Position numbers and translations under genes: made by a program | The notes under the pieces: generated by a model | Seen by the model: the letters and a program-made list of their open reading frames with translations, nothing else | Databases searched by the model: none | Told to the model about the DNA's origin: nothing | NCBI GenBank assembly: GCA_018400815.1 | Contig: JAGYLS010000008.1 | Location: 1-44,567, forward strand | From: Candidatus Oleincola secundus | GTDB taxonomy: Bacteria; Atribacterota; Phoenicimicrobiia; Phoenicimicrobiales; Stramentimicrobiaceae | Length of the DNA stretch: 44,567 bases | Direction: 5' to 3' | Part shown: one piece after another, positions 1-44,567 of the stretch | Layout of the letters: each line of letters begins with the position of its first letter | Position numbering within the stretch: position 1 is the stretch's first letter

Positions 1-449
1 TCTGCCAGCGTAGAAGGTAATAAATTAACACTTGAGCGACCTGGAACATTATATACCACTGCCGGGATATTAACTTTATCTACAATAGTCTTAAAATGCA
101 TATAAAGACCTTTTTGAGTAGGTTTATTATAATAGGGCATTACCAGCAAAACACCATCAGCCCCTATATCCTTAGCAGTAGAGGTAAGGTCAATAGCTTC
201 TTCAGTAGAATTTGACCCGGTCCCCGCTACTACCGGCACTCTCCCGCCAACTGCTTTCACAGTTAATTCTATTACTTTCTTATGCTCTTCATGGCTTAGG
301 GTTGGAGATTCTCCCGTAGTCCCACAGGGGACAATACCATCAGTCCCGTTTTTTATATGAAATTCAACCAGTTTCTTTATTCCTTGTTCATCAATTTGAT
401 TATTTTCATCAAAAGGCGTAATTAAAGCCACAAGTGATCCATTAAACAT
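1..449 (-). CDS. dapA: 4-hydroxy-tetrahydrodipicolinate synthase (5' part; runs off the window start; absent from the ORF track)
   Basis: Manual translation from ATG at 449 with an AGGAGG RBS upstream: MFNGSLVALITPFDENNQID...CGTTGESPTL...AGTGSNST...PYYNKPTQKGLY...YNVPGRS, all DHDPS motifs; last gene visible in the lysine operon. Confidence 0.95.
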   Translation of the reverse strand, partial: MFNGSLVALITPFDENNQIDEQGIKKLVEFHIKNGTDGIVPCGTTGESPTLSHEEHKKVIELTVKAVGGRVPVVAGTGSNSTEEAIDLTSTAKDIGADGVLLVMPYYNKPTQKGLYMHFKTIVDKVNIPAVVYNVPGRSSVNLLPSTLA

Positions 450-513
450 TTTACAGTCCTCCTATTAAAATTTTTCTAATTTCTTATTCCAATCACTATT
501 TATTAACATATTA

Positions 514-1752
514 TCAAGTGGTAATGCCTATTTCACCAAGCGAATGACTAACCAATTGATAGACAATATCTTTATTGCACCAGGAAACAAATATTAAGAT
601 ATCGGTTTTTATAGTCGTCATTTCCAGAATGTTGATGTTATTCTCGGCCAAGGGACGAGTAATTCTCTCGATAATCCCCGGCGTTTCAATAAAATTTCTA
701 CTGCTAACTACGATCAGGGCAATATCTTTCTTAGATGTAACTGATTTTAATTTTTCATTTTTTAATACAGAATAATGCACTAAATCATAAGCTTTTTTAC
801 AATACTTTTCAGATACATAAATACCAATATACTGAAGCCCCATGGCTATACTTTGTATACTAATCTCATATTTTGACAATGGTGTAATTATTTCCTTTAA
901 AATACCAGGGGTTTCTAATATCTGTTCTCCTATGATAGTCAATAAACAGAGTTTTTCTTGAAAAATATTAACTTTACTTGAGTAACTGCCTTCTATCTCT
1001 GTCCCGGGAGAGTCCAAATCTCCATTTTGGAAATGAATTATTTTTGCTTTCATTTTACTTTTTTTATATTTTAATGCCCTGGGATGCAATACCCTTGCAC
1101 CGCCTTCCGCTAAAATTCCCATCTCTTCCACGCTTATTCTTGGAAGCGTTTCTACTTTTTTAATTATCCGGGGATCAGCAGAAGATACACCAAGAGCATC
1201 TGTAACAATAATAACTTCATCAGCATGAATAAAATTAGCCAGGGCAAAGGCTGTAACGTCACTACCCCCTCTACCCAATGAAGTGATTTGTCCATCCTGG
1301 TTATTCCTACCTAAGAAACCACAAACAACCGGAATAACCTGTTGTTCCAACAGTGGTTCTAAATATTGTCTACATTGCTTTTTACTCTGTTCAGAGATAA
1401 TACCTGCCTCCAGGTAATCCGAATCAGTAATGATGGGAAATTCTTCCTTTGAAGGATCAAAAGCCACTGCTTTCATACCATTTGCTTTTAAGGAAGAAGC
1501 AAACAATTGGGCACTCATTCTTTCGCCAAAAGATATAAAATCAGCATAATCTTTTTGTTCAAAGCTGGATTTTGTCGAATCAGAAAGCAAAGAAATGAGA
1601 CGGTCAGTCGTATCACCCATTGCTGAAACGACCACTAAAATTTCAATATCTTCATTTATTTTCTTAGCAATCGATTGAACTGCCTCATTGATTCTTTCCG
1701 AATTTTGAATACTTGTTCCACCAAATTTAACTACAATTCTAATTGCAATCAC
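514..1752 (-). CDS. lysC: Aspartate kinase with C-terminal ACT domains
   Basis: VVKFGGTS, VVVSAMGDTTD, GERMSA, LGRGGSD and ADPRI motifs; two ACT-like repeats (ETPGI). Exact start uncertain (GTG 1752 or an ATT a few codons downstream). Confidence 0.93.
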   Translation of the reverse strand: MIAIRIVVKFGGTSIQNSERINEAVQSIAKKINEDIEILVVVSAMGDTTDRLISLLSDSTKSSFEQKDYADFISFGERMSAQLFASSLKANGMKAVAFDPSKEEFPIITDSDYLEAGIISEQSKKQCRQYLEPLLEQQVIPVVCGFLGRNNQDGQITSLGRGGSDVTAFALANFIHADEVIIVTDALGVSSADPRIIKKVETLPRISVEEMGILAEGGARVLHPRALKYKKSKMKAKIIHFQNGDLDSPGTEIEGSYSSKVNIFQEKLCLLTIIGEQILETPGILKEIITPLSKYEISIQSIAMGLQYIGIYVSEKYCKKAYDLVHYSVLKNEKLKSVTSKKDIALIVVSSRNFIETPGIIERITRPLAENNINILEMTTIKTDILIFVSWCNKDIVYQLVSHSLGEIGITT

Positions 1753-1817
1753 CTCAAATCAATACAATTTAGTTAAGACTATTTTATTTACTTGTAATTT
1801 CTTTTCCATTTTTTAAC

Positions 1818-2026
1818 AATAAATATCGCACCCTCATAACGGGTGGCTTTAAGAACCTCTAAAAGAGGTTTAACTTTTTACCACTTTTTAGCTCTTTTTC
1901 TTTCGATTTTTTATTTAACCTTTAGCTATAATATTTCTAAGCAATCGTACTTCCAACTTTGGACTTCAGGTGAAAAATTGTCATCTAGCTACTCTTAATC
2001 TTTTTATAGTAAAACCCATTTATTTA
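1818..2026 (-). mobile_element. ~250-bp hairpin-ended repeat (putative IS200/IS605-derived non-autonomous element), copy 1, long part; interrupted by the group II intron
   Basis: Near-identical to 7509-7715 and 21357-21555 (TAAATATCGCACCC...GGGTGGCTTTAAGAACCTCT...CTTTCGATTTTTTATTTAACCTTTAGCTATAAT...TCATCTAGCTACTCTTAATC...TATTTA). Similarity stops at 2026 and resumes at 3891. Confidence 0.85.
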
Positions 2027-3890
2027 ATCGAGTAGGAGGTAAATAATTAATTTATCTACCGTCCCCTCACACCACCGTACGTACCGTTCGGTATACGGCG
2101 GTTCACAAAGCACTACGAATTTCACAATAACGATTTGTCAGGCTCATAAGCCTAAGGTTAGCCCAATAGGCATTTGGTAGAGCACTATTTAAAGAATCCC
2201 CAGCGATATGCCAGAAGGCTTTGCGGGTATTGGCTAAACTTAGCGCTTTCCAGTCTGGCAGTCGTAATTGAATCAGTTTTCGATATCTGGTACGAATCTT
2301 CTTCCACTGTTTCCATAAACACATCCGTAATCTTCTTCTCATCCAGCCCTCGATTCTTGTTAGGACATAGAAAGTATCAGATAGAGAGAAGTATTGTATC
2401 CATCCTCTTAAGTAGGTATTAAGTCGTAAGATTCGTTGGTTGATATTCTGTCCATTACTTCTGGAGGTAATTTCCCGAATCTTCCTCTTACATCTTTCGA
2501 TGGCCTGGGGAGCAATGCGAATACGGATACGCTCCTGATAGTGATACAGATTAAAACCCAGGAACTTTCTTTTATCCGATACATCTACGGCACTCTTTTG
2601 TAAATTTACCTTTAATTTCAATCTTGCCTCCAAGAAAGCAGTGATACTTTCCATAACCCTTTGGCCTGCCCTTTTGCTTTTAAGGTAGATGTTGCAATCG
2701 TCGGCATATCGTACAAATTTATGGCCTCTTCTTTCCAGTTCCCTATCCAGCTCATCTAAGAAGATGTTGGCCAATAGAGGGCTCAGGGGACCACCTTGAG
2801 GTGTGCCTTTTTGGGTCTGTACTTTTACTCCGCTTATCATTACTCCTGATTGAAGGTAGAGACGGATTAGTTTTAGTATTCTTTTGTCTTTTATCTTACG
2901 GGCTACTCTGGCCATAAGCATATCGTGGTTTATACGATCAAAGAATTTCTCTATATCTAAATCTACTACCCACTGGTATCCTTCTTCCAGGTATTGTTTT
3001 GCTTTTCTTATGGCATCGTGTGCCTTTCGATTTGGACGAAAGCCGAAACTAAAGGGAGAAAATCCAGGGTCAAAGATATCGGTCAGTATTTGCAAGAGGG
3101 CCTGTTGGATAAGTCGGTCAATGACAGTAGGTATCCCCAATAGTCTCTCTCCTCCGTTTGGTTTAGGAATTTCTACCTGAAGAACGGGTTGAGGTTTATA
3201 GTCTCCTTTTAGTAGTTGTTCTTTGATGGATAACCAGTTTTGACGAAGATAAGGTTTGAGTTCTGCTACAGTCAGGTTGTCGATACCCGGAGCTCCTTTA
3301 TTCTGTTCTACCCTTCTTAATGCCTTTAGCATATTTTGTCTAGACAATACCTCCTCCATTAAATCGTTATTCTGTTCTCCGTGGGATTTATCTTTGGTTT
3401 GTACCGGATACATATTCGGCTCTCCCTGATTAGTCGGCAGCTGCACCGCTTTCTTTTCAGGGTAGACTCTCTTGGTATGAGTTTTCTGCCTTCTTGATAT
3501 GTTTCTCGAACTTACCATGTTCATCCCTCACTTCATGTTCAGCCCTTCAGATACCACTCAATATTACTGAGTGCCATCCTAATATGGCTTTTGCTGACTT
3601 CTGACATATTAATATGTCAGACCTCCCTGGGTAAGAATAATAGCCTTCACCCCATCTACCTGCTACATCTACCACACAATCTTTTGGCAGTATTGGACTT
3701 TGTTTTGAGATGCAAACTCATCCAAATTGTATGGCCTTATATATAGTTCGTATACCTCAGGCCAGGGTTTTGCCGCTGACTTCCTTCAGATTCCACCTCG
3801 CGATGGACACCCTTGTCTTAAGCTAATGGTTGCTACTGCCAACCCCATAGCAGACTTTCACTGCCAAGCTATTACTCATGCTAGGCACAC
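2027..3890 (-). mobile_element. Group IIC self-splicing intron/retroelement, full length (1864 nt)
   Basis: Minus strand begins GTGTGCCTAGCATGAG (3890) and ends CCTCCTACTCGAT (2027). IIC-type domain V GAACCGCCGTATACCGAACGGTACGTACGGTGGTGT with CGC triad at ~2069-2104. Boundaries confirmed by empty-site copies: removing 2027-3890 restores ATTTA|ACCATTACCACC. Confidence 0.96.
2103..3524 (-). CDS. ltrA: Group II intron reverse transcriptase/maturase (class C, no endonuclease domain)
   Basis: GAPGID, IPKPNGGERLLGIPTVIDRLIQQA, DLDIEKFFD, GTPQGGPLSPLLANI, RYADD and X-domain RGWIQYF motifs; no HNH tail; stop abuts domain V. The second ATG (3518) is better spaced from the GAGGG RBS. Confidence 0.96.
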   Translation of the reverse strand: MNMVSSRNISRRQKTHTKRVYPEKKAVQLPTNQGEPNMYPVQTKDKSHGEQNNDLMEEVLSRQNMLKALRRVEQNKGAPGIDNLTVAELKPYLRQNWLSIKEQLLKGDYKPQPVLQVEIPKPNGGERLLGIPTVIDRLIQQALLQILTDIFDPGFSPFSFGFRPNRKAHDAIRKAKQYLEEGYQWVVDLDIEKFFDRINHDMLMARVARKIKDKRILKLIRLYLQSGVMISGVKVQTQKGTPQGGPLSPLLANIFLDELDRELERRGHKFVRYADDCNIYLKSKRAGQRVMESITAFLEARLKLKVNLQKSAVDVSDKRKFLGFNLYHYQERIRIRIAPQAIERCKRKIREITSRSNGQNINQRILRLNTYLRGWIQYFSLSDTFYVLTRIEGWMRRRLRMCLWKQWKKIRTRYRKLIQLRLPDWKALSLANTRKAFWHIAGDSLNSALPNAYWANLRLMSLTNRYCEIRSAL

Positions 3891-3934
3891 ACCATTACCA
3901 CCTTCTTAGAAGGTGGTTTTTTATGGTTAAATAA
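3891..3934 (-). mobile_element. Repeat copy 1, terminal palindrome (5' exon of the intron)
   Basis: ACCATTACCACCTTCTTAGAAGGTGGTTTTTTATGGTTAAATAA, matching the ends of copies 2-4 (7716-7758, ~13690-13732, 21556-21597). Confidence 0.88.
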
Positions 3935-3962
3935 ACATTGGAATAGTTTTGCTATCATAAAA

Positions 3963-5141
3963 TCATACTTTATTATTGTTAAAAATTTCTGCTTTCTTCA
4001 GCCTGTTAATCGCTTCTTTTAGCCTTGGCACATCAACGGTCAAAGCAATTCGCACATATCCCTCACCATGTTGACCATAGCCAATGCCAGGAGTCACGAT
4101 AATGCCGGTTTTATCTAAAATATGGTTCGAAAAATCAATCGCATTCATACGATTGGGCGTGGGAACCCAAACATAAAAAGTTGCTTTAGGCGGCTTAATA
4201 TTCCAGCCTAATTGATTCAATCCATCTACTACAACATTACGTCTCTCGGTATACATATTAATTAATCTGGGAATATGGTCCTGAGGACCAGACAAAGCAG
4301 TAATTCCGGCTTCCTGGATTGCCTTAAAAATACCTGAATCAACATTAGTTTTTATAATAGAAAGAGCTGATACCGCCTCAGAACTACCAACAGCAAAGCC
4401 AATTCTCCAACCGGTCATATTGTAAGTTTTTGATAGTGAGTGGAACTCCAAACAAACATCTCTAGCCCCATCTATCTCTAAAAAACTGGGTGCCTGGTAT
4501 CCATCAAAAGCCAACTCTGAATAAGCAAAATCATGACAGATTAAAAGATCATATTTCTTGGCAAAATCTACGACTTCTTTAAAATATTCCTTGTTGGCAA
4601 TAGCACCGGTAGGGTTGTTTGGATAATTTAAAAAGATTAATTTCGCTTTCCTGGCTATTTTTTCATCTATTTTATCTAAATCAGGAAGATAACCATTTTC
4701 TTCCAATAAAGGCATATAATATGGTTCTCCATTGGCAAATAATGTCCCTGTTTTATAAACCGGATAAGCAGGGTCAGGGATGAGACTAATATCACCAGGA
4801 TCAATAAAAGCAAGAAATACATGAGCAATTCCTTCTTTTGATCCTATTAAAGAAATAACTTCTTTTTGTGGGTTCAAATTGACACCAAACCTTTTCAGAT
4901 ACCAATCAGAAACCGCAGACCTAAATTCTTTAGTACCTTCATAGGGTGGGTAATCATGTGTTTTGGGATCTCTGGCACTTTCTGCCAGTTGATTAATAAT
5001 ATGTGCTGGTGTAGGTTGATCAGGGTCTCCAATTCCCAAATTAATAATATCTACACCTTTCTCTATAGCTGCCTCTTTTTTTTTGTCGATTTCCGCAAAA
5101 AGATAGGGTGGCACTTTTTGGATTCTTTGGGCAATTCTCAT
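3963..5141 (-). CDS. dapL: LL-diaminopimelate aminotransferase
   Basis: Class I PLP aminotransferase (PPYLFAEID, LGIGDPDQPTP, GSKEGIAH, NYPNNPTGA, SLSKTYNMTGWRIG); lies directly downstream of dapF in the lysine operon. Confidence 0.92.
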   Translation of the reverse strand: MRIAQRIQKVPPYLFAEIDKKKEAAIEKGVDIINLGIGDPDQPTPAHIINQLAESARDPKTHDYPPYEGTKEFRSAVSDWYLKRFGVNLNPQKEVISLIGSKEGIAHVFLAFIDPGDISLIPDPAYPVYKTGTLFANGEPYYMPLLEENGYLPDLDKIDEKIARKAKLIFLNYPNNPTGAIANKEYFKEVVDFAKKYDLLICHDFAYSELAFDGYQAPSFLEIDGARDVCLEFHSLSKTYNMTGWRIGFAVGSSEAVSALSIIKTNVDSGIFKAIQEAGITALSGPQDHIPRLINMYTERRNVVVDGLNQLGWNIKPPKATFYVWVPTPNRMNAIDFSNHILDKTGIIVTPGIGYGQHGEGYVRIALTVDVPRLKEAINRLKKAEIFNNNKV

Positions 5142-5217
5142 TTTTGTATTCTCCTTTCTACTTTGTAACTTGTTATCTAAAGTCAGACAATTCTTCTGCT
5201 ACTTACGCTATTTAAAC

Positions 5218-6081
5218 TTATTCGATATAAACCGAGCCATGAAAGACACTATCTGCCGGACCGGTCATATAAACATGTTCATCATTATCCCATTGAATTC
5301 TTAAATCTCCTCCTTTTAAATGAACAATTGCATCTGGTTGAATAATTTTGTTGAGCACACCAGCAACAACCGCAGCACTGGCTCCAGTTCCGCAAGCCAA
5401 GGTCTCACCTACACCGCGTTCCCAGACTCTAAAATTAATTTCGTATTCATTTAAAGGTTGAATAAATTCAACATTGGTTTTATCGGGGAAGAAATGATGT
5501 TTTTCTATTATGGGACCAATTTCAGTTACCGGGAAATTGTCCACATTTTCTGTAAAGATTACACAATGCGGGTTACCCATAGAAACACAGGTTATCTTAA
5601 AATCTTTATTTTTGTTCAATGTTAAGTTTTCATTTATAGCCCGCTGATCAGGATTTCCGAACATGGGTATCTCTTTTCTTGTCAAATGAGGCTTACCCAT
5701 ATCTACCTTGACTCCCTCAATAATATTTCTATTTTCCTTGCTAAAAATAAGCTCCGGTACAATTTCTCCTGCCAGGGTTTCTACCGAAAATTTTTTTTTG
5801 TTTATCAATTTATTTTCATAGGCATATTTGGCAAAACAACGAATTCCATTTCCACACATCTGAGGTTCGCTGCCGTCAAAATTAAATATTCTCATCCTTA
5901 AATCAAATTTATCAGAAGGAAGTACCAGTATTAAACCATCAGCTCCAATTCCAAAATGGCGCTGACAAAGTTTTTTTGCTAATTGATTAAAATTAACCCT
6001 ATCAGGAATTTGCCCGGAATAAAAATCCATTATAATAAAATCATTCCCAATACCATGCATCTTGACAAATTTTGTTTCCAT
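5218..6081 (-). CDS. dapF: Diaminopimelate epimerase
   Basis: KMHGIGNDF, MCGNGIRC, SMGNPH and ERGVGETLACGTG motifs. Confidence 0.97.
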   Translation of the reverse strand: METKFVKMHGIGNDFIIMDFYSGQIPDRVNFNQLAKKLCQRHFGIGADGLILVLPSDKFDLRMRIFNFDGSEPQMCGNGIRCFAKYAYENKLINKKKFSVETLAGEIVPELIFSKENRNIIEGVKVDMGKPHLTRKEIPMFGNPDQRAINENLTLNKNKDFKITCVSMGNPHCVIFTENVDNFPVTEIGPIIEKHHFFPDKTNVEFIQPLNEYEINFRVWERGVGETLACGTGASAAVVAGVLNKIIQPDAIVHLKGGDLRIQWDNDEHVYMTGPADSVFHGSVYIE

Positions 6082-6142
6082 AGATAACTCCCTTTTTAAC
6101 TTTTTCCACTCTAACTAATTTAATATTCCAAACTAATCACAA

Positions 6143-7474
6143 TCAATCTAACCAGGAAGGTAAAATCTGATTACGAATAATGTCCTTGTAAGTCTCACCT
6201 TTTACAATTAATCCATGTCTGCCCTGGTTGACAAGAACAACTGGTGGTCTGGGAATTCCATTATAATTGCTGGCCATAGAATGATGATAAGCTCCGGTAG
6301 TAAAGAAAATGATTAAATCTCTACTTTCTGCTTTCGGTAATTCAATATTTTTTATTAAAATATCCCCGGATTCACAGTACTTACCGGCAATCGTAACAGA
6401 TTCAATAGCTTTTTGATTAAGTCTATTCACTATTAGTGCTTCGTACTTTGCATCATATAGACTCGGTCGCGGATTGTCAGCCATACCTCCATCAACAATA
6501 AGATATTTTTTTAAAGCAGGGATTTCTTTAATTGCTCCAATTCGATAAAGAGTAACACCGGCCTCTGCAACAATCGACCTACCCGGTTCAATTAAAATCT
6601 TTGGTAAAGAAACATGATGCTCCCGAGATAGTTCTTTTATTTTTTTAATAATATTGTTAACAAAAACTCTGATTGGAACAGGTTCATCCTCACAGGTATA
6701 TTTAACTCCTAACCCGCCTCCCAAATTAAGATTATTTGTTTTGACTTTAAATTTCTCCTCAATTCTTTTAATAACCTGGATCATTTCAACTATTGCCTGA
6801 AGATGATATTGAACTTCAAGAAGTTGGGAGCCAATATGACAATGTAGTCCTTTATAAATAAGATTTTCTTTTTTTAGAACTATTGGAAATATTCTTTCCA
6901 ATTCTAAAATTGGAAAACCAAACTTTGAGTCTACCTGACCGGTCCTGATTTTCTCATGTGTGTGTGTATCAACACCTGGAATCACCCGAATCATAATATT
7001 TACCTTTTTATTTAACTCTTTGGCAATATCATTAACTAAATTTAATTCATATAAATTGTCAATCATGATAGTGCCGATATTATTATCTAAAGCAAATCTG
7101 ATTTCATTTTCCGATTTATTGTTACCATGAAAATAGATTCTTTCTGCCGGAAAATTTACAGATAATGCAGTATAAATCTCTCCTCCAGAAGAAGCGTCGA
7201 TACCTATCTTTTCTTCAGCTAATATCTTACAAAGCGCTTTTACCAAAAATGCTTTACCTGCATAGATAACTTCATAATCAACTTCATTACTTTCAAAAGT
7301 TTTGGTATATTCCTGGCAATTTTCTCTAATTATTTTCTCCGAATAAATATAACATGGGGTATTATATTCTCGAGCAATGTCTTCAATACCCACTCCTTCA
7401 AACATTAATTTAGCATTCTTATCTAAACCAAAACCTCTTCTTTTAATCATCTCCTGTACAGAAGCACCAGCCAT
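6143..7474 (-). CDS. lysA: Diaminopimelate decarboxylase
   Basis: YAGKAF (PLP Lys), HGNNKS, HCHIGSQ, GGGLG, EPGRSIV, CESGD and GAY...MASNYN motifs. Confidence 0.96.
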   Translation of the reverse strand: MAGASVQEMIKRRGFGLDKNAKLMFEGVGIEDIAREYNTPCYIYSEKIIRENCQEYTKTFESNEVDYEVIYAGKAFLVKALCKILAEEKIGIDASSGGEIYTALSVNFPAERIYFHGNNKSENEIRFALDNNIGTIMIDNLYELNLVNDIAKELNKKVNIMIRVIPGVDTHTHEKIRTGQVDSKFGFPILELERIFPIVLKKENLIYKGLHCHIGSQLLEVQYHLQAIVEMIQVIKRIEEKFKVKTNNLNLGGGLGVKYTCEDEPVPIRVFVNNIIKKIKELSREHHVSLPKILIEPGRSIVAEAGVTLYRIGAIKEIPALKKYLIVDGGMADNPRPSLYDAKYEALIVNRLNQKAIESVTIAGKYCESGDILIKNIELPKAESRDLIIFFTTGAYHHSMASNYNGIPRPPVVLVNQGRHGLIVKGETYKDIIRNQILPSWLD

Positions 7475-7508
7475 TCAATTCCTCCTTAAATATAAACATA
7501 TAATTCAA

Positions 7509-7758
7509 AGTAAATATCGCACCCGCATAGCGAGTGGCTTTAAGAACCTCTAAAGAGGTTTAACTTTTTAGCTATTTTTAGCTCTTTTTCTTTCGATTTT
7601 TTATTTAACCTTTAGCTATAATATTTCTAAGCAATATAATTTCCAACTTTGACTTCAGGTAAAAAATTGTCATCTAGCTACTCTTAATCTTTTTATGGTA
7701 AAACCATTTTATTTAACCATTACCACCTTCTTAGAAGGTGGTTTTTATGGTTAAATAA
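7509..7758 (-). mobile_element. Hairpin-ended repeat copy 2 (intact, empty intron site)
   Basis: Full-length match to copies 1 and 4. Ends: TCGCACCCGCATAGCGAGTGGC plus AACCTCTAAAGAGGTT hairpins, and the TTTATTTAACCATTACCACCTTCTTAGAAGGTGGTTTTTATGGTTAAATAA palindrome. Confidence 0.88.
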
Positions 7759-7794
7759 AAAAGCAATCAATAAGCGCTGAGCCCATCGATTGCT
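7757..7794 (-). terminator. Intrinsic terminator, expression platform of the lysine riboswitch
   Basis: Minus strand AGCAATCGAT-GGGCTCAGCGCTT-ATTGATTGCT followed by a T run. CATCGA just 3' of the aptamer P1 could pair with TCGATG as an antiterminator. Confidence 0.8.
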
Positions 7795-7844
7795 CTAAAT
7801 AAATAACAAAGCTTTCTTTTTACCTCCCTCTTATCTCTTCTCGA

Positions 7845-8026
7845 TGAGATAGCGCACCATCAGAAACCGGGAGTTGCTTCTGATGACAGTACTATGATTG
7901 TTGACCATAGTCCCAGCCTGAATATTAGAGCAATATTTTTCAGGCTTCGGCGAAGACCCCTTTCCTGATAAATCATTGCAGCTCAGCTCATTATCAGTAC
8001 TCTTGATCGTTCGCGCCTCTACCCCA
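7845..8026 (-). ncRNA. Lysine riboswitch (L-box) aptamer
   Basis: Minus strand GGGGTAGAGGCGCG...GAGTA...GGAAAGGGG...CGCCGAA...CTGGG...ACTGTCA...GCGCTATCTC, the conserved L-box elements in order, upstream of lysA. Confidence 0.95.
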
Positions 8027-8071
8027 CTTCAGATAAAAAGTGAGGCAATTCAATATTTAATTGTTATAAAC

Positions 8072-8099
8072 ATTTTAACAATAATCCCTAAAAAGTCAA
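8072..8099 (-). promoter_or_regulatory. Putative sigma70/sigmaA promoter of the lysine operon
   Basis: TTGACT-16 nt-TAAAAT with a TG extended -10, about 45 nt upstream of the riboswitch. Confidence 0.6.
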
Positions 8100-8148
8100 A
8101 TAAATATGCTCACTTTTGTTAATATTTTAATTTAGATAACCTTTTTCT

Positions 8149-10137
8149 TTATTTATTTTTTAAAGAAATTTTTTCAATAATCTTGTTACTAATTTTCTCT
8201 GCATCAAAACCTAAATTTCTGGCTACCTCATTGCCTGGACCACTTTCACCAAATCGGCGGATAAAAATTCCCAGAGAAAGTTGTGGAATAACCTCATACC
8301 AACCCTGCCCGGTTGCTGCTTCAATGAAGACTTGAAGTATATTCGCACCACCAAGAACTTTTTCCCGATAGTTTTTATCCTGTTTGGCAAATGCTTCCCG
8401 ATCCGGAATGGATACAACACGGCAGAAAATATTATTTTTTTCTAATATCTCTTTAACCTGTAATGCAGTTTGAACTTCACTCCCGCTGGCAGAAATGACA
8501 ACATCTGGTTTATTGTTACTGTCATAAACAATATAGCCACCTTTCTTAAAAACGCTTATATCAAGCATTTGTTTTAACCGTGGCAAATTTTGGCGTGAGA
8601 GTATCAAGGCAGTAGGACCTTCTTTTCTTTCCAGAATAACCTGCCATGCTGCTTTTACTTCTTCGCTGTCTGCGGGACGAATAACTTTCAAATTAGGAAT
8701 AACCCTTAACGATTCTAACTGTTCAATCGGTTGGTGAGTTGGTCCATCTTCTCCTACATAGATTGAATCATGAGTAAATATATAAACAACAGGTAGATTC
8801 ATCATAGCTGCCAGTCTAATAGTAGGCCTCATGTAATCTGAGAAAATCAAAAAAGTTGAACAATAAGGACGCAATCCCTTATGTAGGGAAATTCCATTAC
8901 AGATAGCACCCATGGCATGTTCTCTTACTCCAAAGCGAATATTACGGGCATTAAAAGAACCTTTTTGAACCTCCGGAAATTCATTCAGGTAAGTTTTAGT
9001 CGATGGAGAAAGATCGGCTGAACCCCCAATTATATAAGATATTTTCTCTGCAATTTTATTTAATATTTTACCTGAGGCACTTCTGGTAGCAATTTTTTCA
9101 TCAAAATTGACATCGCAAAAATCAAGCTTATCAGGCACTTTTAAGTAAATTCCCTCTTCCCATTCTTTCTTCTTCTCCGGAAATTCCTCTGACCAGCTGA
9201 CGAAATTTTCTTCCCATTTCTCTCTGCTTTGTCTAAGTTCTGCTTCTTTTTGTTTAAAATAGGTCTTGACTTCATCGCTTATGTAAAAAGGTACATCAAT
9301 GGGTAAACCAATATTCTTTTTCAACCCCTCTACTTCTTCTTTGCCTAGTGGTGCCCCATGTGCAGTATAGCTATCCTGTTTGGTTGGTGCTCCGTAGCCA
9401 ATATGGGTTCTAGCCATGATTAGAATTGGCTTATTATTATTCTTTTCCCTGGCTTTCATTAATGCCGCTCTAACTTCGTCAATATCGTGACCGTTTACAT
9501 TCTCAATAACCTGCCAATTATATGCACGATAGCGATCAGCTACTGATTCGGTAAAAGTTAAATCTGTCCCACTTGCCAATGAAATACGGTTCTGGTCATA
9601 AATGACAACTAGTTTTTCCAATCCCCAATGACCTGCCAGAGAAGCTGCCTCCGAGGTAATCCCTTCCATCATACAACCATCACTGGCTAAAACATAGGTA
9701 TAATGATCAACAATATTGTATTTATCAGTATTAAATTTTTCAGCCATCATTTTTTCAGCTAATGCCATTCCCACACCATTAGCTAATCCCTGTCCCAGTG
9801 GACCCGAGGTTACTTCCACCCCAGGGGTATATCCGTATTCAGGATGACCGGGTGTTACTGAACCAATTTGTCTAAAATTCTTAATATCTTCTAATGTAAC
9901 GTCATAACCTGACAAATGTAAAAGCACATATAAAAAAATAGAACCATGCCCTGCTGAAAGAATAAATCTATCTCGGTCAGGCCAATCCGGTTCTTTGGGA
10001 TCATATTTCATTATCTCAGCAAACAAAACCGAACCAATTTCTGCACATCCTAATGGTAACCCCGGATGACCTGAATTAGCTTTTTCAATTGCATCAACTG
10101 ATAAGCCTCTAATAATTTTAGCAACCTGGTTTAACAT
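8149..10137 (-). CDS. tkt: Transketolase
   Basis: SGHPG, DRFILSAGHGS, TPGHPE, SGPLGQG, DGCMMEG, FGVREHAM and GEDGPTHQP motifs. Confidence 0.97.
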   Translation of the reverse strand: MLNQVAKIIRGLSVDAIEKANSGHPGLPLGCAEIGSVLFAEIMKYDPKEPDWPDRDRFILSAGHGSIFLYVLLHLSGYDVTLEDIKNFRQIGSVTPGHPEYGYTPGVEVTSGPLGQGLANGVGMALAEKMMAEKFNTDKYNIVDHYTYVLASDGCMMEGITSEAASLAGHWGLEKLVVIYDQNRISLASGTDLTFTESVADRYRAYNWQVIENVNGHDIDEVRAALMKAREKNNNKPILIMARTHIGYGAPTKQDSYTAHGAPLGKEEVEGLKKNIGLPIDVPFYISDEVKTYFKQKEAELRQSREKWEENFVSWSEEFPEKKKEWEEGIYLKVPDKLDFCDVNFDEKIATRSASGKILNKIAEKISYIIGGSADLSPSTKTYLNEFPEVQKGSFNARNIRFGVREHAMGAICNGISLHKGLRPYCSTFLIFSDYMRPTIRLAAMMNLPVVYIFTHDSIYVGEDGPTHQPIEQLESLRVIPNLKVIRPADSEEVKAAWQVILERKEGPTALILSRQNLPRLKQMLDISVFKKGGYIVYDSNNKPDVVISASGSEVQTALQVKEILEKNNIFCRVVSIPDREAFAKQDKNYREKVLGGANILQVFIEAATGQGWYEVIPQLSLGIFIRRFGESGPGNEVARNLGFDAEKISNKIIEKISLKNK

Positions 10138-10228
10138 TTTTATTCCTCCGCTATATTTTTTAGTACTATCAAACTATTTTAGCAAATATTTATTTAATTC
10201 TATATTTCTCAAGCCCAAATTCTTTTAT

Positions 10229-12589
10229 TTAAAAAGCATTCTGTTCAGTCCGACTGATAATCTCATCCTGTAATTCCTTACTGAGATTATTGAAATAATC
10301 ACTATACCCTGCCACCCTTACAATAAGACTCTGATATGCTTCCGGATTCTTTTGGGCATCCTTTAAAGTGTCTGCTTTTACCACATTTAACTGAATATGA
10401 TGACCATCAAGCTTAAAGTAAGCACGAATCAGCTGAGCAAGACTGTCTAATCCTTTCTTGCCTTCTACCAGTGAGGGGGTAAATTTTTGATTTAACAGAG
10501 TCCCGCCTGTCCTGATATGATCCATTTTGGCAGCTGATTTGATAACCGCTGTGGGTCCCTTTCGGTCAGCTCCCTGTACAGGGGAAATGCCTTCTGAGAG
10601 AGGTTCTCTTGCCTTTCTGCCATCGGATGTGGCACCAACAACAGAACCGAAATAGATATGACAGGTAGTAGGCAGCATATTAATGCGGTAGAAGCCTCCT
10701 TTGGTACTTTTTCTGCCATTGACTTCCTGGTAAAAAGCAGCAAAGACTTGTTGCATGATACTATCGGCATAATCATCGTCATTACCGTATTTGGGTGTTT
10801 GGCTAGTTAATAGGTGGTATAGCTTTTTTTCGCCTCTGAAGTTACTTTTTAATACTTCTAATAAAGTATCCATACTTAAATTTTTTTTATCATAGATGTG
10901 ATATTTAATGGCAGAGAGACTATCAGTTATGGTTCCTATTCCCACACCCTGGATATAATTAGTATTATAACGCGCACCGCCGGCATTGTAATCTTTTGCT
11001 TTTTTGATACAATCACTAACGATAATAGAAAGAAAGGGTGAGGGCATAGAAGTAGCATATAACTGTTCAATTAGCTGATTTCCCTTAATTTTAATTTCAA
11101 TAAAGTGATGAAGCTGTTCTTTAAAGGCAGCTAACAACTGGTCAAAATCAGTAAAGTCTGTGGGATTACCGGTAGACAGTCCGATTATCTTTCCGGTCTG
11201 GGGGTCATAACCATTGTTCAAGGTTATTTCCAGCACTTTGACCAGGTTAAAATAGCCGGTTAAAATATAGGCTTCTTTCCCAAAGGCACCTGTCTCTACA
11301 CAACCGCTGGTCCCTCCTTCACGGGCATCAAGCAAACTTTTGCCTTGTCTTAGCATCTCGGCAATTACCTCATCCGCATTAAAAACAGAGGGCTGTCCCC
11401 AACCCTTTCTAATAATCTCACAGGCACGTTTTAAGAAGCGGTCAGGGTTTTTTTTGCTCAGCTGGATGTTGGTGCTTGGCTGCAGTAGGCGCATCTCATC
11501 AATTACATCTAAGATGAGATAGGTTACTTCATTTACCGCATCGGAGCCATCGGGCCTTAAACCACCACTGTTGATATTGGCAAAATCGGTATAGGTTCCG
11601 CTTTCTGCCAAAGTAACCCCTACTTTGGGAGGTGCTGGCTGATTATTAAATTTAATCCAGAAACATTCCAGTAATTCTTTTGCCTTGTCACTGTCTAAGA
11701 TGCCAGATTGAGTATCCTGTAGGTAAAAAGAATATAGGTGTTGATCCAAATGTCCGGGATTAAAGGAGTCCCAGGTGTTCAATTCACTGATGACCCCTAT
11801 ATGAACAAACCAGTACATCTGCAAGGCTTCATGAAAATTCCTGGGAGGGTAAGCCGGTACTTGCCGACAGATTTGGGCAATGTTCTGTAATTCTTTCTTG
11901 CGCTTTTCGTCCTGTTCTTCTTTGGCCTTCTCTTCTGCCAGCCTGGCATAACGTTCAGCTAATAATATTATTGCATCACAACAGATAGACATCGCTTTTA
12001 GCTGATTGAGCTTTTGATAGGCCTGTTGGTCATTTTGATAATCCAGAAGATTAATCTGCTGTTGGATTTCATCTTTAAAAGAGAGAAAGCCTTTCTGATA
12101 GATTTTGCCATCTGCCACAGTATGGCCGGGTGCCCTTTGTTCCATAAATTCAGTAAAGATTCCTGCTTTATAGCAGTCCTTCCAGTTTTCATCCATCAGA
12201 TTAAAGACTTGATGACGAATGGATCTTTCTCTCCAGAATGGAATCACCAATTCTTTCTGAATCTTCCTGGCTTCCTCACCCACCTTAAAGGAAATCTTTT
12301 CTCTATCGTTTATCAAGCTAAAATCATCCAGAGTATGGCAGCATAGTTCAGGATAGGTAGGGGTACCCCCTGGTGAGCTTCCCCTTTCTCCAACAATCAA
12401 TTCTCCATCATCAATTTCAATCGTCTTGTTTTCTAATAGATGTTTAAAAGACAGGGCTCTTAATATCGGAACCGGTACTTTACCCATATGTTCCTGATAA
12501 GCTTCAGTTATTAATTTTGCCCGCTGGATATCAATATAAGGCTGGGTATTCAGACTTACTTTTCGTAATTTTTCAATTCTGGAATTCAT
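10229..12589 (-). CDS. hypD: Glycyl radical enzyme, trans-4-hydroxy-L-proline dehydratase
   Basis: RVAGY glycyl loop and GCVE Cys loop, plus HypD-type motifs EQRAPGHTV, WDSF, PPKVGVTLAESGTYTDF, LTGYFN and MLPTTCH. Confidence 0.88.
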   Translation of the reverse strand: MNSRIEKLRKVSLNTQPYIDIQRAKLITEAYQEHMGKVPVPILRALSFKHLLENKTIEIDDGELIVGERGSSPGGTPTYPELCCHTLDDFSLINDREKISFKVGEEARKIQKELVIPFWRERSIRHQVFNLMDENWKDCYKAGIFTEFMEQRAPGHTVADGKIYQKGFLSFKDEIQQQINLLDYQNDQQAYQKLNQLKAMSICCDAIILLAERYARLAEEKAKEEQDEKRKKELQNIAQICRQVPAYPPRNFHEALQMYWFVHIGVISELNTWDSFNPGHLDQHLYSFYLQDTQSGILDSDKAKELLECFWIKFNNQPAPPKVGVTLAESGTYTDFANINSGGLRPDGSDAVNEVTYLILDVIDEMRLLQPSTNIQLSKKNPDRFLKRACEIIRKGWGQPSVFNADEVIAEMLRQGKSLLDAREGGTSGCVETGAFGKEAYILTGYFNLVKVLEITLNNGYDPQTGKIIGLSTGNPTDFTDFDQLLAAFKEQLHHFIEIKIKGNQLIEQLYATSMPSPFLSIIVSDCIKKAKDYNAGGARYNTNYIQGVGIGTITDSLSAIKYHIYDKKNLSMDTLLEVLKSNFRGEKKLYHLLTSQTPKYGNDDDYADSIMQQVFAAFYQEVNGRKSTKGGFYRINMLPTTCHIYFGSVVGATSDGRKAREPLSEGISPVQGADRKGPTAVIKSAAKMDHIRTGGTLLNQKFTPSLVEGKKGLDSLAQLIRAYFKLDGHHIQLNVVKADTLKDAQKNPEAYQSLIVRVAGYSDYFNNLSKELQDEIISRTEQNAF

Positions 12590-12591
12590 TT

Positions 12592-13494
12592 TTATCCTCC
12601 GAGGGTTACCTTTATATTCTTCTTTTGGAATATCAGTCGCAATTTATCGATATGTTCTTCTAAAGGTGGCTGGACATCCTTCATTTTTGCTTCTAAGCCC
12701 AGTCTGGAAAATTTTTCCAAACCCATTTTATGAAAAGGTAACAGACTGACCTTGTTTATTTTCAAGGAGTGCACTAATTCAGCTATTTGGCCAATATTAT
12801 CGAACGAATCGTTAATACCCGGAATAACAGGTACTCTAATTTCTATTTGCTTAGTTTTACGCACTAGTTTTCTTAAATTTTCTAAAATTAACTGGTTTGA
12901 CACCCCGGTATATTTTTGATGCTTTGTTTCATCTATCAGCTTAATATCATATAACCATAAATCAACCATATTTTCAATGCTTTCAAAGTAAGACCAGGGA
13001 ACATAACCACAGGTGTCAACAACTGTATGGATACCTGCCTTTCGACAGTAAGATAGCAGCTGGGAAAGAAAATCAAGCTGAAGCATCGGTTCACCTCCGG
13101 AAAAAGTAGCTCCTCCTCCGGATTCCTGGTAGAAAATTATATCCTTTTCTATTTCTTTCCATACTTCATCTGTAGTTAATCTTTTACCGATAATCTCTCT
13201 GGCTTGTCCAGGACAAATATCAATACAATATCCACAAGCCTGGCATTTTTTCTTATTTGTATAAGGATAAGCATTTTTAATTTCAATGGCTTTATGCGGG
13301 CACAATGAAACACATTGGTAGCATTGAATGCATTTTTGAGAATCAAAAATAATTTCAGGCTGTTCCAGCCAGCTTTCCGGATTATGGCACCACCAGCAAC
13401 GAAGAGGACATCCTTTTAGAAAAACTGTGGTACGGATCCCTGGACCGTCATGGATGGCAAACTTTTTAATATTGAAAATTATTCCTGTATACAT
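12592..13494 (-). CDS. Glycyl-radical enzyme activating enzyme (radical SAM with ferredoxin insert)
   Basis: HDGPGIRTTVFLKGCPLRCWWCHNPES, two CxxCxxCxxxCP motifs and SGGEP; stop is 2 nt from the GRE start. Confidence 0.96.
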   Translation of the reverse strand: MYTGIIFNIKKFAIHDGPGIRTTVFLKGCPLRCWWCHNPESWLEQPEIIFDSQKCIQCYQCVSLCPHKAIEIKNAYPYTNKKKCQACGYCIDICPGQAREIIGKRLTTDEVWKEIEKDIIFYQESGGGATFSGGEPMLQLDFLSQLLSYCRKAGIHTVVDTCGYVPWSYFESIENMVDLWLYDIKLIDETKHQKYTGVSNQLILENLRKLVRKTKQIEIRVPVIPGINDSFDNIGQIAELVHSLKINKVSLLPFHKMGLEKFSRLGLEAKMKDVQPPLEEHIDKLRLIFQKKNIKVTLGG

Positions 13495-13599
13495 GATTTC
13501 AATCTAACTGACTAAATAAATTTAAATACTTATGCAGCACATCATCATCTAAAATACCCGTCTGAAAAACAATCTAATTTTACCATTTTGTTATTCATA

Positions 13600-13732
13600 A
13601 GTAAACATCGCATCCGCAAAGAGGGTGGCTTTAAGAACCTCTAGAAAGGTTTAACTTTTTAGCTCTTTTTCTTTCGATTTTTTATTTAACCTTTACCACC
13701 TTCTTAGAAGGTGGTTTTTTATGGTTAAATAA
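13600..13732 (-). mobile_element. Hairpin-ended repeat copy 3 (internally deleted)
   Basis: Both ends retained; about 108 bp between the two TTTATTTAACC direct repeats are missing. Confidence 0.85.
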
Positions 13733-13791
13733 GCCCTGCCGGATAATCTTTTAATTTATTCTATCGAGCAAGATTATTAAAAAAATAACTA

Positions 13792-14919
13792 TTATGTATC
13801 GAATACCATTTTTATCCTATTTATGGCTTCTTGTAATTTATCGATTGGTAAAGTATAGGCAATTCTGATATACCCTTCCCCCTGGCTCCCAAAAGCAGAG
13901 CCGGGAATAACAACTACCTTTGCTTTGGTTAATAATTCATCATAGAACTGCTCAGAGTTCCTTCCGGTATCTTTAATATTAGCAAAGATATAAAAAGCTC
14001 CTTCCGGCTTAACACAGGAAACACCTTTGATTTTGTTTAGTTCCTGTACAAAAAAGTTTCTTCTATCATTATATTCAACATTCATTTGTTTTATAATACT
14101 TGATGAACTACTCAATGCAGCAAGTGCAGCTTGTTGTGATATTGCACAGGGGCAACTTAAATGATATCCGCCTAATTTCATCATATTGATGATAATTTCC
14201 TTAATAGCCATTGCGTAACCAATACGCCAACCGGTCATAGCATATCTTTTAGAAAAGCTGTTAATGGTAATGGTCCTTTCTTTCATTCCTGGTATACCTG
14301 CGATACAAAAATGTTTCTTATTATCATAAATCATAGTCTCGTATGCCTCATCTGCAATGACCATCAGATTATTTTTAATTACTATCTCAGATATTTTCTT
14401 GAGATCATCTTCTTCCAGAACTGCTCCAGTAGGATTGTTGGGTGTATTTAAAATCAATAATTTGCTTTTTACAGAAATATTTTTTTCAATATTTTCAGCT
14501 TTTAGTTTGAAATCTTCTTTCTCCAAGGTAGGTATAAATACTGGAATGGCACCACTTAGAAAGGCTTGTGTGGGATAACTGGGATAAAAGGGATCCGGTA
14601 TCAGAATTTCATCCCCTGCATCCAATAAAGTAAGCATGGCAAGTATTAAAGCATGTTGAGCTCCATGGGTAACGATAACCTCTTCTTTGTCAACCTTTAT
14701 TTTGTTTTCTTTCCAATATTTAAGGGCAATAGCCTCCCGGAGTTCCGGATATCCTGCCACAGGAGTATAGTGGGTAGATTTTTTTTCTATTACCGATTCA
14801 AATGCTTTGTTGATAATAGTACTATCTGTATCAAAATCGGGCTCACCAATTCCCAGACTAATAATGTCCTCATATTTACTGGCACGATCAAAAATCTCCC
14901 TAATTTTTGGATAAGACAT
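13792..14919 (-). CDS. PLP-dependent aminotransferase class I/II (AspC-like)
   Basis: SLGIGEPDF, NTPNNPTG, DEAY, SFSKRYAMTGWRIG and PGSAFG motifs. True start may be ATT at 14952. Confidence 0.92.
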   Translation of the reverse strand: MSYPKIREIFDRASKYEDIISLGIGEPDFDTDSTIINKAFESVIEKKSTHYTPVAGYPELREAIALKYWKENKIKVDKEEVIVTHGAQHALILAMLTLLDAGDEILIPDPFYPSYPTQAFLSGAIPVFIPTLEKEDFKLKAENIEKNISVKSKLLILNTPNNPTGAVLEEDDLKKISEIVIKNNLMVIADEAYETMIYDNKKHFCIAGIPGMKERTITINSFSKRYAMTGWRIGYAMAIKEIIINMMKLGGYHLSCPCAISQQAALAALSSSSSIIKQMNVEYNDRRNFFVQELNKIKGVSCVKPEGAFYIFANIKDTGRNSEQFYDELLTKAKVVVIPGSAFGSQGEGYIRIAYTLPIDKLQEAINRIKMVFDT

Positions 14920-15045
14920 TTGACTAACTCGTCTGGCAATATATTTATTAATATTGATTGCCCCCTTTATTGCAAAAGTGCTTGATTTATGAAATAGCCA
15001 TTATTGTTCTAAAAACAACTGTCTATATTTCTACTTTAAAATTTT

Positions 15046-16257
15046 CTATTCTGGATATTGCCCCTCTCGAAGATAGGTTAAAAGTTCTGCTCTGTTCAGA
15101 TCTGCAATACCCAAATCTTCTAGAGTCAAGCCACTTTCCCAATAATTTGTCTTAGTCATCACAGAAGCAAGTGTAATCATGGACTCAATGATGGGTACCT
15201 TGATATTAAACTTCTTTGCCAACTCATAATAAAGATGGCAACCTATGGGAACATCTTCGGTAATATAGCGATTGTAGATAGTAAATGGACCGGTTCCCAA
15301 AGCCAGTTTGTATTGTTCATTGAAGGGAACTACGTAGTTGGGGCCCATATGTTCTGAACCAAGTATATTTGAGCGAGAAAAAAATTCTTCATCTTCAAAA
15401 TGTTGAATCCCCACTCCAATCGCTTCGGCAATTTGACAAACTTCTTTATACATCATTTTTTGCACTTCTGAAATAGAAGGACAATAAACATGTGAATAAA
15501 TCGAAAATTCATATTTATCATAACCATAAATCAAGCCCCAGTTTTCCATGGTTCCTACTCCGAGAATGGTCCCAGGAACATGAAGGACCGGATTCACATT
15601 ACTAAAGGCAATATCAACTACTGTATCCCCTTCTACAGGATGGACAACAGAGTCTAAAGAAGGTATATATTTTTTTGATTCGAAAAAAGATTTTTGGTCT
15701 ATTAGAGGCATTGACGATCCCCTTAACGAAATAGCCCAATAATTTATGCTAACCTCAGGTATTTGCTGACCGCCAAAACTCCTGATTCTGATGCCATAGG
15801 GTTGGCTGCTCCATTCACCAATAATAACTTTTTTATCACAACCCGTTTCTCTCATCATCTTTTTCATAATCAGGGAACCAAAATTAGCAGTTGTGAAATG
15901 AATAACCATGCCATCTTCTAAATTCGGAATTAATTTTTCAAGGAAGGCCTTATTACCAACAGCAGGAAAACTCATTATTATTATTCCTGCATCTCTCACA
16001 GCTTCTTTAATATCATCTGTAACAACACTTAATTTTGTCAATCCTTCTCTTTTAAAACCATATAAACTCTGCTGTAAGCCAGTTAAACGGATTTGCTTTT
16101 TATCTTTGATGCAACCCAAACCATCAAAAAATTCCGGAAGTTCATAGAGACGGACTTCTTTTCCCTGATGAGCAGCGCAGGCAGCATGACCACGAGCAGT
16201 TGCACCTCCCCCCAGAATGACAATTGGTTTGTCTTCCAAATAACTCATGTCAACCAT
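15046..16257 (-). CDS. NAD(P)-dependent opine (octopine/nopaline) dehydrogenase family protein
   Basis: N-terminal Rossmann motif ILGGGATA; NVNPVLHVPG and RYITEDVPIG motifs of the opine dehydrogenase C-terminal domain. Confidence 0.85.
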   Translation of the reverse strand: MVDMSYLEDKPIVILGGGATARGHAACAAHQGKEVRLYELPEFFDGLGCIKDKKQIRLTGLQQSLYGFKREGLTKLSVVTDDIKEAVRDAGIIIMSFPAVGNKAFLEKLIPNLEDGMVIHFTTANFGSLIMKKMMRETGCDKKVIIGEWSSQPYGIRIRSFGGQQIPEVSINYWAISLRGSSMPLIDQKSFFESKKYIPSLDSVVHPVEGDTVVDIAFSNVNPVLHVPGTILGVGTMENWGLIYGYDKYEFSIYSHVYCPSISEVQKMMYKEVCQIAEAIGVGIQHFEDEEFFSRSNILGSEHMGPNYVVPFNEQYKLALGTGPFTIYNRYITEDVPIGCHLYYELAKKFNIKVPIIESMITLASVMTKTNYWESGLTLEDLGIADLNRAELLTYLREGQYPE

Positions 16258-16307
16258 TTCTAGATCTCCTTTTTAGATACAAATATAGAATCTTAAATTC
16301 TTAATTT

Positions 16308-17612
16308 TTAAAAACGTCCTCCTAAAACTAATCTGGGTAGCCATAATGCTAATTCGGGAAAATATGTAACAGCCATCAGAGTCGGTAAATACCCAAAAAC
16401 AATAAATATCAGAGCCGGCCTTAATGTCTGTGACACTGGTGTTTTAGACATTCGAGCACCAAAATAAAGTGTAGGCGCAGTGGGTGGGGTCACATTTCCC
16501 ATCCCCAGGTTAACACCGATAATTGCAGCAAAATGAATAGGGCTTACTCCCAGTGATATTGCTACCGGCAAAAGAATCGGGGTACAAAGTAACATAGCAC
16601 TTACATCATCCATTATCATCCCAATGATAATCATAAAAATATTGAGCATAAACAAAATGATATACTTATTAGTAGAAATAGCACTGAGAAAATTCATAAT
16701 AATAGTCGGCAAATGTTCCTGTATATAAATACGGCTGAGCATCATAATACAGTACATCATTAACATAACCACACCTGTAGTAGTAGCTGTCTCAATAATA
16801 ACCTCTAAAAAATTATTCTTGTTTAGTCCTTTGTAAATATAAAATCCTACAGGAACGGAATAAAGCACCGCTACTGCTGCAGCTTCTGTTGGTGTCATGA
16901 TTCCTCCATAAATACCACCCAGGACAATAACAGGCATAATTAAAGCAGGAGTAGCTTTTCTCCCTCTATTTCCCAACATTTTAAATATTGTTTTAGTATC
17001 CATCGGTTCGCTTACATGTACATCACTATTATTTCGAAGCAAAATAAGATTAATTATACTCAAAAGGGCTGTTAACATTAGTCCCGGCCCAACAGTGGCA
17101 AGAAAACATGCCAGAACCGATTGCTGTCCAACCCAGGCATAAAGTATCATCTGTGAACTGGGAGGAATTAAAAGTCCTAAAGGAGCTGCACAGGATACCA
17201 ATGCTGTTGCATGTCCCATAGGATAACCATTTTCTCGTAATCTCGGAAACATAATGGAGCCAATACATGAGATAGTAGCTGCACAGCTTCCTGAAATAGA
17301 CCCGAATACCGCACTGGAAACTACTGCTACAACTCCAAGGCCTCCCTTGATTCTTCCAACAAAAACATCAACTAAATTGACCAGAGAGTTACCGATTCCG
17401 CCTTTATCCATCATCCCGCCAACCATAATAAAAAGTGGTATTGCTAGAAGTACAACAGAGCTCATCTGACTATAACTATAGGGAAGTAAAAAACTTGGGT
17501 CATACCCCTGAGCAATAACCATAAAGGTTGTGGATAACATAAAACAAAAGGGAACTGGAAGACCGAGAAGCAAAGTAACAATAATGAGCAATAAAGCTAT
17601 AACAACAGTCAT
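16308..17612 (-). CDS. dctM: TRAP transporter large permease (DctM)
   Basis: LLAIPLF, FGSISGS, LIPPSS, TPTEAA and VTPP motifs; polytopic hydrophobic protein. Confidence 0.95.
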   Translation of the reverse strand: MTVVIALLLIIVTLLLGLPVPFCFMLSTTFMVIAQGYDPSFLLPYSYSQMSSVVLLAIPLFIMVGGMMDKGGIGNSLVNLVDVFVGRIKGGLGVVAVVSSAVFGSISGSCAATISCIGSIMFPRLRENGYPMGHATALVSCAAPLGLLIPPSSQMILYAWVGQQSVLACFLATVGPGLMLTALLSIINLILLRNNSDVHVSEPMDTKTIFKMLGNRGRKATPALIMPVIVLGGIYGGIMTPTEAAAVAVLYSVPVGFYIYKGLNKNNFLEVIIETATTTGVVMLMMYCIMMLSRIYIQEHLPTIIMNFLSAISTNKYIILFMLNIFMIIIGMIMDDVSAMLLCTPILLPVAISLGVSPIHFAAIIGVNLGMGNVTPPTAPTLYFGARMSKTPVSQTLRPALIFIVFGYLPTLMAVTYFPELALWLPRLVLGGRF

Positions 17613-17664
17613 ATCTTGTACCCCCTTTTGTTTTTTTCCAGCATATAAAAATAAATGGCCATGG

Positions 17665-18177
17665 TTAGCTCCTCCTCATTTCAATAAATCCAAAAAGGTC
17701 TTCCAGGAAATAAATCACCGAATAGATTGACATCAGAAAATAGCCCACAAAAATTGAAAACTGGGACACAACAATCGGAATCCTCAAGCCTGTAGTCCGA
17801 GGCATATATCTAAGACAATGTCTTATCATATCTATCGACCAATAAGCAAAGAGAATGCAAAGAGCGGATACAGTTAACCTTACAATAACACTGAGAAAAG
17901 CCTGACTTTTTTTACTCATCATTTGTGGCAATATATCGGCCTTTACATGACTTTTTTCATATACTCCGTACGAACTTCCCATAAAATAAAGCCAAAACGC
18001 AGCTATAATTACAATTTCTTCGATGCCATACAGATCAGATCTAAAAACATATCTTAAAACTACCACTGCGCACATAATAAGTACCACAAAGATGCTGGAA
18101 GCAATCATAAGCCATTTTTGTATGCTGACTAATAATTTCCATATTAATGATTTCTTTATTGTTTCAATTGTATTCAT
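17665..18177 (-). CDS. dctQ: TRAP transporter small permease (DctQ)
   Basis: 170 aa with four hydrophobic segments, VVLRYVF...EE...W...HVKAD pattern; located between dctP and dctM. Confidence 0.93.
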   Translation of the reverse strand: MNTIETIKKSLIWKLLVSIQKWLMIASSIFVVLIMCAVVVLRYVFRSDLYGIEEIVIIAAFWLYFMGSSYGVYEKSHVKADILPQMMSKKSQAFLSVIVRLTVSALCILFAYWSIDMIRHCLRYMPRTTGLRIPIVVSQFSIFVGYFLMSIYSVIYFLEDLFGFIEMRRS

Positions 18178-18203
18178 TGTTACCCTCTCTCTACTTAATA
18201 TAA

Positions 18204-18238
18204 AAAAATAAGGCAGGAATAAATCCTGCCTTATTTTT
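18204..18238 (-). terminator. Stem-loop between dctP and dctQ (partial terminator or mRNA-stability hairpin)
   Basis: Perfect 15-bp inverted repeat AAAAATAAGGCAGGA-ATAAA-TCCTGCCTTATTTTT. Confidence 0.75.
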
Positions 18239-18243
18239 GTAAA

Positions 18244-19251
18244 TTATAGGGATTCTTTTACCTTATCCAGAACATCCTTACCAAATTTGTCTTCAAGTTT
18301 TGGCCAGGTTGTATTTCTTATATGTTCAGCTAATGCTTCTCTTTCTTCAGGTGTAAATTCTAATATTTCAATACCGTAATCAGTCATCAGTTTCGTATTT
18401 TCTTTATCAATAGCCTGCCAATCCTTAAAACTTAAATCAGCTTCAATATCTACTGCATCCTGGATAATTTTTTGTTCATCAGCACTGAGTGAATCCCAGA
18501 GTTCCTGGTTAATCAAAAATGCTGTCTGGTCAAAAAGACAATTATAAGGGATATAATAATTTATAACGTCTTTAAAAACCTGGTAATTAATCTCAGATGA
18601 ACCGCCTATCCAACCATCGCATACTCCTGTCTGAATAGCACTGTAAGTATCAGCATAAGGGATGGAAGTTGTTCTATAACCCATATCCTGGGCAGTTTCT
18701 CTATAAACAGTCAGAGGAGCAATACGAATCAATGTGTCCTTATCGGCTTTTGGGTCAGCATAATTTTCCGGTTTTTTGGCAGAACCAATCCCAATAAATC
18801 CTTCGCCATTAATCCTCAAAAGCTTGATTCCTAAATTTGAAATTGCTTCATCGATAACACTATAAACGTAAGAACCAGGAGATAGCTGGTCTCTCATATC
18901 ATCATAATTATCGGCAAGGAAGGGAAGTGAACCAATTTCTAGCATAACATCATATTCACTGGGTATGAATATTAACCCCATTTCAATTGTACCTCTCTGT
19001 ATTTCCTGGAAAACTTGTGTATAGTCACCCAGCTGGTTCATAGGAAATACATCTATCTTGATTTTGCCTTCCGTAGCTTCTTCTACCTTTTCGGCAATTC
19101 TGTAAAGTCCCTTGGTAGATCTATATTCTATGGGTGAAATTCCAGCTACCTTTATTACCAGCTCGTCTTGCGACAGTACTGTATTTCCGATGGTTCCAAA
19201 AAGTAGGCTTACTATAAACATTCCTAACATAAATAATTTTATTTTTCTCAT
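18244..19251 (-). CDS. dctP: TRAP transporter substrate-binding protein (DctP)
   Basis: Signal peptide; TEGKIKIDVFPMNQLG, LPFL, conserved Arg in LIRIAP and YSAIQTGVCDG. Confidence 0.93.
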   Translation of the reverse strand: MRKIKLFMLGMFIVSLLFGTIGNTVLSQDELVIKVAGISPIEYRSTKGLYRIAEKVEEATEGKIKIDVFPMNQLGDYTQVFQEIQRGTIEMGLIFIPSEYDVMLEIGSLPFLADNYDDMRDQLSPGSYVYSVIDEAISNLGIKLLRINGEGFIGIGSAKKPENYADPKADKDTLIRIAPLTVYRETAQDMGYRTTSIPYADTYSAIQTGVCDGWIGGSSEINYQVFKDVINYYIPYNCLFDQTAFLINQELWDSLSADEQKIIQDAVDIEADLSFKDWQAIDKENTKLMTDYGIEILEFTPEEREALAEHIRNTTWPKLEDKFGKDVLDKVKESL

Positions 19252-19415
19252 TTTAAATCTCCTTTTTTTATTTATCGTTTTAAAAAGCGAAATACTATAT
19301 TTATAATTATCACCCCCTATCTACTTCCAACTATTTTTTTCTTTGTTGCTTTTTGTTTACTCAAAACTCTAATAGAAAGCTGCTATATCTCTTGCAGCAT
19401 CGTTGATTGGATTGT

Positions 19416-20651
19416 TTATTCCGGGCAAAGTAAATTGATTAACCCCCCGGCGAGAACTTTGGTAATAGTAGTAGCATCTTCTAAATCTACATATTCTTCC
19501 GGAGAATGAACATGGTCTCCGTCAGCTCCGATTATTACTGTAGGAAGGTTTGCTCTATTCTTATCTCCTAAATAATTAAAGTCACCAATACTCATAAAAC
19601 TACTCAAAACAGGTTTTTGGCCTGTCAATTCCTTAAATGATTTTTCAAATTCCTTAACCAATATATGGTCTTTTGAGGTAATATACGATCCATATCCTTT
19701 AACTTCCGGATAAGGAGCATCCCTGAATCCAATTTCTACTTTTGATTTTATATCTAATTTTTCTATTATTTCTTCTGCATCTCTTTTGACTTTTTCTTCT
19801 GTTTCGCCTACAACAACATGCCTATCGGCTAATATTCTACATTTATCTGGTACTGAAATAGTTTCTCCACCACCCTCCATCTTCAACACACAAAGTGAAC
19901 CTTCTCCGAGGAAAGGATGAGAACCTAATTTCATCTTTTCTAATGCTAAAACCACTTTTGACGCATCTACCAACGCATTGACTCCCAAATAGGGCATTGC
20001 TCCATGGGCAGACTTACCTTTGACTTTTATCTCATATAGGTAACGCCCTCTAGCCCCGATAAGTAAACAAGGGTTATTAACACCTTCTGGTGCAAAAGCA
20101 GCGGCTGGTTCAGTTACGATGGCCATATCGCAGGAATCTGTTATGCCATCTCTCATTAAAGCATCTGTACCTAAACCATATGGTCCCTCTTCATCAACTA
20201 CAGCAGTAAACAAGACCTTTCCCTTTAATTTATTTTCAATTCTTTTTAATAGTTCTATCGCTATCATGGCAGCAGCTAACCCTGATTTCATGTCCAGCGC
20301 GCCCTGTCCATATAATTTATTCCCTTCAACCTGTGCGCCAAAAGGGTCTCTCTTCCAGCCACTACAAATCTTTACTGTATCCATATGTGCATTCAGGAGA
20401 ATTGTAGGTCCGTCATTGCTTCCTACTTCTGCAATTACATTATTCCCTTCAAACTTAGTCATTTTTTGTTCTGAAACTTTATGCAACCAGGGTTCCAGAT
20501 GAAGTTTTTCCAGATAACTGTTCACAAATTCAGTAATTTCCTCTTCTTCAAACCAAGGACTTGGTATTTTTACCAGATCACCAATAAGTTTTTCCACTTT
20601 CCCCCGGTTTATTTCTTCTATTAACGATTTATACTGATTTAATTTACTCAT
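19416..20651 (-). CDS. M20 family metallo-amidohydrolase (ArgE/DapE-like)
   Basis: LNAHMDTV, GQGALDMKSG, DEE, TEP, GKSAHGA and HSPEE metal-binding motifs. Confidence 0.92.
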   Translation of the reverse strand: MSKLNQYKSLIEEINRGKVEKLIGDLVKIPSPWFEEEEITEFVNSYLEKLHLEPWLHKVSEQKMTKFEGNNVIAEVGSNDGPTILLNAHMDTVKICSGWKRDPFGAQVEGNKLYGQGALDMKSGLAAAMIAIELLKRIENKLKGKVLFTAVVDEEGPYGLGTDALMRDGITDSCDMAIVTEPAAAFAPEGVNNPCLLIGARGRYLYEIKVKGKSAHGAMPYLGVNALVDASKVVLALEKMKLGSHPFLGEGSLCVLKMEGGGETISVPDKCRILADRHVVVGETEEKVKRDAEEIIEKLDIKSKVEIGFRDAPYPEVKGYGSYITSKDHILVKEFEKSFKELTGQKPVLSSFMSIGDFNYLGDKNRANLPTVIIGADGDHVHSPEEYVDLEDATTITKVLAGGLINLLCPE

Positions 20652-20750
20652 AACACCTCTCTTCCATCATTTAGATATCCTCCTCTAACTAATATTGACT
20701 AATTAATGATAATTCCTTTTTCTCTATATCTGTATTTAATAAAATTCAAA

Positions 20751-21296
20751 CTATTTATTTTTTACAATTTCAACCTGATTCATTGCATCTATTTCGCCTA
20801 ATCTAACCTTTACAAGCTCACGATGGGAAGTTGGAACATTTTTCCCTACATAATCTGCCCGTATAGGAAGCTCACGATGACCACGATCGATCAATACAAC
20901 CAATTGAATACATTTTGGTCTACCCATATCAACAATGGCATCCATCGCTGCCCTAATCGTTCTCCCGGTATAGAGAACATCATCAACTAATAAAATCTTT
21001 TTATCTACAATCTGAAAGGGTATTTCTGTCTTCATGACAATAGCGTTGGGTTGTTTTTCTTTTAGATCATCCCTGTATAATGTAATGTCCAGGACACCTA
21101 CGGGAATATTAGTTTTTTCTATTCTATAAATATGTTCAGAAATTCGTCTTGCCAAATACTCCCCTCTTGTCTTAATACCAATAATCCCTAAATCTTGTAC
21201 ACCTTTATTTTTTTCAATTATCTCATGAGAAATCCTTAACAGGGTTCTATCAATATCTCTTTTGTTCATAATGATAGATGTGTGTGAATATTCCAA
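20751..21296 (-). CDS. pyrR: Bifunctional pyr attenuation regulator/uracil phosphoribosyltransferase
   Basis: RISHEIIEKN, GIKTRG, LDITLYRDD, LVDDVLYTGRT and DRGHRELPIRADYVGKN motifs; TTG start after AGGAG. Confidence 0.96.
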   Translation of the reverse strand: MEYSHTSIIMNKRDIDRTLLRISHEIIEKNKGVQDLGIIGIKTRGEYLARRISEHIYRIEKTNIPVGVLDITLYRDDLKEKQPNAIVMKTEIPFQIVDKKILLVDDVLYTGRTIRAAMDAIVDMGRPKCIQLVVLIDRGHRELPIRADYVGKNVPTSHRELVKVRLGEIDAMNQVEIVKNK

Positions 21297-21356
21297 TGTA
21301 ATACTCCTCTTCCCAGACCACCTAATTAGTACCTTAAAAAATTAATTAAATCAATC

Positions 21357-21597
21357 AGTAAATATCGCACCCACATAGCGGGTGGCTTTAAGAAGTTCTA
21401 AAAGACGTTAAACTTTTTAGCTCTTTTTCTTTCGATTTTTTATTTAACCTTTAGCTATAATATTTCTAAGCAATCGTACTTCCAACTTTGGACTTCAGGT
21501 GAAAAATTGTCATCTAGCTACTCTTAATCTTTTTATGGTAAAACCAATTTATTTAACCATTACCACCTTCTTAGAAGGTGTTTTTATGGTTAAATAA
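21357..21597 (-). mobile_element. Hairpin-ended repeat copy 4 (intact, empty intron site)
   Basis: Full-length match to copies 1 and 2; lies between the class III aminotransferase stop and pyrR. Confidence 0.88.
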
Positions 21598-21611
21598 ATC
21601 TATATTCCCTA

Positions 21612-22925
21612 CTACACTCTGGCAATCGCTTCTTCAATAACATCCAGTGCTTCTTCTAATTGCTCATCAGTTATAACTAAAGTTACCAAAATTCTTAAAA
21701 GATTTTTATTAATTCCGGCACTCGGTACGAAAACTCCATTTTGAACACAATATTGTACGATTTTCCCGGTCTCTTCGGTTGCGGGTTCTTTAGTTTCTCT
21801 ATCTCTTACTAATTCTATCGCCGTCATGGCACCAATACCGCGAACATCGCCTATTAGTGGAAATTTTTCTTTCATTGCCAGGAATCTTTTCTTTAGCCTG
21901 TCTCCAATCATAATAGCTCTTTCCAACAAATTTTCCTTTTCAATGATGTTGATTACTTCTATTGCAGCCTGACAGGCTAGAGGATTTCCGACATAAGTTC
22001 CCCCAATACTTCCACCGGGTAAACTGTCTGTTATTTCTTTGCGGGCAATCACCGCCGAAAGAGGTAATCCTGAAGCCAGTGATTTAGCCAGACAGGTCAT
22101 ATCCGGCTCAATATTCCAATTTTCAATAGCAAAAAATTTTCCAGTTCTTCCAATTCCACTTTGGATCTCATCAGTTATCATCATTATGCCATATTTACTG
22201 CATAACTCCCTTATGTGTTCTAAAAAACCATCTACTGGAACGTTAAATCCACCTTCTCCCTGTATCGGCTCTATAACCACCGCAGCAATTGTTTCAGGAT
22301 TAACCATATTAGTCATAATTCTTTCGAAATTTTTAATTTCAATAGAGGGATGGTAAGGTGTAGGAAATGGTAATCGATAAACTTCCGGAGCAAAAGGTCC
22401 AAATTTATACTTGTAAGGCATTGCCTTATGGGTCATAGACATAGTTAACAATGTCCTTCCATGAAAGGAATTTTCAAACACAATAACCCCAGGCCTCCCG
22501 GTAAAAGCCCTTGCAATCTTCACAGCATTTTCAATTGCTTCAGCACCACAATTAAACAAAGCAACATTTTTAGGGCTATTACCCGGTGCTAATTGTGCTA
22601 ATTTTTCAGACAATGTCACAAAAGAATCGTAAGGAATTGCAGTAAAATCGGTATGGGTAAATTTTTCTACCTGTTTCTTAACAGCAGAAACTACAGAGGG
22701 ATGAGAATGACCTACTGCTAAGCACCCCCATCCTCCGGTTAAATCAATATAACGATTTCCATCAACATCTGTAACCAGGGCTCCTTCTCCATAATCGATA
22801 TACCCTGGAGAAAGGGAGCCTCCCATCGGTTTAGCAACATACTTTTCCCTTTTTTTGGCAATTTCTTGTGATTTTGGTCCCGGGACTTCAGTTTTTAGAG
22901 AGATAAATTTTCTCATGACTGTCAT
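21612..22925 (-). CDS. gabT: Class III PLP aminotransferase (4-aminobutyrate/5-aminovalerate aminotransferase-like)
   Basis: VPGPKS, DVDGNRYID, GAEAIENAVK, FHGRT, EPIQGEGG, DEIQSGIGRTG and AKSLASG motifs. Substrate is inferred. Confidence 0.8.
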   Translation of the reverse strand: MTVMRKFISLKTEVPGPKSQEIAKKREKYVAKPMGGSLSPGYIDYGEGALVTDVDGNRYIDLTGGWGCLAVGHSHPSVVSAVKKQVEKFTHTDFTAIPYDSFVTLSEKLAQLAPGNSPKNVALFNCGAEAIENAVKIARAFTGRPGVIVFENSFHGRTLLTMSMTHKAMPYKYKFGPFAPEVYRLPFPTPYHPSIEIKNFERIMTNMVNPETIAAVVIEPIQGEGGFNVPVDGFLEHIRELCSKYGIMMITDEIQSGIGRTGKFFAIENWNIEPDMTCLAKSLASGLPLSAVIARKEITDSLPGGSIGGTYVGNPLACQAAIEVINIIEKENLLERAIMIGDRLKKRFLAMKEKFPLIGDVRGIGAMTAIELVRDRETKEPATEETGKIVQYCVQNGVFVPSAGINKNLLRILVTLVITDEQLEEALDVIEEAIARV

Positions 22926-22988
22926 CTCCTTTACTTAAATTTTTTTAATTTATCCTTTATGAAAAGATTAAAAATGATAACAAATCAA

Positions 22989-23987
22989 TTAATTGCCTAA
23001 TGTGGCTACCATTACAGCCTTGATGGTATGTAAACGGTTCTCTGCTTCATCAAATACAACAGAATTTTTGCTTTTGAATACTTCATCGGTCACTTCCATT
23101 GATTTTAAACTGTATTTTTTAAAAACTTCCTGACCTACCAAAGTATTGGTATCATGAAAAGAAGGCAAACAATGCATAAAAATCACATCAGCGTTATGAG
23201 TATATTGGAGCATATTCATATTGACTTGATAATCTCTTAATAGTCTTATTCGTTCTTCCATTTGGTCTTCTTCTCCCATAGAAACCCAAACATCAGTATA
23301 AATTGCATCTGCTCCCCTGACACCCTCTTTCACATCATCGGTTATTTTAATTATGGCACCAGGATCATTGGCTATTTTTTTAGCTTCTTCCACCAATGTT
23401 TTTTGGGGATACAACGATTTAGGTGATACAATTCTAAATTTCATACCTATAACAGAGGAAGCAAGCAATAAAGAATTTGCCATATTATTTCTGCCATCAC
23501 CTACATAGACTAAAGTTACCTCCTCCAAAGGCTTTTTTACCTTTTCCCGGATAGTCATTAAATCTGCCAAAACCTGAGTAGGGTGGTAAAGATCGGTTAA
23601 TCCATTCCAAACTACAGCACCGGAATGCCTGGCTAGCATCTCTACCGATTCCTGCTTAAATCCTCGAAACTCTATTCCATCATAATAGCGACCCAATACC
23701 TTGGCAGTATCTTCTATGGATTCCTTTTTACCCATTTGAGAACCCGTTGGTCCAAGATAAGTGATGTTAGCCCCTTGATCAAAAGCCGCAACTTCAAAGG
23801 CACATCTGGTCCTGGTAGATGATTTTTCAAATATTAAGGCTATATTTTTCCCTTTTAATTTTTGCTGTTCCGTCCCTGTATATTTTGCCTTTTTTAGATT
23901 AATTGCCAAATCCAGCAAAAAATTAATTTCTTGTTTTGTAAAATCTTTTAAGGAAATTAAATTACGATTTCTTAAATTAACAGGCAT
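22989..23987 (-). CDS. argF: Ornithine carbamoyltransferase (ArgF/ArcB type)
   Basis: [31 protein letters not shown] and ENRLH motifs. Confidence 0.95.
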
Positions 23988-24030
23988 CTGTTCGCTCCCT
24001 CCATTTGTTATGGTAAAAATAGGAAAATAA

Positions 24031-24813
24031 TTATTTATTTTTAAGTATCTTATATCCTAATCGCTTGGAAATCTCCATTGCTTTCTTTTTAGAGATAGAA
24101 ATCATCTTTTTCTTTTTCTCCGGACTCATACGAAATGCAGGAACCGAAATACTAATAGCAGCAATAACTTTCTCGTGTAAATCATAAATAGGAACCGCTA
24201 CACAATGAACTTCTTCTACCTGTTCCCCATTATCAGAGCATATCCGGACTCTCTTATCTTCATTAACTCATCTTCTAATACTTGGGGTCTGTAATAGTGT
24301 TTGGTGTACCTGGTTAATTTTTTTCTCTTTTATGTATTTAGGGGCGAATCGATTTTGGCTGAAAAGCCATAAGCACTTTCCCAATAAATATTTAATGAAA
24401 AAAGTGCCCTTCTTCAGGATGCAATATAGCTTTGCAACAATTCGGGTTGACTCTATTTTATCCAAATAGACAACCTCACCCTGATCAGGACACCAAGATT
24501 ACCCGTTTCATCAAACTTGTTCAGCAATTTGTTTTAAAAAAGGGTCGCTTCATTAAATACATTAAGTTGATGATTTAGCCATTCCTAGTTCAACTACCTT
24601 TAAACCCAGGCTATATTCTGAGTGTAGGGATTTCTACAAAGCCCCAGTGCTAAAGTATCAATCATGCGATGAAGACAGTACTGGGAGACATGCTGAATTG
24701 TTGACTCAATTGAGTAATGCTGAATTGGTGAAGAACGATGCAATAATACCTCTAAAATCGATAATGCCCTTGCTGAGTGTTTTAACCGGATATTAATTGG
24801 GTTCTGTATTCAT
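24031..24813 (-). pseudogene. IclR-family transcriptional regulator, multiply frameshifted
   Basis: Fragments in changing frames: RALSILEVLL, SITQLSQQF..SPSTV/HRMIDTL (HTH), [42 protein letters not shown]. The span fits a ~260-aa IclR. May be sequencing error. Confidence 0.8.
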
Positions 24814-24939
24814 TTCAATTCCTTAAAAATAAATTGCTTTCTTAAAAAATATAATTGCTTTCTATTTATATACTATAATAAAAAAGAAATATCAATAAAT
24901 TTAAAAAAATTTTTTTTAATCTTACTTGTTAGTAAAGAG

Positions 24940-26191
24940 GCTAAGAGTATTGTCATAGATGTACAGAAAATTCCACTTCTCAACCCCGGTTCAGCAAGGC
25001 AGATTTGGGTGGCATGATTCCCTTGTGTCGAAACCGCCATCAGGTCCTCTACTGAAGTAGGAAAGAGTAAAAGCAAGTTGAGCACCTTGTTGTATTTGCA
25101 TTACCACATCTGTAACCAAAGCATCTTGCCTCCGATAAATTCTACCTTATTACTTTTCTGAGTGCAATACCCAATAAGGGGTCCAACACCTGATTCTGTA
25201 ATAAGGATACCTTTAAGTTATTGATAATGCTTTCACTTAATTTAAAATTATTTTCTTTAACATAAAATCTATACCACTTGCCAGTTAAGTTCATGCCAAT
25301 TTCATGTTTCTCCAGATGGTAGAAAGGGTTGATTTGGGGTCCAATCTTTCTATTTCGAATGTTTTTCATTTTTAGATAAAAAAGAATCCGCTGACAATCT
25401 ATTTAAATCTTTCATCACGCGATGTATCCCAATATCCGGATTTGATTATGCGGAATTAAGACTGCTGGGAAAATAGGCATATTCATCATTCTGCTTCTTT
25501 GTATTTTTGTTCTGCTCTTTTAATCTTCATTACCTCTGCAGCAGCTGCAAACTTTGATGTCCATCAGCGATATAAAGACTCCGTACATCTTGAAAAGCAC
25601 TGCTTAAGAAAACATAATATCTTCTCGGTTAATCTTCCAACAACTATTTCTTATTCCGTCTTCTGAGAACAAAATCATATAAAACATTCTTTTTATCATA
25701 TTTCTTGATACATCAGCTCTTCTATAAACAGAATTGCTCTTAAGAGTATCAATGGACCGGCAATTATGTGCTCTGGTTGTGTAAATATGTTCCACTCTAC
25801 CTGCCAGGTGTCAATATCTAGCTTTCATGTTTTTAATAAGACCTTTTGATAATCATCTACTGATAAATTAACAACAATGCCAGTCCCGCTGATAAGAACC
25901 ATTGCTTTGTTGATAAATATAAAAACATCTTTCCGAATCTACTGCCATTATTTTTAGATCTATTAGTTCTCTTAGATTTCTCGCTGCTCTCAAGGCTAAT
26001 TCATGATAAGCAATATTTTTATCAGCCGAAACTGTTGCCTCCGGTTTAATAACTTTAAGAAAAGAATTTGGATTTCTCTTGATAAGCTCTGCAGCTTTAG
26101 TTCTACTTATTACATCATAAGGTGGAGAGTTAACAGCAGAAATTAATTCAGGCGCTGGCCTTAATGCTTTAAATGGTTTAATTTCTGCCAT
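24940..26191 (-). pseudogene. DUF1015 family protein, intact 5' end then multiply frameshifted (3' end approximate)
   Basis: MAEIKPFKALRP...SPPYDV N-terminus; later fragments LYIADGH, SLLQNQVLDPLLGI, LLFPTSVEDLMAV and LRSGIF; standard position after serA. Confidence 0.8.
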
Positions 26192-27125
26192 CCGCTACCC
26201 CCCTGGATTCTTTTTTGTTACGGTATTCCTCAATCAATTGAAGAATCTGTTGGCCAATACGGGATTGTGCTTCCTCGGTAGCTGCACCGATATGGGGAGT
26301 AACAGAAATTCTTTCATGTTGAACTAATTTAATATTATCACATGGTTCATGGCAATACACATCAATGCCTGCTCCGGCTATTTCGCCCTTATTCAATGCT
26401 TCTATAAGTGCATTCTCATCAACCAGATTACCTCTAGCGGTATTAATCAAAAATCCACTTTTCTTCATTTTTTTAAATTCCGATTCACCAATCAAAAATT
26501 TACCATCCTGATTAGAGGGAATGTGCAAAGAAACAAAATCAGATTTTCTGAGCACTTCCTCCACAGAAACAAACTCCCATGTTGAGTTAATATTCTTGAA
26601 ACCCATAATATCTGAATAGATTATTTTCATTCCCAATGCACTGGCTTTGTGTGCCAAATTCTGCCCGATCCTGCCCATTCCAATTATTCCCAAAGTTTTG
26701 CCAGACAATTCAATGCCCTGACACTGTTTTTTGTTCCATTTTTCTTCTCGCATAGCTAGGTTAGCAAAAACTACTTTTCGAGCCAAAGCTAGCATGTGAG
26801 CAAGGGCAAGTTCCGCTACTGCCGAACTACTTGCCTCCGGAGTATTTTCAACCATAATTCCTTTTGATTGGGCATAATCTAGCTCTATATTGTCCATGCC
26901 AACACCTGCCCTAATGATTAAGTTTAGTACTCCGGTCTGGGCTGCTGCATCAATAACTTCTTTAGTTACTTTTGTTGCTGACCTAACAATAAGAATCTCG
27001 TTCTCTTTTACTTCCTTTAATAGCGTATCCGGTGTATTGGAATGATCTCTAACTATCATTTTTCTTTTTTTTAATTCCTCAATCAAAAACTGATCAACCT
27101 TATCTTTTATAAGTACACTAATCAT
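26178..27125 (-). CDS. serA: D-3-phosphoglycerate dehydrogenase (short type; D-2-hydroxyacid dehydrogenase family)
   Basis: VRSATKVT, RAGVGMDNI, GMGRIG, INTARG and TPHIGAATEEAQ motifs. Start moved to ATG 27125 (after GAGGGG). Located in the Ser T-box operon. Confidence 0.85.
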   Translation of the reverse strand: MISVLIKDKVDQFLIEELKKRKMIVRDHSNTPDTLLKEVKENEILIVRSATKVTKEVIDAAAQTGVLNLIIRAGVGMDNIELDYAQSKGIMVENTPEASSSAVAELALAHMLALARKVVFANLAMREEKWNKKQCQGIELSGKTLGIIGMGRIGQNLAHKASALGMKIIYSDIMGFKNINSTWEFVSVEEVLRKSDFVSLHIPSNQDGKFLIGESEFKKMKKSGFLINTARGNLVDENALIEALNKGEIAGAGIDVYCHEPCDNIKLVQHERISVTPHIGAATEEAQSRIGQQILQLIEEYRNKKESRGVADGRN

Positions 27126-27129
27126 TACT

Positions 27130-28206
27130 TTACCCCTCCTGTTCCATGATTTCATCAATAGTTGTTAATAATTCTTCTACTTCTTGAACGGTCATATCTC
27201 CCATATGAGCAATGCGAAATGTTTTATCTTTCAATTTGCCATAACCGCCTGAGATCATAAAGCCCTTTTCAGCAAGCCTCTGATTCAATTTTTTAAAGTT
27301 GAAACCATTGGTGTTTTTAACACAAGTAACTGTATTAGAAGCAAATTTTTCCTCTGCAAATAGTGAAAAATTATCCTTAGCCCATTCTCGAACTTTATCA
27401 GCCATTATTTGATGACGCTGGAATCTATTTTCTAATCCTTCTTCTAGAATTAGATCCAACTGGTAATCAAGAGCAAACATATGAGAAAGAGAAGGAGTAG
27501 ATGGATATTGATAATCTTTTTTTACCAGATATTCATATAACCTTAATAAATCAAAATAAACACCCCTATGCTTGACTTCTTTAGCGGCTAGCAATGCTTT
27601 TTCTGAAATAGAGCACAAGGAAATTCCCGGAGGCAAACCAAGGCATTTTTGGCTGGAGGTGATACATATATCAATTCCCAGTTCATCCACCGGAATCTTA
27701 ATGCCACCTAACGAACTTACTGTATCAACACAAAAAATAACATCCGGATACTTCTGGACAACCTTGGCAATTTCTTCAATAGGATTCATTACACCGGTAG
27801 ATGTTTCATTATGGGTAATGGTAATCAAATCATAGTTACCGCTTTTTAAAGCCTGTTCAACCATTTCACTTGTGATAGCCTGGCCATATTCGACGTTAAA
27901 ACGATCTGCATTTACCTGATTGGCTACTGCCATCTCATACCATCTTTCCCCAAAAGCTCCACAGGTAAAGATAGCTGCCCGCTGACGGGTACAAGAACGA
28001 ACAGCACCCTCCATTAAACCACTCCCCGAAGAAGTGGACAAAAGTATTTCGTTATGGGTATACATCAATTTTTGTAACTTTTGGCTGATTCCCCGTTGCA
28101 AATCTGAGGCTTCTTTGCCTCGATGACTAATTAAAGGATTTGCCATCTTCTCTAAAACTTCACTCTTTACCTCTGTTGGTCCGGGTATAAATAACTTCTT
28201 TCGCAT
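27130..28206 (-). CDS. Class V PLP aminotransferase (serine-pyruvate/alanine-glyoxylate family; probable phosphoserine aminotransferase)
   Basis: LFIPGPT, SHRG, HNETSTG, DTVSSLGG, SSQKCLGLPPG and FRIAHMG motifs; first gene after a Ser T-box. Confidence 0.88.
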   Translation of the reverse strand: MRKKLFIPGPTEVKSEVLEKMANPLISHRGKEASDLQRGISQKLQKLMYTHNEILLSTSSGSGLMEGAVRSCTRQRAAIFTCGAFGERWYEMAVANQVNADRFNVEYGQAITSEMVEQALKSGNYDLITITHNETSTGVMNPIEEIAKVVQKYPDVIFCVDTVSSLGGIKIPVDELGIDICITSSQKCLGLPPGISLCSISEKALLAAKEVKHRGVYFDLLRLYEYLVKKDYQYPSTPSLSHMFALDYQLDLILEEGLENRFQRHQIMADKVREWAKDNFSLFAEEKFASNTVTCVKNTNGFNFKKLNQRLAEKGFMISGGYGKLKDKTFRIAHMGDMTVQEVEELLTTIDEIMEQEG

Positions 28207-28235
28207 TTTCCACCATCCTTATATATTTATAGATA

Positions 28236-28513
28236 ACAAAAATCCCCAGCAGTTATTAAATAACTACTGGGGACGAATAAAACTTTCGTGGTACCACCCC
28301 AATTCAGCTTATATTTACCTTCATCAAATGGCATTATAAATAAAGCAATGAATTTGAGCCCTTATTTTAATTAACGCTAATTGCGTTTTGGGATAATCAG
28401 GTTTTCTTTTCTCCCAAAAATTATTCAGATGGATTTCTGTCAATTCCCTGCTGATTTTTCACCAATTTTCAGCTCTCTGAAAAAGAATTTAAACTTACTT
28501 TTCTGAATATCAT
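28236..28513 (-). ncRNA. T-box riboswitch, specifier probably UCC (Ser), with terminator
   Basis: Minus strand: AGTA box, AGAGA, GGTGAA, GAAATCCA specifier loop (TCC at 28433-28431), T-box AATTGGGGTGGTACCACG (28304-28287), terminator TCCCCAGTAGTTATT...AATAACTGCTGGGGA-TTTTT. Confidence 0.93.
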
Positions 28514-28562
28514 AATAAAAATTATCTAATTTTAAATAAAATTCAAAGATTAATTGTTAAAT

Positions 28563-28591
28563 AAACTACCACTTTGGGTATGCATTGTCAA
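28563..28591 (-). promoter_or_regulatory. Putative promoter of the T-box operon
   Basis: TTGACA-17 nt-TAGTTT with a TG extension; the -10 match is weak. Confidence 0.45.
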
Positions 28592-28613
28592 GACTTTTTA
28601 AAATATTTTATTT

Positions 28614-30173
28614 TTAATGCTTAAAACAACGATAACCGGTAAAAACCATAATCATATCATTTCGATTGGCAGCTTCTATGACTTCCTGGTCTCTCTTAGA
28701 ACCACCAGGTTGAATAATAGCCTTTACCCCTGCCCTGGCAGCTTCTTCCAGGCCATCTGAAAATGGGAAGAAGGCATCAGATGCCAAATAGCTATCTTGA
28801 GATTTTTCTCCAGCTTTACGTACAGCAATTTGGACAGAATCTACTCTACTCATCTGGCCAGCTCCGACACCCACCAATCGTTTGTCCTTGGACAGCACAA
28901 TTGCATTTGATTTAACATGTTTTACTATTTTCCAGGCAAGTAGTAATTCTTTTATATCTTCATCAGTAGGTTTTTTTTCTGTAACTACGGTTAAATCATC
29001 TTTTGTTATACCCTTAAAATCACGGTCCTGTAATAAAAATCCACCAGAAACCTTCTTAATATCCTTTATATGGCGATCCTGTATACGTAAATCACCAACT
29101 TGCAGTAATCGACGATTTTTCTTTTCTTTGAGAATGCTTAAAGCGTTTTTACTAAAAGAAGGTGCTACTATTGCCTCAACAAAGGGGGTTTCGTTGATTA
29201 AACCGGCTAACTTTTCTTCTACCCGACGATTAATGCCAATAATACTACCATAAGCAGACAAGGGATCTCCCTGATAAGCCTTTTGATATGCTTCTTCTAT
29301 GGTTTCTGAAGTAGCCAGCCCACAGGGATTAGTATGCTTAATAAAAGTTACAGTAGGTTCATCAAAATCCTTAATAATACCCAGCGCTGCTTCCAGATCA
29401 ACTAAATTATTATAGGAAAGCTCTTTTCCTCCCAATAGTTTCGCATCACCTAGATTCGCTTCTTCTGTAAGCCTTTCATGATAAAAAGCTGCCTTTTGAT
29501 GTGGGTTTTCTCCATATCTTAGAGTGTTAACTTTTTGTGCACCCATAACCAAATAATTGGGGAAAGACCCTTCATTGGGAGTCATCTTTCTACCTAAATA
29601 ACGGGAAATCAGACTATCATAATAAGAAGTATGTTGAAAGACTTTTACAGCCATTTTCTTTCTGGTAGCTAACGATATATTTCCTTCCGGACCTAATAAC
29701 TCTTCTAATACCAGTTTGTAATCATCAGGGTCAATTACTACAGTAACATCACGATAATTTTTAGCAGCTGCCCTGAGAAGTGAAGGACCTCCAATGTCTA
29801 TATTTTCGATTGCTTCTTCTAAAGACACGTCCTCTTGTAACACCGTTTTTTCAAAAGGGTACAAGTTTACCACAATTACCTGTATAGGCATAATATTTTG
29901 CTCTTTCAATTGCTTCCGATGTTCAGGCTTATCACTCTGAGCCAATAATCCACCAAAAATAATGGGGTGTAATGTTTTTACCCTTCCATCCAAAATCTCC
30001 GGAAATTTTGTAACTTCAGAAATCAAAGTAACATTAATATTCGCATTTTTTAATTCTCTTGCAGTGCCACCAGTGGAAATAATTTCATACCCCGCTTTTT
30101 CTAATCCTCTCGCCATTTCAACAATACCTGATTTATCTGAGACACTGATTATTGCCCTTTTTCTTTTTTCCAC
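28614..30173 (-). CDS. purH: Bifunctional AICAR transformylase/IMP cyclohydrolase
   Basis: ISVSDK, GRVKTLHP, NIDIGGP, LRYGENPHQ, KHTNPCG, SDAFFPF and PGGS motifs. Confidence 0.97.
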   Translation of the reverse strand: MEKRKRAIISVSDKSGIVEMARGLEKAGYEIISTGGTARELKNANINVTLISEVTKFPEILDGRVKTLHPIIFGGLLAQSDKPEHRKQLKEQNIMPIQVIVVNLYPFEKTVLQEDVSLEEAIENIDIGGPSLLRAAAKNYRDVTVVIDPDDYKLVLEELLGPEGNISLATRKKMAVKVFQHTSYYDSLISRYLGRKMTPNEGSFPNYLVMGAQKVNTLRYGENPHQKAAFYHERLTEEANLGDAKLLGGKELSYNNLVDLEAALGIIKDFDEPTVTFIKHTNPCGLATSETIEEAYQKAYQGDPLSAYGSIIGINRRVEEKLAGLINETPFVEAIVAPSFSKNALSILKEKKNRRLLQVGDLRIQDRHIKDIKKVSGGFLLQDRDFKGITKDDLTVVTEKKPTDEDIKELLLAWKIVKHVKSNAIVLSKDKRLVGVGAGQMSRVDSVQIAVRKAGEKSQDSYLASDAFFPFSDGLEEAARAGVKAIIQPGGSKRDQEVIEAANRNDMIMVFTGYRCFKH

Positions 30174-30201
30174 TTTTTAATCCCTTTCCTTCTTAAAAAA
30201 T

Positions 30202-31491
30202 CTATATATTCTTACCTGAAGAAAAATTTAATCCTTTTTTGCCAATATCTTTTCTATAATATCCTTTTTCAAAATGTATTTTATTAACTCCCTCATATGC
30301 CTTTTCGATTGCCCCGGTCAGCGTATCTGCCCAGGAAGTAACTCCAAGCACTCTTCCTCCGGAAGTTACAATCTTATCATTCTTTTTCTCAGTTCCGGCA
30401 TGAAATACCATAGTATCCTGTTTATTTAGTAAATCTTCCAACCCCACAATTGTCTTCCCTTTTTCATATTTACCTGGATATCCCCCTGAAGCGATAACAA
30501 CACAAACAGAACTCTGATTCGTCCATTCAACTTTTATCTGATTTAAATTTTCTTCTTGCGTAGCACATAATATTTCAATTAAGTCTGTTTTTAATCCAGG
30601 CAGAATCACTTGTGTTTCCGGATCTCCGAATCGCGCATTAAATTCTAACACCTTGGGTCCCTCTTTCGTTAATATGAGCCCGGCATAAAGTACTCCTTTA
30701 AATTTTCTTCCTTCTTTCTTCATTCCTTTAATTACCGGTTGAAAAATGCTTTTTAAAACCCATTCTTGGGTTTTATTATCAAAAAAAGGAACTGGAGAAT
30801 AAGCCCCCATTCCACCGGTATTCGGTCCCTGATCACCATCGCTGATTTTTTTATGGTCCTGAGAAGGTGTTATAGGAAGGAAATGCTCCCCATCGGTAAA
30901 AACAAGCATAGACACTTCCTCGCCTGTAAGAAACTCTTCAATAATTACCCTTTTACCAGCCTTACCAAATTTATGCTCTTTCATAATCTGAGATATAGCT
31001 TTTTCTGCTTGAGGCAAATCTTCAATAATAAGAACACCTTTACCAGCTGCCAATCCATCCGCCTTGATTACCAGAGGAAAAGACTGTTGCTGTAAATAAA
31101 GCAATGCCTGGTAATAATCTTTAAATACTCGATAACTGGCAGTTGGAACTTGATACTTATCCATGATATATTTGGCAAAAACTTTACTCGATTCTATTTC
31201 TGTCGCTTCCAATGTAGGACCAAATATGGGGTAATTATTTTTCTCGAAGTGGTTGACAATACCTAAAGAAAGGGGTATCTCCGGTCCAACTACGGTTAAA
31301 TCAATTTTTTTATCACGAGCTGCTTGAAATAGGCCATCAATATCTTCGACTTTTATATCCAAGCATTCTGCCTGTGAAGCAATTCCGGCATTACCAGGCG
31401 CACAATATATTTTATCAACTCTTGAACTCTGGGACAACTTCCAAACAATAGTATGCTCTCTACCCCCATTACCAATAACTAATATATTCAA
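30202..31491 (-). CDS. purD: Phosphoribosylamine-glycine ligase
   Basis: GNGGREH, KADGLAAGKGV, GPNTGGMG, EFNARFGDPE and SGGRVL motifs. Confidence 0.97.
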   Translation of the reverse strand: MNILVIGNGGREHTIVWKLSQSSRVDKIYCAPGNAGIASQAECLDIKVEDIDGLFQAARDKKIDLTVVGPEIPLSLGIVNHFEKNNYPIFGPTLEATEIESSKVFAKYIMDKYQVPTASYRVFKDYYQALLYLQQQSFPLVIKADGLAAGKGVLIIEDLPQAEKAISQIMKEHKFGKAGKRVIIEEFLTGEEVSMLVFTDGEHFLPITPSQDHKKISDGDQGPNTGGMGAYSPVPFFDNKTQEWVLKSIFQPVIKGMKKEGRKFKGVLYAGLILTKEGPKVLEFNARFGDPETQVILPGLKTDLIEILCATQEENLNQIKVEWTNQSSVCVVIASGGYPGKYEKGKTIVGLEDLLNKQDTMVFHAGTEKKNDKIVTSGGRVLGVTSWADTLTGAIEKAYEGVNKIHFEKGYYRKDIGKKGLNFSSGKNI

Positions 31492-31742
31492 ATAAGCATC
31501 CTCACAATCTATTTTTCATTTTTATACTATAATGTCTTTCATATTTAAAATTATATTCTAATATTTTATCGATAAATAATCTAATGTGCAAATTAAAAAA
31601 GACAATTTTTGCAAGAATGAATTGTTGTATTACTGGGTTAATACAATTAAACAATTGTTATATTTTCCAGCATACCAATAAAGTTCTTTGTTTTATAATT
31701 GTTTTATTTAACTCGATAACACATGTACAATAATCATTTGGG

Positions 31743-31883
31743 CTCGATACACGATACTCACAACTTGATATTTTTTAAATCACTCAATTTATCAATCTAT
31801 TATTCAAGGAATTCAATAAAGTAGTATTTCTTAGCTATTAATATTGTATTTTGACTCGATACTCAATACGCGATACGCACGAC
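31743..31883. repeat. Two short degenerate heptamer arrays (consensus ~TCGATAC)
   Basis: TCGATAC-ACGATAC-TCACAAC-TTGATAT (31744-31771) and TCGATAC-TCAATAC-GCGATAC-GCACGAC (31856-31883). Confidence 0.55.
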
Positions 31884-31887
31884 AAAT

Positions 31888-32520
31888 TTAAAACACTTCA
31901 TAGCTTAAAAAACGCAATAAACTATTTAATGACCCTGTAGGATAAAGAAAGAGATTATCAGGAATTTTAATTCGTTCTTCGAAAGTTGCTCCCGCTTTTT
32001 TTAATTCACTGATAGTCTTTTCATTTTTAAACATTTGCACTAAAACCTGTTCGCTGGCTAACATCAAGGCACTATATTGTATTGGATGGGGTTTGTACTT
32101 AGTACCTCCTAAATAGCTAAAAATAATGGTATTGGGTTTTGTTGAATGTCTTGCCTGGACAATAGTAATCAATTGAGGACGTAATTCACCTTTGGTAGAA
32201 TCAATAATGGGCAATTTTTTCAGGCGATTATGATAATCAATATAAGTGTGAGGACTATCAATAATTTCAATATTAACGCCTAATTCCTGTGTGCAAATTT
32301 TTTTTAGAAACTGATTTGGTTCAGTTCCCTCTTCCAATTTTCCACCAAAAGCAGATAAGGAAGCTTTTCTTTTATTATTTTCATATATCCAATTCTTGCT
32401 GTCTTTTATTGCAAATACAAATTGATTTTCGTATTTCAGAAAAATAGATGTGTAAACTTCAAAATGACCTTCTACCTTTGATATTTTTTCCACAAAATCA
32501 TTGATCCAGGTTCTATTCAA
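31888..32520 (-). CDS. Hypothetical protein (possible degenerate Nudix fold)
   Basis: 210-aa ORF with TTG start after AAGGAG; FGGKLEEG...QELGV loosely resembles a Nudix box without the REUxEE core. Confidence 0.75.
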   Translation of the reverse strand: MNRTWINDFVEKISKVEGHFEVYTSIFLKYENQFVFAIKDSKNWIYENNKRKASLSAFGGKLEEGTEPNQFLKKICTQELGVNIEIIDSPHTYIDYHNRLKKLPIIDSTKGELRPQLITIVQARHSTKPNTIIFSYLGGTKYKPHPIQYSALMLASEQVLVQMFKNEKTISELKKAGATFEERIKIPDNLFLYPTGSLNSLLRFLSYEVF

Positions 32521-32558
32521 TTGAATATCTCCTTTCTCTTTTTAAAATCAGTAATATT

Positions 32559-34274
32559 CTATGCCAAATAGGCATTGGAAACATACTGTAATACCATACG
32601 ATGGGTGTTAAAAAAAGATGCATTAATGGCAATACAGTGTCGCATCATATTATTCCACTTCTCACGTTGATGATAATAAGTAGGAATAATCTCTCTTTCT
32701 AATTTCTGATAAAGTGAATCAGCTTCTTCCTGGTCAATGCTTTCGAAATTTGCTGCAGAACCAATTGACCAGCCGGTAATACCTTCAATGCATCCTTCGA
32801 CCCACCATCCGTCTAAAATACTAAAACTAGGTACGCCATTGTGTGCTGCTTTCATACCGGATGTACCAGATGCTTCTTTAGGTTTTCTGGGTGTATTTAA
32901 CCATAAATCCACCCCACTTGTCAGCATTTTTCCTAAATCCATATCATAATTTTCCAAATAAATAATTTTGATATATTCCTTTATCTGTTTGGATTCATAA
33001 ATAATCTTTTGTATCAACTCTTTTCCGGAGTTATCTTTGGGATGTGCCTTGCCGGCAAAAATAAGTTGTAGTTTACCCTCTCTTTTTGCTATATCGATCA
33101 GTCGATTTGTATCATGAAAGACCAAATCAGCACGTTTATAGGCAGTAGCCCGTCTGGCAAAACCAATGGTAAAAATATCTTTATCAAAATCTGAATAGGT
33201 TTTTTGATTAATATAATGAATTAGTTCTTCTTTGGCTTTCTGGTGAGTGTTCCAAACCTCATTTCCTGGAATATTAAGAGCATAACGCAAACTAAAAGGA
33301 TCGGATTTCCATCCGGGTATATATTGGTCGTAAAGTTTGGAAAAATGCTTATTTGTCCAGGTTGCAGAGTGAATGCCATTAGTAATGGAGTCAATGTGAT
33401 ATCCTGGGAACATTTCCCGGGAAACCATACCATGTCTTTTTGCTACACCATTAATATAATGGCTAAGATTAAGGGCTAGCTGAGTCATATTCAAATGCTC
33501 TGCACCCGCTAAGTTTTTCAAGAAGTCATATGGAATCAGCTCACCAAGAACCTGCTTGACCAATTCATAAGAAAATTTATCCATCCCGGCAGGGACCGGA
33601 GTATGGGTAGTAAAAACACACTTATTTTTTACCTTATCTATATCCCACTGCCTGGTTTCCTGATTAAGATGGTAATTCAGTAATTCTAGAACTAATAAAC
33701 TGGCATGACCTTCATTCATATGGTATCTGGTAATATCATAATATCCCAGCTCTTTGAGCATTCTAACTCCGCCAATGCCTAAAATAATTTCCTGTGCTAA
33801 ACGATATTTATCATCCCCACCATATAAATAGTAAGAAAGGCTACGATCATAGTCGCTATTTTCAGAAATATCGGTATCTAAAAAATAAATGGGAATAACA
33901 TCACCGTCTATACCTCTTGCCATATACATCCAGGATTGAATTTTAACAATCCTTTTTTCGATTTTTACTTGTACCTGAGCCGGTAATTTTATTAAATATT
34001 CATGGGGATCCCATTCTTCCGCTAATTCCTGTTGATTTCCATTTTGATCAATTTTTTGCTTTAGATAACCTTTTTTATAAAGAAGAGTAATTCCAATCAT
34101 TGGTACCCCAAGATCAGCAGCCGACCGTATTGTATCACCGGCCAAAATACCCAATCCACCACTATAAGTAGGAATCTTTGAATCAACACATATTTCCATA
34201 GAGAAATAGGCAATTTTATTCTCTTTTTTGATACACTCTTCATGTTCAAAGATTAAACCTTTTTTTGCTTCCAT
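32559..34274 (-). CDS. glgP: Alpha-glucan (glycogen/maltodextrin) phosphorylase, short form
   Basis: AYFSME, YSGGLGILAGD, HMNEGH, FARRATAYKR and EASGTSGMKAA (PLP Lys) motifs. Confidence 0.95.
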   Translation of the reverse strand: MEAKKGLIFEHEECIKKENKIAYFSMEICVDSKIPTYSGGLGILAGDTIRSAADLGVPMIGITLLYKKGYLKQKIDQNGNQQELAEEWDPHEYLIKLPAQVQVKIEKRIVKIQSWMYMARGIDGDVIPIYFLDTDISENSDYDRSLSYYLYGGDDKYRLAQEIILGIGGVRMLKELGYYDITRYHMNEGHASLLVLELLNYHLNQETRQWDIDKVKNKCVFTTHTPVPAGMDKFSYELVKQVLGELIPYDFLKNLAGAEHLNMTQLALNLSHYINGVAKRHGMVSREMFPGYHIDSITNGIHSATWTNKHFSKLYDQYIPGWKSDPFSLRYALNIPGNEVWNTHQKAKEELIHYINQKTYSDFDKDIFTIGFARRATAYKRADLVFHDTNRLIDIAKREGKLQLIFAGKAHPKDNSGKELIQKIIYESKQIKEYIKIIYLENYDMDLGKMLTSGVDLWLNTPRKPKEASGTSGMKAAHNGVPSFSILDGWWVEGCIEGITGWSIGSAANFESIDQEEADSLYQKLEREIIPTYYHQREKWNNMMRHCIAINASFFNTHRMVLQYVSNAYLA

Positions 34275-34614
34275 CTTCTCTCCCCATTATTATTTGTATA
34301 TTTATTTTAATTAATTTGCTTAGAATAAAAAAATAATTTTTTCTATTTTCTATCAAACTTATTTGATTGTATCATATTTGGTCAATTTATTTGAAGCTAA
34401 TTATATACTAACATTTCTTTAGATATTTTATAAATTTTTTATAAACTTTTTATGGCTTGTTAAAAATATTGTAATATAATTCTAATAGTGCAGGGAGTCT
34501 ATATATTTTTGTATTTTTATTTATAAGACTCTTAATTTTGTTATTATTAATAGTATATTACTGATATAATATCCCAAAGAATTCTTAAAACCAAAAAAGG
34601 AAAAAATTAAAACA

Positions 34615-36093
34615 GTGACAATTCAAAGAAGACTATGGATATCAAATTTAATACTAATCATCATTACAATAGTTTTGCTAATTGGGGTCAGTTTAGTTAT
34701 TACAAAAAATTTTCAGGATTTTATTGGCTTGCCTTTAACTGATAGCCCTAAGCTTCCTTTTAGTCATCATCTTTACAGAGCCTATCATGCTTTGGGCAAA
34801 ACCATAGAAACTGAACCTGAACGATTTTTAGAACCGGAATACCTCCAGCAAGTTGATGATTTCTTAAATTCCTTTAGTACCGGGTTAGCTGTTAAAAAAA
34901 ATGAAGAGTTCATTTATTTTTCTCCCTTTGTTGCCTCATTAGGATTTAAGAAAGAAGATTTTTCTTTTGCAGAATACAAAGCAGATCCAGGTTCTGAAAA
35001 CCTTACACAGGTTTCAGATAATCTATACATCAAAGCTATGCCTTTTGATTTTGATGATGAATCGAATGGAGTTCTATTCTTGATTAATGATTCTACAGCG
35101 GTATCACAAGAATTACGTCAATTTAAAGAATCAATTATTTATACATTGATTCTATTTCTCGTTATTATGATTATTATAAATACTTTAATAACATATTATT
35201 TATCCAAACAGATTGTTAACCCGTTAATACGTCTAAAAAATGCAGCCTTACAAATCAGAAAAGGTAATTATAATTTTCATCTTCATACTCATTCCAAAGA
35301 CGAGATTGGGGACCTGTTTCAGAGTTTTGAATCAGCCCGTAAACAGTTACAAAAATCCGAAGAAACAAAGAAAAAGTTTGAACAAAATCGCAATGAATTG
35401 ATTAGTAACATTTCCCATGACCTAAAAACCCCGATTACTACTATCAAAGGTTATGTGGAAGGTGTGATGGACGGTGTTCCAAAGTCAAAAGAAAAAAAGG
35501 ATAAATACTTACAGACTATTCACCAAAATGCAGTCCACATGGAATCATTAATCGAAGATCTATTTTTGCTCTCCAAGTTTGATTTAGATCAATCTCTATA
35601 TCAATTTGAGAATATTAATATTAAAGATTACTTAGCTGACTCCTATGAAGAATTAAGATTTAATCTGGAAGAAAAAGGAATCCGGCTTGATTTTGAAGCC
35701 CGTTATAATGAAAAAATCCCGGTGAAAGCAGACCGGCAACAGTTGAAGAGAGTCATTCTTAATATCATCAATAATGCTATAAACTATAAGAATAATACTA
35801 ATCCGGTAATTAAAATGATATTAACAGAAACAGAAGATGAAGCGCAGATTGAGATCCGTGATAACGGAAAAGGTATTCCTGAAGACCTGTTGAGCAAAAT
35901 CTTTGACCGTTTCTATAAGGCAGATAAAGCCCGTTCAGATCATGCATCTGGTACAGGTTTAGGTCTCTATATTGCCCAGAAAATCATTTTGGACCAAAAT
36001 GGCCATATTTGGGTAAAAAGTAAAACTGGTCATGGTACCAGTATTTTCTTTACCTTGAAGAAAATAAATAAAAATACAACAATTCATAAATAA
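34615..36093 (+). CDS. HAMP-domain sensor histidine kinase
   Basis: Two TM segments, HAMP (DEIGDL), H-box SHDLKTP, and N/G1/F/G2 boxes (DNGKG, FDRFYK, GTGLGL). Confidence 0.96.
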   Translation: MTIQRRLWISNLILIIITIVLLIGVSLVITKNFQDFIGLPLTDSPKLPFSHHLYRAYHALGKTIETEPERFLEPEYLQQVDDFLNSFSTGLAVKKNEEFIYFSPFVASLGFKKEDFSFAEYKADPGSENLTQVSDNLYIKAMPFDFDDESNGVLFLINDSTAVSQELRQFKESIIYTLILFLVIMIIINTLITYYLSKQIVNPLIRLKNAALQIRKGNYNFHLHTHSKDEIGDLFQSFESARKQLQKSEETKKKFEQNRNELISNISHDLKTPITTIKGYVEGVMDGVPKSKEKKDKYLQTIHQNAVHMESLIEDLFLLSKFDLDQSLYQFENINIKDYLADSYEELRFNLEEKGIRLDFEARYNEKIPVKADRQQLKRVILNIINNAINYKNNTNPVIKMILTETEDEAQIEIRDNGKGIPEDLLSKIFDRFYKADKARSDHASGTGLGLYIAQKIILDQNGHIWVKSKTGHGTSIFFTLKKINKNTTIHK

Positions 36094-36115
36094 ATAGGAG
36101 AACAACAAATAAAAA

Positions 36116-36805
36116 ATGAAAAAAATTCTGATTATTGAAGACCAACAGAGTATTGCAGAATTAGAAAAAGATTATCTGGAAATAAATGACTTTAAGGTAG
36201 ATATAAAAAATAATGGCCGGGAAGGTCTTAACCAGGCTTTAACTGAGAATTATGACCTTATTTTACTCGATCTAATGTTACCGGATATAGATGGTTTTGA
36301 GGTATGTAAAAAAATACGGAATAAAACAAATATCCCCATATTGATTATTTCTGCCAGAGGAGAAGATATTGATAAGATTCGCGGATTAGGACTGGGGGCT
36401 GATGATTATATTAGTAAGCCCTTTAGTCCCAATGAATTGGTAGCCAGAGTCAAGGCACACCTGGATCGATTTGATCGGCTTACCGGTAAAACTGAAAAAA
36501 TAAAACATATAATTCAAATAAAAAATCTAACTATTAACCAAATTTCTCACCATGTCTTTCTGGACAACCGGGAAATCAATCTTACCACCAAAGAATTTGA
36601 AATACTGAACTTCCTGGCATCCCATCCCAATATTGTCTTTAGCAAAGAGCAACTATATGACCATGTATGGGGTGATGATTCTTATGGTGATATTGCTACT
36701 ATTGCGGTTCATATCAAAAAAATTAGGGATAAAATTGAAAAAGATCCCCAAAATCCCCGTTTTATTGATACATTATGGGGTTCCGGTTACCGCTTTAATG
36801 CTTAA
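36116..36805 (+). CDS. OmpR-family response regulator
   Basis: Receiver domain (IED, LLDLMLP, KPF) and winged helix (KEFEIL, VHIKKIRDKIE, WGSGY). Confidence 0.96.
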   Translation: MKKILIIEDQQSIAELEKDYLEINDFKVDIKNNGREGLNQALTENYDLILLDLMLPDIDGFEVCKKIRNKTNIPILIISARGEDIDKIRGLGLGADDYISKPFSPNELVARVKAHLDRFDRLTGKTEKIKHIIQIKNLTINQISHHVFLDNREINLTTKEFEILNFLASHPNIVFSKEQLYDHVWGDDSYGDIATIAVHIKKIRDKIEKDPQNPRFIDTLWGSGYRFNA

Positions 36806-36880
36806 TCAATTCTATCCCAGTTTATCTCATTTCTTTTTGGAAAAGAGATTGCAGTCGTTTCATCCATTCTGAGTTAATAT

Positions 36881-38101
36881 TTATTCATATCTCAATGCAT
36901 CAACCGGGTTCATCCTGGCCGCTTTCATGGCAGGATATAATCCAAAAAAGACCCCTATAAATAAGGCAAAGCCAAAAGCTAAAACTACAGAAATAACCGG
37001 AATTATCAAAGGCCAATCAGCAAAATTGGACAAAAAATAGGCAATTAACCAGCCTAAACCAACACCAATCATTCCGCCTACACTGCTCAAACTTAATGAT
37101 TCCATTAAAAATTGAAACAGTATATTTTTATTTTTGGCACCCAATGCCTTACGGATACCTATTTCCCGGGTTCGCTCGGTAACCGATACCAGCATAATAT
37201 TCATAATGCCAATCCCGCCTACCAAAAGAGAAATGGCAGCAATTCCACCCAGCATCAGGCTCATGGTATTGGTAACTGAACTAACCGTACCAAGAATTTC
37301 GTCCTGACTGATAATCTTAAAATTTTCTTTATCCGGGTCATCTAATGCCTTTATCATAAAATTTTCTAATTCTTTTGCGGCATTGGAAGCTTTTTCTGAG
37401 GAATATGACTGTGCTAGATAAGAATTAACATAATTATGGGCTGTCATTCTGTCCATAGCCACGGATAAGGGAATATAAGCCTGCTCATCCAGGCTTCCGG
37501 CCATAGAACCACCCTTTTCTTTCATTACCCCAATTACGGTAAATACAAAAATCCGACCATTATAATTTATTTTAACTCCTTTGCCAATAGGATTTTCATT
37601 GTCAAACAAATCTTCAGCCAATTGAGAACCCAGTACAATCACCTGTCTTCTCTCACGATCATCATCCTGGCTGAGAAAAACACCTTGTGCTACTCCATAA
37701 TTATTGACTTGAGCATATTCATCTATTGTGCCTATTACCGTAGCGCTAACATTGATATCATCTGAGATTAATGTACCGCTTACCTGTTTTATGGGAATAA
37801 CCTTTTTTACTGATGGAGAAAACATTTCCATATAATCAGCCATTTCCAGGGTAAAATTTTCCTGCGAACTTCCCCCACTGACTGTGCTCGCCTGCCCTCT
37901 CACTGTTTTTGAGTAAATGGTAATCATATTGGAACCTAAATCGGCAATTCGAGAAGTAACCTGTTGAGTAGAACCGGTACCAACAGATACAATAGCAATA
38001 ACTGCGCCTACACCAATAATGATACCCAGCATAGAAAGAAAAGTACGCATTTTATTTGCCCATAAACTCTCCAGGGCAATTTTTAAGCCTTGTAATATCA
38101 T
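36881..38101 (-). CDS. MacB/FtsX-family ABC permease
   Basis: [38 protein letters not shown] and PVDALRYE motifs. Confidence 0.95.
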
Positions 38102-38787
38102 GCTACTACCTCATCTTTATCAATCAAACCATCTTTTAAATGGATTATTCTTTTGGCGTATCTGGCAACTTCCGGTTCATGGGTAACCAGAATAATAGTA
38201 TTCCCTTCCTCATGTAATTTTTGAATAATATCCATGATATCCAAGCCGGTTTTGGAATCCAGATTGCCGGTTGGTTCATCAGCTAAAATAATGGAAGGAT
38301 GATTGACCAATGCCCTGGCAATGGCTACCCGCTGCTTCTGGCCACCGGAAATCTCATTAGGCCGATGACTAACCCGCTCACCCAGTCCTACATCCTGCAG
38401 AGCCTGTAATGCTATTTTTTTTCTTTCTCTTGCCGGAATGCCGGCATAAATCAAAGGAAGTTCAACATTTCTTAAGTTAGTAGCCCGGGGTAACAGGTTA
38501 AACTGCTGGAAGACAAAACCAATTTTTTTACTGCGAAATAAGGCTAACTGGTTATCACTAAGGTTACTGACATCCTGGTCAGCAAGTAAATATTCCCCCC
38601 CACTGGCATAATCCAAACAGCCTATAATATGCATTAGGGTAGATTTTCCTGAACCTGAAGGACCCATAATAGAAACAAATTCTCCTTCATTTACTGCAAA
38701 AGATACTCCTCTTAGGGCTTCTACTTTCACTTTTCCCAGATGATAGATTTTGGTCATTTTTTCTATTTTCATTACTACTTTGCTCAT
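38098..38787 (-). CDS. MacB/LolD-family ABC ATPase
   Basis: [25 protein letters not shown] and VTHE motifs. Confidence 0.96.
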
Positions 38788-38794
38788 TTTTACT

Positions 38795-39862
38795 TTACCT
38801 CATCTTCAGTATAGGTGAGCCTCCACCAAATTTCCCTATCGGAGAATCTCCAGAAATATTCATCTGGTAATTATTGCCCACAATACGGTCTCCCTCCTGT
38901 AGTCCTTCAACAATTTCCCGGTAAAATCCGTCACTAATTCCGGTCTTTACCGGTGTAGGAGTTGCCTTGTTCCCTTCAACTTTTAACACCATACTCCCCT
39001 GATTACCTTCTGAAACTGCCGTAACCGGAACTACAAGAGCGCCTTCAATGGAATCCACAATAATTTCAGCAGTGGCAGAAAATCCCGGTTTGAAATAAGG
39101 GGATACTTCATCCATACGAAGTGTAACCGGGACAGTTACTACTCCGCTTTCAGCCCTGGCATATTCGGCAACCTCTACCACTTTTCCGGAAAAAATTTGT
39201 TCTTCAAGAATATCCAATTCAATTTCCACTTCCTGCCCGACTTCTACTCTCTGGCAATCTACCTCACTAATGGAAACCTCCACCTCATAAGAAGCGTCAT
39301 CAATCATATAAATAACATCATCAATTCCCTCGATAAAATCTCCCTCTTCTACAAATATTTCTACTATTTTACCGAAAAAAGGGGCCTGGAGTGTTTTGGA
39401 TTCATATTTATCCAGGGCAACTTCCATGGTCAATTTTTTTTCTTCTATCTGAGTAGGAGATCCGGTAATTTTGGCCAGGTCATATTCATTTTTTGCCCTC
39501 AGATAATTTAGACGTTCCTGTTTATCTTCCAGCTTAACCAGCTCCTGTCCTTTTTCTACCACATCACCGGCTTTAACCAGTATATTCTCTACAGTGCCGC
39601 CGGCTGTTCCGGTAGTAGCAAAGCTCAAATATGTCTCGTTTTCCGGTTTTATGTAGCCACTGGTTGACACTGTTTTTTTGATATTTCCTCTGCTCACTTC
39701 TATAACCGTATCCGGATCAACCTCTTGGGTGAAACCATCTTCTTCTCCTGATTTAGAAGTGTTTCCAATAATAGGAATAGGCAAATAATCTTTGCCCAGA
39801 TAAATACCGCCACTGATTAGTATCAGTATAAATAGCCAGATAAATAATTTTTTCTTTCTCAT
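38795..39862 (-). CDS. Periplasmic adaptor/membrane fusion protein (MacA-like)
   Basis: N-terminal TM, lipoyl half-motifs (V..GD.V.KGQ.L; APF.G.I), VVPVTAV and V.TGISD; adjacent to a MacB-type ABC transporter. Confidence 0.92.
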
Positions 39863-39874
39863 GCTATGTACACC

Positions 39875-41353
39875 TCAAAATTCTTCCTGTAAAAAACCTA
39901 TAAAATGCGCTAACTGCAAACGGTTTACAAACCATTCATCTTCAGCTTGCTTCACATTGATTTCCTTTTCTTTCAAGTTCAGTATTTCATTTTTCCATTG
40001 GGTCTCACTGATTGCACCCTGCTTATATTGTTTCTCCATGATCTCTGCCTTATCCTCTTCTTTCTCCAAAGCCAATAGCTGGTTATCCAGAGTAAGCTGA
40101 TTATACTGATCCTGATCCATTAACTGCTCTGCTTCTAATTTTAATTGTTCTTTTAGATAGACTATGCCGACTTCTTTCTGCCGAATATTATCCTGTTTTT
40201 GGTCCTCTTTTAACTCCTGGACTCCGCCATCTGCTAAATTAATAGAAAAATCCACCATTACAAACCAGTCAGCCGGAAATTGATATCCCCCGGACAAATT
40301 AACTATCGGTTTTCCCTCATCTTCAGTCCATCCCAATTCCTTGACTAGTTCTTCCTTCTCCAATTGACTATTTTTAACCTGGTAATTATTTTCCAGAATC
40401 TCTTCTATCAGATTTTTCTGATTTTCATAACCAGTCTCCATGGCATCCATTCGAGAGAAAAGTCCCTGGATAAAATCAACATTTTTTTCAAACTTTAACA
40501 TCTTATCTTCCGGTAAATTCAGAAAAAGTGAAAATTGTTTTTTGGCCCGAGAAAGAATTTTTTCCTGATTGAATAATTGATTTTTAGCTTCTTCCAGGGC
40601 AATTTGGGCTTCTGTTTCCTGCTGGTATCCTCCTTCTCCCAATTCTACCTTTTTTCTTATCCTGGATAATTCCTCTTCGGCCAGCACCATACGTTCTCTG
40701 GCAATCTCAGCCTGTTCCTGTAGGCGAATAATATCCAGGTAATCTCTGATAAATTCAATCTGTTTTTCCATCTCCTCCCACCTTAGTTCTGCTAATCTCC
40801 TTTTCAGGCTGTTTTCTAGGGAGTAGACCTGTTTTTCATTTTCAGTCCAGCTATCCGGATAAATATTTTTTTCTAATATTAGATTGGCATTGATTTGATT
40901 GAGTATTTCCTCAAAATCCCCCTGATTTAGATTCTCTGATTCCCAGGTAAATTCTGAAGATAGATTAATATCACCAACCAGTTTTTTGGTAGATTTTAGA
41001 CTCACCTGGGCGGCAGTAGTGAATGATTTTTCACCCATTTCCGGCATATCTTCTTCGGCATCTTCTGCATCTTCTCCTGTATAACCAAAGTTCCAGATAG
41101 GCTTTACACTCAAATCAGTCTGCAGGGATTCGGAAGCATCCAGAATTTTTAAATTTCTTTCCAGTTCAGTAATACTGTTACGAATAGTTTGTAAATCATG
41201 ATTTTTCTCAACACCCCACTGGATTGCTTCTTTAAAACTTAATTCCTTTACCTCGCTGGCTCCGGCGGGTAAAGATAAGATGAAAATACAGCAAAAAGCT
41301 AAAATCATCACCTGAAGATGGTAGTTTATACTGATGTATGTATTTTTTTTCAT
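39875..41353 (-). CDS. TolC-like outer membrane efflux protein
   Basis: Signal peptide, LSFKEAIQWG..N, coiled coils with duplicated K.ELGEG/KQYKQGAIS turns and a PIVNLSGGY beta segment; in the efflux operon. Confidence 0.75.
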   Translation of the reverse strand: MKKNTYISINYHLQVMILAFCCIFILSLPAGASEVKELSFKEAIQWGVEKNHDLQTIRNSITELERNLKILDASESLQTDLSVKPIWNFGYTGEDAEDAEEDMPEMGEKSFTTAAQVSLKSTKKLVGDINLSSEFTWESENLNQGDFEEILNQINANLILEKNIYPDSWTENEKQVYSLENSLKRRLAELRWEEMEKQIEFIRDYLDIIRLQEQAEIARERMVLAEEELSRIRKKVELGEGGYQQETEAQIALEEAKNQLFNQEKILSRAKKQFSLFLNLPEDKMLKFEKNVDFIQGLFSRMDAMETGYENQKNLIEEILENNYQVKNSQLEKEELVKELGWTEDEGKPIVNLSGGYQFPADWFVMVDFSINLADGGVQELKEDQKQDNIRQKEVGIVYLKEQLKLEAEQLMDQDQYNQLTLDNQLLALEKEEDKAEIMEKQYKQGAISETQWKNEILNLKEKEINVKQAEDEWFVNRLQLAHFIGFLQEEF

Positions 41354-42414
41354 TTTAACTCTCCTTCATCTAAAGTTCCCATTAATCTCTGTAGTTCCAG
41401 GTATGACTGATAAACCTGTCGAACAGAAGAAATGAGACGTGATTGGGCATCTAATACACCTATGGTAGCCGAAAGTGCTTCCTCATCACTCCTCAATCCG
41501 GCCTGCACCTGTCGCTGGATCATTTGTTCATTTTCCTTCATTTGATCCAAACTTCTCTGACTTAAAATAATGTCGTGGTTGGCCTGATTATAGTTTAACC
41601 ATTGGGTTTCTACCTGGTAATCAAGCTCCTGTTCAGCTAAGGATTGATCCAGCTGGGCTATTCCCAGGTTATTTTCCAGTTTTAGAATTTCTATCTCTGG
41701 TAAATCATTCGCTTTTGCTAACTCTAATTCTCTTTTGGTCTGTTCCAGCTTGATTTCCTGACTTCGTAAAGTGATGCTGTTCCCCCTGGTTTTATTGATG
41801 GCAGTCTCCAGGGTAATTTCCGGAAATTCGGGTATCTCCATTTCTGAGAGATGAATAGGTTGATTATGGTCAATTCCCAACCTGTCTTTTATTTCAATCA
41901 ACAGTTGCTGGTAATTCAGCTTGCTTTCCTGGTAAGAAAAAAGTGCATCATAATATTCATTTCCCTGCTGTAATAAATCAAGGTCAATGCTATGGCCGGC
42001 TGCTACTTGTTGTTCGATATCTCCCAGGATTATTTTTTCCAACTCTTCATTTTTCTCTCTGCTTTCAATGTCTTTTCCGGCCATCAAGAGACGAAAGTAA
42101 TCATCAACCACCTGAATGAGAAGCTGGTCTTTTTCTGACTGAAATTGGCTTTGTTGATTTAAGAGAGTCATTTCTTTCTGTAAATTTGATATGCCCGATT
42201 TGTTCAATAAATTTTCCGCTTCCATTTTTTTAATTTCCAGCCTGGTATTCTCCAGCTGATAACTGGCCTTTTTGAATTGCAGATTATTGGAGATAGCTAA
42301 CACAATCATCTGGGAAAACCCCAGGGTAATATTTTCCTGGGCTATAACAGGGGTGCTGCCGATACATACTGCTAGAAGCAGGGTGCACCCAAAAATTAAA
42401 TACTTTTTTTTCAT
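41350..42414 (-). CDS. Second, shorter TolC-like protein
   Basis: Signal peptide from ATG 42414 (GAGGAGG RBS); duplicated helical repeats QQVAAGHS..DL and RQVQAGLRS..E; ATGA overlap with the next gene. Confidence 0.7.
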   Translation of the reverse strand: MKKKYLIFGCTLLLAVCIGSTPVIAQENITLGFSQMIVLAISNNLQFKKASYQLENTRLEIKKMEAENLLNKSGISNLQKEMTLLNQQSQFQSEKDQLLIQVVDDYFRLLMAGKDIESREKNEELEKIILGDIEQQVAAGHSIDLDLLQQGNEYYDALFSYQESKLNYQQLLIEIKDRLGIDHNQPIHLSEMEIPEFPEITLETAINKTRGNSITLRSQEIKLEQTKRELELAKANDLPEIEILKLENNLGIAQLDQSLAEQELDYQVETQWLNYNQANHDIILSQRSLDQMKENEQMIQRQVQAGLRSDEEALSATIGVLDAQSRLISSVRQVYQSYLELQRLMGTLDEGELK

Positions 42415-42578
42415 TGCATTCCTCCTCAAAATCTATAACTGAACTTGTTTATTAACCATGACGTATGAGATGTATGATTTGGTTCACCTATTACTTATTA
42501 TAGTAATCAATTATAAAAAGTGCTTAAACAAAATCTTAAAATTTTATAAAAATTTCCTTTTATATTCCTTATATTTAC

Positions 42579-42624
42579 TTGACAAATAAAAAAACTTCTC
42601 TATAATTTATTTAGCTAGCTAAAT
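42579..42624 (+). promoter_or_regulatory. Consensus promoter with a palindromic putative MarR operator
   Basis: TTGACA (42579-42584), 16 nt, TATAAT (42601-42606), then the perfect palindrome ATTTAGCTAGCTAAAT (42609-42624) over the likely +1. Confidence 0.8.
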
Positions 42625-42640
42625 TTTTGAGGTGTGCGGA

Positions 42641-43084
42641 ATGAAAAACAAAACAAAAAATATACCAAGGCTTATTATGCAAATAGGTCATCATTTAAAA
42701 ATGTGCTTGGATGAGAACCTTAGCAACAATAATCTGACCATCTCTCAATTTAAGGTTTTGGCATATTTATGGGAACATGAGTACAAAAAAATCAATCAGA
42801 AACAAATTTATGAATTTCTGGAAATCAAACCTTCATCTATGACCAAATTAATAAAATTGCTGGAGGCAAAGAAACTGATTAAGAAAGAACCTGATCCGGA
42901 TGATGCCAGAAACACCATTGTAAAATTAACTAAAAAGGGAATGGAAATCAAAAGAATCTGTATACTAAATATCAAAGAAGCAGAAAATTACTTGTTGAAT
43001 GATTTTTCTCAAGAGGAAATTGAAGAACTGGTAATTTTACTATTAAAAATCAAAGAAAAAATTAACTATCAAACTAACCCCTAA
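42641..43084 (+). CDS. MarR-family transcriptional regulator
   Basis: LTISQFKVL, NQKQI..SSMTKLIKLLE..LI..D.DDAR..LT.KG winged helix; ATG 42641 follows GAGGTG. Confidence 0.93.
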   Translation: MKNKTKNIPRLIMQIGHHLKMCLDENLSNNNLTISQFKVLAYLWEHEYKKINQKQIYEFLEIKPSSMTKLIKLLEAKKLIKKEPDPDDARNTIVKLTKKGMEIKRICILNIKEAENYLLNDFSQEEIEELVILLLKIKEKINYQTNP

Positions 43085-43130
43085 TAATATAATGTTTTTA
43101 GGGAAAGTTAACTTATAAAGGAACAAATAA

Positions 43131-44537
43131 ATGGATGATAAAAGACTAGGAATTTTAAGGGACGAAAAGCCATTAAAGGCAATTTTAAGTCTGGCCATTC
43201 CCACAATGATGGGGATGATAGTTCAAATTTTCTATAATCTAACTGACACCTTTTTCGTGGGAAAGCTTAATGATCCTTATCAGGTAGCTGCTGTTTCTGT
43301 AGCTTTTCCAATATTTATGATGTTAATGTCAATTAGCGGCATGTTTGGTTTTGGTGCATCGTCCTATGTTTCCAGATTATTAGGCCAAAAAGACTATGAA
43401 ATGGCAAAAAATACCAGCTCTACAGCCTTTTATACATGTATTTTTGCAGGAATTGCAGTTACTATTTTAGGTTTATTTTTCATATCACCTATTCTACGAT
43501 TAATTGGAGTAACTCAGGAAACGTTTAGCCATGCAAATCAATATCTTACCATTATCTTTATGGGAAGTATTATTATTATGAGCAAATTTTCTTTAGGATT
43601 ATTGCTGCGTTCAGAAGGAGCTGCCAAAATAGCAATGTTTGGCATGTTTATAGGTACAGGTATAAATATAGTACTCGACCCAATCTTTATCCTGTTGCTT
43701 GGTTATGGAGTAAAAGGAGCAGCAATTGCTACTCTAATAGGTCAATTAAGTGGATTAATATTTTATCTTAATTTTTACCTTAAACAGAAAAGCCTAATAT
43801 CAATAAATTGGAAATACTTTTCTCCCAAAAAAGAAATATATCTGGAAATCTTTAGAGTCGGCATACCGGCATCACTAAATAATTTAATAATGAGTATTGC
43901 CCAGACAATCAGTAATTATGTAGCCGCAGGCTATAATGATATGGTAGTAGCTGCCTTTGGTATTAATTTTCGTATTTTTTCAATGGCAATCATGTTATTG
44001 ATAGGATTATCGGAAGGAACACAACCATTAATTGGATACAGCTATGGAGCAAAGAAGATTACCAGACTTAATGAGATCATTAAAACAGCAAGTCTAATGG
44101 CTACTGGTATTTCGGTCTTCTTTTTATTCATCTTCTATTTCTTCTCCGGACAGATGATTCGAATCTTTATCAACAACGAAGAAGTCATCAATTATGGCAT
44201 TCAAATTATGAGAGCAATGATAATTTCATTGCCCTTCGCTGGAATTCAATTCTTAATTAGAGTTAGTTTTCAAGCTTTAGGTAAAGGAAAACCCGCCTTG
44301 ATTCTAGCATTATCCAGACAGGGCTTGTTTTATATACCAACTCTTTTCACACTAAATTATCTATTTGGATTTTCCGGCTTTATCTATGCCCAGCCAATCG
44401 CCAACATTTTGACTTTTGTACTGGCAGTTATTTTATTCCAACGGATTAAATTACAAATCGACAACGAATATCAAGAACAAGAAATAGATAGCAAAATAAT
44501 TAGCCCTAAATTGAAAGAATCCTGTTCAGAAATTTAG
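43131..44537 (+). CDS. MATE family efflux transporter
   Basis: LAIP..YNLTDTFFVG, NIVLDPIFI, GVKGAAIAT and QPLIGYSYGA motifs; about 12 TM segments. Confidence 0.95.
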   Translation: MDDKRLGILRDEKPLKAILSLAIPTMMGMIVQIFYNLTDTFFVGKLNDPYQVAAVSVAFPIFMMLMSISGMFGFGASSYVSRLLGQKDYEMAKNTSSTAFYTCIFAGIAVTILGLFFISPILRLIGVTQETFSHANQYLTIIFMGSIIIMSKFSLGLLLRSEGAAKIAMFGMFIGTGINIVLDPIFILLLGYGVKGAAIATLIGQLSGLIFYLNFYLKQKSLISINWKYFSPKKEIYLEIFRVGIPASLNNLIMSIAQTISNYVAAGYNDMVVAAFGINFRIFSMAIMLLIGLSEGTQPLIGYSYGAKKITRLNEIIKTASLMATGISVFFLFIFYFFSGQMIRIFINNEEVINYGIQIMRAMIISLPFAGIQFLIRVSFQALGKGKPALILALSRQGLFYIPTLFTLNYLFGFSGFIYAQPIANILTFVLAVILFQRIKLQIDNEYQEQEIDSKIISPKLKESCSEI

Positions 44538-44541
44538 AGAT

Positions 44542-44562
44542 TTTATTTAACCATTACCACCT
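44542..44562. repeat. Fragment of the repeat's terminal palindrome at the window end
   Basis: TTTATTTAACCATTACCACCTT matches the palindrome arm in copies 2 and 4; cut off by the window edge. Confidence 0.65.
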
Positions 44563-44567
44563 TTTTT

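Follow-up and report, generated by a model that had tools for sequence, protein, structure and literature searches.

What is a group IIC intron doing inside the terminal hairpin of a small repeat, in the middle of a run of lysine genes, and is that repeat its regular target? These questions were raised by the 44,567-nt stretch of Candidatus Oleincola secundus DNA analyzed here (the window; its genome is referred to as G000), for which the original prediction had a retroelement homing to a miniature mobile element. All features described below lie on the minus strand.

An intact group IIC intron in a lysine gene run

The window contained an intact group IIC (bacterial class C) intron inside a 248-bp repeat. 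The intron was 1864 nt long (2027–3890) and was identified by Rfam matches, by its termini and by the clean rejoining of its flanks. It started with GTGTG and ended with CGAT, which fits GUGYG...AY, and the Rfam matches on the window were Intron_gpII at 2027–2103, group-II-D1D4-3 at 3636–3807 and D1D4-1 at 3542–3633. Domains V–VI (2027–2103; RF00029 alignment) had a CGC triad and a short DV. An intact ORF (2103–3524) encoded an RT/maturase of 473 aa from the first ATG, with a YADD motif, matches to Pfam RVT_1 and GIIM only, and no endonuclease domain; its true start may lie downstream of that ATG, as the alignment with the GsI-IIC RT begins at residue 55. The closest PDB matches of the protein were IIC proteins (GsI-IIC RT, E 1e-165), and an exact look-up did not find it in the protein collection. 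With the intron excised, the sequence aligned over 252–255 nt at 92–93% to the repeat copies near 7510 and 21358, in agreement with the limits and the clean rejoining originally predicted. G000 held a single assembled full copy of the intron, and a second, diverged intron on contig C22 had its 5′ end beyond the contig.

The junction was 6 nt 3′ of a hairpin at 3897–3917 with a 9-bp stem and a TAA loop, followed by a 2-nt spacer and the IBS1 TGGT (3891–3894), and the 3′ exon began with T at 2026, the putative IBS3; this is the 5′ exon and junction that had been read by the first analysis. At +1, the IBS3 position, relatives with a cleanly placed 3′ end had T or C. The EBS1 was AUCU (3708–3711), in the place where sister introns had UGGU, UUGU, UAGU or UAGA, and it paired with TGGT at three of the four positions, one of them a G:U wobble, as predicted. 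For introns with UGGU or AUCU, the U at the fourth EBS1 position stood opposite T at -4, and most sites had A at -5; by analogy with the discontinuous pair of the E.r. structure (PMC10190682), a looped-out pairing of this U is possible. In an empty element the insertion site was buried in an AT-rich stretch of 13–14 bp that forms the outer stem (-17.5 kcal/mol, z -6.6). The hairpin scored as terminator-like on the plus strand only, so that, as had been noted, the intron strand carried no U-tract terminator ahead of the insertion, and the site was not an attC but an IS200 left end among lysine-pathway genes.

The composite of repeat and intron was part of a same-strand run comprising a lysine riboswitch (7842–8029; RF00168) at its head, followed by lysA-, dapF-, dapL-, lysC- and dapA-like genes, names inferred. 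Directly upstream was the dapL-like class I/II aminotransferase gene (3963–5141), named from context, and downstream the lysC-like, aspartokinase-type gene (514–1752; AA_kinase and ACT domains); the gene which we take to be dapA was identified from its translation. A terminator directly upstream of the composite was not found on the intron strand, the one weak match being within the upstream gene (4155–4136), and promoter-like matches were at chance level (24 vs 21.3 expected). Because no terminator was found there, read-through from the lysine operon likely transcribes the intron, and splicing likely restores the mRNA.

The repeat as a non-autonomous IS200 derivative

The original description of the repeat as a miniature mobile element could be made specific. 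Judging from its ends, the repeat is a non-autonomous IS200 derivative of the ends-only type, a PATE in the sense of PMC7290912 and PMC10055086. A search for Y1 transposases across 52 genomes of the order recovered tnpA-bearing IS200s with both ends like those of the repeat in G043, G045 and G036. Against three such elements (L234–L236), the repeat was 82–85% identical over ~70 nt at its left end and 77–78% over 48–50 nt at its right end, and matches between G000 and the parent were confined to the parent's ends. An IS200 on contig C133 that abuts a PATE copy was rejected as the parent, its ends being different.

The composite element spanned 1819–3930, with the minus strand as its active strand. 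Its left end, which forms the 5′ exon of the intron, was at 3891–3930 and shared 91% identity with that of L234 across 45 nt. Conservation stopped upstream of TTTAT (3931–3935), the retained IS200-type target, so that the TTAT at 3931–3934 is flank and outside the element. The body and right end, forming the 3′ exon, were at 1819–2026. Applying the guide/cleavage rule of IS608 (PMC5934647), the A-tract at 3917–3922 would hold a left guide AAAA, and the right end a guide AAAG (1847–1850) with a cleavage 4-mer TTAT (1819–1822). The right-end pair AAAG/TTAC equals the left-end guide/cleavage pair of IS608 (PMC5934647), while the left pair AAAA/TTAT is assigned by analogy only. Subterminal hairpins were found at both PATE ends. 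The right one (1829–1845) had two departures from consensus that weaken it in the window copy; in the single copy that was folded, the right hairpin was weak (z -1.35). A preferred +1 base is known for the IS200/IS605 family (PMC5934647), and T was at +1 in 78 of 86 PATE right ends.

In G000 the 5-mer TTTAT preceded 40 of 47 PATE copies, and the right-end 5-mer was TTTAC in 27/47 and TTTAT in 7/47. Left and right 5-mers were identical in merely 6/47 copies, and insertion therefore occurred without target duplication; by eye, an empty orthologous site in L278 had one ATAAA. A classical MITE or target-duplication model was rejected, target-site duplications being missing.

What had appeared as a four-copy local repeat turned out to be genome-wide: G000 contained 86 right-end motifs, 47 of them with the tail of a left-end hairpin no more than 300 nt away (median length 237 bp), and the repeat was matched in 27 of the 61 genomes searched, G000 counted. 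The three empty sites in the window were where they had been predicted, in intron-free copies at 7510–7754 (between the lysine riboswitch and lysA), at 13601–13728 (128 bp, with an internal deletion) and at 21358–21593; in the second, the IBS1 position at 13688/13689 reads AGGT instead of TGGT. The copies had been called always intergenic, which held nearly throughout, with 1 of 86 inside an ORF of at least 120 aa. Of 84 copies scored for strand, 72 had the PATE top strand as the G-rich one, and the intron of the window was likewise on the window's G-rich strand.

A cognate tnpA was not found with a parent-family query in G000 (86% complete) or G001. Among the 946 pairs formed by 44 PATE copies, the closest were 94% identical, a maximum to be read with the poor assembly of near-identical repeats in mind, and the median was 68%. 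Self-propagating, renewable landing pads, as first proposed, are hence unproven, and from these identities the pads look older than the intron. The dapL–lysC interval lacked both repeat and intron in 3/3 orthologues found among five genomes, and also at a joint in run X7. PATE presence/absence between relatives was thus seen, and mobilization in trans by TnpA is putative. The suggestion that the intron immobilizes its host copy is unlikely, as the target, guide and hairpin required by TnpA (PMC5934647), with the hairpin's 3′ flank, remain in one block on the 5′ side of the intron, and the outer palindrome split by the insertion is already imperfect in the autonomous parent.

Re-use of the site and the habits of the intron's clade

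A second insertion of the intron, L150, differed at 5 positions in 1049 nt (99.5% identical), and its junction with a different palindrome copy fell on the same nucleotide. The flank of L150 was 96.8% identical over 95 nt to contig C155 of G000, the PATE body of which was only 61% identical (127/209) to that of the window, and the L150 5′ exon had the loop and A-tract of the C155 type, unlike the window copy. Because the introns are 99.5% and the host bodies 61% identical, and the C155-type loop was kept, the intron moved without its host repeat. The two insertions at one nucleotide are hence independent, and the predicted use of the repeat as a homing site gained a second case; the near-identical copy elsewhere implies, on sequence grounds, recent mobility. 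G061, the genome of L150, had no other match to the repeat, and the L150 contig probably belongs to a close strain and was misbinned. The C155 copy in G000 was intron-free and had a 13-nt gap that stops precisely at the insertion point; the gap may be the scar of intron loss or of a failed insertion.

These identities also bear on whether transposition of the intron–PATE composite, or recombination between PATEs, produced the second copy instead of retrohoming. All inferred TnpA cis elements are intact around the intron, and the repeat is multicopy with hybrids and deletions, as such a route would need. With host bodies only 61% identical, though, and with the C155-type loop and A-tract retained in the L150 exon, an exchange would require a crossover within ~15 nt; the right hairpin of the window copy carries two changes, and no cognate tnpA was found in G000. 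We consider this route highly improbable, and the earlier idea of a composite moving as a unit fails to account for the two known copies.

The AUCU intron was seen at two insertion sites only, the first being the one selected for study, and the 3′ junction of L150 was off its contig. No further intron junctions were found in the other 85 of 86 genomes of the phylum, where the sole exact match was the window and four two-mismatch hits did not read as intron starts, and the junction pattern was absent from viral contigs (0 matches). Occupancy was low, with one filled copy and an intact empty site in 40 of 47 other scored copies. Mixed alleles were sought in four runs, represented by contigs and not raw reads; joints of 2026 to 3891 occurred in X1 and X7 with sides of 27 and 19 letters, which makes them indistinguishable from paralogous empty copies. 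In X1, from which the DNA of the window may derive, depth was 96–105 in intron-only bins vs 33–39 in the flanks, a hint only and not a copy number.

The domain-I tree was built from 33 of 41 extracted sequences (L022, L023, L031, L227, L228, L229, L232, and L233 being dropped as short or deleted). It placed the window intron in a clade of seven (support 97/94) with L150, L043, L008, L033, L143, and L019, the last a long and compositionally odd branch. Matches to IS200 ends were found for six of the seven 5′ exons. Two of these were PATE left ends and two were right ends; a further exon was a degenerate left end, and the remaining one was a solo hairpin carrying a right-end tail. The seventh site (L143) was a GTAG-type REP-like palindrome with ~12–15 matches per strand in G047 and G045, the insertion being on the strand opposite the GTAG REP. 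None of the seven sites was a U-tract terminator, and the prospect that other copies would sit after ordinary terminators was therefore not borne out in the intron's own clade; these members are related and do not count as independent events. A tnpA was directly upstream of the intron in L043, L232, and L022, and the intron fragments L229, L232, L224, and L022 were likewise behind IS200 right ends, in L022 that of the PATE's own parent family. The target preference is thus wider than the PATE, the lineage using IS200-family and REP hairpins generally.

Sites of other lineages, scored by eye as terminators, showed no IS200 match in 8/8 cases and had 5–7 T in the last 8 nt, and at least 4 T were present in 60 of 70 distant IIC exons, a crude count that the clade exons L143 and L033 also pass without a T run. 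REP-like or repeated hairpins were also found upstream of other IIC lineages (L213, L216, L217, L224, and L226), so the hairpin habit is not unique to this clade.

Within the set, EBS1 tracked IBS1: UGGU or UUGU with TCTA, AUCU with TGGT, UAAA with TTTA or ATTA, and GGGG with CCCC. The switch from right-end TCTA to left-end TGGT was accompanied by differences at three EBS1 positions. Sister introns at right ends were inserted at the inferred cleavage position, the point up to which IS200 right ends without an intron are conserved. This would suit a TnpA-dependent targeting, in which the site is exposed or primed by single-stranded ends that are nicked or have transposase bound. The left-end site, by contrast, is 40 nt inside the element, at a distance from the cleavage position; one clade member is inserted in the strand opposite the GTAG REP, and the EBS1 covariation accounts for the positions without a protein partner, which leaves such targeting very unlikely.

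Strength of the preference and its interpretation

How strong a preference the two PATE hits express depends on what the intron reads. PATE left ends made up 46 of all 876 hairpins. Among hairpins followed by G[AG]T and a pyrimidine they were 53 of 207, or 53 of 98 when intergenic, and with a narrower spacer range of 16–17, which is circular in that it was taken from the observed site, 52 of 104, or 52 of 66 when intergenic. Under a strict rule of four out of four EBS1 pairs, left ends were just 2 of 81 sites. The share of left ends under the AUC rule was thus 26–79%, depending on spacer range and intergenic filter; a blind hairpin seeker would be unlikely to hit a PATE a second time, but an intron with an EBS1 that reads AUC would be expected to. 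The data do not call for recognition of any PATE feature besides the stem and a short pairing, and pairing together with abundance may be sufficient.

These numbers leave some room for a reading with no lineage specialization, in which an ordinary hairpin-seeking IIC intron struck the repeat twice, strong repeat hairpins being the commonest safe stems in AT-rich genomes. Under the AUC rule the probability of a second hit would be 0.26–0.79, and unrelated IIC introns also have scattered non-terminator sites (<4 T in 10/70). Against this stand the small share of left ends among all hairpins, the 7/7 clade sites of IS200 or REP type while a terminator-using Atribacterota lineage (L016–L018, L020) occurs in the same families, and the change of three EBS1 positions together with site type. 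We regard it as unlikely.

The reading that we prefer, with a probability of roughly 0.65, is that a IIC lineage of standard chemistry gave up U-tract terminators in favor of hairpins at the ends of Y1/HUH elements (IS200 ends, PATEs, and GTAG REPs), and that one branch was retargeted to the PATE left end. Sister introns with EBS1 UGGU or UUGU use TCTA sites that directly follow the right-end hairpin of an IS200. The branch of the window would have gained the EBS1 AUCU, which fits TGGT after the left-end hairpin of an abundant PATE, and the PATE would thereby have become its main practical homing site. The IIC RNP recognizes a DNA stem, spacer, IBS1 and IBS3 (PMC10190682), with the stem in the single-stranded lagging-strand template and EBS1 and EBS3 pairing around the junction (PMC10190682, PMC8919778, and PMC7306698). 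By this scheme, the RNP would bind the 9-bp stem in the lagging-strand template, the AT-rich outer stem would melt, EBS1 would pair with GGT and EBS3 with the +1 T, and reverse splicing would be followed by reverse transcription. IS200 end hairpins act in the same single-stranded state (PMC7923331), which fits the G-rich strand common to PATE and intron.

Group IIC introns are usually placed behind terminators, as in the terminator-targeting B.h.I1 and O.i.I1, and the IIC-attC introns are the known specialized branch. Like the window intron, terminator-targeting IICs such as GsI-IIC (PDB 6AR1) and the E.r. intron (PDB 7UIM) have an RT/maturase without endonuclease, and their sites combine a stem-loop, a short spacer, a 4-nt EBS1/IBS1 and a +1 IBS3 (PMC10190682), as does the site in the window, with the +1 T as candidate IBS3. 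Unlike theirs, the target in the window is an IS200 end that lacks a U-tract on the strand of the intron, and it is set within an operon-like run of genes; for terminator-type IIC introns, transcription is described as rare (PMC7306698 and PMC8919778). The IIC-attC introns are likewise a IIC lineage specialized on a single-strand hairpin that belongs to another mobile system. They insert behind the stem or within it, which the opening of the outer stem at the PATE site resembles, and their consensus TTGT/T resembles the TGGT/T found here (PMC7923331). The target in the window differs in being a Y1-transposase end and not an integron attC, without a cassette array.

Known PATEs (PMC7290912 and PMC10055086) are ends-only too, with subterminal hairpins and insertion 3′ of a conserved 4–5-mer without target duplication, and do not share the 86 right ends in 2.0 Mb, the perfected outer palindrome of the left end or the use for intron homing. 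Elements such as c-Ha.de.I1 in ISPlu15-like elements (PMC3522654) also show one mobile element homing to a constant position in another, but these group II introns in IS genes are not described as IIC insertions at end hairpins, whereas here a terminal DNA hairpin and a 3–4-nt pairing are used; PMC8643678 concerns IIB introns. Judged by titles and abstract openings, with subscription literature thinly covered, no published IIC introns at IS200 ends or PATEs were found, and an earlier mention is possible.

IStrons, which combine a group I intron with IS200/IS605 (PMC4227781), share a self-splicing intron with IS200-family ends. The element in the window differs in that a transposon remnant houses a group II retroelement that encodes an RT, and joint mobility is putative. 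A bolder proposal would make the intron-loaded PATE a two-way hybrid, the group II counterpart of an IStron: EBS1 would have been re-tuned to a left-end spot that spares all TnpA signals, TnpA in trans would move the 2.1-kb composite, the intron would retrohome among empty copies, and splicing with read-through would keep the composite tolerated and expressed in operons. We hold this to be doubtful.

What is new here is a IIC branch that appears to have switched to the left end of a PATE. One small clade offers a natural retargeting series from IS200 right end to REP to PATE left end, with matching EBS1 changes, which makes testable the relative weight of the 3–4-nt EBS1 pairing and of the hairpin in IIC site choice. 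Operon read-through is suggested as a route to regular intron expression, and an apparently old miniature transposon family would serve as the habitat of a younger retroelement.

Group IIC introns at other repeats, hairpins and leader-like elements

Three copies of another group IIC intron in genome G086 (loci L213, L230, and L233) were all located behind one repeated double-hairpin element, and their EBS1, the short exon-pairing sequence of the intron, read GGGG in the copies where it was visible. This is a second instance of a IIC intron targeting a repeat. Other IIC introns, L216 and L226 (G066), L217 (G063), L038, and L109, were found behind hairpins devoid of a U-tract, which we take to be REP-like or IS605-like. 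In genome G019 (G019:C1:16700-21500), IIC intron fragments (L013 and L224) were arranged in tandem behind an IS200 right-end palindrome, with one of the fragments split by another IS200 in reverse orientation.

The terminator-type Atribacterota introns L016, L017, L020, and L023 had a common leader-like element on their 5' side, the terminator of which was near-identical across the four genomes. This element is possibly a regulatory RNA family serving as intron target.

Empty allele and left ends of PATE copies

The PATE locus occupied by the intron in L150 was represented in G000, the genome of the window, by an allele without intron (G000:C155:9590-9640). The allele carried a 13-nt deletion whose 3' end was the exact intron insertion point, a possible scar of a lost intron or of an integration that failed.

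Near-perfect palindromes without an A-tract guide made up 13 of the 47 PATE left ends in G000 (for example on contigs C13, C46, C79, C112, C132, C137, C151, and C170), and both strands of these 13 presented the intron site. PATE copies with such left ends may be immobile. The beginning of a further left-end-like palindrome, truncated by the contig end, was present at 44542-44567 of the window.

Neighboring elements and the lysine riboswitch

One PATE copy was directly abutted at its right end by a different IS200 with an intact tnpA (L001, G000:C133:16858-17650). Two longer Y1 proteins, with open frames of 256 and 305 aa (G000:C159:24646-24981 and C119:890-1213, respectively), are presumably RAYT-like, judging by their length.

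Immediately 3' of the lysine riboswitch in the window was a terminator-like hairpin (7760-7796, minus strand), and the PATE copy at 7510-7754 was inserted at its U-tract, which provided the TTTAT target. This copy may alter the control of lysA by the riboswitch.
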